From Squalus acanthias (lineage: Eukaryota), in NCBI GenBank assembly GCA_030390025.1, contig CM059431.1, positions 130,574,001 through 130,638,000 of the forward strand: a DNA stretch of 64,000 bases. Direction: 5' to 3'. Below the pieces are notes generated by a model. It had not been told where the DNA came from. It was given only the letters and a program-made list of their open reading frames with translations, and searched no databases. The stretch's first letter is position 1. Each line of letters begins with the position of its first letter. A program made the position numbers and the translations under genes. Positions 1 through 64,000 of this stretch are shown here, in pieces.

Positions 1-953
1 TAGGATCTCGTGAGCTGCCTCCTGGACTATCCCTGCCACCAGCACCTACTGCTGCTCACTATTGTTGGGTGTTTCACCACATGTAAATCCATTTAACACA
101 CTCTGTAACCCTTTTATTTAACTCTGTAAGCTCGTGCTTGAATTGATGGAGCATGTCATGGTGCCTCCTGAGAAGGATTCTCCTCCTCCTGAGGTGTCTT
201 CATCATGGGCTCAGCGTTACTGAGGAGGACCTAGAGGAAAAAGAACAGGAACAAGAGTTGAGCATGGCACTGAGAGGCTGGAGGGTAGAAGATGACAAGC
301 ATCACAATGCAGCTTGATGTAGTTAAGCTGTGTGATTGTGTGTTTTACAGAAGATCATGAAAGGATGCAATTGACAGTCAGATACCCTGTTCACAGAGGT
401 CTCTGGCCTTGAAATCTCCTATCCTCACAGCTCTGGTGTGCCCCCTGATTTCTAGCACTTGCTGCTCCAACTCGGAGAGTTTCATGATGTTGGCTGGTGT
501 TCCCTGGTCGTACTCCTCTCCCTTGTGTTGAATACTGTCTTGTTCTGCAGAGAGAAAGGGCGAGAATTAATGAGGGTCTCCTGAAAAGGAGAGTGCAGAT
601 GAGTGGGGCTTGTGCTTGTGTGGATGTCGGGAGGAAGAAGAGCAAGTTGGAATTAGGATGGGGAGGTATTAGATGAAAGGCAGGTGTGTGGAGTGTGAAG
701 TGAGGAAGGAGACTTGAGAGAAGGTGGTGATTGTGCAAAGGCTACCAAGTGAGAAGAGAACGCTGCTAATTGCTCCTGTGAAGGGAGCAAGGAAGAGGTG
801 AGTGTGTGTTTGTAATGAGAATGAAGGGTGGTGAGTCCTTGTGCTGAAGGATGTGATAGAGGGGAGGGAATTATTGAGAGAGCTGGAGGAGGGGGCCAAA
901 GGCTGTTGACATGTGTTGTTGTGCGAGGTGAAGAAATGAAGAACTATGCTCAC

Positions 954-1160
954 CCTTGCTACTCTTGAGAGATTATCAAAGCGCTTCCTGCACTGTATCC
1001 AGGATCTGGGGTGATGTTCTTGGGGCTGACAGTCTCAGCAATCTCACCATGGCTGCTGAACTTGGTGCTTTGAAATCCTCTTCCCACTGGCTGGAAAGAT
1101 AACTTTCCTCCTCACCTTGATCTCCAGGGAGGCTTCAGAGAACCTGGAGGTTTGTCTGTG
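954..1160 (-). mobile_element. Decayed Harbinger-type Myb/SANT-like DNA-binding exon
   Basis: Minus strand reads ...RFSEASLE...IFPASGKR...PW, then RSWIQCRKRFDNLSRVAR followed by a GTGAG donor (953-949). Homologous to the Myb-like exon at 44753-44992; frame is disrupted. Confidence 0.65.
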
Positions 1161-1509
1161 ACATTTTGAAGTTCTTTCTTCATGCAGCAGTCCAACAGCG
1201 AAATTTTGCAGATAGAAATGCGACATCGCTTTAAGAGGTGCATTACCACTTTAAATATTCCTCTGGCTGACCCACCAGCAATTGCGCTTCGGAATTGGGC
1301 ACATTTCCTAGCGTGTCAGTGAATTGCGATTTTAATGAGGTGCATAATACCCCAGCCTTGTTTTCTGAGGCAGCGGGTGCGTTTCGGAGTTAAATTCAGG
1401 GTCATGTTTCTAAAATTTTGAGCAGTGCCACAGGAAATCAACTAGTAATTTAAAGAAATACCATAGGGTGAGATCCATAGTAATACAGAGGAGGAAATAT
1501 TAATTTAAC

Positions 1510-3400
1510 AGAGGATGGGTTTGGAGCGTGGGTGTAATTAAATTGTTAAGAATCAGAATCCCGACCTGAACCCGCCTCCAACCTGCCCACTTCCAGTTTT
1601 AATGGAGGCGGGCAGCCAACCCGCTGCCAGGAGGCAGGATGTCAATTTAAATATTTTAATGAGGCTGGAAGCCTCTTCTTTAACTTCCATTTTGTTTTTA
1701 ACAGTAGCTGGTCGTTTTTTACACACTTCAGGCTAAATTTTCCCATCAAAAACTGGATGGGTTCGGAGCGTGGGGGCAGTTAAATTGTTAAAAATGTGAA
1801 TCCCGACCTGATCCCGCCTCCAACCCGCCCACTTCCGGTTTTGCTGGAGGCGGGACGGTGGACAGGCGACCAACCCGCTCCCAAGGGACCCCTCCCCTGC
1901 CAATCCCTCCCCCGGACCTCAATTTAAATATTGTAATGAGGCTGGTACCCTCTATTTTCCCCTCCATTTTGTTATTAACTGCCTGTAGACAGGTTTCACA
2001 CAATTTGTGAAACCCGGCAGTAAACAGAGGCGGAGACTGCTGCATCCAGGAGATAAGTGGATTCATTCCTACCTCCTGGATCCAGGGTCTCCGACCATAT
2101 ACATCCCTCACGATCGGAGACCCCGTCACCAGGCCTCCCCCAACCCCCTCACAACGATGATGATGAGACCAGCCACGATCCTCTGATGGCCAGCCCCGAC
2201 CCTCCGGCCCCCCCCATCGATCCTTCGCCCCCCCCCAATCCCTGGCCAACCTCCCCCCCCCCCGTGATCTCCGGTTCTCGCTTGCCTGCCGATCCCCAAC
2301 CACCCCCCACTGCCTGCTGATCCTGCAAACCCCGCCACCCGATGCTCTCTCCCCCACTCTTGATTGCTCTCCTTCCTCCCGACTGCTGTCCCCCCAACTG
2401 ATTGCCGACCCCAGCTGATCCTCTCTCCCCCCTCCCAATTGCCAACCCCCCTCCCGCTGATCCGACACCCCCCCGCTGATCCAGACCCCCCCATCCGCCG
2501 ATCCTTTCCCCGGACTGAACCCCCGCAACTGAGGCCTACCCGCCCGCAGCCAGCCAGCCTCTTAAGCTGGGTGGCTGCGGGCGGGAAACCAAGGCCTCAC
2601 ATTCAAATTAGGCCCTGCCGGTAAAATCGGCAGGGCCTGCGGGAAACCCGGCCTCCCGGGTTTTCCGCCCACCTCGGACCACTCTCCCGCCCCCAACCCG
2701 CCTCCCCAAAGAAAATTCTAACCTTCGTAAAACCCGGCAGTTACAGCAAGGTGAGGACTGCTGCATCCAGGAGGTAAGTGCCTTCACACCTACCTCCTGG
2801 AATCAGGGTCCCTGCCTAACTCACCCCCCGCGAGCAGAGACCACTTCACGAGGCCTCCCCCCACCCCCTCCTGCACGTGGCTTCCGATCGCTACCCCCTA
2901 CCAGCCTTCGATCCCTCCACGAGGCCTCACCCCTTCCCTCCACTCCTCCAGCCTTCACCGTGCCCCTCCTGGTCCTGATCTTCTGCAGACCCCCCCTTGT
3001 TCCTCCAGCCACCCTGCAATCCTCAGCATCCGCGCCCCCCCTTGCTCCTCCGGCCCCCACTCAGCCCCCAATATGCCTCGCGCCCCCGATGATCCTCGCC
3101 CCCAGGCCCCCGACAATCCTCGCCCTCCGACAATCCTCGCCCCCGACGATCCCAGCCCCCGGCCCACGATGTTCCACGCACCCATCCCCCCACCCCCCCC
3201 TATCCTTAGCAACCCCATCCCCCGTGCTCCTCCGGCCGACCCTGGCTCCCCCACCCTGGCAATCCCTTCCTCCTTCCTACCCGCTCGCAGCCAGCCTGCC
3301 TCTCAATCTGGCTGGTTGTGGGTGGGAACAGAGGCTTCCCATGCAAATCAGGCCCTGCCATTAAAGTCGGCTGGGGCTGTGGGAAACCCTCCCATAAGGT
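1510..3400. mobile_element. GC-rich non-autonomous DNA element (outer copy, split by a related copy)
   Basis: 1510-1729 and 2727-3400 are collinear with the inner element 1730-2723 (shared ...cccgcctccaac.., aaacccggcagt, ctgctgcatccaggag, ccagcc blocks). Outer ends are approximate. Confidence 0.6.
1730..2723. mobile_element. Harbinger-like MITE nested in a relative
   Basis: Imperfect TIRs AGGCTAAATTTTC / GAAAATTCTAACC; TTC duplicated at 1727-1729 and 2724-2726. Confidence 0.65.
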
Positions 3401-3969
3401 GTGTATTTTTTAAAAAGGGGTAAAAACTCTGCTGAGGTTGAAGGCTGGTCAAATAGTCCGCATAACAGAAGCATAAACACTCTGCTGGAGTGCTATTGAA
3501 GTGGACACTGAAAAGAAAGCTGTAACTGACTGAAACTAAATCAGGCTCATAACGCTGCTGGATTGCACCTTTGAACTCACTGTACTAAGTGCTTCTGTTT
3601 ATAGAGTGATACATTTTAGGTGGCAAAAAAAGTAGTAGCATACTCAGGGCAAAGGATTAATAATGATCACACTAACAAATCACGGTTCCATATAGAAATT
3701 AAAATGAATGCCACATTATAATGCATTCACAGTACAATGCTACATTATGTCCTGATTTAAAAATGTTAAAAAAATTGAAACCACATTTCTAATCTCAGAG
3801 TATATTAGTATTAATTTGCCAATATTACTCCATTTCACTGCACAGCATCAGATTTTATTAGTGTAATTATGTACCGTATAATGGCTCCATGATGGCTTGT
3901 GGCAAAATTTCTTTTGAAATTCTTACATTTTGTATCTTGTAGAGACAGAAAAAATGTTAAATAATATAA

Positions 3970-4111
3970 AAAATAAAAACAGAAAGTGCTTGAAATACAC
4001 AGCAAGTTAACAAGTTCTGATGGAACGTTACACGTGAAGCATTAACCTATCTTTCTTTTTCATATGGTGATTAACTCTGCTGTATTTCTGCCATTTTCTG
4101 CTTTATTTCAG
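3970..4111. repeat. Degenerate Penelope-terminus-like foldback repeat
   Basis: aaataaaaacagaaagtgc...cagca and tgctg...cattttctgctttattt form inverted arms around agttctgatg...gaagcattaac; similar to 60073-60164 and 41288-41365. Confidence 0.45.
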
Positions 4112-4253
4112 TATTGTGTCCATTCAGTTCAGTGTCATGATTTCCAGTATTTGCAGGTTTTGACGTTTTTGAATTCTCACATGTTTCAAACTAAAGGGAT
4201 ACCTTGTGAAGATGAGAAGTATCCATACAGTAATTGCAAATTCCTGTTTGCAG

Positions 4254-4422
4254 CTGTTACAGGGAAAAGTGATCCCCAAGTACGAGAAATGGCATTCAGC
4301 AGAAAAGGGCAGTGGGCAAATGGATGGTGATGACATCCAGATTAGCGGAGACTGTGATGATGAGGATGGCTGCTTTGGCTCAGGAAACGGAGAAGTGAAA
4401 AAATCTTTCAAACCCTCTGAAC
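4254..4422 (+). CDS. gpc5: Glypican-5-like internal (penultimate) coding exon with heparan sulfate attachment Ser-Gly region
   Basis: ttcctgtttgcag acceptor and gtgagt donor; 169 nt, phase 0 to 1. Encodes LLQGKVIPKYEKWHSAEKGSGQMDGDDIQISGDCDDEDGCFGSGNGEVKKSFKPSE, matching the recalled GPC5 motif LLQG..P...KW...GSG...SGDCDDEDGCGGSGSGEVK. Exact paralog not confirmed. Confidence 0.88.
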
Positions 4423-5954
4423 GTGAGTCTTTAATAATGTCCAAACTTCTATTTAGCAACGTCAATACCTTTTAAAAAGTGTGTTTGCAGGAAAGCGCAT
4501 ACAAATTATTCATGCTGTCAATACCATTTCAGATACCAAAAGTACTTCACTGTAGAAAAAGTATTAATGTTCAAATTGATAGTGTTTTTGTGACTTCATA
4601 AAGTAAACCAAGAAAATGATATCAGCAGGTTTTTTTTTTAGGTAACAGAGCATCATTATTAAGGCCTAGAAAATTGGAAATAGCAAACCATCACCAAAAA
4701 TGTTTTTGGTCCTTGAATACATCTATCTAGGCAACTACAAGTTTTCTGTCTTGAAATGTAGAGATGCATGATTGTGGATAACTGAAAATATTGCCTGTAT
4801 GTTCATGTTAACTGCTTGGTTGCAGGTGCATTTTAAAATGTTTTAAAATATATTTATTTCTATTGAAAGTATATCTACTTTTTTGGAATATTTCCATGTA
4901 AAAGGAAGTTAGAAAAGTGATAATGCCAGTCTGATATTGGGCAAAGTAGTCCTGTAATGCTTTATGCTTAAGAGAAAGGCTCCATTCCGTGCAGGAAGCT
5001 GACGTCGAAACACCAATGGTTAATGAAATCGATATTGAGCAAGGAATAATCTAGCCCAGTACATGATGGTGAAAGCATGACGATAAGATTGATAAAAATT
5101 GTATGCTTACCCCTAGGTAAAGACAAACTATGAATCATAGATGTGATTTATAAGACTTAAAACCTTCAAGTATTTGAAGTATTTGAAGCCCCTGGTTTAA
5201 AACAAATGTAAATGGTATATCTATAATAACATAACAAAATGTCTCAAATTCAATTTTATCTGTGCGTGTAATTGGTATTCTATTATATTTAAAATGCTGC
5301 AATTCTGTGCTTCATGCAGAGACTGTAATTTATCTGTCATCTCTCTCTAGTAGTACTGTAAATTAATTATCTTGGGCTAAAGCCCCCAGTCACAGAGGGA
5401 TTGATTTTGAACTAGGCTGCATGAAGTGATTTGCAAGTGACTGTTGTATTGCTTTACCCTGCTGTATAATGAATCCACATGCAAGAGATCTTCACTTCTC
5501 CCTCTCACAGCAGAATTCTGTGATTGCCTGAATGAGAATGCGCAGGTAAGTCACTGATAATCTTGGACAAGAATGCTTATTCCCCTAATTAAATGGCACA
5601 GTGTTCAACCAAATCTTTTCTTTTGCATTGAAAGAAAAGGCTCTGCAACATTGTCATCAAAATGGTGTCACATCCACATGATGTGATGATGCATTTCAAC
5701 AACATCTTCAGCACAATATGTTTGTAAACAAATGAGAAACAACATTTCTCGTGAAAATTGTGCCCCTTTTTGAAAGAAAAATACATTGGTGACCAGAACA
5801 TATGTTAGCTTTAAAATAATTTAAATTCCAGAGCAGCTTCCTACAGATATTATGTAGTGATGAATGCTCATTGAATATTTCTGCCTCGATCTATTTCCAT
5901 TATGGGGCTTATGTAGCCATTTGAAAGATATAACGTGTCTTCTTAATAGGAATG

Positions 5955-6210
5955 TAGGAATGCCAACCCTCCAGAATTGCCCTGTAGTCTCCAGGAATTA
6001 AAGATACTGCAGCGAGCAACCCAGCAGAAAAATCGTAGGGACATTAAAAAAATTATGTGCATTTTTCATTTTCTTTGAACACTTTTGTTTACTTGTTACA
6101 AAAATATTGGCGATTAGAAAAAAGGCTGTTTTACTGGCTGGGGCAGCAGGAGGCGGGTGGTCATGTGAAGAAACCTTCAGGAATAAGTCCAACCAGAGTT
6201 GGCTACCCTA
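5955..6210. mobile_element. Short hAT-like MITE
   Basis: Imperfect TIRs TAGGAATGCCAAC / GTTGGCTACCCTA (TAGGGTTGCCAAC type); no clear TSD. Confidence 0.5.
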
Positions 6211-6443
6211 CTTTTTGAATGATTTTTCTATTTGACTTACAGTAACTACAGTGGGAAATGGCCAAAGCATGGAACACCTACAGCACTAAAGAAGCTTTGA
6301 TTCTAAAGCAGCACTTTTAGTACAATTGTCTAGAACAAGTTGAGCACTTCACTTTAATACCTGATGCCTCAAGATGTTTCTCAAAAATGTTTTAATGAAA
6401 TGTGTTATGATTGTCCTATGTGGTTGAATTTTGAAGTACTATA

Positions 6444-6900
6444 TAGAGAACTGCATAGAATTTTACAGCACAGAAACAGTCATTCGGCCCAACGGGTCTT
6501 TGCCGGTGTTTATGCTCCACGAGCCTCCTCCCGCCTTACTTCATCTCACTCTATCAACATATCCGTCTATTCCTTTCTCCCTTATGTACTTAGCTAGCTT
6601 CCCCTTAAATGCATCTATTCTAATCACCTGAACCACTCCATGCGATAGCGAGTTCCATATTCTCACCACTCTCTAAGCAAAGAAGTTTCTTCTGAATTCC
6701 TTATTGGATTTATGGCCCCTAGCTTTGGAGTCCCCCACAAGTGGAAACATCTTCTCTGCATTTATCCTATCGAACCCCTTCCTAATTTTAAAAACCTCTA
6801 TCAGGTCACCTCTCAGTCTTCTTTCTACAGAAAAGAGCCCGAGTCTGTTGAGTCATCATGATAGTTGTAGCCTCTCCATTCTTGTATCATCCCTGTAAAT
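6444..6900 (-). mobile_element. CR1 LINE 3' fragment
   Basis: Degenerate RT C-terminus (RLRGDLIEVFKI-like) plus 3' tail similar to the other CR1 copies. Confidence 0.75.
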
Positions 6901-7607
6901 CGTACACATTCCAACCCCGATTTGCATATGCAGGGCAACAAAATCCTGTTGCAGACAGGCACCCTGCACACTTGGAAGGTGTCGGATTCCAATATGACAG
7001 CCAACGCACCTCTGGGAGAGATCAGGCACATGAGATTACAAACTGAAATATGTCCCTCCACACTCAATTTTTTGCCAAAATAATGGGCAAAACAAAGTTG
7101 AATTTCTCTCCACCCCCAGGGATTTCTGTCTTTAGGTTGTAAATCCAGTGGGATGGTGGTTCCAGGAAATTAATATCCTTGGCAGATGCTTCTAGGAATT
7201 GTCATCCTGAACATCAAGTTGAGAGACATATGGATAACCCCAGCAAATGGACATTTGCACATAGCTGCGGGCAGGGGGTGGTGGGGGATGCCAACACAGT
7301 GCCCCCGACTATTCTGGTATTAATAAAATGGTGGCTTCCAAGAATTGTTGACTAGGGATGTCAGTGGTTATATTTAATACAAATTTGAACCATTTGTTTC
7401 CAGGAGAAGGGTGTACCAGGAGTGCAGAGTTTTCATAGGCCCAGCAGGGTGACTTGTGCTGCATGTGGAAAGGGGAAGGTGTAAAAGATGTTATAGCAAA
7501 GTTCAATAAATTTGTGATTTTTTTTTATACATACATAGTTTGATCAATTTTATTTTTAGGGGTTCACATTGGAGCAGGTGAGAAATTGTTATGGTTGCTG
7601 ACATTGG

Positions 7608-8540
7608 AAGATAGGAGCAGGAGTAGGCCATTCAGCCCCTCGAGCCTGTTCCAGCATTCAATGAGATCATGGCTGATCTGTATCCTAACTCCATCCACCC
7701 ACCTTCGCTTCATATCCCTTTATACCCTTGGCTAGCAAAAATCTATCGATCCCAGATATAAAATTATTAATTGAAAAGTGTTTCCTAACTTCTCTCTTGA
7801 AAGGCCTGGCTCTGATCTTAAAATTATGTCCCCTTGTTTTAGACTCCCCCACCAATGGAAAATGTTTCTCTCCATCTACCCTATCAATTCCATTCAAAAT
7901 TCTAAAAGCCTCAATCACATCACCCCTTAACCTTCTATATTCCAGGGAATATAAACCTAGTTTATGTAATCGCTCCTCATAATCTAGCCCTTGGAGCCCT
8001 GGTAACATTCTGGTGAATCTCTGCCTCACTCCTTCCAAGGCCAATATATCCTTTCTAAGGTGCAGTGCCCAGAACTTTACACAGTACTCCAGAAATCATC
8101 TAACCAGGGCTTTGTATAGCTATAGCAAAGCTTCCTCCCCTTTATATTCTAGCCCTCTAGTTATAAAGGCTAGCATTCCATTAGCCTTTTTGATTATTTT
8201 TTTTAACCTGACTACTATATTTTAGTGATCTGTGAACATGGATCCCCAAATCTCTTTGGACCTCCACTGTTCCTAGCTTTTCACCATTTAAATAATACTC
8301 GTATCGATCCTTTTTTGGTCTAAAATGGATGACCTACATTGAAATCCATCTGTCATAGTTTTGTCCACTCACTTAATCTATCAATGTCTTTTGTAATTTT
8401 ACACTCTCATCTACAATACTTACTTTACCACCAATCTATGTGTCATTGGCAAACTTGGATATATGGCTCTTTATTGTTAAGTCATTAATAAATATAGTGA
8501 ATAGTTGAGGCCCCAGCACAGATCCTTGTGGGACACCACT
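7608..8540 (-). mobile_element. CR1/HER1-like LINE, 5'-truncated
   Basis: [21 protein letters not shown]...SKFA, LEGVRQRFTRMLPG...RLRGDVIE, and the shared tail taggagcaggagtaggcc. Confidence 0.9.
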
Positions 8541-9220
8541 CGTCCTTACAGAATGAGTTACTTTGCTTGAATATGAGAGGTGAAAATTAATATTGGTGAG
8601 AAAGGTCTTGCATATGATTAATGGAAAATAACCAATGACAAAGGAGAAATACATAGAGGAATAAGATAGTTGATACATTTGATACATATTTTCAACCGTC
8701 ATGATGTGAACAACAGACAAAAAAATTCTTATAAAGATTTGTAGCTCAAAAATAATACAAGAATTGCTGTACTCGAACAAAGAATATATACTCTGCCCCT
8801 CCCCCGCCCAAAAAACATTTTCTGTTCAATTATTCAGTTATTCAATTCACTGCTCTTGGCAGAACTGTCTTGTTCGAAAAAATAGACAACTCATAAATTT
8901 CAGTCATCCAAGATACTATTCTTTTTCCCTCTAATCCTGCAGTGTTCTGTATATTATTTGGTGTCTTGAATTCCATTGCAGCAGCATTTATTCCGTGCAG
9001 CTGAATGCCTTGCAGAATTGGATGGTGCAAAATATGACAAAAACACCTTCCATGACCAGTTAACAAAACAAAACACAAAATGAAAAGACATTTCACGAGC
9101 TGCTAGATTTGAACTATATTCTGAGTATGTTCGGAGATCCCAAGAGGAAAAGCAGAAAGAGGAGCTGTGGATGTGGTTTAAGTAGTTGAGACAAAGCGAA
9201 TCACATCCAGCAAATACTAC

Positions 9221-10407
9221 AGAAAGACTTGCATTTATATAGCGCCTTTCATGACCACCGGACGTCTCAAAGCGCTTTACAGTCAACGACGTACTTTTGA
9301 AGTGGAGTCACTATTGTAATGTGGGAAACGCGGCAACCAATTCGCACACAGCAAACTCCCACTAACAGCAAAGTGATAATGACCAGATAATCTGTTTTTG
9401 TTAGTTAAGGGAGAAATATCGGCCAGGACACCGGGGATAACTCCCCTACTCTTCTTCGATGGGATGGGATCTTTTACGTCCACCTGAGAGGGTAGATGCG
9501 GCCTCGGTTTAACTTCTCATCCGAAAGACGGCACCCTCTGACAATGCAGCACTCCCTCAGCACTGCACTGGAGTGTCAGCCTAGCTTTATAAGAACATAA
9601 GAACATAAGAAATAGGAGCAGGAGTAGGCCAATCGGCCCTTCGAGCCTGCTCCGCCATTCAATAAGATCATGGCTGATCTGATCCTCACCTCAAATCTAA
9701 AGAACACAAGAAGTAGGAGCAGGACCCGGCCACTCAGCCCCTGGGCCCGCTACGCCACCCACAGGGCCTCGACCGATCCGAACTCAGCCTCATGTCCAAT
9801 TTCCTGCCCGCTCCCCGTAACCCCTAATTCCCTTTACTTCTAGAAAACTGTCTATTTCTGTTTTAAATTTATTTAATGATGTAGCTTCCACAGCTTCCTG
9901 GGGCAGCAAATTCACAGACCTACTACCCTCTGAGTGAAGAAGTTTCTCCTCATCTCAGTTTTGAAAGAGCAGCCCCTTATTCTAAGATTATGCCCCCTAG
10001 TTCTAGTTTCACCCATCCTTGGGAACATCCTTACCGCATCCACCCGATCAAGCCCCTTCACAATCTTATATGTTTCAATAAGATCGCCTCTCATTCTTCT
10101 GAACTCCAATGAGTAGAGTCCCAATCTACTCAACCTCTCCTCGTATGTCCACCCCCTCATCCTGGGGATTAACCGAGTGAACCTTCTTTGTAGTGCCTCG
10201 AGAGCAAGTATGTCTTTTCTTAAGTATGGACACCAAAACTGTATGCAGTATTCCAGATGCGGTCTCACCAATACCTTATATAACTGCAGCAATACCTCCC
10301 TGTTTTTATAATCTATCCCCCTAGCAATAAAAGTCCTTGGAGTGTGACTTGAACCCACAACCTTCTGACTCAGAGGCGAGTGTGCTACCCACTGAGCCAC
10401 AGCTGAC
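9221..10407 (-). mobile_element. tRNA-headed SINE (SacSINE1/Deu-SINE-like) split by a CR1
   Basis: Head gtcagctgtggctcagtgggtagc...gggttcaagtc with A/B boxes at 10407-10340; tail ...aaaggcgctatataaatgcaag; second copy at 41446-42682. Family name is from recall. Confidence 0.8.
9589..10331 (-). mobile_element. CR1 3' fragment inserted in a SINE, with a doubled 3' end
   Basis: FIARGIDYKNREVLLQLYKVLVRPHLEYC...; (ttcttatg)n tail at 9589-9610. Confidence 0.9.
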
Positions 10408-10963
10408 AATAGAAGTACAATGTTGAACTGAATTAGTGGCTATTTATCAGGAGATACTTAATTTTGAACAGTAAAATCCTTGGAACTGTTTAAACTGTAG
10501 AGGCTCCTTTTAGTTTGAGATTTGCTATGAAATGTACACTGCAGGTCACAAAGGCTATGCCCTTTTTTAATGCTTTGTTGTATTCTTCAAACTTGTCAAT
10601 GCAGTGTGTCTGAAAGAGTAATTGCTTGTACAGGAATGAAGATAGAATGCTGGAAATTGCCTTGGTGGAGTAGGTTAAAAGAACATTGCTTGACATTTCT
10701 ATTCTGATTATCCACAAAAAATGCACAGGACCCCCATTGGGAATTCAATGACTCCATCAAGCGACAACTTCACTCTCACCTGGAGGGTTTTCTGTAAGTA
10801 ACTCATTGGATAAGTTTCATCAGTTCTCAGCTGGGTTGCTGCAGTTCCCATTGATTCCCTTCATAGATTCAGGTCCAATTGAAACCCTGTACTGTTAGTT
10901 GTGGCAATTAATTTCAAGTAATGGAATACTACATGGTAGTATGTACATAGTAGTTATGTAGAG

Positions 10964-11700
10964 ATGGGGTTCTCAAATGTTTTGCTTCTGAGGCCCCCCT
11001 CCAGTGTTATAAAAATTCCACGGACCCCCCCTGTAACACAACTATATTTTCTGTATAAAAATTCTCTCAGCGCCGCTCCCACTCACCGTGTTACTGCTGC
11101 TATCCCGGCACTGCAGAAAATACTGGTCCCCACGCCCATCCCACCCCCTCTTCCGCCACATGAGCTCCAGTTACCTGATCCCCAGTCTCCCTCTTTCTCC
11201 AGCAACCCCTGACTCTCTCACTGACAGCTCCCGGCACATCAGCTGGTCCAGATCCAGCACGAGTCAACACTCTTGCTAAAATCTATCGGCTAACCGGGAG
11301 TTACCGATGTTGCGCAGAATAAGTTAAGGGTGCAGTCAGACACTTTTGGTCGCGAGTCAAATTGGTGGGACACGGAGGTGGTTCCGGCAGAGCTGCCGGT
11401 TGTACTGCAACTGTTTGGCCTTCAGGCCAGTCTGCCCGTATATACAGCGGGAACTGGCGAGAGGAGAGCGGAGGACGGAGAACTCGAGCTGGGAGATCTG
11501 TGCTCAGTGACCAGCAACCGCCGTCTTTCTCCCTCCTCAGCGAGCGGGCCCTGGGCTCATTGGCAGCTGCTGGCGTTCTCGCACAGTCATTTGAGAGGCC
11601 GGAGCTGCCAGTTTGCTCAGCTCGATCCCACCTTTATGCAACGGTGTATTTTTCTTTTAAAATCCCGGAGGCCCACTAGGGGACCGGTTGAGAACCCCTG
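10964..11700. mobile_element. Non-autonomous hAT (Charlie-like) transposon
   Basis: TIRs (AT)GGGGTTCTCAA / TTGAGAACCCCTG; perfect 8-bp TSD ATGTAGAG at 10956-10963 and 11701-11708. Confidence 0.85.
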
Positions 11701-12159
11701 ATGTAGAGAACATGATTGTTTTTTGAAAAATAAATAAAATAGATTCTCTCTACTCAATACCTTCTATTTTACTCATTCCCCTTCACCCCACAGCTCATCT
11801 GTCGCTAGATGTTTGCTTTAAGCCAGAAGGATCATGGATTTCATTCTGTGCTCTCATCACAACCTTTTTCATTGCCACTCAGTGTTGGAATAACCAAAGT
11901 TATGGTTTGAGCAGTCCTGAGTTGGGTGATGTCAATTCATCTTCCTCAGTCAAGAAGGAACAACAAATTTGAATTTTGTTCTTTCTGGTTGTCCCATTCA
12001 GAATTGATCATTGTGGCCACTAATGTGCTGATACCAGTAAACTTAAGGTAAAGTCACATTTAAGCCAATAGTATGGTACCAATACATTTCTTCTTTCCCT
12101 TCAATTCTCTCCCCTCTACTCTCCTCTCCTCGTGCTAATATAAAGACATTAGAGACAAG

Positions 12160-12765
12160 TTTAACCCTGCCCACTCAGCTGAAACCAGGCCGGCAGGGTT
12201 AAAATTGACCGGAAACATACCTGCCGATGTATGGTTTCCATCTTGCAGTCTTCAATTTTAACCTGCTCTTCTGAGCAGGCTGCAAGGAAATCCACCTGAA
12301 AATGATGGGGTCCTTCTTAAAATATGCAGATCAGGCTCCAATTATGTCATCGGGACCCAAAATACTATTTTAGCCGGTGGCCTGAGTAGGAGAGCTGCTG
12401 TGAAGCTAGTGGGAAGAGGAGGCGGGACAAGAAGAGGCCCAAAGAAGTATGTTTTTTGATAACTTTCTTTGTGAGGAGCAGGAATCCCTACAAGTAAAGT
12501 TTAGGCCTACCCTGCCCCAGGTTCCCCCTTCCCCCCCCCTCCCCTTCCCAATTCCAATGCACCCTCACAACCACTTCTCCGTGACTTATCTGAATGCAGA
12601 GGACTGTTCTTGCGGTCACACCTGTCATTTCCCGCCGGTTTCAGATGGGCAACTGACCGGGGTCATGAAGATTGCTTGGGCCTCACGTTGCTGAGGTCAG
12701 GGGGGTTTGACATTCGCCTTGGCTCCCGCCCGCCTGATTTCTGCTCCGGATTGTAATCAGGCCTA
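12160..12765. mobile_element. Probable old GC-rich MITE-like element
   Basis: GC island with motifs shared with 29620-30160, 34670-35220 and 37412-37970 (tgacgtca/tatgca/gaggagcagga blocks); ends uncertain. Confidence 0.4.
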
Positions 12766-14760
12766 TTGACTCTTTGCACTCCCATGAATGCCAGGTGCAC
12801 TCTCGTTGCTCTCACAAGGGGCCATTATTCATGTTTGAGCCTAGACAGTGAGCGTGGGTAGCTTTGACCCGAAGAGCATTGTAGCTGAACTTGATTCTGT
12901 CTTCCAGTAGGGGCGGGGGAACACTGACCAATATTGTTTCCCTCCCTAATCTAATTGTACTGTATCTAATTGCTGATCTGGATGAGATCAACTAACTCAG
13001 TACAATGGGAATTCAAAGTTACAACTTTCCTGATGATTATGGCTCAGTTTGACTTAGCCAGTTGAGTCATCAGGAACATCAATGCTGCTCTTGTGTCTTG
13101 TTCTTAATGTGTCATCTCAAATTGCGACCACCTTTACCTCATCAATTGTTACCTTGTAACCGCCAGTACGTTGTTCTACTGCTTTATAGCTCAAGTGTTC
13201 CATCCAGGCACACCCTAAATTTATGAAGACAAAACCATCAAATTTCCTGTGGCTTGTTCATGGCAAGTCAGATGATGTGTTGTTGTGTAATTATAGGAGC
13301 ACATACCATGTACAATATATTATTCTGTCACTAAGGTTTGGTCTGACCCTTTATGGCCACACAGTCTAATTGCTGTGAATCGTGAGATCAATTTAACGTT
13401 AACTGCTGTTGGTGAGCGAAGCTTGCAGATTGGTCGGTACTTATAAATTCTGTCTCCAGGCCAGGAAAAAGAAAAGCATGAAATGACAGGTTTTTTTTTG
13501 CCTTTACTTCTATATATACTTCTGCATTCTGAAATGTGATAGGTACTGTCAAAACGTACATATTAAATTCCTAATGAGGATTATGTGCTCCATTGAAAAC
13601 TGATAAGTAAACACATCCTTTGGAACTTGTAATATTAAAATGTCAACAGTTAGCAGTCAAGATTCGCTGTCATTCTGTATGTGGTGCCTTAATAGAATTT
13701 CCCATTCTAATCTGAGGAATGAGATATCACGGGTCCCTGTCAAACCAGCAGGTCTAGCTGTACCTGTACAGTTTCCTGCTCCCCAAGCACAGCCAGGAAC
13801 ATCTGAATACTTAGCCTCTCTGCTATCCTCAACCTGTAAGTAATATTTTTAATGCTACTTAACAACAGCTTGCATTTATATAGACCCTTTTAATGTAGAA
13901 AAAAATCCCAAGGGGCTTCTCAGAGGTGTATTCAAGAAGAAATGAAGGCATATCAGGTGAGGCTGAGGGCCTAGGCAGGATATTCCAGAGAGTGGGGTCT
14001 AAGCAGCTGAAAACTGATTGGGTGAAGGGGGGTTAAGTAGAATGTTATTTATTCTACTTAATAAATGCTCTTTGCCCATTTTGTCTTGGCCTGGTCCTTT
14101 CCTGACTCTGGTCACAGCCCCAGTGTTTCCTGCTCATCTCCACCCTGCCACTTCCAGCCTCAGACTTGTTGAATTTCTCATTACCTGGGTGGCCTCAATG
14201 TTTCCCACTGCCTATGGTCTTGCTGTGGTTGCCAATCATCATCTCGTCTCTTGCACTGTCTTTTTCCTGTGGCCTCACTCCTCTGCTGGCTTCTCCATGA
14301 CCCAAACTTTCCTGCCCATGTTCAGCCTCACTGTGGACTGCCAGCCTCCAGCCCCACTCTATGCTCCTTGGTAAAATTTCAGCTTTGAGCTCTTGCTCCC
14401 CACTTCTGGCTGCTCAGGAAAAAAAATAACTTTGGGACTGCCTCAATGCTGCTCCTTGTAAATGAATACCCAATCTCTAACTAAGTTAATAAGTAAACAT
14501 AACCTCCAATCTTAACATTATTGGCCTCATCTTGCCATAGATAAATACATCCCTACAAATTTCATTTCCAATGCCCTTGTACAAGCTTATCCCCCAAATA
14601 ACACTCCTATCCTTAAAATGCCATCTCCTCCAACTTACTGTGAACAAAGCACAGGACATTCTTTAGTATAACTAGAGAGATCCTGAGGCTGAGTGATTTT
14701 GACAGTTCAACCAGGCACAGTAGCCCTGAAATTCCTCTGCAGGGGTTTTAGGGGCAGACC

Positions 14761-17520
14761 TAGAATCATAGAATGGTTACAGCACAGAAGAAGCCATTCA
14801 GCCCGTCAAGCCCGTGCCAGCTCTCTGCAAGAGCACCTCAGCTAGTCCCGCTCCCCCGCCCTTTCCCTGTAGCCCTGCAAATTTTTTTCCTTCCGGTACT
14901 TAGCCAACTCCCTTTTGAAAGCCATGATTGAGTCTGCCTCCACCACCCTTTCAGGCAGTGCAATCCAGATCCTAACCACTCGCTCAGTAAAAAAGTTTTT
15001 CCTCATGTCACCTTTGGTTCTTCTGTCAATCACCTTAAATCTGTGTCCTCTGGTCCTCTGGCTCTCGACCCTTCTGCCAATGGGAACAGTTTCTCTCTAT
15101 CTATTCTGTCCAGGCCCCTCATGATTTTGAACACCTCTATCAAATCTCCTCGCAATCTTCTCTGCTCGAAGGAGAACAAACCCAGCTTCTCCAGTCTATC
15201 CACGTAACTGAAGTCCCTCATCCCTGGAATCATTCTCATAAATCTTTTCTGCACCCTCTCTAAGGCCTTCACATCCTACCTAAAGTGTGGTACCCAGAAT
15301 TGGACACAATACTCCAGTTGAGGCAGAACTAGTGTTTTATACAGGTTCATCATAATTTCCATACTTTTGTACTCTATACCTCTGTTCATGAAGCCCAGGA
15401 ACCCGTAAGCTTTTTTAACCACTTTCTCAACCTGCCCTGCTACCTTCAACAATTTGTGTACATATACCCCTAGTGTTCATGCACCCCCTTTAGGATTGTA
15501 CCCTTTAATTTATATTTCCTCTCCTCATTCTTTCTACCAAAATGTATCATTTCGCACTTTTCTGCGTTACATTTCATCTGCCACGTGTCCACCCATTCCA
15601 ACAGCCTGTCTATGTCCTCTTGCAATCTATTCCTATCCTCCTCACTGTTCACTGTACTTCCAAGTTTTGTGTCATCTGCAAATTTTGAAATTGTGCCCTG
15701 TACACCCACATCCAAGTCATTAATATATATCAAGAAAAGCAGTGGTCCTAGAATACACCTAGTAGTGCAATGGCACCTCTATTATTGCTTAACTCTAGCC
15801 ATATAGATTCTGTCCTTGACCCCTGCAGAACATCCTCTCTCTCCAGCACTGTAACATTCCCCTTAACCAATACTGCCACACCACCTCCTATCTTTCCTGA
15901 ATGCCTTATATCCAGGAATAATTAATACCCAATCCTGCCCTTTTTTGAGCTAGGTCTCCGTTATTGCCATGATATCATATTCCCATGTGGCTATTTGCGC
16001 CTGCAGCACACCAACATTGTTTACTATGCTTTGTGCATTCAATACATACTCTGTAAACCTATCTTAGACCATCCTGTGTTCTCTCTTAGTCTGACCCCAC
16101 CTAATACCTTACTACTTCTTACTTTAGTGCTAACTGTCTCTCCCCATCCTTTGTGCCCTTTGTTTTTCCTTTCTAATGCTACATCCTGGTGCCCACCCCC
16201 TGCCAACCTAGTTTAAACCCTCCCCAACAGCACTAGCAAACCTTCCCGTGAGGATAATGTTCCCGGCTCTGTTGAGGTGCAACCCGTCCATCCTGTACAG
16301 GTCCCACCTCCCTCAGAACCGGCCCCAATGCCCCAGGAATCTGAAGCCCTCCCTCCTGCACCATCTCTCCAGCCACGCATTCATCTGCTCTATCCTCCTA
16401 TTTTTATACTTACTCGCACGTGGCACTGAGAGTAATCCAGAGATTACTATCTTTGAGGTCTTGCTTTTAATCTCTTTCCTAGCTCCCTAAAATCTGCCTG
16501 CAGGACCTCATCCCTCTTTCTACCTATGTCGTTGGTACTGATATGGACCACGATCTCTGGCTGTTCACCCTCCCCCCTCAGAATGTACTGTAGCCGCTCA
16601 GTGACATCCTTGACCCTGGCACCAGAGAGGCAACATATCATCCTGGAATCACGTCTGTGGCCGCAGAAACGCCTGTCTGCTCCCCTAACTATCTACTCCC
16701 CTACCACTATTGCTTTCCCTATCTTCCTCCTCCCCCACTGTACAGCTGAGCCACCCGTGGTGCCGTGGACTTGGCTCTGGCTGTACTCCCCAGAGGAACC
16801 AAAGCCCTCACCAGTACTCAGAACAGAATACTGGTTGGAGAGCGAGATACACTCAGGGAACTCCTGCACTACCTACCTGGTCCTCCTCTTCTGTCTGGCG
16901 GTCACCCATTCCCTCTCTACCTGCGCCCTCCTTAGCTGCGGGGTGACCACCTCCTGAAACGTGCTATCGATGTAGCTCTCAGCCTCGCAGATGCACCGCA
17001 GTAATGCCAGCTGCTGCTCAAGCTCTGAAACCTGGAGCTCGAGCTCCTCCAGCCGACGACACTTACTGCGTACATGGTTGTCCAGGACACGGGAAGCGTC
17101 CTGGAGTTCCCACATAGCACAGGATGCGCATTCCTTGGGACTGAGCTGCCCTGCCATGCCTTTATTTATGCAACTATTAACTAACTTTACAGAAACTTAA
17201 GACTAAGATGTACCTAGTTCAAGTTATTAATATCATATATTATTAACAGTTACTAATTTAATATAGTATTAACAGTTACTAATTTAATGTAGTATTAAGT
17301 TACTAATCTCCAAGCTCCTGCTTTATCCCTAACCAGCTATTTAACCCCGGCCCCTAACTTGAAGAGCAAAAAAACCGATATGACCTTTACCAACCAATCA
17401 GTTAACAGCTGTCCTATGGTGTCACACCGGGATTTTTTTTCCTCTCTGCTCTGGCTCCCAGTTAGGGTCGCTTTCCTCCTCGGCTGCTCTGGGGCACGGC
17501 AGAACTTACACCTATCCCAT
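14761..17520 (-). mobile_element. CR1 LINE with internal deletion (5' UTR, ORF1, partial APE joined to RT 3' half)
   Basis: ORF1 from 17157 (CASCAMWE...; CCLSGARVKDV...HISTNDIG), APE fragment ~15750-15990, RT IYINDLD...SKFADD, and 3' tail at 14761. Confidence 0.88.
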
Positions 17521-18087
17521 GGATGTCCCAAATTGCAGGGGTCAGAGCATCAGCATAAAGTAGGCGGGCGTCCTCACTATTTTCACTGCTATTGGGACGC
17601 TTGCCTTTTGCTGGAGCACCTGTTGGTTGTCTCAGCCTAAGATGGTTGACATTTTTTTAAATGCCCAGATTTTAAAGTTGCTGCATTCCCAATGGCAATC
17701 AATCACTCTGAGACCAGGTGCCATAGGGAAACTGACCTTTGTTAATTTCAGCAAGATCTTGTCCAGACATGCAGCTCTGCTTGTTTCATGCAGTTGTACA
17801 TTGCCACGGGGGCAATTCAGGCAGAACTGGTCAGAATTCCAAAGAATAGCATCATCCCACCAGTCCCACTTCTTGATCTACGTCCACGTAGGAAGGAGTG
17901 GGTGCAAGAAACACCAGTCCTTACTTCCAGTGGAATTTTGAGATTAATTTTAAAACACATCACGGAGATCCAGAGTATTAGGGTTCCACCCCAAATTCCT
18001 CATCAGTCTACCCAGATTACACGGTTTATTCATCACCAGAATAGAAGAATTTTGGGGCTAGTATGAACATTTCAGCATTATGCTTTA

Positions 18088-19050
18088 TTGTGGCCTCAAC
18101 TTTTTACAATTTATATAAATGACTTGGATGAAGGGACCGAAGGTATGGTTGCTAAATTTGCTGATGACACAAAGATAGGTAGGAAAGTAAATTGTGAAGA
18201 GGACATAAGGAGACTACAAAGGGATATAGATAGGTTAAGTAAGTGGGCAAAGATCTGGCAAATGGCGTATAATGTGGGAAAATGTGAAGTTGTCCATTTT
18301 GGCAGGAAGAATAAAAAAGAAGCATACTATCTAAATGGTGGGAGATTGCAGAGCTCTGAGATGCAGAGGGATCTGGGTGACCTAGTGCATGAATCGCAAA
18401 AGGTACAGCAAGTAATTAGGAAAGCTAATAGAATGTTATTGTTTATTGCGAGGGGAATTGCATACAAAAGTAGGGAGGTTATGCTTCAGCTGTATAGGGC
18501 ATTGGTGAGACCACATCTGGAGTACTGTGTACAGTATTGGTCTCCTTATTTAAGGAAGGATGTAAATGCGTTGGAAGCAGTTCAGAGAAGGTTTACTAGA
18601 CTAATACCTGGAATGGGCAGGTTGTCTTATGAGGAAAGGTTGGACAGGCTAGACTTGTATCTGCTGGAGTTTAGAAGAGTAAGAGGTGACTTGATTGAAA
18701 CATATAAGATCCTGAGTTGTCTGGACAGGGTGGATGTGGAGAAGATGTTTCCTCTTGTGGGAGAATCTAGAACTAGGGGTCACTGTTTAAAAATAAGGGG
18801 TCGCCCATTTAAGACAAAGATGAGGAGAAATTTTTTCTCACAGAGGGTCGTGAGTCTTTGGAACTCTCTTCCTCAGAGGGCGGTGGAAGCAGAGTCTTTG
18901 AATATTTTTAAGGCAGAGGTAGATAGATTCTTGGTAAGCAAGGGGTTGAAAAGTTATCGGGGGTAGGCGGGAATGTGGAGTAATCGGATCAGCCATGATC
19001 TTATTGAATGGCGGAGCAGGCTCGAAGGGCCGAGTGGCCTACTCCTGCTC
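18088..19050 (+). mobile_element. CR1/HER1-like LINE, 5'-truncated
   Basis: 292-aa RT C-terminal ORF ([12 protein letters not shown]...KFADD...RPHLEYCVQYWSP) plus conserved tail. Confidence 0.92.
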
Positions 19051-20360
19051 CTAATTCGTATGGTCGTATTGAAAACATTGACTGATGAAAGTCAACCATA
19101 AAAGTTTGGCAACAGGCAGCCCTTGGACTGCAATTCTCAACTTCCTAGTTAGCAGTGAAATATTTAGCTACTTAAGTCACCAGGCTCCCCTGCAGAGTCA
19201 TGTACATTTTCTGTGAATGGTTTAAAGTGGCTTCATGTTCAGTAGACATTGACCTGCAGTTGCATTAAAATGTCACAACTGACACTATTGAAAATACCAA
19301 TGGGTTTAAGTAATTGAACTAGACAGGGATAGCAAATTATAGTCCACTTCAAGAAAAAGTCTCACAGCTAAACACCGCAGGTGGGCTAAAAAGTAAATGA
19401 GAATTGTGCCTTTGTCATTTACTGACTGCAATGTATGTCAGATCAAGTTTTCAAATATTCTTTGTAAGTGCTTGGTAAAGTTTCTAAGATGTCATCAGCA
19501 GATGGTCTCTGTCTGGGCAAGAGGAGTTATTTTTGTTGACATCTTGCTGAATACAGTGATTTATTTTAATGGTTCTTGGGTATAAAGTAACGCATTTCTG
19601 CTCTTTGCCCTTGAAAAGTTCTCTATGTGGTTATGCTTGTATGGTTAGCCGAACATCCTAATTTCTGCCATTTACTAAAGTTTAAACTCTGAAGATGATC
19701 TGTGTTCAAATCATAGGACTTCCATTGTGATGTAGAGTAGGTGAAAGCTCCACAGGAAAACAGGACTCTTTCACAGTGAACCAAACATGTTCAGGAGTGT
19801 TCTAATGATTTATTATATGCTCCTATAAACATTTCCTGGCCTTTGAAATTTATTACGAAATGACATTTGTCTCTGAAATTCTTTCATTTCTTCATATTGC
19901 TCAGAAAGGCATCAATGGAGCTGGACATTCCACCCACTCAGTCAATGGGTGGAAGATTTAGCACTCATTTTAATGCATTAATCAGTATATTGGAACTGTG
20001 ACTTCTATATCTGCTGGGGTGTACAGATATTATTGGCTGGTTCATATGAAACAGGCCTGTATCTAATTGATAAATAGAAAACTCAAAAATTAATACTGAA
20101 GCTTAAAGCTAATGAAGTTACAAATTAAGGTAATGGGTGTTTTTAAAGCCTTATACTTAACTGGCTTCCATTGTGACCGCAAGTGAATGAATGAACTGCA
20201 GTAGATCAGAGACATTCATAGACACCTTCCTGTAGCCAAACATGCAAAGCAATAGTATTGCAGCTTTGCTCATACAACCCTGACCAAATGGTACACCAGT
20301 AAGGTGGTGGGGGGTGTGGTTGACAAACTGCTGACTCATTTTGAGGTGGTGAACAATTCT

Positions 20361-20567
20361 TAACCTTTTATAATCTTTTATAATCTTGTTATATTATTTC
20401 CCAGTATTTGCCTCTGAACCATTATTTTGCAAATATTAATAAATAAGAAAAACAACCATTGTTGAGGTCTCTTTCTCATTGGTTGTTTTTCTTATTTATT
20501 GATATTTGCAAAATAATGGTTAAGAGGCAAATACTGGGAAATAATATAACAAGATAATAAAAGGTTA
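20361..20567. repeat. Long near-perfect inverted repeat
   Basis: Arms 20361-20458 and 20480-20567 with a ~21-nt loop; few mismatches and a 10-bp tandem duplication in the left arm. Confidence 0.92.
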
Positions 20568-20857
20568 GGAGCAAAGCTCTGTAGTTTACGCATGCCCTGT
20601 TCACCTTCAGCTTTGTTCTTACTTTGTAATCCATTTCCTGCCTATCATATTTTGTAACAGTGTGTTTTTCTTATTATTTGTGGAAACTGTAGTAAATATT
20701 TTGAGTGACTTTCAGATATTTAGAACTGCCTCAGGAGCAATGCTGGTGAGTGCAAGTTACAACAATTTTGATCAAATGAATGACCACCATAATCATGCAA
20801 CTAAAAGAGGAATGTTAAAAGGTTTATGGAGAGAGAATGTTACTATTTACTTTCATG

Positions 20858-21226
20858 CAGAGGCTGGTGTCGGGAGCGGAGAGAGCGACGGAACAGTGAG
20901 TATTTAAACTAACTTCGCAGGCTTTTTTTGCAGAGGCTGGTGTCGGGAGCGGAGAGAGCAACGGTACAGTGAGTATTTAAACTCACTTTCGCAGGCTTTT
21001 TTTGCAGAGGCCGGTGTCGGGAGCGGAGAGAGCGACGGTACAGTGAGTATTTAAACTCACTTTCGCGGGCTTTTTTCAGAGGCTGGTGTCGGAAGTGGAG
21101 AGAGCGATGGTACAGTGAGTATTTAAACTCACTTTCGCGGGCTTTTTTCAGAGGCCGGTGTCGGAAGTGGAGAGAGCGATGGTACAGTGAGTATTTAAAC
21201 TCACTTTCGCGGGCTTTTTTCAGAGG
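20858..21226 (+). repeat. Tandem array of five 72-74 bp monomers in CR1 5' UTR
   Basis: Units start cagagg at 20858, 20931, 21005, 21077, 21149 and (partial) 21221. Confidence 0.92.
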
Positions 21227-23313
21227 CCTACCAATCTCGCAGACCGGCGGCGGCATTCCAAAGCCACGTCACGATTCAAAAAGTGACGCGGGCAAGAGGA
21301 AGCAGCTGATTGGGTGAGTACGGCCAGGTGAGTATTTATACTACTTTATAGTTTGACAGTTAAGGTTAATAGTTTATAAAGTTTAGAAGGTCTTAATTTT
21401 GTGGTTATAGTTTCTAAGGTCTCAGTTGTGTAGCGGGGAGTGCGAGTAAACAAGGGCCCTTGACTATATCATTTAATTGTAGTGTAATTTGTGGTATTGA
21501 TTTGATTTAATTTAATTTAAATTAATTAAAGGGTAAGTCATGGCAGCACAGCTCGGCCCCGTGGCATGCTCCTCCTGCACTATGTGGGAAATCATGGACA
21601 CTTCCTGTGTCCCTGACGACCATGTGTGCAGGAAGTGTATCCAGCTGCAGCTACTGGCAGACCACATTGCGGCGCTGGAGCTGCGAATGGATACATACTG
21701 GAGCATTCGCGATGCTGAGGACGTTGTGGATATCACGTTTAATGAGTTGGTCACACCGCAGGTAAAGACTGCACAGGCAGGAAGGGAATGGGTGACCGCC
21801 AGGCAGAGTAGTAGGTGCAGGCAGGTAGTGCAGGGGTCCCCTGTGGCCATCACCCTCTCAAACAGATATACCGCTTTGGATATTGTTGAGGAGGATGGCT
21901 TATCGGGGAAGGCAGCAGCAACCAACTTCCTGGCACCATGGGTGGTTCTGCTGCACAGGACGGGAGGAAAAAGAGCGGGAGAGCTATAGTGATAGGGGAT
22001 TCTATTGTAAGGGGAATAGATAGGTGTTTCTGCGGCTGCAAACGAGACTCCAGGATGGCATATTGCCTCCCTGGTGCAAGGGTCAAGGATGTCTCGGAGC
22101 GGCTGCAGGGCATTCTGGAGGGGGAAGGTGAACAGCCAGTTGTCGTGGTGCATATAGGTACCAACGATATAGGTAAAAAACGGGATGAGGTCCTAAAAGC
22201 TGAATATAAGGCGTTAGGAGGTAAATTAAAAAATAGGACTTCAAAGGTAGTAATCTCAGGATTGCTACCAGTGCCACGTACTAGTCAGAGTAGAAATAGA
22301 AGGATATTTCAGATGAATACATGGCTAGAAGAATGGTGCAAGGGGGAGGGATTCAAATTCCTGGGACATTGGAACCGGTTCTGGGGAAGGTGGGACCAGT
22401 ACAAACTGGACGGTTTGCACCTGGGCAGGACCGGGACCGATGTCCGAGGGGGAGTGTTTGCTAGTGCTGTTGGGGAGGGTTTAAACTAAAATGGCAGGGG
22501 GTTGGGAATCTGTGCAGGTAGACAGAGGAAAGGGAAGCAAGGATAGAAACAAAAGACAGGAAGGAGAAAAGCAAAAGTGGAAGTCAGAGAAATCAAGGGT
22601 GTAAATCAAACATGGCCACAGTAAACAATAATTCTAAAAGGTCTAAGAGTGTTAAAAAAACAAGCCTGAAATCTTTGTGTCTTAATGCGAGGAGCATTCG
22701 TAATAAGGTGGATGAATTAGCTGCGCAAGTAGATGTAAACGGATATGATATAATTGGGATTACGGAGACATGGCTCCAGGGTGACCAAGGCTGGGAATTC
22801 AACATCCAGGGGTATTCAATATTCAGGAAGGACAGGCAAAAAGGAGGTGGGGTAGCATTGCTGGTTAAAGAGGAGATTAACACAATATTAAGGAAGGAAA
22901 TGAGCTCTGATGATGTGGAATCTGTATGGGTAGAGCTGAGAAATACCAAGGGGAAGAAAACGTTAGTGGGAGTTGTATACAGACCCCCAAACAGTAATGC
23001 TGAGGTTGGGGATGGCATTAAATGGGAAATTAGAGATGCGTGCAATAAGGGCACAGCAGTTATCATGGGTGACTTTAATCTACATATAGATTGGGCTAAC
23101 CAAATTAGTAACAATACTGTGGAAGAGGAACCAACTAGAGATCAGGCCATCTTAGACTGGGTATTATGTAATTTGAAAGGATTAATTAGCAATCTTGTTG
23201 TGCGAGGCCCCTTGGGGAGGAGCGATCATAGTATGATAGAATTCTTCATTAAGATGGAGAGTGAAGTAGTAGCTGACTCAGAGACTAGGGTACTGAATTT
23301 AAATAAAGGAAAC

Positions 23314-23739
23314 CGGTGGCATAGTGGTTAGCACTGGTGCCTCACAGCGCCAGGGACCCGGGTTCGAATCTGACCTCGGGTGACTGTCTGTGTGGAGTTT
23401 GCACATTCTCCCCGTGTCTGCGTGGGTTTCCTCCGGGTGCTCCGGTTTCCTCCCACAGTCCAAAAATGTGCGGGTTAGGTTGATTTGGCTATGATAAATT
23501 GACGCTTAGTGTTAGGGGGGGATTAAATATGTGGGGTTATGGGGATAGGATGGGATATGTTAGGGGGAATTAAATATGTGGGGTTACGGGGGTAGGGTGG
23601 GATATGTGTACTGTGGGGATTAAAGCAGGGACAGGGTACTGGACTTGGATGATCAGCCATGATCGTATTGAATGGTGGAGCAGGCTCAACGGGCCGAATG
23701 GCCTACTCCTGCTCCTAGATTCTATGTTTCTATGTTTCT
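23314..23739 (+). mobile_element. tRNA-derived V-SINE (HE1-like) inserted in CR1 ORF2
   Basis: A box tggcatagtgg, B box ggttcgaatc, V-domain-like core tgtgtggagtttgcacattctccccgtg...ctccggtttcctcccac, CR1-type tail; AAAC duplicated at 23310-23313 and 23740-23743. Confidence 0.9.
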
Positions 23740-26679
23740 AAACTACGATGGTATGAGGCGCGAGTTGGCTAGGATGGATTGGGGAATGTTACTTAAAGGG
23801 TTGAAGGTGGATAGGCAATGGCAAACATTTAAAGATCGCATGGATGAACTACAGAATTTGTTCATCCCTGTTTGGCATAAAAATAAAACAAAAAAGGTGA
23901 CTCAACCGTGGCTACCAAGGGAAATTAGGGATAGCATAAGATCCAAGGAGAGGACATATAAATTGGCCAGAAAAAGCAGCAAACCTGATGATTGGGAGCA
24001 GTTTAGGATTCAGCAAAGGAGGACAAAGGGATTAATTAAGAGGGGGGAAATAGAGTATGAGAGTAAGCTTTCAGGGAACATAAAAACTGACTGTAAAAGC
24101 TTCTATAGATATGTGAAGAGAAAAAGATTGGTGAAGTCAAGCGTAGGTCCCTTGCAGTCAGAATCAGAGGAATTTATAATGGGGAACAAAGAAATGGCAG
24201 ATCAATTAAATACATACTTTGGTTCTGTCTTCACAAAGGAGGACACAAATAAACTCCCAGAGATGTCGGGGAACATAGGGTCTAATGAGAGTGAGGAACT
24301 GAATGAAATCAGTATTTGTAGGGAAGTGGTGTTAGGGAAATTGATGGGATTGAAGGCCGATAAATCCCCAGGGCCTGATAATCTACATCCTAGGGTACTT
24401 AAGGAAGTGGCCCTAGAAATAGTAGATGCATTGCTGGTCATCTTCCAAAATTCTATAGACTCTGGAACAGTTCCCATGGATTGGAGGGTAGCTAATATAA
24501 CCCCACTATTTAAAAAAGGTGGGAGAGAGAAAACGGGGAATTATAGACCAGTAAGCCTGACATCGGTAGTGGGGAATATACTAGAGTCCACTATAAAAGA
24601 TGTAATAGCAGAGCACTTGGAAAACAGTGACAGGATCGGACAAAGTCAACATGGATTTACAAAAGGTAAATCATGCTTGACTAATCTACTGGAATTTTTT
24701 GAGGATGTAACTGGTAGAATAGATAAGGGAGAACCAGTGGATGTGGTGTATTTGGACTTTCAGAAGGCTTTCGATAAGGTCCCGCATAAGAGATTCGAGT
24801 GCAAAGTTAAAGCACATGGGATTGGGGGTAAGGTACTGACTTGAATAGAAAACTGGTTGGCAGACAGGAAGCAAAGAGTTGGAATAAACGGGTCTTTTTC
24901 CGAGTGGCAGGCAGTGACTAGTGGGGTACCGCAGGGATCGGTGCTAGGACCCCAGTTATTCACAATATATATTAATGATCTAGACGAGGGAACTAGATGT
25001 AATATCTCCAAGTTTACAGATGACACACAGCTGGGTGGGCGTGTGTGCTGTTGAGGAGGATGCAGAGAAACTCCAGTATGATTTGGACAGGTTAGGTGAT
25101 TGGGCAGATGCATGGCAGATGCAGTATAATGTGGATAAATGCGAGGTTATCCACTTCGGTGGCAAAAACAGGAAGCCAGATTATTATCTGAATGGCAATA
25201 GATTGGGAAAAGGGGAAGTGCAATGAGACCTGGGTGTCCTTGTGCACCAGTCGCTGAAGGTAAGCATGCAGGTGCAGCAGGCGGTTAAGAAGGCAAATGG
25301 CATGTTGGCCTTCATAGCGAGACGATTCGAGTACAGGAGCAAGGATGTCTTGCTGCAGTTGTATAGGGCCTTGGTGAGACCACACCTTGAGTATTGTGTG
25401 CAGTTTTGGTCGCCTTATCTGAGGAAGGATGTTCTTGCCATGGAGGGAGTGCAGCGAAGATTCACCAGACTGATACCTGGGATGGCAGGAATGACGTATG
25501 AAGAGAGATTGGGTCAATTAGGCTTATATTCGCTAGAGTTTAGAAGAATGAGAGGGGATCTCATTGAAACTTATAAAATTCTAACAGGACTAGACAGACG
25601 AGATGCAGGAATGTTGTTCCCGATGGCGGAGGAGTCCAGAACCAGGGATCACAGTCTAAGGATAAGGGGTAAGCCATTTAGGACTGAGATGAGGAGGAAT
25701 TTCTTCACCCAGCGAGTGGTGAATCTGTGGAATTCTCTACCACAGAAGGCAGTTGAGGCCAATTCATTAAATATATTCAAGAAGGAATTAGATATATTTC
25801 TTAAGGCTAAGGGGTTCAAGGGATATGGGGAGTAAGCAGGGACAGGGTACTGAATTTGGATGATCAGCCATGATCGCATTGAATGGCGGAGCAGGCTCGA
25901 GGAGCCGAATGGCCTACTCCTGCTCCTATCTTGTATGTTTCTATGTTTCTTTGTCAAATACTTGCTTGTCAAATACTGTCATACTGAGCTCAGTATAATG
26001 AATGTGTTGAACATGTTTCATCAATGTTTATAAATAGACATGAGAAATATCACCAGTAAAATATTCTCCCTGTTTAATATATTTTCAAAGTTCCTTGCAA
26101 TCTGGTTTACAATCCCAGAGGGAGGTCCATTACAATTGCTGACACCCACAATGGAACTGAAAGGACAGAGTCCATTTTTTCAAGTTAAGTTATTTGGGGT
26201 TCCAAATCTCAGCAAGGCACCTGAGTTGTTTGACAGACCAAGTGCTGCTTCATTGACCGTGAAGCCTTGATGCGCCCTGTGTAAATCCATAAAGATCCTT
26301 TGAAGGTACTTAACTCTAGCTGAGAGTGTTATTTAAGGCTGACTCCTGCAGTGATGCCTTACAACTTTAGCATGCAGAAGGAGTCCAGTAAGAATGCACT
26401 CTCCAAACAAGAGCAAGTTTTTCCGATGAACCGTATTAATTTAAAAGTTAGTAAATTTACCATATTTTTATATATCTCACAGATTTTTTGAATTACTCTC
26501 CTCGTTCCTCTGCAAAAAAAAAACAGTTACTGATAGGGTAAGAATATTGGTTACAAGCATCTGTGACGAGAAGTAATATACCTGGTGGGCCAGGACTGAT
26601 ATAACGAATGATGATATTTAATTATTCTCTACTTGTTGGATAGTTGTATGGACTCAATTATGATAGCTCAAATCCATTT

Positions 26680-28060
26680 TGGTGATCAATTGGCCTGGGT
26701 CTGCACTACTAGATCTAGCTGGACCATTTCAAGCTGTGTGCGCTTTCTCCTTTGCCAAAAATGCACATTATTTCAAGATCATTCTGGAAATGAGAAACAA
26801 CTGCAACCTCTTCTTCTACACTACAAACTGCCTCTTCAGACCCCTCTCCTACCAACCCCAATCCTCACCTTGGACTCAAAATGCAAGGAACTTGTGAAAT
26901 TTGTGTGTCCAAAATTGAAGCTATGTGCCAACCAACATTCCCTCTGCCACTCTCAACTCCTGGCCCTGTCCCCTGCCTAAGTAATCTTAACCCATCCCAT
27001 TTTCTGCTTTTTTTTTCTTCTCGTTGTCAGCTCGGTCATCTAGTCCTAGAAAACTACCACCTGCTCCCTTGATCCCCTCCCATTCCAGCTTCTGAACACC
27101 CAACTGCTCTTCAGTTTCATGTTTGTCAACATTATCAAGCTGTCTCTTATCTCCAAAACTGTCATTTACTCATTAAAGACTGTCCATATCATTTGTCTCC
27201 TTGAGAAGCCCAACCTCAGCTGCTCCATCGTCTTCAACTACTGTCCAATCGCCAACCTTTGCTTTCCGTCTGCAGTCCTTAAACATGTTGTTGCCTCACA
27301 ACCACACTTCCGGGATCCTTGATCAAGACCCTACAATCACCTACAATGAGAATGCACTGGTCAATGTCACAAATTGCGTCCTGTGTGACTGTAAATATGG
27401 TTCTGTCTCTCCTCATCCTCCTCAACCTTTCTGCCACCTTTGACATTGACCACTCAATTGCCCTCTTTTGTAGTCAACCTTTGCTACCTTTAACACCACT
27501 AACCACTCCATTGCCTTTCCTTTGCAGTAAATCTCTATGACACTGTTATTTCCTTGATCTGCTAATACCTGTGGCAGTGCAGTAATTATATCACAGTAAT
27601 CCAACGGTTTCTCTCTTTTCTGTGGCGTACCCTAGGGTCCATCGTTGGTCCCCTTCTCTTCATTGTTTACACGATACCTCAAAGCAATATCATCCAGAAG
27701 CATGGGATTAGCATCCTTATGCATGCAGATGATACTAAGTTCTGCCTCCTCAACCAGTCAAGAGGCTGTTGCTAGACTCATTAAATGCATGTCCATCATT
27801 AAGACCTGAATAGGTCAATTTCCTCCAACTAAATTGTCAGCAAAACTGAAGCCAGCCTCTTCAGCTCCCACCAGCACCTACCTCCTTCGAGCCTTGACTC
27901 TATCAGCCTCTATTCCCCAGCTGCCACTCAAGCTGAGTCAGGAGGTAGATAACTTTGGTGTCCTAATTCATGCTGAGCTCAGCTTCCTTCCCCACATCAG
28001 CTCTCTTCCACATATCAGCTGTTACACAGACTGCTTTCTTCCACCTCCATCTCTCCCTCA
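26680..28060 (+). mobile_element. Highly decayed L2-like LINE RT region
   Basis: Remnant motifs NENALVNV, LILLNLSATFD, GVP.G..GPLLF, YAD/ADDT and KTEA in shifting frames. Confidence 0.55.
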
Positions 28061-30629
28061 TCCTAGTTCAACATCTCAAAACTCAACTTTTCTAATATTT
28101 CCATTAAAATCAATGCAACAGAAATTGGGCGGATTCTATAAAGGGCGGGTGATCTGCGCCACCAGCTTACTGGTACTGCCCAGATGGTTGAAAATTACTC
28201 CCCATATTTCGAGATCCAAGGAGAAGAATAAAAAATAAATGTAATTGATGTAAACGTTTGTGTCTATTTCAGGTATCTTTTATTGTGAAAGTGGTCACTG
28301 TAGGTGATTCAAATACCAAAGCTAGTGATTAATGTATTTATGATGTGCGCATCATTATACGCTCCATAGTCAATCCCTGATTAGGTCCGATCAGTGAATA
28401 ATTTCCACAAGAAATGTGCATCTTCTGTGTAAATGAAACAATGCATTTTGTTTCTTTAGCATACATTTGTTGCTATCCAGCATAATACCTCAAGAAAAGC
28501 CCACTTATCCTGAACACTGATGAGCAATGCAAAGTTCATTTTCTGTTTCCCCCCGAAAAAAATTAACTTCTTACAATTTGTGTGACCATAAACATAAGAA
28601 AGAAGAGAAAAAAGAATAGTTTCATATGAAATCATACATAAAACCAGATGCATTCCAGATAACTTGAGAAGTGACTGAAGCTTTATTTATTAATAGTCAT
28701 TGCTGTTGAGAATGGCAAAAATAATTTAGTGCATTAGGCATTTACCTGTGACTTTTTAATCGCAAAAGCAAGAAGGTGGTACTGGTACATTAATATTCCG
28801 AATCTGAGACTTTATTGGCAAGCTCTAGTTCTAACATTAGATATAGATTCCTTCTGATCTTCCACAGGTACTTTTTTTACTTTTTGCAATGTGTAAATAT
28901 TGAACAGTGCTCCATATATGAGATACACAGTGAAAAATGGTGGAATAAGACCAGAATTCAGCCATTTCCTATTTTGTATTCTGTTTATGTAATGTACTAG
29001 AATATGTTTATTTTTAAACAGTTGATTTTTATTTATGATTTCTGGGAGTGGGATGAGAAGGAGTATGGTTAGTGATTTAAAATTTCAGAAGACAGTGGGG
29101 CTGGAGGTAGAGATTTGAAGGAAGCAGACCATGTGAGCGAGGCAGAATGGGACCGAGCTAGACTGCCAGAAGTAATATTGTAAATATATTGATATGCAGG
29201 GCAGAGATGGTTGGGCAGCCACTTAACTGTTTGTAATGTTCTTCATGATTCGACTGGATAATCTTTGCAGCTTCTACAAAAGTGGTCTAAGGACATCGGT
29301 GCCGGTGCCACATTTTTGTTTGTAATAATGGCAGCTGCGGCCTCACATCAGCAGGCTGGTTGGGAAGGGAGCAGAGCTGGACCAGAAGAGGTGGAGGCAA
29401 AGACCAGCGAAGATGTGCTGGAAAGCCAGTTGAAGAAGACCAAGAGATCAGGGCATGGGCAGAGGGTGGGTGAAGTGAGTGCGGCTTAATAGGGAGGTGC
29501 AATAAAATTGGATCCTACATAGTTTTTAAAATACTGGAACAGCTTCAGTGTTAGAAAAATCAATGCCATCGCATTCATTTAAAAATTTAAGATTTAGTTT
29601 TTGATTTTATCTCCAGGCAGGTTTTAGATGTGAGACCCTGGGATATTTTAACTCCCAGGCCCCATTAAATCCTGCCGGGTAATCTACCATCCATTCCAGG
29701 GACTCGTGATAAGGAAGGCGGGGGGTGGGGGGCAAGTCTGTGGCAGGGGAGGCCTAAGCTTTCCTTGTGGAGCCAGGAAGAGCACTCCTCTTCTTCCGGT
29801 CCTACAAGGAATTTTTTTTTTTAAATGTGCCAGATTGGGCCTCTTCTGGCACCCATCCTCTCCCCTGCTATTGTTACATGTCGGGAAAGTCATTGTAGTT
29901 TCTCGTTCAGGACCCAGTTAAAATTGCAGTCAGGCCCTGATAACATCATTGGGCTTTGATAACTTCATTGGGCCCTGATATGCATATGTAATAAAAGGAC
30001 CTCGCCAGCTTTGGACAGGTGTCCTTGCCACCTGCTCAGTGGAACAAGTTGAAATCCAAACAGTCAGTTTCCAGCAACTCCAGGGTTGCTGGTAAGTAAC
30101 CACAGGAATTTAACTGCCCATCTGTTCTGTCTTCACCAGGCATGTAGGGTTAAAATCTCTCCCCCACTTTGCTTTTTAAAATAAAATCGGGGTGCCAAGG
30201 AATGAGCTATTTTTTCCGACCCTCCCATACTGAGGTACTCTTACAGTCTCCCTCCTAGAGGTAGTTTCCCCATCTCCTCACACTCTGTTCATGTACCATT
30301 CCAACCCCTTCCCCCGCACCCAGACTGAGGTGTTTTTCCTATTTCATCTCTCTGAGGTGAAATCCCCCTCCTTTCACTTACCATCTCTCCTCCACTCCTA
30401 CCCCTTTCCCTCTCTTCTTACCCCCTCCCTTTATTCGTCCTCTCATTCCCCTCACTTTCTTTAGCCCCCATTGTCCCTTCCCCAGTGCCTTTGTCTTGGT
30501 CTGAGTTAGCCCCACTCCACACCCTCCAATCCTGCTTGCCTTGAAGACAGCACTTGGGATTGACTGATTGAGCGATGCCACGCAAGATCGACCAGTAACA
30601 TTTAAAAATTGTGGAAAAGAAATGAATTA

Positions 30630-31052
30630 AATTAAAACTGACTCCAAGTCCCAGTCACCCATCACCCCTGCCCTCACTGACCTACATTGGCTCCCGAACC
30701 CTTTCAAATTTAAAATTCTCCTTATATTTAAACCCTTCATGGCCTTGCCACTCTCTATCTCTGTAACCTCCTCCAGCTCTAAACCCCACACCCCAGTCCC
30801 TGAATTGTGCATTCCCCCTCTCTTGACCACCATTGGTGGTCGTGCCCTCAGCCACCTCGGCCCCATGCACTGAAATTCCCCTCCCTAAACTGCTCCACCT
30901 CTCTCATTCCTCCTTTAAAATCCTTCTTAAAACCCACCTTTTTGACCAAGCTTTTGGTCACCCATCCTAATCTCCTTTGGCTCAGCATTCATTTTTTCCT
31001 TGTGCCTCTCTGAAGCACCTTAGGAGTTTTGTTCTACGTTAAAGGCACAATA
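30630..31052 (+). mobile_element. L2-like LINE 3' end
   Basis: ITPALTDLHWLP...FKIL and tail gaagcaccttagga...ctacgttaaaggcac. Confidence 0.6.
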
Positions 31053-31973
31053 CATCAGTTCTGATGAAAGAATTAGAGCTCAGTGACAACAAATGTTCTG
31101 CAGTATTTTGAAGGATAATAAAGGATATAATCTCGCTCTTTCATATAACAAACTATGAGCATTTCAAAAAGTACTCTTGTACGTAAAGTGTAATAAATGT
31201 ATTGATTTTTCAATTTTAATTAAAACCTAGTTTCTGGTGTTACTTTTTAGATTGGATTCTATTTCTAGATGGAAGTGAAATAGACTATTTTTGATTTTAT
31301 GTAATGGCTATGTGTTTATCGGCATTAATTCTAAATGCTTTGCAATAACTAAAATACAGTAAGTTGTGGGCAGCCCTCCCATTAATGTGACATTAAAATA
31401 AAGGAAATGTTACTTCTTAATTAGATCTGACTCACTGTACTGACAATAAAACACAGTATAGATGCACATAAATACACATAAAACAAAAACAAGGGAGGAC
31501 TTAAAAGGCACCAGTATGTATAGAAGATCTGACATTTCATAATATTCAGGTACACACACTTCTGCTAGTAAGTCGCTGCACACAACAGTACTGAGCTTAA
31601 ATCCTTTTGAGCTTAATAGTTCACTCTCCTTTAATCTTTCACACCTGGCTAAGTACATTGTCATATATCTGCCATTTTGTTGTAGAAAGAGGCTGGAAAA
31701 AGCTTGCTGGTATCTGGAATCATTGGCCCCCAGGTACTAGCTTGAGAGGCTGTAGGTAGATACTAATTGCACAAAGACAACACACATTTGCTTTATTCTG
31801 AAAGCATTTTTACATGTTGTACCTTTAAAGCAGTAACAACATTTGCCATGGGTTTGGAAGAGGCATCTGTCTGAGATATTATTCATGATGCGGAGATGCC
31901 GGTGTTGGACTGGGGTGGACAAAATTGAGAGGTCGCACAACACCAGGTTATAGTCCAACAGTTTTATTTGAAA

Positions 31974-32016
31974 TCACAAGCTTTCGGAGCTATCGATTTG
32001 CTCCTTCCTCAGGTGA
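31974..32016 (-). ncRNA. Minimal type I hammerhead ribozyme motif (3' pLTR)
   Basis: Reverse complement of 33946-33988. Confidence 0.75.
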
Positions 32017-32349
32017 AGTAAATTAGATACAGAATCTCCAAAGCATATATAGATGGAAAACAAAGAATGTGTACTTTACAATTGCAGACCAATAAATTAA
32101 ATCATCCTGACTATCTGCCGAGGTGTGATAAAGTTAATTAAGTCAGCCAGGAAGGTACCACATCAAAGACATAGCAAGATACAACTGAGACAATGAGGTG
32201 TAGTCGCAGGGGTTCTAACGTGTCAAAAGCTGCCGTCTGTATGTAAAACGAAAAGCTTTAACATTTTTTTACTTTTTTACTGGGAAAATTTTTACTTTTT
32301 TTACTGGGAATCACATCTGTGAACAAGCTAACGACGACTCAAGTCCGGA

Positions 32350-33752
32350 TCACGTCATGTATCGTGACATAAACCCAAGATCCCGATTGAGACCGTCTTC
32401 ATGAGTGCGGAACTTGGCTATCAGTTTCTGCTCGATGATTTTGCGTTGTCGTGTGTTTCTAAGGTTGCCTTGGAGAACGCTTACCCGCAGATCCGAGGCT
32501 GAATGTCCTTGACTGCTGAAGTGTTCCCCGACTGGGAGGTAACAATCCTGCCTGGCGATTGTTGCGCGGTGCTCGTTCATACGTTGTCTCAGTGTCTGCA
32601 TGGTCTCGCCGATGTACCATGCCGCGGTGCATTCTTTCCTGCAACGTATGAGGTAGACAACGTTGGCCGAGTCACATGAGTATGTACCATGTACCTGGTG
32701 GGTAGTGTCCTCACGTGTGATGGTGGTATCTGTGTTGATGATCTGGCATGTCTTGCAGAGTTTGCCATGGCAGGGTTGTGTGGTGTCGTGGTCGCTGTTA
32801 TCCTGAAAGCTGGGTAATTTGCTGCGAACGATGGTACTTCTGAGGTTAGGCGGCTGTTTGAAGGCAAGTAGTGGAGGCGTGGGGATGGCCTTAGCGAGGT
32901 GTTTGTCGTCATCGATGACATGTTGAAGGCTGCGAAGAACATGGCGTAGTTTCTCCGCTCCGGGGAAGTACTGGACGACGTAGGGTACCCTGTTGGTTGT
33001 GTCCCGTGTTTGCCTTCTGAGGAGGTCTATGCGATTTTTCGCTGTGGCCCGTCGGAACTGTCGATCGATGAGTCGAGCGTCATATCCCGTTCTTACGAGG
33101 GCGTTTTTCAGCGTCCGTAGGTGTCCATCGCGTTCCTCCTCGTCTGAGCAGATCCTGTGTATTCGCAGGGCTTGTCCATAGGGGATGGCTTCTTTAACAT
33201 GGTTAGGGTGGAAGCTGGAGAAGTGGAGCATCGTGAGGTTGTCCGTGGGCTTGCGGTAGAGTGAAGTGCTGAGGTGTCCGTCTTTGATGGAGATTCGTGT
33301 GTCCAGGAATGAGACTGATTCTGAGGAGTAGTCCATGGTGAGTTTGATGGTGGGATGGAACATGTTTATGTTATCGTGTAGTCTTTTCAGTGATCCTTCG
33401 CCATGGGTCCAAAGGAAGAAAATGTCGTCGATGTATCTGGTATACAGCGTTGGCTGGAGGTCTTGTGCAGCGAAGAAGTCTTGCTCGAACTTGTGCATGA
33501 AGATGTTGGCGTATTGGGGTGCGAATTTGGTCCCCATGGCTGTTCCGTGTGTTTGGGTAAAAAAATGGTTGTCGAAGGTGAAGACATTGTGGTCAAGGAT
33601 GAAGCGGATGAGTTGTAGGATGGCGTCTGGAGATTGGCTGTTGTTGATGTTGAGTACTGAGGCTGTTGCAGCGATGCCGTCATCGTGGGGGATACTGGTG
33701 TAGAGTGCCGATACGTCCATCGTGGCAAGGAGTGTTCCTGGTTCAACTGGTC
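32350..33752 (-). CDS. Penelope RT and GIY-YIG endonuclease (N-terminally truncated, uninterrupted)
   Basis: MDVSALYTSIPH, QTHGTAMG, YTRYIDDIF, SFLD, LYRKPTD, CKTC, NVVYLIRC...WYIGET, LRQRMNEH, GLN; frame extends upstream as GPVEPGTLLAT. Confidence 0.93.
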
Positions 33753-33945
33753 CTGCGACTACACCTCATTGTCTCAGTTGTATCTTGCTATGTCTTTGAT
33801 GTGGTACCTTCCTGGCTGACTTAATTAACTTTATCACACCTCGGCAGATAGTCAGGATGATTTAATTTATTGGTCTGCAATTGTAAAGTACACATTCTTT
33901 GTTTTCCATCTATATATGCTTTGGAGATTCTGTATCTAATTTACT

Positions 33946-33988
33946 TCACCTGAGGAAGGAGCAAATCGATAGCTCCGAAAGCTTGTGA
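33946..33988 (+). ncRNA. Minimal type I hammerhead ribozyme motif (inverted pLTR)
   Basis: Stem I TCAC/GTGA, core CTGAGGA, stem II GGAGC/GCTCC, GAAA, palindromic AAGCTT in place of stem III. Confidence 0.75.
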
Positions 33989-36900
33989 TTTCAAATAAAA
34001 CTGTTGGACTATAACCTGGTGTTGTGCGACCTCTCAATTGAGATATTATTGGCAGTTTAATCGACGTACATTGATTTAGTGCAATGGGATACAATAAGAG
34101 GAAGTAGCTACTCAAAATGTGCATCCCTTCTGGAGAATTCTTCATTAATTAATAGCTTCACCCTCAGGGATGAAGTGATACTAAGCCCGGATAATACATC
34201 TTTGATGGAGATGGTAATGAATCCTGATGGCAAGCTTTTACTAGATTTGTGAAAGAGCGATGAAGTGAAATATAATACCCTTTTCTCACATTTAACACTC
34301 TAGGCAAGGAAAACAAATAAGGATTTTCATCTGATTTCACAGGTCAACTTTTATTAACGATAGAACAAAATATTAATCTAACGGAGTTACAAGGACATTC
34401 AGTAAAGCCATGACTACTTTGTGGCTAATGTTGTCTAACTGTAAATCTACTGATTACAGTGATAACATTCTTTACCTCATTAAGTGCACAGCAAAGCTCT
34501 TAACTTTTGAAGGACAGCTGACTGCATTTGTAAGTAGTAAAGTGATCTCATCTGACTACTGCAGCTTAGTTGCACTTTCCTTGGGGATCGTAACTTAAGG
34601 GGCCATTATGTAGAGCTGTCACTGTCCACTTCAAAGCAAGGGTGTAGCAGCAACTACACAAGGACATGTAGGGGTTGATTTTCAGATTGCCTGCTGGGTG
34701 TAAATGGGGTGATAGTGGCATGAAAGTGGTGCGGTATGACTTGATGCCCAGTTCCAACTGGGTGGCCAACGTGACCTTCCCAAGGGTCTACCGCTGGGTG
34801 GCTGGAGTGCTCACCTCGGTCGGACAGTAGGCTCTATTAATATGCAAATATTATTATAATATTGGGATATGGGATCTTATGACCCCAATTGCCATTTTGG
34901 ACTCAACTGGTCAAAGAATGTACCGTACACACTCCGCCCAATAGCAACTGGCAGTCCAGTGGAAGAAAAGCCCAGAGGTAAGTTTTGAAATTTATATTTG
35001 TGGAGCTAGGAGAAACAGCAGTGTCGCATCAGGTCCCCCAACCCCACCTGACAATGGACCTTCCTCCCTCCGCCCCCTACCTTTTTCCGGCCAGGAGGCC
35101 AGCTGGGCCGCTCCATATTGCCGCAGACTGGAGCTGGCAGGCTGCCCTGGCGGCACTCATTTTCTGCCTACCGAGCGCCAGCCCTCTGTTAATGCAGCCT
35201 GGTTTTCAGAATGTGTAGGCTTTTGTATAAATACAGTATATTTATGTTGGTAACTGGTGGTTTACAGAAAACAAATCACCTGCGTCATGGACAACATAAC
35301 TTACTATGAGTTGGGTAGTTGATGCAAACTGATGTATTTCTTTCCCATAAACAACAAGTTCCTGGCATGTATAGTCTACATATTTTCCTAAAATACATAT
35401 TCCAAAAGCTTGTCTTAAACTTCAGTAGGAAAGTAACATTGCCGAGCTATATTATTGCTGTTTCTTGTAAGCATTATGAAAGAATCACACTAGAATAAAC
35501 ATTAGAGAGATTGATATTTCTTTTACAGAGCAATGAATTGTAGGATATTTTTTCTTGCAAAGATAACTATACCATAAACAATATAGCGTATGCTCAATTA
35601 ATAACAAAGCAGTCTAGTGCTGTTGTATGTCATTCAGAAATACTATTTTCCATCACAAATAGTAACTGAGGACACTGGTCTGAAGGGATTTCATTTGTCT
35701 TATGTATTAGAGAAATTGAAAAAAAGAGACACTTTCCTCCAGCATGCCCGGACATATTCATACAAGCCAGGAAACAAAAACAATAACCCATCTTTTCAAC
35801 TGAACACCAATTGAACAGGATGAAAAAAATGCTAGCACCATATTCTATATTGGAAGTGTCAGTTGTGAGAATTGATTCGTGGTGAATTGAGATACTGATC
35901 TACTGACTCCATTTGGTAATGCAATAAGTACAATATTTCCAAGCTAATTTAAGATAATCTCATTAAGATCTTTTCCTTTATGATGCATTGACACACAAGT
36001 CAATTCCTGAAAATACCTCAAATGCTACTGCATATAAGTCATTTCCACAACATTGAAAAGGAAGGAGAAAAATTTAATTTTAAAAAGTCCATAGGCTTCT
36101 GATTCAAAGGCATAGATGGGTGTAAGTTTGGGTTAAAGTTGCAGGTACAAGGGAAGAAGTCAGTCTCTCAGCTGTAGAAACTGCTTCTGTAAAGCTATGT
36201 CCATAGCTATCCAGTTTCCTTTCTAATCTGTGCTGTAGTTGATGGTTCATATTCTCTGACTCTTTCTTTAATTCAGGCTCTGAGGGCTCTGTCCTTTTCC
36301 TTCTTCATATCTATGACCTTCATCATCCAATTCTATCCAGTCTTTTGCTGATGATTCCACTGCGCATTCATCAACTTCTGATTGAATTGCCCTCAGTGTG
36401 TTCATTCTCCATTTCATGTTGAACATTACATCTTGCTCTCCTTCAAGCACGCCCTTTCATTGGGCAGCGAAAAAGTTGTTTCTTTCAATTTTTCAAAGAT
36501 ACAATATCTTCATCTCCCTCGCAATTCTAAATAATTATTACCATCTTTGGCTCCATTCTTAGCCCTTCATCTTTTCTCATGAAATGCAATGTAAGTCAAA
36601 ATAGCCTTTCCATTTATCAGTTCTCATCTTAACTGCCTCTATTTATCAAACATCTGTTACTATTGACGTTTGCAAGCTAATACTATTCAGGCTATTTATA
36701 AAGCATCCAGGTTTGATAATTCAAGAGTTCCCAAGTTACCCACCTTTTTCTCCTATCTATTCATGCCTAAGTTTTTTAATTGACTGTCAACATTTGAAGT
36801 ACTGCAGCAAGTTTGCGAATATTTAAAACATTGCTTTGGTATGAGGCAAGTATGTGGAAGAATTCGCTGCTAACGTCAATAAAACTCTTAACACCTGTTG

Positions 36901-39900
36901 TAAATACTTACAATTAATCAAAAACGCTTTTTGAAGGACCTTAGCCAATTGGCTTAATTAGATTGCTTTTACATTCTAGAGAGAATTTATGAATGCGCAC
37001 TCCTGGTGCGGAGCCTGGTTCCCATGATTTTCCATTCAAAATCATGCAGAACGTGACTGCAATTTCACAATATGATCTCCCGGTGAGCAAGGCTTCCTGC
37101 TGCAATTTCATAAAATCAGCTGTTATATCCCAGTGACTCCACTACAGTTGTTTCCAGTTTATTTGGAACTTACAGTCTGCACCATCCTATTTATACTGCA
37201 TTTCACTGCTCTCACAACGGGACATGAGCAATTATTGATAATAGGCTGTACACATCCTTGCTGCTGGACAGACGCCAAGAGAGAACGAGTGTCTAGAAAC
37301 TGCAAAACTGGACAGGATTAAAAAATACTGGACTAACTTTGACCAGTTGTACACACTGTGTAAAACATAATGAACACCAAACTTGATCAAATAAATTGCA
37401 ACTGCAGTATAAGGGTGATTTTCTCATTACCCACTTGGCAAAAATTGGGCAGGTGGGCAGTTAAAATCACCACTTACCCACCAGATAGGCACCAGGGTCC
37501 CCTCATTTGGGATTTCAACCTGTTCTACTGAGTAGGCAGAAAAGACGCTCTCTCCCCCACCCCCATCCCCGCAAATCCAGGGGGTTCCTTATATGCATGT
37601 CAGGTCCTGATGACGTAATCGGGACTCCACTGCAATTTTAACTGATGACTGAGCGGGGAAGCCGTTGCGGTTTTCCTGCCAGATCAAAGTCAGTCAAGAG
37701 CTGCCAGGAAGAAGAGGCCGAAAAAGGGGAGCTTTTTCTTCCCTTTGTGGGACCAGGAGGAGCAGAAGTCTCCTTTTGACGGGCAACCTCCAGGCCATGC
37801 AATTTTCTGCCGCTTGTGATCGATTTCCATCCAATCAGGCAGGAAGTCAGCCGGCAGGATTTAAATAAGACGCAGGATTTTAAATCATTCATTTCTGGAG
37901 GAGCAGGTGAGTTTCCAACTCGCCTCACTGCCCACCTGGCCAAAACACGTCCATAGTTAAAATAGGAGCCTGTAGCTTACATTGCCAGCATGTTTACTTT
38001 GTAATCTTTATTCTGGAAGTGAATCCAAGCTACAGAGCCAACTATTTCAACTGTGCTGGTGGCATTATATTGAGATAGAGCTGAGCTTTACCATTAAAGA
38101 TATGTTTATGGTCTTTTAAGATGCTATTTCACTAATACCACAATCCTACGTGCTGAGTAGGAAGTAACAATAGAGACCAGTTTAGCTGGGATTTCCTTAG
38201 TAATTGAACAGCCAGTGACTCTCACTGTCCAGGGTACTTGACTGAGGTACCAGAGGACAATTATGCCCCAGCATGACGACTAAGGGAAAATCAAAGAGGT
38301 GAAAATGAATAATTCTGCACAGTGTAAAAATACCAAGGGATCCTGAAATGCATAAAAAATATCAGAGGTGATTGTTTCTTCAAAAAAAAAGTCACGGCAA
38401 GGGTTGCATGCATTTGAGTCATCTTTTGAACCCCAACGACTATTACGTACAAGTGTTTGTGATGATTCATGTATCTGTCATTGTTTTTAACAGCTAACTA
38501 CACTTGCTTGCTATCTGTTTAAATATTCCTTCCTTTTATTCATGTTTTGGGTTGCTGTTCACCATTTAAATTACTTTTTGTAAGTGTGCCTCCATTTGCC
38601 TCTGTGTGGATGTGAAATAATCACTAGCCATTTTTCAAGTGATAATCCACAATGTATAACTAGGACTATAAGCATCAGTCTGATCGAAGTATTCAGATAA
38701 CATCACATTGGCATCTGAACCACAAAATGAGATTATTTTCATTGTTGTCACCCTCACACATCCATTAAAAAAATAATATATACATTAGAGTTATCTAGAA
38801 CACTGGTTATGTGGAATAGATTCCAAGATTGAGCAAGTAATAGTTTGTACATTATCTTCGTTAAAGTAGATCCTAATCAGTACATTTAAGAATGCAGTCA
38901 AAGGTTATACGTACAAATATAGATCAGCAAATATTCTACAGAACACAATGGATCGGGCGCTGCTGGATTCATAGATATGTCATTTGTAGAACAGGTCAGA
39001 GTTTAATCGATTGGTTGTTAAGATGGATTAGTGCACCAGAGATTTGCTTGATTATCTTTGGAGGTTGTGTTGAAAGTTCACACAACGTTATTTTCTTGAA
39101 GGTTTTACCTCCCTTAGGAATTTGCATTGATTGGATGGAGCCTATGGTGGGAAAAAATGTATATGACATATGGTGGGAACAGCTTGTTCTCATTCATACT
39201 TTATATTCTTCCTCTTTAAGCTTAAATTTATGCCTGATCTGTTGTTGCTGTGGTCACCATTGATGGCAGGGGCACTCCACTCAGTTGATGCGTGATAATA
39301 TCCTTCACTGAAAGGTTACAATTGTGATGTGATCACTGTAGGAATTTAACCTGCAGTGAATTACTAAGAAAATTATATATTGAAAATTAATTCATCTCTT
39401 ATTGTAAATTAAATATACTGATAACCTGATTGATCACACAGCCATTCCACATCGCAGAATTAATTGCTCTGCAGAGGAGAGATTGCAGCTTTCTCAGTCT
39501 CCATCTAAGAGGGATTCATAGCTCTTTGTGTGATTCTGTAAAAGCCTCCCAGAACTAGCAACATAATGAGTAAATGAATACCTAATCCAAGCATAGAATT
39601 GCACTGTATCCTAACTTTTCATAAGAATTTCAGTCCTAACATTTCTGATACATCTTTGATATGTATTTGTCAGAATTCAACCATAATTAAAATTTTCTTA
39701 GGTTGATTTGCACTAAAATTTCACTGTGTTAAACTAGATAAATATAAAACATTTTTATGATAAGATGATTAGATTAGAATGTTGTTTTTGATTTCCTCTT
39801 TACCAATGATTAAACCTCTTCACTCCAACAGGAAAATTGTTATATTGAGACTAGAATATTAAAGAACAGTTTTTCAAGCAAGGTCACAGTCAAAAAGACC

Positions 39901-41445
39901 ATAGTTAACAACTGCAGTGAATAATTATGATGGAAGATGATTGCAGATGCATTTCAGACTCGGGCCCCTGGGGTAGTTGTTTAAATATTTACAAACACAC
40001 AGGCAATTTTTAAAAACACAGTTTGTTGAAGTCAGCAATAAGTGGTTCTTGCTTTGAAGACTCTGTTCTGTAAAGGTTAAGTTACAATTACAGAAATGAT
40101 TGCACATAGTTTTGATCGATGTACAATTCAAATGCAGTTCCTGGAGAAAGAAATACAAATATTTAATTTACCAGTATATTTCTTAAAAGAATAAAAAACA
40201 ATTACAGTTGACAAGAAATTAGTATAACGCCTATTGCATGTAATTGTTTGAACTTTGCACACACAGTAATCTCTCTTAATTTATGCCTTTAAAAAGGGTG
40301 ACCATATTTTCTAAACCGAATTCGGGGACACACAGGGTGGGAGCACAGCAAAGCAGCCAGGACACGTTTCAACAAAACCAGCATGATGACTTTGTTGCTT
40401 CTGCTGGTGGAATATGTGTAGAAACAACACCATTTTCACTTTACACCGAATCTCGACTCTTGCATGTGTTCTGGCAATAGTACAGTACCATCAATTCACA
40501 TCCCCGAATACCCTAACTTTTAATTTCTCAATTTTAAATTTGATCCAAACAGACTGAGATTTTCCATATAAGGTGTGAAACACCCTCTGTCTCAGAAGGT
40601 TTCAGAAACCTCTTCCCGGTGGGAGAATTTAGAGCTTGCCTTATTCATTAAAAAAAACACAATGCACCACACTGATCTCTGAGGTAATGTAAATCCACTC
40701 ATACACCAGCTCTCCCCGCACCCTCGGCTTCTCCCGCGCATTTTAAAGGGTCTGCCCAGCTGGCAGTGAACTGTGAGGCAACATTCTGCAACAAAGCAAC
40801 ATGTGAGCAGACACACCTTGGCTCCCAGGTGCAGGTGAGACAACATTCATTCTTCCAGCCACATCTGTTCAGGCTGTTATAGTACAGTTGTTCACTAGAA
40901 GATGATCTTCAGCTCCATAAAAGACCACCCTTTTTTGTAGGACCTCGAATGCTGCTTCACTGAGTGGAGCTCTTTGGACACCAGCCCTTTGCCCAGCCGT
41001 TTTGACTTTTCATCAGTAACAGATCAGCTTTCTGGGTAAACAGAAGCTTTGAAGAACTACTGCACCAGATACCCTGCTTGACCCTGTTGTGCTCCAAGCA
41101 CATCATAGCTAAAGTGCAGTAAATTTACATTAGTGAGCTGCACTATGATTGCAAGACCAAGGACAGTGCACTTTAAATCTATATAAGTTTGTGATACCAA
41201 AAGATCTTGTTGTTCTGCTTAAGGATGGATTCACCAATGAGCGACAGTGCTAAACACAGGAATTTCCAAATTTCAGGCCACAGATTCTACAGATGCTGCC
41301 TGACCTGCTGAGCATTTTCTGTTTTTATATCAGATTTCCAACATCCGCAGTATTTTGCTTTTGTATTAGGACAATCAGGAGCCTGATTGTCAGTGTTCAG
41401 AGGTCACATGTGTTCCTGGGGTCACCAGTTGGACATTTTTACCTC

Positions 41446-42682
41446 ATGAATGAAAGACTTAGAATTATATAGCATCTTTCACGACCACTGGACGTCCCAA
41501 AGCACTTTACAGCCAATGAAATACTTTTGAAGAGTAGTCACTGTTGTAATATCGGAAACATGGCGGCCAATTTGCGCACAGCAAGCTCCCACAAACAGCG
41601 ATGTGATAATGGCCCTGAAATTCGCCTCTCCGGCTTGCCGCAGGGGTAAGGATCGCGCGCGCACTTACCTACCGCGCCTGCCGTTGACCTCTGGGCCCAC
41701 GGGAACTTCAGCTCCTGGGCCTGCTCCAAGTGCCAGCGCGCAGTGCTTGCGTGTCCCAGGGGCGTAGTTAGTGCGATGCGTCCCCTGGGATCACGTGGGC
41801 CATGGAGAGCCAATGGCAGCAGACCATCTTTCATTCATAGATTTGACAGGAAGACCTGTCAAATCTGTGAATTGAAATCGGCCCCAAAAGAACAGCTAAA
41901 CTTAAAATAATTTTTTTTAAAACCATCACATTTATAAAATAACTATAAGTTAAATAAATTAACTACTTTAAACAAAAATTTAAACTTTTGAAAAAATTAA
42001 AATACTTTGTAACAGTGCTAAAAATAAACTTACCTTTCTTTAAAGTATCTAAAAAAGATAAACCTGTTGAAAATTTTTTTTAATTATACTTAATTAACCA
42101 CTTACCTTGTTGAAAACGGGTCCTGCGCCTCCTTTTTAAAAGCGCAGGTTCTTCAATACTTACCCTCCCGTAGAAACCTGAAAAAAACCCTAAGCTTGCT
42201 GCGTGCGCGCAGCCTCTACCGCACACGCGGTTCACCTCTGAACCCCTCCCTTCACCAGACCGGAAGTTCCGGTTTCCCGCGCATGCGCAGTGCATGCAGG
42301 AAATCGGCACTTCAGGATGCCTTACGGGCGAGTACACAGTGCGTATTCACCCGGCAAGGGCTGAATTTTTGGCCCATTGACTAGATAATCTGGTTTTTAT
42401 TGATGTTGATTGAAGGATAAAAAATTGGCCAGGACCCCGGGATAACTCCCCTGCTCTTCTTCGAAATAGTGCCATGGGATCTTTTACATCCACCCGAGAG
42501 AGCAGACAGGGCCTCGGTTTAATGTCTCATCTGAAAGACGGCACCTCTGACAGTGCAGCACTCCCTCAGTACTGCACTGGATTGCCAGCCTAGATTTTTG
42601 TGCTCAAGTGTCTGGAGTGGGACTTGAACACACAACCTTCTGACTCTGAGGCGAGAGTGCTACCCACTGATCCATGGTTGAC
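41446..42682 (-). mobile_element. SacSINE1-like SINE split by a MITE
   Basis: Collinear with 9221-10407 once 41611-42378 is removed (gtgataat|gactagataatc). Confidence 0.82.
41611..42375. mobile_element. Harbinger-like MITE
   Basis: TIRs GGCCCTGAAATTC / GAATTTTTGGCCC; flanks AAT/ATT; internal homology to 54999-55755. Confidence 0.75.
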
Positions 42683-44752
42683 ACACCAAAACAAGACCGT
42701 TTTATTTATTTTTTGAAAAAAGTTTAAAGCAACAATATACTGTTGTTAAATATTGGTCTCCAACCTCTCTCAGAATTTAGGCAAAAGTCGTTGTAAAGAA
42801 TTGTCAAGGAAAAAGTGCATGAGGATTGTAAATTTCCCAGTATGCCTTCCCTGTAACCATTCCTCTCATTCCCTAGTGTAACAATAAAGTCCAAAGTAGC
42901 ATGACACATCACGCAGTCATTGTAAAACCCTTTCAGTATGTTAATTGCCTTTGCACAGTGCTTGAGTGAAAAATGTTGATTTGCTCAAGTCAAAGTCAAT
43001 TGTGCATGATCATGTATGATTTAATGATTTCTTGCTATATTAACTTTCAACATAGCAGTCCATTTATTTTATTTGAAGAAATTTAATGAAGATAATCTGT
43101 GGGATTTCACATCTTACTTACGATGTGGTCTTGGAGGAAATGGCTTTTTGAAAGGGACATTAATTAGAACATAAGTTTTAACTCCTTATTCTTCGTTATT
43201 AGTTCCATAAGATCTGTATTTTGACTAAAGTAAACATGGGGATCCTTGGTTTAACATCATTTCCAAAGGGATGATGTCACCAAACATTCAGTAGTTCCCA
43301 ACATTGATATGTTAATATTTGTTATCAGTTTATCCCCCTTCAGGAGTCAACTAATCAGCATTCTGATGTGGGAAAAAACATAAATAAATCAACTGACTAC
43401 TGACAATGCACTGAAGTCATGCAAGGATCAATGGTAAAAGCATATGCACCAATGCTGCTTATATCCCTATTAATGGCAACAGAAGACTATCCTTCTTGTT
43501 TTCCTAGTTCCTAATTGCACTGCATGGACCAGGTCTCATTTCTCTAATGAAATTGTTCTCTCACACATGACGTTCTCTTTTGAAGTCATGAATCCCAATT
43601 GGTATTCTCTGTTTCCTCCCGGGATCTGTACAGAAAATTTTGGCCTGGGGTTTCTGCTGGGTTGTGCTGGTATTTCTAGTGCAATATGCCCAAAATCGGC
43701 TAAACCAGTACAATAGATCGAGGAATTTGAAGTGCAATTTACGTCCAGCGCAAATAGAGTTTCCGCAATCGCCCACAAAACTGGTTACGCCCCCAGATTA
43801 AATTTATCCCCATTAAATTTGTCCCTCTATGGGATTATATTTCTATTCATCTGTTGTAAGACTTCTCTGTTTGTTGAGTTAATAGTACATTATTTTTATT
43901 GCTGTATACTAATAAAAAACATAGCATTGTTTTGCTGGGTTCTTCACACTGAAACATTTGATAATCATGGGTGTGGACCTTCATTGATGTTCTTAACTCA
44001 TGATCACATGCACATTTTAGGATGCAATTATAAGGATGGATGGTGAGGACTGTACCCAGTAACATACAAGTGGGCATGCGTTAACTGACATTCAGTTCAG
44101 AGTGAGCTATCAAATGGGGTTGGTGGTCGTATTGGTTTTGATATGAGTGGCTGCATTCAAATTGCCTTTGGAGATTCACAGTGGGCTTATGTTTTCTCTT
44201 AGAATATATGCTGTAACAGAAAATTGCATCAAGAGCAAAACACTATTCTTGAGTTTAAAGGAGCAGTCTTCAAGTTTAAAGTGGCAGCGTTTGAGCAGAT
44301 AGACTGTTAATTCAACAGTGGATAAAGAACTGCTGCCAATTTTAAAATGGTAATGTACAGGTTTATATCTCTGTAAAAATCTTATATTTCAGTAAAATCC
44401 TTTCACTGACATCTGATGCTATTATAACTCTAGTTTAATCAATTTTTAAAAGCATAAATTCCTGTCACATTCTAAATCATTCACATTTTGCTCTTGCAGT
44501 TTTAAGCTGCAGCCTTGAAACACCTTCACACTATTTGTATTCTCTACATATCCAGCACATAATGGATGATCACGTTCAAAAGAAAGTTCAGTCCGTGCAC
44601 AATGGCATATTATGGGCTCGATTTTTATTTCCGGGGCTGTTTGGAGTCGGGTTGCGTGGTGACGTCATCATAGCTGCTGCTTTTAAAGTTGCCATTCAGC
44701 CGAAGCCTTTCTCTTGTGGATTCTGATACTCATTGAAATTGATCTACACACA

Positions 44753-45496
44753 ATGACTTCTTCCAGAGGCAAGGCAGCTCCTTAATTTAATGATGACTCC
44801 CTCCATGCTCTTGTGGATGCTGTCAGAGGGCACAAGGAAATTCTCTTCCCTCCTGATGGCCGAAGGAAGCCTCCTCAGCAGACCAAGGCAGCCTGGCTGC
44901 GCATTGCTGAGGAGGTCAGCGCAAGGTCCATATGTTCACGCTCATGGATCCAGTGCCAAAAAAGGTTTAATGATCTTGTGCGAACATCAAAAGTGAGTAT
45001 CCCATCACACTTGCCTTCAATCTGCTTCCCTTCTTTTCTCATCACCAGCACGCTGCGTTGTAAGCCTGCTCCTCCACATCCCACCTTACCCTTACTTCCC
45101 TTGTACCCTTACCTATCCATCTCTGTCTCTGCACTGAATCACTTCAGCATCCTGCCTATGCACCCCTTAGACTCACTCTCACTGTCATGCAGTGACAACA
45201 ACTAACAACGCACAGGGAGCTAGCTTCCTCTTGGCACCTTACCCTATCTTCGTCTCACTCAAAGCTTCTATGGTAGGGATTATTCACACTCACTCCATCA
45301 CTGTGGCTGAAACACCGCTTGTGTCCCTCCTTGCAGGGAAAGATAGCCCACAATAAGAGGGAGAGAGCACTGACTGGAGGGGGAACACTTACCCTAGCAA
45401 CATTGACCAGTGCTGAGGAGGCTGCAAACGAGATTGTTGGAGGTGGCAAGGACCTGGAAGTGGGCGATGGAGAGACGGGCAAACTAGAGGAAGCTG
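44753..45496 (+). pseudogene. Myb/SANT-like DNA-binding protein exons 1-2 (44753-44992, 45337-45496)
   Basis: MTSSRGKAAP*FNDDSLHALVDAV...AAWLRIAEEVSARS...RSWIQCQKRFNDL, gtgagt...ttgcag phase-0 intron, then GKIAHNKRERALTGGG; TAA at 44783. Confidence 0.78.
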
Positions 45497-46438
45497 GTGA
45501 CATAATAGAGTTTCATCCCTCTCAGAAAGCAATGGCATATGATGTTCATAGAGATTCGCGTTGTATCATCTGCTCAAAAGGATGTGTCTGCTACATCAAT
45601 ATCAGATGTCTAAATCATGCCTTTACTCTCCCACACGACCATCGAGCGCCCCCCTCCCCACAATCCAGGACGAAGAGCCGGACAACTCCTCAGAGGAACC
45701 TGAAGCCTCTGAGGGAGCAGCGTCACCAGGACTCAGTGCACCCAGCATCAGCGCAGCAACACAAACCTAGGTGGAGCCATCACGAGTTAGAGTAACATAG
45801 AACATAGAAGATAGGAGCAGGAGTAGGCCATTCGGCCCCTCGAGCCTGCTCCGCCATTCGATGAGATCATGGCTGATCATCTAAACTCAGTACCCTGTAC
45901 CTGCCTTCTCCCCATATCCCTTGATACCTTTAGCTTTAAGAAATATATCTAACTCATCCTTGAATATATTTAATGACTTCGCCTCAACTACCTTCTGTGG
46001 TAGAGAATTCCACAGGTTCACCACTCTCTGGGTGAAGAAATTCTTCCTCATTTCTGTCCTAAATGGTTTACCCGTTATCCGTAGATTATGACCCCTGGTT
46101 CTGGACTCTCCGACCATCGAGAACATTCTTCCTGCATCTAGTTTGTCCAGACCTGTCAGAATTTTATATGTTTTGATGAGATCCCCTCTCATTCTTCTAT
46201 ACTCCAGTGAGTATAAGCCCAATCGACCCAATCTCTCCTCATATCTCATTCCTGCCATCCCAGGTATCAGCCTTGTGAATCTTCGCTGAACTCCTTCCAT
46301 GGCAAGAACATCCTTCCTCAGATAAGGCGACCAAAACTGCACACAGTACTCAAGGTGTGGTCTCACCAAGGCCCTGTACAACTGCAGCAGGACATCCCTG
46401 TTCCTATACTCAAACCCTTTCGCTATGAAGGCCAACAT

Positions 46439-47741
46439 TTGGAAAGGGGCAACTTAATCAGGGATAGTCAACACGGATTCGTGAAGGGTAAGTCTTGCCT
46501 AACAAATTTGATTGAATTCTTTGAGGAGGTAACTAAGTGTGTAGATGAAGGTAGAGCAGTTGATGTCGTATACATGGATTTTAGTAAGGCGTTTGATAAG
46601 GTTCCCCATGGTCGTCTTATGAAGAAAGTAAGGAGTTGTGGGATAGAGGGAAATTTGGCCGATTGGATAAGTAACTGGCTATCTCATAGAAGGCAGAGGG
46701 TGGTGGTGGATGGAACATTTTCGGACTGGAGACCAGTTACCAGCGGTGTGCCACAGGGGTCGGTGCTGGGTCCTCTGCTGTTTGTGATTTTTATCAATGA
46801 CTTGGAGGAGGGGACTGAAGGGTGGATCAGTAAATTTGCTGATGACACCAAGATTGGTGGAGTAGTGGATGAGGTGGAGGGCAGTTGTAGGCTGCAAAGA
46901 GACATTGATAGGATGCAGAGCTGGGCCGAAAAATGGCAGATGGAATTTAACCCTGATAAGTGCGAGGTGATTCATTTTGGTAGGGCAAATTTGAATAAGG
47001 ATTACAGGGTCAACGGCAGGGTTCTGAGGAACGTGGAGGAGCAGAGGGATCTGGGTGTTCATATCCACAGATCTCTGAAGGTTGCCACTCAAGTGGATAG
47101 AGCAGTAAAGAAGGCCTATGGTGTGTTGCCGTTTATTAACAGAGGGTTTGAGTTTAAGAACCGTGAGGTTATGCTGCAACTGTACAGGACCTTGGTGAGA
47201 CCACATTTGGAATATTGTGTGCAGTTCTGGTCACCTCACTATAGGAAGGACGTGGAAGCATTGGAAAGAGTGCAAAGGAGATTTACCAGGATGCTGCCTG
47301 GTTTGTGGGGGAGGTCTTATGAGGAAAGATTGAGGGAGTTGGGGCTTTTCTCTTTAGAGCGGAGGAGGATGAGAGGCGACTTAATAGAGGTTTATAAGAT
47401 GATGAGGGGGATAGATAGAGTGGATGTTCAGAGACTATTTCCTCGGGTAGAGGCAGCTGTTACAAGGGGGCATAACTATAAGGTGCATGGGGGGAGATAT
47501 AGAAGGGATGTCCGAGGTAGATTCTTTACTCAGAGAGTGGTTGGGGTGTGGAATGGACTGCCTGCTGTGATAGTGGAGTCGGACACTTTAGGAACTTTGA
47601 AGCGGTTATTGGATAAGCACATGGAGCACACCAGAGTGATAGGGAGTGTGATAGCTTGATCTTGGTCTCGGACAATGCTCGGCACAACATCGAGGGCCGA
47701 AGGGCCTGTACTGTGCTGTACTGTTCTATGTTCTATGTTCT
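46439..47741 (+). mobile_element. 5'-truncated CR1 nested antisense in CR1 ORF2
   Basis: Open RT frame to 47659; (ttctatg)3 tail; host reads gccaacAT|ATaccatttgcc across the junctions. Confidence 0.93.
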
Positions 47742-50174
47742 ATACCATTTGCCTTCTTCACCGCCTGCTGCACCTACATGCTTACTTTCAGCGACTGGTG
47801 CACAAGGACACCCAGGTCTCGTTGCACTTCCCCTTCTCCCAATCTATTGCCATTCAGATAATAGTCTGCCTTTCTGTTTTTGACACCAAAGTGGATAACC
47901 TCGCACTTATCCACGTTATATTGCATCTGCCACGCTTCTGCCCACTCACCCAACCTGTCCAGATCATCCTGGAGTTTCTCGCTATCCTCCTCGCTGCACA
48001 CACTCCCACCCAGCTTTGTGTCATCTGCAAACTTGGAGATATTACATTTAATTCCCTTATCTAGATCATTAATGTATATTGTGAATAGCTGGGGTCCAAG
48101 GACCGATCCCTGCAGTACCCCACTAGTCACTGCTTGCCACTCGGAAAAAGACCCATTAATTCCTACTCTCTGCTTTCTGTCCGCCAACCAGTTCTCTATC
48201 CAAGTCAATACCTTGCCCCCAATCCCATGTGCCTTAACTTTACCCGCTAATCTCTTATGCGGGACCTTATCGAAAGCCTTTTGAAAGTCCAAATACACCA
48301 CATCTACTGGTTCTCCCTTATCTATTTTCCCAGTTACATCCTCAAAAAATTCCAGTAGATTAGTCAAGCACGATTTACCTTTTGTAAATCCATGTTGACT
48401 TTGTCCGATCCTGTCACTGTTTTTCAAATGCTCAGCTATTACATCCTTTATAATGGACTCTAGCATTTTCCCCACTACCGATGTCAGGCTTACCGGTCTG
48501 TAATTCCCCGCTTTCTCTCTACCACCCTTTTTGAATAGTGGGGTAACATTAGCTACCCTCCAATCCATGGGTACAGTTCCAGATTCCATCAAATGTTGGA
48601 AGATGATCAGCAATGCATCTACTATTTCTAGGGCCACTTCCTTACGTACCCTAGGATGTAGATTATCAGGCCCTGGGGATTTATTGGCCTTCAATACCGT
48701 CAATTTCCCTAACACCATTTCCCTGCAAATACTGATTTCTTTCAGTTCCTCCCTTTCATCAGACCCTATGTTCTCCAACATCTCTGGGAGGTTATTTGTG
48801 TCCTCCTTTGTGAAGACAGAACCAAAATATGCATTTAATTGGGCTGCCATTTCTTTGTTCCCCATTATAACTTCCCCCGCTTCTGACTGCAAGGGACCTA
48901 CACTTGATTTCACTAATCTTTTTCTCTTCGCATATCTATAAAAGCTCTTACAGTCAGTTTTTATGTTCCCTGAAAGCTTACTTTCATATTCTATTTTCCC
49001 CTTCTTAATTAATCCCTTTGTCCTCCTTTGTTGAATCCTAAACTGCTCCCAGTCCTCAGGGCTACCGCTTTTTCTGGCCAATTTATATGCCCTCTCCTTG
49101 GATCTCATGCTATCCCTGATTTCCCTTGTTAGCCACAGTTGAGTCACCCTTTTTGTTTTATTCTTATGCCACACTGGGATGTACAAATTCTGTAGTTCAT
49201 CCATGCAGTCTTTGAATGTTTGCCATTGCCTATCCACCGTCAACCCCTTGAGTGACATTCCCCAATCAATCCTACCCAATTCGCGCCTCATACCATCGTA
49301 GTTTCCTTTATTTAAATTCAGGACCCTAGTCTCTGATTCAACTACTTCACTCTCCATCCTAATGAAGAATTCTATCATATTATGATCACTCTGACCCAAG
49401 GGGCCTCGTACAACAAGATTGCTAATTAATCCTTTCTCGTTGCATAATACCCAGTCTAAGATGGCCTGATCTCTGGTTGGTTCCTCGACATATTGTTCCA
49501 GAAAACCATCTGGTAACATTCTAGGAATTCCTCCTCCACAGTATTTTTACTAATTTGGTTAGCCCAATCTATATGTAAATTAAAGTCACCCATGATGACT
49601 GCTGTGCCCTTACTGCATGCTTCTCTAATTTCCCTTTTAATGCCGTCCCCAACCTCCGTATTACTGTTTGGAGGTCTATATACCACTCCCACTAACGTTT
49701 TCTGCCCCTTGTTATTTCTCAGTTCTACCCATACAGATTCCGCATCATCAGAGCTAATATCCTTCCTTTCAATTGTGTTAATCCCCTCTTTAACCAGCAA
49801 TGCTACCCCACCTCCCTTTCTTTTTTGCCTATCTTTCCTAAATATTGAATAACCCTGGATGTTGAGTTCCAAGCCTTGGCCACCCTGGAGCCATGTTTCT
49901 GTAATCCCAATCAAATCGTATTCATTTACCTCTATTTGCGCAGCTAATTCATCCACCTTGTTCCGAATGCTCCTTGCATTAAGACACAAAGCCTTCAGGC
50001 TTGTTTTTTTAACGCTCTCAGACCTATATGAATTATTATTTACTGTGACCATGTTTGATTTAAACCGTTGAGTTCTTAGCCTTCTACTTTTGTTTTTCTC
50101 CTTCCTGTCTTTAGCTTTTATCCTTATTTCCCTTTCCTCTGTCTCCCTGCTCAGGTTCCCAACCCCCTGCCACT

Positions 50175-51125
50175 TTAGTTTAAACCCTCCCCAACAGCAC
50201 TAGCAAACATTCCCCCTAGGACATCGGTCCCGGCCCTGCCCAGGTGCAGACCGTCCCGTTTGTACTGGTCCCACCTCCCCCAGAACCGGTTCCAATGTCC
50301 AAGGAATTTGAATCCCTCCCCCTTGCACCATTCCTCTAGCCACGTATTAATTTGAAATATCCTCCTATTTCTACTCTGACTAACACGTGGCACTGGTAGC
50401 AATCCTGAGATTACTACCTTTGAGGTCCTCTTTTTTAATTTACCTCCTAACTCCCTATATTCTGCTTTTAGGACCTCATCCCGTTTTTTACCTATATCGT
50501 TGATGCCTATGTGCACCACGACAACTGGCTGTTCGCCCTCCCCCTCCAAAGTGTTCTGTAGCCGCTCCGAGACGTCCTTGACCCTTGCACCAGGGAGGCA
50601 ACACACCATCCTGGAGTCTCGATTGCGGCCGCAGAAACATCTATCTATTCCCCTTACAATTGAATCCCCTATCACTATAGCTCTTCCACACTTTTTCCTC
50701 CCAGCCTGTGCAGCAGAGCCACCCATGGTGCCAGGAAGTTGGCTGCTGCCGCCTTCCCCTGATAAGTCATCCCCCCCAACAGCATCCAAAGTGGTATATC
50801 TGTTTGAGAGGGGGATGGCCACAGGGGACCCCTGCACTACCTGCCTGCACCTCTTACTCTGCCTGGTGGTCACCCATTCACTTCCTGCCTGTACACCCTT
50901 TACCTGCGGTGTGACCAACTCGCTAAACGTGTTATTCACGTAGTTCTCAGCGTCGCGAATGCTACAATATGCATCCATCCGCAGCTCCAGCGCCGCAATG
51001 CGGTCCGTCAGTAGCTGCATCTGGATACATTTCCCACACACATGGTCGTCAGGGATACAGGAAGCATCCCTGATTTCCCACATATTGCAGGAGGAGCATA
51101 TCACGGCGCCGAGCTCTGCTGCCAT
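50175..51125 (-). CDS. CR1 ORF1p (Cys/His finger, coiled coil, SGNH/GDSL esterase), intact 316 aa
   Basis: CSSC...HVCGKC; GDSIVRG, PGA, GINDIG and DGLHL esterase blocks. Confidence 0.9.
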   Translation of the reverse strand: MAAELGAVICSSCNMWEIRDASCIPDDHVCGKCIQMQLLTDRIAALELRMDAYCSIRDAENYVNNTFSELVTPQVKGVQAGSEWVTTRQSKRCRQVVQGSPVAIPLSNRYTTLDAVGGDDLSGEGGSSQLPGTMGGSAAQAGRKKCGRAIVIGDSIVRGIDRCFCGRNRDSRMVCCLPGARVKDVSERLQNTLEGEGEQPVVVVHIGINDIGKKRDEVLKAEYRELGGKLKKRTSKVVISGLLPVPRVSQSRNRRIFQINTWLEEWCKGEGFKFLGHWNRFWGRWDQYKRDGLHLGRAGTDVLGGMFASAVGEGLN

Positions 51126-51728
51126 GACTTACCCTTTAATTAATTAATTAAAATTAAACTAATTGAATCCCACCAATTTCACTTCAATTAAATGATATAC
51201 TCAAGGGCCCTTGCTTAACAGCAGTCCCCGCTACACCACAGAGACTCTAGAAACTATAAACCACAGAATTTAAGTATGGAAAAAAGGAGAAAAAGAGAAA
51301 TACTCACCAACCAATCACTTACCTGCTTTCTGGTGACGTCACACTTTGATTATTTTCTACTTCTCTCTCTCCCGCTCTCGGGGCTCAGATTGGTAAGCCT
51401 ACCTGGTCGCCGCTTCTTTTAAAGCCGCCGCCTCGCCGCTGTCGCTCCACCCAGGTCCGCCGCCTCTATCACCTGGTCTATCACAGTGCATAAGTGAGCA
51501 TCAGCAGATGGTGGAGACAGCGACAGCAGTGGAGTGTCCTCGGCGGAGGTCGCAGCAATCTCCTAGCTCTGCTGAGCTGCATGCAGACGCTGTGCCTCTG
51601 CGGCCATCCAGAAAAAGAGCGTCTCGAGAAATAAAGGAACAAGTGCAGGAGTCTCTGGAAGGGTTTGCCTCCAGGGTTAGTGCGAGTGTGGATGGAATGG
51701 AGGAGTCATCTCTAACATCAGCACTGCC

Positions 51729-52370
51729 GTGGTGGAGGCAGTGGCGCATGAATGCACCAACATGGATAGGATGGCAATCTCCATGGATAGGATGGCAGCC
51801 TCTGTGGAAAGGCTGGCTACCTCAATGGAAAGGATGGCTACCGCCGTGGAGAAAATAAGTCGCCAGAGTCAGGAAAACATGGTGACTGTTCAAAATAGAA
51901 TGTCATCTCTGGAGGAGCGATGGGCAGCTATTGAGCAGAGAGACCAGACCTTCATGGACGTCCTTGTGATGAGGACTGCCAGGGCAGATACAGGTCCTTA
52001 TCGTCCCCCTGATGTGCAGCAAGGTGCTCTCCCGCCACTTGTCAGCACTGAGGTGCGGCTGACCCATGAGAGGGATGTTGTTGGCAGGACAGAAGGAAGT
52101 GTGGGCTCCTCTCAAAGCGCTCACACGACCATGCCACTGCAGAGCCCTCGGTCAGAGACTCACTTTGCGGAGACAACTGAGATGGCCGTTTCAGCCCATG
52201 CACAGCCGCAGGAAGAGCAGACTGTTGAAAAGCCCTCCCAGGCTCCCAAACCCAGAGGACGCCCACCAAAGGCATCTAAGCAGGTGCAGCATCCAAGTCA
52301 GCAAGGTGCCTCTACATCTGCTGAAGCCACGGGGGAAGCACCACGTAGAAGCACACGTAAGAGAAAGGTG
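51729..52370 (+). pseudogene. C-terminal region of the Harbinger-like Myb/SANT protein
   Basis: Inside the TIRs and in the same orientation as exons 1-2; heptad repeat MDRMAISMDRMAASVERLATSMERMA, KPRGRPPK and RRSTRKRK. Confidence 0.55.
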
Positions 52371-54819
52371 TTTTGTCTTATTTTTTTTGACTGTTGTTGG
52401 TTTATTATCCTTTTGTCATGTATGAAAGAAAAATTATGGCAAACAGTTGATTGTGTGGCCTTTGTGTTCTGGGAAATGGCGCCTGCAATTACAGAGCCAT
52501 ATGGTAGCCACCTATGGTTGAAGAGTAAGCTTATGCTAATGTGGCATGGCAGTGTGCATACCCTGCTTGACGGGCAGCAGTGAATTGGAGGGATGCTGCA
52601 TTGGTCACAACAGGGCATGCAAGGCGCCCCTCGTCCTCCTCCTCCTCCTCTTCCCAGGAAGATCTGCGCTGAGCCACGCGGCTGCTGCTCCTCTGATTAT
52701 GAGAACCAGGATGAGAGGACATAAATGTTTCCCATCCCCTTGCTATAGATTTCATTTGAGGCAACAAGCTTGCAAGCGCACAGTCGAAGTGGCCTGAAAT
52801 AATTCCATTCAGGTCACAATGCAGATGGGTGTCAGCCTGAACAGTCACAAGGTCAGTAGATGTGCAAAATCTTATCCCATACCTACAACAGCAAATTTGT
52901 TGCATTTGAATGTCAGCCATGTTTCAGGGGCGCTTTTAAAGTGCTCCACCAATGACTACAAATCATGTCCTCCAGCAACTCGTCTTCTTGAACCTGGCCT
53001 GTTTGTGATAAGTTGGGAAACAGGAGCCAGAAGCATGAAAATGGGAAACTACTATGAAAATAGGATTAGCAAGGCAGTTAACAGGCTGTCCCAGCGGTTC
53101 CAGTCGGGCAGTTTGGTAGCTGCTAAACAGACACTCACGAAAATTGGGTGGGGGCGGGATGGAGGCGGGTTGGGTGTCTGAAGCCATTTTTTCCGATTTA
53201 TGCTACAGACCCGCCTCCAAACCGGCCTCCTCAGAGCTATTAAAATCGAGCCCCATGTCTCCACAAATATATGTTACATAGGATTAATCACATTGGAAAA
53301 TGATGTAAATTATTAAGGATGAGCTCCACAAAGAAGCCCAAATGAGAACTGAACTAATTTTAATTGATTCAGAAATATATGGATTTTGGTTCGGTATAAT
53401 GTGATCAAAATGCGTATTTCACTGTAACAAAATGGTGCCCTGCTTGTATACAGTGGAATATTTTGGCAAATATGAGAGGAAAATCAATCCTCTCACAATG
53501 GTAAACAAATGTGAAGATGGAAGTGATCGATAATGCTGAATGCACAATATTCTGTTCTGTTTCGACAGGATAGTTTTTCTTTATTAGGTGGTATAAGAAC
53601 AGAATGAACTCTGAGACAACTATATGAGGAACAAAGGTATCTCAAAATGACTTAGAATATACACAGTTTTCTAGACATACAGAAATAGTTGGAGAGATTT
53701 CCCTATGAGAAAAATGGCAGCAAATTCCCTGTATCTTAAAGTATGTTCTAGCAAATGATGGTACGCTCGGCAGTTAATCTTCTGTGTAGAAGTAACAGAG
53801 TGATGATTAACTCTGTGTTTAAACTTGTGTAAAAAGGACAGCATTTCAGCTGGGAAAGAGTTTCATAGGCAGGAAAAGCTGTATGAAAGCTGCCACCATT
53901 CAGTGTGGAGTTTCCCTTACAACCTGCCAAACAGGGATAGAGCATAATTCACTAGGCAAAAAATACTTTATAAAATACTGAAGCTGTTGATGGTGACAAT
54001 CTAGGCTGAGCTTTCTTGTGGATTCTGACCCTTGAAACAGTTTTTCCAGCTATTCTTGCTACTAGGTTGGCATAGTAAATTTTGCAAGTGATTACCAAGG
54101 CAGGAAGCTGAATACTTGAAACTGAAGACTGCTTTCAGTCTTTGCAGAATAAAGATGGGTAGACAATATTGCAATCAATATACCTCAACAAAGTAATCAA
54201 CAGGGGTAAATGTCATGCCAGGAGCAGAGACACTTGAAAATTCACCCTTTAGTATTTTCAGTGCTTAAGGCAATGCATTTTTGGTGCTTACTATTAAATT
54301 CTGTCAATAAGTGCCGGTAAGGATTTGGTCATTGTCTGTCTGTCTATCTGTTAGGTTGGGATTAAACTCTCTGTTCAAGTAGCATCATAAGCAAATGAGA
54401 ACATCACTCTTGACAATACCGACAATGTCCTTGAACAAGCCAAGCTCGCTGCCTTTTATGATCCCTGTATAGATGTGAGAAGATGATGAGCATCTATTCA
54501 TCATGATGTTTACTTCCTCTGAAGGGTTATGCATCTATTTTAGCATTTCATGAAATATACCAAAAGAGATTAGCTTATCAATTAGGCTAAATGACTTGCC
54601 CTATCTAAAGCTACAGCTGTAGCTTCATGCTAGGCAACAAGGGAATCTTTCCACTTTAGGACCATGAGATTGCGAGCAATACAATTCAATTGATTTGCTC
54701 TGCAGCCAAATTGATATATGGATAAGATAATGATGTGAATGAGATTTTGCAACTACTTCTCATGTTGTGATTTACATGAGCTTTGACTGGATTAGTCTGT
54801 ATTTGTTGGGGTTGATTTT

Positions 54820-56120
54820 GTTCTGTTCTTGGACTAGAAAGGAGAAGCTTGAAAGGTGATATGATTGCTGTTTTTAGGAATCTAAAGGGACTAGCTAATG
54901 TAGACACGCTGTTTCACCTTAGCCAGAACAGTAGAATCAGAGGAGACACGCCCTGTGCTTGAAGGGAGGTAAACTCAAAACTAATCTGCAGAAACATTGG
55001 CTTGTATTTTCCGATCGCAGGCCTCCCGCGGGCGGAGGCCTGCGATCTGGAAAAATCTACGCCCTTACCTGAGGGCTCCCGGGACGCACACGCTTCCGCT
55101 CCTGGGCCTCTCCAAACTCCAAGTGCGCAGGGCCCACATATCCCAGAGGCGCATGTAGTTCGCAGCGTCCCTGGGATCACGTGGACCATGGGGAGCCAAT
55201 CAAAGAAGGGAATCTTCCTTCATACACTTGACAGGAAGACCTGTCAAGTATATGAATGGAGATCGCCCCAAAAACATAGTAAAACTTTAAATAAATTTTT
55301 TTTTTAATCACATTTTTAAAATGACTTGAAATTACAATAAATTAAATATTTTAAACAAAAATTTAAATTTTTGAAAAAATAATTAAAGTTTTTTACGGGG
55401 CTAAAAATAAACTTAGCTTTTTTTAAAGTATTTTTAAATGATAAATCAGTGAAAAAAATATTTTTTTTACTTTTTTCAACTCTTATCCTGGTAAAAGCAG
55501 GGCTTATGCCTGCTTTTACCAGGCATAAGAATTGTAAGGGTTTTCTGCAGGCGGAGGGTCTCCAAAAAGTGGAACTATCCGCCCGCAGAGGCCCTTCTCC
55601 AGGGCAGGCGGAGGATCTGTCAAGACCATTCTTGACAGATCGGAAATGCCGGTTTTCAGCGCATGCGCAGTGCATGCCTGAAACTGGCATTTCCGATGTC
55701 CCTACGGGCGGGTACACAGCGCGTACACACCCGTAGGGATCGGAATATCTGGGCCATTATTTCATGAGTGAGTGGTAAATCTATGGAACAGGCTTCCTAA
55801 TGAGATGGTTAAAGCAGCTAGTATTGATTCATTCAAATCCAAATTAGATAGATTTCTTTCAGAAAATAATATTTTGGGATACGGGAAATTAATAATTTGA
55901 GACATCAGATATGTTATGCGTAACATGCTTGGGAGGAACAGGTGACTTTGAACCTATGGTTTCCAAAGCTTTCCACTCGCCTCATGTCTGGGTCTCTTGT
56001 GTACAAATTGATAGAGCTTGATTGCCATGATTAGTCAACAACTCCATTATTTTTGTATCATGTGACTAGAAGGTGAACTAGATGAACGTTGGTCGTTTTT
56101 CATTTAGCAATTCCTATGTT
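54820..56120 (+). mobile_element. Old CR1 3' fragment split by a MITE
   Basis: LERRSLKGDMIAVFR...KLKTNLQKH|YF...VVNLWNRLP frame continues across the MITE. Confidence 0.75.
54999..55755. mobile_element. Harbinger-like MITE with multiple internal hairpins
   Basis: TIRs GGCTTGTATTTTCCGATC / GATCGGAATATCTGGGCC; TSD ATT at 54996-54998 and 55756-55758. Confidence 0.85.
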
Positions 56121-56869
56121 CTGAAGTAGAATGTTGGCTATTTTACACGTTGATGGGACAACCATGGCTCAGAGAAACATTTGAATAGATAAACCAGGGA
56201 AGCAGTCAATTTTCTCATGAAAATTTTTGACAACCCAAGACCTAAACTATCAGGACTAGTAACTTTCCATAACCAAGTTTTTCAATGAAATATTTAACTT
56301 TATTGTGTGATTTTGATTTAGCTGTTTACATTGTTAGACTTAAGCAGAGCTTGTTATAGACTTTGAATTTCAGGTGACTTTTCAGCAAGTGTGTTCTTTA
56401 GCAACTCTACCTCATACACAGACTGTGTTCTCTCAAGGAGGCATACTGGGCCCAAAAGTAACACAGATTTGTCTATCTTCCAATGGTCATTAAAATATCT
56501 TAATCATGCAGTTTGGAGCTAATCTCTTGTATGTGCCTCTGGAGGGCTAATTATGGGATTGGTTCACATGGAGATGGGGTATGGAGATGAACTTTCTTAT
56601 CCCTTTGGCTGTCTGATCTTCCCTATAACAAAGCCTTCCCACTTTTTGTCTAACGCTGCAGCATAGAATTAATTAAATCAGGGCTGTGTGTCTGTGTCAA
56701 TCTCGGGGATATGATGCTCTGTATCACTAGGATTATGTTGCTGAGTCCAGACAAAATCTAGATATTTTCACTGGTATGCCATGCCAAAGTAACAAATTCC
56801 TACTTAAGCATGTTCCAATTGGTCCAACCAAACAGCCAAACCATAAGTATTTAATTCAGGATCCCAAGA

Positions 56870-57208
56870 GAAACCTGCTTAGGCTTCTTCGGCAGCACCT
56901 TCCAAACCCGCGACCTCTTCCACCTAGAAGGACAAGGGCAGCAGGCACATGGGAACACCACCACCTCCAAGTTCCCCTCCAAGTCACACACCATCCTGAC
57001 TTAGAAGTATATCGCCGATCCTTCATCGCCACTGGGTCAAAATCCTGGAACTCCCTACCTAACAGCACTATGGGAGTACCTTCACCACATGGACTGCAGC
57101 GGTTCAAGTAGGCGGCTCACCACCACCTTCTCAAGGGCAACTAGGGATGGGCAATAAATGCTGGTCTTGCCAGCGACACCCAGATCCCATAAGCGAATAA
57201 AAAAAAAA
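56870..57208 (+). mobile_element. 3' end of a non-LTR retrotransposon with A-tail
   Basis: ...SFIATGSKSWNSLPNS...GLQRFK C-terminal motif, AATAAA and A-run at 57197-57208. Confidence 0.6.
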
Positions 57209-58006
57209 GGTACAAACCAATTCAATGCCAAATAGTGCTTTAAGCATGTTCAGTTATTCAGGGGAGTCCGACAATGCTTTGTCTAAGTGAGAATTACTGT
57301 ACTTAGAGAGTGAGCCAAATGGATGTGGTTATGAACAAATACAAAGGAGAGTGCAACATAGTCCTTGTAGTCTTTCTTTTGATTCCACATCATCACTGAG
57401 GTTGCCAATCAGGAATAAGAGCATCTTGAGGTAGATGATCAAATTTTGTTAATGGTATTTTATAGGAAGGCAAAATTGAATCATTAGCAAATGATGGATG
57501 GTAAACTGAAAGAACCTTCCTCTGTTTCTCAAAAAGACTTGGAAGTTTCCTGATTCCAAATCTTATCTGTGTGAAGCTGCTAATCCATGCTTAAAATATT
57601 GGACTACCCAGCCACCATCTGTTCCATAGACCTACCAAGAGAGGCCATGGTGAGAAACACACACAGCCTGGTTCCTACCTGCTTACTTAAGAATGATTCA
57701 CAGGTAGCTATACTTCAGGATTACCAGGCATTGACACATTAGGAGGGGATGACAGGTTGTCTGAAATACCACTAATGTTTGAGATTTACATATATAAATG
57801 ACATATATAATAATATATATATATAGCTGCCCATGTCTTTAAGGGAATATATCTGCTTCACTCTTGCATCATAAGTGTAACTCCTCTTACTATTTTTTTA
57901 TCTGTGATTTTAATATTGAGTTAATCATTGAATATTTTCCTCAGAAAGAATTAATTATTAAAAGTATTTTTTGTTCTTTTGAAGTTTTATGCCCGGGCTA
58001 AATAAT

Positions 58007-58743
58007 GGCCCTTAATTTGCAGGGTACTCTCAGAGTACGCCATCATACTGCCTTTGAAATTGACCACAAGTTCGGGATTTCCATGCGCGAAATCCCGAAC
58101 TTGCTATCTGTCAAGTTTCAAATAGTCAGATGATCGGCTGTGATTTTCAAGTCCTCGTTGCTGGCGAAAAGTTGAGCTAACTGCCCACCTACTGCACATC
58201 AATTACGCTTGAAAATTTTACGGCTGGTGCAAACAGCTGCAGGAGCCTGTTTGCACAGCGTAAGGGGAGGGGCAATGAGAAAATTGTATAGTAATTAAAA
58301 ACGAACTCGTAAAAGAACCTACCAGGCCACTGTAAAGGCTCGCTTTGAAGGATCAGATCATATTAATCTATTTTTTAAATCTTGTAGAATCTTCCAGTAA
58401 ATAATTGTACTTACTCCAAAGTATTCCCTGTGCTCTTTAAAGCCAAGTATTGTACTTGTCAAACAAATATAGTTAGTATCACACTGTTTACTTTATAAGT
58501 TCTTTGATGTCGAGTTGAAATTTTTCCTGATTGGTTAGTGAAAGGAGTACCGCCCCATGTGATCCCAGGTACGCTTACGCACAACGGAGCGCCTCTAGGA
58601 TCCATGGGCCACTATGCTGCGCACAACTCCGCAGCATTTCAAAGCAAGTTCTTGCTTGGGGCTTCGCACGAGGTAGGTGCGGATTTCCTTTGGAGCTTGG
58701 CAGCGTACTCCTTAGATACATGGCCGACTGCAATTTCAGGGCC
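58007..58743. mobile_element. Harbinger-like MITE
   Basis: TIRs GGCCCTTAATTTGCAG / CTGCAATTTCAGGGCC (14 of 16 match); TSD AAT on both sides. Confidence 0.85.
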
Positions 58744-60021
58744 AATACTTAAGCAATAATGGACTTGTGGGAGTACAGTAAGCTATGATAGAAGTGAAAA
58801 TTTATCACTGAAGGCTTTCAATCAATTATATCCTATTGTACAACTGTGACTCATTACTATTCATCCACATTTTCAAGATTTTTCTATTTCACAATTCTAT
58901 TTTATACTTTTTAAAAATAAATAAATGATGTCCTGTTTATATTGCTGGTCTAACTTCCTTGGTTGAAAGCAAAGTGTCATCGTACCACAATTGTGATTTC
59001 ATTAGATATCCTCAAACAAGACTGACACAGTAGAATTGAAGACACCTAGCAGCCAATCAGATTTCAGTATCCAAATGGCTTGTGATTGAATTTAATAGTA
59101 ATTAATAAAAAGGGAATACAGTAGGTCAGAGCTGAGAGCAGTCGGGCTAATTGAAGCACAAGACTTTACGCTGAGCCATTCAGCCAAGCTGCCTCTCCTC
59201 AGTTCTTACTTGTGCATTATTACAACTTAATTATACTTAAATACGTTAAAAAGAATATTTCAGTAATGTCTCATCAGACATTTGAGAAAACAAAATCCCT
59301 TTATGTTGGTGGGCTTTGCTGGTATCTGAGCCAGCTCAGCATAGATGCATAAGATCTTCACTTTGTTGATGGTTCTTTGTAATTTTAACTTAATAGTTTA
59401 TGGAAACTCTAAGGGCAACACTAATTACTTCCTCTGATTCTGCAATGTACCTCAGAAGTTGTATATTTTTGGTGGATGGGGGAAATCGGGATGAGGCATA
59501 CAATTTAAGACTAACGTCACTCATTCAAATATTGAAAACTTAGCTACAACCTTGAGTATAATCGAATTTTTCTTCAAACTGGATCAAAAGCAATCTTCAG
59601 AGCCTCTAGAACAGTCGAATAAAACCATTGCATCTCATTCCTGCTGTATTCAAGGATATCTGATGACCCCCAAAATGTTTTTAAGAATTTTTAATTGATT
59701 GTAGGGTTTGTTTTTAAAAAAAAATGTCCCCACCCCAAAAGTGGAACTAGGGCAGAAATGGATCCTTCAAGTTTAAAAGAATTAACATTTCACTTGTTTA
59801 TTTCTAAGTATGTGCTGGTGAAAACAATTTTACCCAAGTTGGTTTTCTGAAAGATGTGCTGTATATTCTTGTACGCCTAATAATATTGGACCGAGGGGTG
59901 AAAATATAATATACATTTATAAGTTACTGCAGTCATGTATGGAAGTTTACATAATGATTACATGGCTTGTTAAAGTGGTACACATTTTTTTGTACCTCAA
60001 ATAAAAACCAACAATACAGCC

Positions 60022-60164
60022 CAATGTGTACAAGCTACTTGCTTAAAACCTGTAACATCGCTAACATCTTTCAGTTCAGATGAAAAGTCATTGACCTGAA
60101 ACGTTAACTCTCCACTGATGCTGGCTGACCTGCTGAGTGTTTCCAGCATTTTCTCTTTTTATTT
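60022..60164 (+). mobile_element. Short Penelope-derived insertion with degenerate hammerhead motif
   Basis: 14-bp direct repeat CCAACAATACAGCC at 60008-60021 and 60165-60178; hammerhead-like core at 60073-60109. Confidence 0.65.
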
Positions 60165-60884
60165 CCAACAATACAGCCAACTGGTCAAAATTGTGAATGA
60201 GTAGCATTTCAGTGTTATGAACCCTTTTTATAGTAATTTAAGTCCTGCTGACAAAATGGCGGCTGTACCTAATTCTTAACTAGATGATTTCATGCAAAAC
60301 ATGATACACCAATAACAATGGCTGTTTTTCAAGCAGTGAATGAACTATTTAATTGGTGTAAATTATAAAAAGTTTGTGAATCCAGCTGTGGATTGCGCTG
60401 TGGAGTGACAAGATCATAAAGCTTGTTTCATGAATTGAGTCCTAGTTAACTGCATAATACAGGAATGATAGTACCTTTTTGGGTGAAGAGGAGGGTTACC
60501 ACCAAAATAAGGTGAATGAAGGGTACATGGATTCTTTGCATATCATTGAAAAGATACGTGGAAGGTGCATTAGCTCCACCCGACCCACTTCCTGCCAGCT
60601 TCCCTCCCCAGCTGCCACAACCCCCACCAGGATAGATACCTCCCTTAGCCCCAGTCCACATGCTACCAAAAATCTCACTGTCACCTGAAATTGGCTTTAA
60701 GTTTCTTGAAGCTTAAAGCTTTAATATTTTTTAAAGCATTATATTACAGGGTCCTACCGTCGTGGAGCCTTCTTTCTTTTACAAACAATTGTCCTTGATC
60801 AATCCAAGTTCCAAACACCTTTTAATACACATAACCCAAAGCAAGGTTACACAATACATCTTTTATCTCTTCAACTCCCAGCCT

Positions 60885-61002
60885 CACTGAGCTCGCTCAG
60901 TCAGTCTCTCACTCGCTCTCATGCACTCTCACACTCACACACTCACTCACACACTCTCATTCACACACTCGCACACTCTCATTCACACACTCACATACTC
61001 GC
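60885..61002. repeat. (CA/CT)-rich imperfect microsatellite
   Basis: cactc/cacac/ctcgc repeats. Confidence 0.85.
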
Positions 61003-61309
61003 CTACTTGGCTGGGAAAAGTCTCCTCCTACTCCAGGTGCAATTATCTTTAAAGGGGAGGTTCCTAAAGGGGGCCATACTCTTACTCTGGACGAGAAACC
61101 TCATTCACCCTACTACAGATAGCATAACTTAAACTGGTTGCTACTCAGAACATAAACCCATTCTATGAGGAAAACCCTGTTTTATTTAAATAGCACTGTT
61201 TGACATCGATATAAAACATTGGTTTCCACCATAGCTGGCACAGCCTGTAGATTTCAGTGGAGGTAAGGGAGGTTGGAGCGAGCAGGAATGGCAGGCACTC
61301 AGGAGGACC

Positions 61310-63270
61310 CGAACTCACGCAAAGAATTCTCTTCAGATGTTTGGAGGATATAGTCCTTACCATCTAGTCTATGGGCGCAATCCCAAACTACCTTTTGTTC
61401 TTTGTGATAATCCTCCTGCTCTAGAAGGTACTATAATTAGTGCCATTTTTTCTGAGCATTTAAATGCTTTGCATGCAAGTAGACGGGCTTTTATCAAGGC
61501 TGAGGTATCAGAGAAACTTCGTAGAGCACTGAGGCATCGTATTAAATCGTCTGAGACAGAGTTCAATTCAGGAGATTTTGTATACTATAAAAGAGAGGGT
61601 CATAAGGAATGGAAAGGCCCTGGTAAGGTGATGGTAAGACAGTACTTGTCAGATATCGTAATCAAACTGTTAAGGTTCATTCATCACGATTAACTGGAAT
61701 TAATTATAAAATCTCAGACTCTGAGCAGTTGATCAAAGTAAACGCAGCACACTGTAGCTTAAATGTTCATGATTTTTTTGATGAGGGTCCTGAGGAACAT
61801 GTTTTTATGAAAGGGAAATCATGTTTATCAACTTTATTAGAGTTTTTTGAGGATGTAACTAGCAGGGTAGATAAAGGGGAACCAGTGGATGTAGTATATT
61901 TGGATTTCCAAAAGACATTCGATAAGGTGCCACATAAAAGGTTGCTCTGCAACATAAGGGCTCATGGGATTGGGGGTAAATATATAGCACGGATAGAAGA
62001 TTGGTTAACGGACAGAAAACAGAGAGTAAGGATAAACGGGTCATTTTCCAGTTGTCAGGCTGTAACTAGTGGGGTGCCGCAAGGATCAGTGCTTGGGCCT
62101 CAACTATTTATAATCTATATTAATGACTTAGATGAAGGGACCAAGTGCAATGTATCCAAGTTTGCTGATGATACAAAGCTAGGTGGGAAAGTAAGCTGTG
62201 AGAAGGACACAAAGAGCTGCAAGGGGATATAGACAGGTTAAGTGAGTGTGTAATAAGGTGGCAGATTAAGTATAATGTGAGGAAATGTGAGGGTATTCAC
62301 TTTGGTAGGAAGAATAGAAAAACAATATTTGTTAAATGGTGAGAAGCTATTAAATGTTGGTGTTCAGAGAGATTTAGGTGTCCTCATACAGGAAACAAAC
62401 AAAGTTAGCATGCAGGTAAAGCAAGCAATTAGGAAGGCAAATGGCATGTTGGCCTTTATTGCAAGGGGGTTGGAGTACAAGAGTAAGGAAGTCTTACTAC
62501 AATTGTACAGGGCTTTGGTGAGACCACACCTGGAGTACTGTGCACAGTTTAGGTCTCCTTATTTGAGGAAGGCCATACATGCTTTCGAGGCAGTGCAATG
62601 AATGTTCACTAGATTGATCCCTGGGATGAGAGGGTTGTCTTATGAGGAGAGATTGAGTAGATTGGGCCTATACTCGTTGGCGTTTAGAAGAATTGAGAAG
62701 TGATCTCATTGAAACATATAAGATTCTGAGCGGGATTGACAGGGTAGATGCTGAGAGGTTGTTTCTCCTGGCTGGAGAGTCTAGAACTAGGGGGCATAGT
62801 CTCACGATAAGGGGTCAGCCATTTAAGACTGAGATGAGGAGGAATTTCTTCACTCAGAGGGCTGTGAATCTTTGGAATTCTCTACCCGAAAGGGCTGTGG
62901 ATGCTGAGTCATTGAGTATATTCAACGCTGATACAGATGGATTTTTGGACTCTAAGGGGATCAAGGGATATGGGGATCGGGTGGGAAAGTGGAGTTGAGG
63001 TCGAAGATCAGCCATGATCTTATTGAATGGTGGAGCAGGCTCGAAGGGCCGTCTGACCTACTCCTGCTCCTAATTTTTATGTTCTTATAGAACAGAATGA
63101 GGTGGATCAAGGGCTGGACAGTGGTACTGTGAGTGATCATGGCGCACATGACAGAGCTATCACATCCACAGAGCAGTTGTCCAGAGTGGGTACACGGGTG
63201 ACATATGCTCTAGAAGGGACTAATGAATGGAGAGATACAACAATTTTGGAACGTGCAGGAAAAGCTACTG
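61310..63270 (+). mobile_element. LTR retrotransposon pol remnant (integrase C-terminus, possibly GalEa-like Copia), split by CR1
   Basis: GYSPYHLVYGRNPKLP...RRALRH...GDFVYYKR...WKGPGKV; continues after the CR1 as ...EWRDTTILERAGKAT. Clade assignment is from recall only. Confidence 0.7.
61800..63089 (+). mobile_element. CR1/HER1-like LINE, 5'-truncated
   Basis: Frameshifted RT ([21 protein letters not shown]), conserved tail, GAACA duplicated at 61795-61799 and 63090-63094. Confidence 0.92.
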
Positions 63271-64000
63271 CTGGGAATATTCCCTGGAAGCTGCGCTTTG
63301 TTCTGCGCAGCCTGTTTCTTTTAGTGCACTGGCCCTTTAAATTTCCACGCATGTGTGGTATATACAATGAAGAAACTGGTGAGCGGCCTGCGCGGGACCT
63401 TTCCCATTACTGCGCAGCCTAGAGAGAGCATTGCTGGTAGCTTTAGGATGATGGCCAAGAAGCGAGCTCCATGGACTTGCAGAATGGGGCGAAAGAGTGG
63501 AAAGTAAGAAAGCGCACTACAGATAGTGATAGGGAGTCCGGAAGTGACTCTCGCATTAGAAGATGATCGCGAACTAGAGAAAGAGCCTCCGATAGTTGTC
63601 ATGGTCGGGCCTTATTTTAATATTCACGGTGAGCTGCCGGCATGTTTGGGGTGCTGACAGGCAGCGTGCTGATCCATTCGTTAGTAAGACTTTCTTACTG
63701 ATGTTCACCTGGTGAAACGTTTGTTTGTTCATATTCTCTTCTAAAACACATTGCAGAACAAATCAAATCTTAAGTTCTTTGGGTAATGTTTACATTTGAA
63801 CTAATATGCTTTAAATGTTATCTCCAAGACAGAGAAACATCAATTATGCTTTCTATTATTTATTCTTAAAGCCAAACAACAATTTTTTTAGTGGAAAGCT
63901 GTCTTCATTTTGGCTCCGTGTATAGTTAAGACAAATGGCCTTCACTGCACTGGTAGTGTACACTGGACAGTTGATTGTCCCTGCAAGTCATCATGGACCA

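Follow-up and report, generated by a model that had tools for sequence, protein, structure and literature searches.

Does a minimal hammerhead that lies on the sense strand of a host gene cut the pre-mRNA in which it is embedded, or does it act, if at all, in the RNA of the mobile element that carried it there? The role of the minimal hammerheads of Penelope elements is called unclear, and their in vivo ends were not found, in the available parts of two studies (PMC4209133, PMC11167929). The window analyzed here, a 64,000-nucleotide stretch of Squalus acanthias DNA, holds such a motif at positions 33946-33988 of the + strand, with its 43 bases exactly as written in a first-pass annotation made from the letters alone. 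This annotation placed the motif in gpc5 on the + strand, and the gene assignment was borne out: an upstream glypican exon matches shark glypican-5 at 94%, and eight exons of a GPC5 protein labelled as basking shark mapped to the + strand of contig C7. One of the exons lies in the window:

4254..4422, + strand: gpc5 exon 7 (splice sites; protein mapping)

Intron 7 of gpc5 runs from 4423 for about 379 kb to exon 8 at G000:C7:130957546 and contains the element described below, with the motif 29.5 kb into the intron. A weak Rfam match to the snoRNA sR2 at 4323-4384 (E 0.0025) was rejected, being the coding sequence of exon 7. The same intron holds a pair of oppositely oriented CR1-type LINEs with about 90% likeness to each other (21405-25939 and 45801-51259), both with an esterase-like ORF1 and a reverse transcriptase (RT); these could pair in the pre-mRNA and enclose the Penelope copy. 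Ahead of the first CR1 copy lie a 91-bp inverted repeat with a 15-nt spacer (20371-20567) and five tandem units of 72-74 bp (20852-21227), and ORF fragments resembling Myb/SANT proteins, which we take to be of Harbinger type, occur at 44786-45795 and 669-1034. Outside the window, glypican exons match both strands near a GPC3-like locus (G000:C5:75019227-75075542 and 75627945-75887164), one pair with equal scores, hinting at a partial inverted duplication there.

The motif and its second copy in the window were resolved into the following parts, with positions in the conventional hammerhead numbering, which is also that of PMC4209133.

33946..33988, + strand: minimal type I hammerhead in the sense orientation of the host gene, cut predicted at 33984/33985 (sequence; descriptor and shuffles; covariation in relatives)
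31974..32016, - strand: identical hammerhead on the element's own sense strand, antisense in gpc5 pre-mRNA (descriptor search)
33946-33949 / 33985-33988, + strand: stem I, TCAC pairing with GTGA
33950-33956, + strand: core CTGAGGA (sequence)
33957, + strand: extra A between positions 9 and 10.1
33958-33962 / 33972-33976, + strand: stem II, GGAGC/GCTCC, with a 9-nt loop (sequence)
33977-33980, + strand: GAAA (sequence)
33980-33983, + strand: palindrome AGCT replacing stem III (active-fold pairing)
33984, + strand: position 17, a T; predicted cut triplet CUU, cut 33984/33985

The hammerhead core with stems I and II stands in the sequence as the first-pass annotation had it, with CUGANGA ... GAAA ... 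UH and both helices present, together with the extra base between 9 and 10.1 (A33957), the G10.1-C11.1 pair (G33958-C33976), and a palindromic 15.1-16.1 in place of a stable helix III. The proposed AAGCTT palindrome is likewise there, but only its inner AGCU is the pairing part; the A and U flanking it belong to the core, as positions 14 and 17. U at position 17 is allowed but is often a slower base, and in the available text of PMC11875169 there was nothing on CUU as a cleavage triplet. A loose hammerhead descriptor found only two matches in the window against 0.023 per window in 300 dinucleotide shuffles, and a strict descriptor had none in 300 dinucleotide-shuffled windows. The hammerhead search suggested earlier was positive by descriptor; the Rfam scan gave no hammerhead family at E ≤ 5 for the motif, unlike the canonical hammerheads modelled in Rfam, which match a covariance model and have a stable helix III. 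The 43-mer alone folded no better than its shuffles (z -1.32; 17 of 200 shuffles as good). In the youngest subfamilies, loop II (33965-33970) has a 6-nt palindrome of its own, ATCGAT, with a self-duplex of -4.3 kcal/mol, which is missing from the short-loop subfamilies; it could be a second dimer contact.

The sequences surrounding the two copies belong to a single insertion with the following features.

31873..31882, + strand: target-site duplication, left copy, 10 bp (at most 12 with ambiguous flanking T's)
31883..31922, - strand: 40-bp 'tail', on this arm only, ending over the ATG of the full-length ORF (a feature described in PMC8557442 and PMC11167929)
31923..32349, - strand: pLTR / 3' region after the ORF stop (sequence comparison)
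32350..33753, - strand: 5'-truncated ORF with the C-terminal RT part, CX4CxxC linker and GIY-YIG-type end (translation comparison)
33752..34039, + strand: inverted pLTR arm of 288 bp without a tail, complementary to 31923-32210 at 100% (sequence comparison)
34040..34049, + strand: target-site duplication, right copy

The whole insertion spans 31883-34039 and is bounded by the 10-12 bp duplication. The perfect 288-bp inverted repeat (31923-32210 / 33752-34039) holds both hammerhead copies, and the earlier claim that the inversion places one copy on each strand agrees with the identical copy at 32016-31974 of the - strand. Compared with a full-length 892-aa copy, the truncated ORF has 2 differences in 468 aa. 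The full-length ORF, open from its ATG, occurs in tandem arrays with a period of 3142 bp and one motif per unit, and contains DKG, YIDD, the CX4CxxC linker and a VYL...YIG end. In Pfam, the element ORF matched RVT_1 (E 3e-8) and had no GIY-YIG match at E ≤ 1, the VYL...YIG motif being visible. Neptune-type traits are found throughout, namely tandem pLTRs, an inverted truncated arm, a one-sided tail, and a single ORF with an RT, a CX2-5CxxC linker and DKG. This linker is common to Neptune and Nematis (PMC8557442), and the CX4CxxC sequence points to Neptune (or Nematis) for this 5'-truncated Penelope-like retrotransposon. The RT ORF, pLTR, tail and tandem layout all agree with the Penelope pLTR origin that had been proposed. 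A non-LTR retrozyme, which consists of short non-coding head-to-tail tandem units, was rejected since the copy here is coding, single and inverted. No GT-AG joint of a spliceosomal intron in the 5' region of the element was seen among the assembled contigs of four public runs. Contigs of two public runs from other organisms (X9 and X11) cover the 3' part of the motif and the tail; at 80% likeness, they leave most of the pLTR uncovered.

Sequence identity among copies indicates that the insertion and its family are very young: the best 40 of 460 scored candidates match the 288-bp arm at 100%, giving at least 40 identical copies, and the exact 43-mer is present in 30 of 30 fetched family loci. 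Absence of conservation across family copies had been named as grounds for discarding the motif, and these loci, along with covariation, speak for its conservation. Genome-wide, two core patterns had 930 and 48,724 matches (about 49,650), or one motif per 75 kb, against 3 and 18 (21) for the reversed control patterns. We anchored 97 distinct contexts on the downstream block and parsed 78 of them, the other 19 being mostly truncated or mutated. The loci include 30 picked by a core pattern, and several core letters, including the G10.1-C11.1 pair, were fixed by the parser. Compensatory stem changes are present at stem I pair 3 (C:G 46, T:A 21) and stem II pair 5 (C:G 72, T:A 4), and pair 3 of stem II is either A:T (63) or G:T (14), counts that are not independent events because the family copies are related. 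In the same 78 contexts, all four bases occur at position 7, loop II is 3-9 nt long, position 17 holds T (72) or C (6), the extra base between 9 and 10.1 is always A, and the palindrome is AGCU in 77. One subfamily (L192, L196, L197, L205 and others) has the core CCGACGA (U4C) together with a compensated stem II, GGAGT/ACTCC.

A second Penelope-type family in gpc5 (G000:C7:129878563-130936909), some copies of which show CpG decay, accounts for 20 of 35 descriptor matches and has other stems and the palindrome ACGU. The letters of the palindrome have changed and its palindromy is kept, as the dimer model predicts, and the catalytic core is kept across the subfamilies and in this second family. 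A chance arrangement of letters would agree with the weak folding z-score and with the lack of an Rfam match, but it is refuted by the copy number against controls and by the covariation, and further opposed by the descriptor counts against shuffles and by the second family with stems and a palindrome of its own, leaving it virtually no weight. The motif is almost certainly a minimal hammerhead, carried by the inverted end repeat of a Penelope-like copy.

Given this identity, does the + copy cut gpc5 pre-mRNA? The first-pass annotation had suggested that it could cleave the intron co-transcriptionally if it found a dimer partner, and an extended form of this idea is that such cutting of intron 7 lowers or alters gpc5 mRNA. 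In its favor, this copy is in the sense of gpc5 and its core is intact, and family RNAs of the same sequence could serve as partners in trans. Cpeb3 mRNA, moreover, is tuned by an intronic ribozyme (PMC10919898), and splicing can be aborted when an intron is cleaved fast (cited in PMC2995048). However, the same inversion that gave rise to the + copy also means that a perfect antisense arm is made first, as this arm lies 1.5 kb upstream on the + strand and is transcribed before the motif. The duplex of the two 288-nt arms is predicted at -543.8 kcal/mol and that of the motif with its complement at -85.3 kcal/mol, compared with -10.5 kcal/mol for the monomer fold and only -2.5 kcal/mol for the 4-bp AGCU dimer helix. 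In the minimum-energy fold of 31883-33995, a prediction that leaves out proteins, editing and helicases, 43 of the 43 motif bases were paired with the antisense arm. Counts of A>G in contigs of the public runs were mixed, and we did not take them as a sign of editing.

Partners for the motif are also distant. The nearest intact AGCU sense copy upstream is 94.7 kb away, across exon 7, and is itself preceded by an antisense arm, and the nearest downstream is 188 kb away. A sense copy 77 kb downstream has a damaged palindrome, and those at 39 and 51 kb are of the ACGU type, for which the computed ACGU-AGCU energy of +0.4 kcal/mol means no pairing. Over the 1.124 Mb covering gpc5, the 35 descriptor matches comprise 16 sense and 19 antisense (p 0.74), so no purging of sense motifs is seen. 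In addition, splicing was unharmed where a hammerhead cut its intron slowly (cited in PMC2995048), and an insertion this young is not an old regulatory site. A host-regulatory site like that of Cpeb3, which is old, single-copy and folds alone, was rejected for this young repeat copy with its predicted capture in a hairpin. With the antisense arm made first, no near partner and no depletion of sense copies, cleavage of gpc5 intron 7 has only a slim chance, and the motif very probably stays uncut in gpc5 pre-mRNA, as modeled here. In close motif pairs among the first 100 core matches listed, a - copy is nearly always followed, back to back, by a + copy, so that host transcription from either side reaches the antisense arm before the sense one.

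If the ribozyme is mute in the host transcript, its activity may be sought in the copying of the element itself. Reverse transcription begins within the tail and arrives at the predicted cut after about 55-95 nt, so that cut templates should leave marks there. The marks were counted in a single assembly. Among 100 copies listed of 69,641 downstream-block matches, 97 by hand count read through the cut, 1 ends at the cut or one base past it, and 2 stop before reaching it. A single extra base within 11 bases around the cut is present in 129 copies, against about 85,940 of normal length, with some double counts. We classified by hand the 100 listed of these 129 insertions, 97 of them distinct, and found that 60 of the 97 have an extra G exactly at the scissile bond, a peak with p 6e-40 against 1 slot in 12. 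The remainder consists of 2 with another base at the bond, 4 with an extra T in the adjoining TT, 18 that lengthen T or A runs, and 13 elsewhere; the other G of GTG (GUG) was never duplicated (0 of 97 listed). We estimate about 77 extra-G copies, or about 0.09%, with at least 10 loop variants. All 60 belong to the TCAC/GTGA subfamilies and none to TTAC/GTAA, which makes up about a quarter of the normal-length rows listed.

To place the extra G within its insertion, we fetched 56 of the 60 loci, of which 32 had a sister arm covering the site, 17 had no partner in range, 4 had partners that stop short, and 3 had probably unrelated neighbors. In none of the 32 pairs, each with one tailed and one untailed arm, did the sister arm have the extra G, which lay on the tailed arm in 16 and on the untailed arm in 16. 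The spread of the extra G from a master copy is ruled out by this result. Arms identical over 44 nt were found in 17 of 39 extra-G pairs and 14 of 33 baseline pairs (p 0.66, at low power and with neighboring insertions included in the sets), and in 1 of 8 pairs with other single-base insertions. No subfamily switching at the cut was evident by eye in extra-G copies. The assembled contigs of four public runs (22 records, 18 of them from one run) had no contig with the extra G, in a type of data that drops rare variants.

Longer insertions break at the same bond in 12 of 95 cases, 8 of them without microhomology, and do so in both stem I classes (hand count). The additions at the cut, in element sense, are A, AAA, AAAA, TAG followed by nine A's, and a 10-mer. 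Stretches of 4-24 nt are also duplicated, again in both classes, with the second unit starting at G1.1. Another 39 of the 95 are 7-nt slips in stem II, away from the cut (hand count), which indicates that copying stumbles on structure without cleavage too. By hand count, about 62 of 100 listed rows (of 253) are junctions at the cut; the base just upstream gives about 45 of 100 listed (of 120), and the base just downstream about 46 of 100 listed (of 200). This excess of truncations is modest and confounded by UCAC microhomology, and we did not count it as support. In one locus (L315), both arms break at the predicted cut, where one joins and the other has five extra letters.

How these scars arise may be pictured as follows. 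In the host transcript, the antisense arm, made first, would capture the motif in the 288-bp hairpin predicted by folding. In transcripts of tandem arrays or in a copying complex of two RNAs, two AGCU palindromes may pair, probably with the aid of the element's protein, and most templates would still be copied uncut. Now and then, RT would reach a cut 5' end at G1.1, add or re-copy letters, and jump to the upstream fragment or a second RNA, leaving an extra G, oligo(A) or a short duplication. The R2 RT adds letters when running off ribozyme-cut RNA (PMC3774820), from which we infer the same step here. As a whole, we consider it likely that the hammerhead of this young Penelope-like copy stays uncut in host pre-mRNA and that occasional dimer cutting takes place in element RNA during copying. 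Whether the scars were caused by real cleavage in vivo is evenly balanced in our judgment; so too is the fuller reading of the extra G, oligo(A) and short duplications as a germline fossil record of Penelope hammerhead cleavage, with RT run-off and a jump to the upstream fragment or dimer partner.

Instead of cleavage, the motif may fold and hardly cut, the scars then reflecting RT that pauses on intact RNA and either slips or briefly copies the stem I arm of the sister cDNA. The 6-bp AAGCUU self-duplex (-4.3 kcal/mol) ends at position 17, so that its edge coincides with the cut, many junctions there join via UCAC microhomology, and slips in stem II outnumber the multi-base events at the cut (39 and 12, respectively, of 95). 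The extra G moreover perfects a 5-bp stem I and may thus be templated by the sister cDNA, and its confinement to UCAC/GUGA fits such templating, or a context-specific error, just as well. Pausing is less at ease with the non-duplicated additions (A, AAA, AAAA, TAG-A9) placed exactly at the cut in both stem I classes, as such additions are typical of template ends in R2 (PMC3774820), and with the catalytic core kept across subfamilies and in the second family; it seems a possible but rather unlikely source of the scars. Still less probable, and doubtful in our view, is an origin of the extra G outside retrotransposition, either at a DNA hotspot that mutated later or through an error of sequencing or assembly specific to this context. 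The use of one assembly, the restriction of a single-base duplication to one sequence context, its arm specificity, as expected of any later change, and, weakly given the tiny coverage in three of the four public runs, its absence from them would all agree with such an origin. On the other hand, a single-base error does not give the multi-base additions and the 4-24 nt duplications at the same bond, extra-G pairs are not older than the baseline within the low power of that comparison, and the G two bases away is never duplicated among the 97 listed.

The motif itself is ordinary, a member of a known hammerhead/Penelope kind; what is new is the family-wide pile-up of extra letters at its predicted cut. 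In the literature searched, mostly non-subscription texts without supplements, we came across no account of insertion scars where a Penelope hammerhead is cut. Scars that can be counted at the scissile bond offer a direct test of whether minimal Penelope hammerheads cut in cells, and, if the proposed reading is true, the scars would be family-wide in vivo evidence of minimal ribozymes cutting inside the copying complex, and the inverted insertion layout would automatically mute ribozymes in host genes. This layout offers a simple reason why introns tolerate one motif per 75 kb, as the antisense arm is made first whichever way the gene runs. A 2026 preprint describes, in its available part, hammerhead retrozymes in one cartilaginous fish and a mild hammerhead deficit in Xenopus introns (10.64898/2026.07.22.740005).

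Published work already covers the minimal hammerheads of Penelope pLTRs, the dimer model and opposite-strand pairs, with reports from fish Neptune, Poseidon and Xena elements and low activity even for dimers (PMC4209133). As far as the available parts of that paper describe them (Cervera and de la Pena 2014, PMC4209133), the metazoan motifs are like the present one in being type I with a short helix I, an extra base 9/10.1, G10.1-C11.1 and a palindromic 15.2-16.2, and in lying in the pLTR as opposite-strand pairs and as tandem copies spaced by about 3 kb; sharks are not among the animals named in those parts. Helix II has 5 bp here and 7-8 bp in the Schistosoma families, and the roughly 49,650 matches here compare with about 4,000 in coelacanth and 9,000 in Xenopus tropicalis (PMC4209133), counts for which the descriptors and assemblies differ. 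The element resembles the endonuclease-bearing Penelope-like elements of the Neptune clade (Craig et al. 2021, PMC8557442) in its single ORF, which encodes an RT followed by a putative endonuclease and has the CX2-5CxxC linker and DKG, and in its partial tandems, its inverted arm with 5' truncation and its 30-40 bp tail on one end, and no difference was found from the available parts of that description. Like the Cpeb3 ribozyme, the motif is of a self-cleaving kind, with cleavage predicted here, and lies on the sense strand of a vertebrate intron (PMC10919898). The Cpeb3 ribozyme is HDV-like, monomer-active and single-copy and affects its mRNA (PMC10919898), whereas the motif here belongs to a young repeat, depends on a partner and is enclosed in a perfect hairpin.

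The closest functional parallels come from retrotransposons in which copying has been followed. PAc, the Poseidon element of Anolis carolinensis (Frangieh et al. 2024, PMC11167929), likewise has two reverse-transcription starts bounding the tail, extension of both DNA strands, a hammerhead just upstream and a template mostly uncut; unprocessed RNA is the main substrate of the Anolis system, and its ribozyme required the protein of the element for cleavage, with no RNA-seq read found to end at the cut site in the parts of the report available (PMC11167929). The cut lies 26 nt inside the ORF in PAc and about 90 nt upstream of the ATG here, and while the same parts record no in vivo trace of cleavage for PAc (PMC11167929), genomic scars cluster on the cut in the present family. 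The ribozyme of R2 is HDV-like in contrast to the hammerhead here, and its cut forms the 5' end of most full-length copies, whereas fewer than about 1 in 100 copies in this family show the cut site; like the present element, R2 has its cut site recorded in genomic junctions, with non-templated letters at run-off (PMC3774820).
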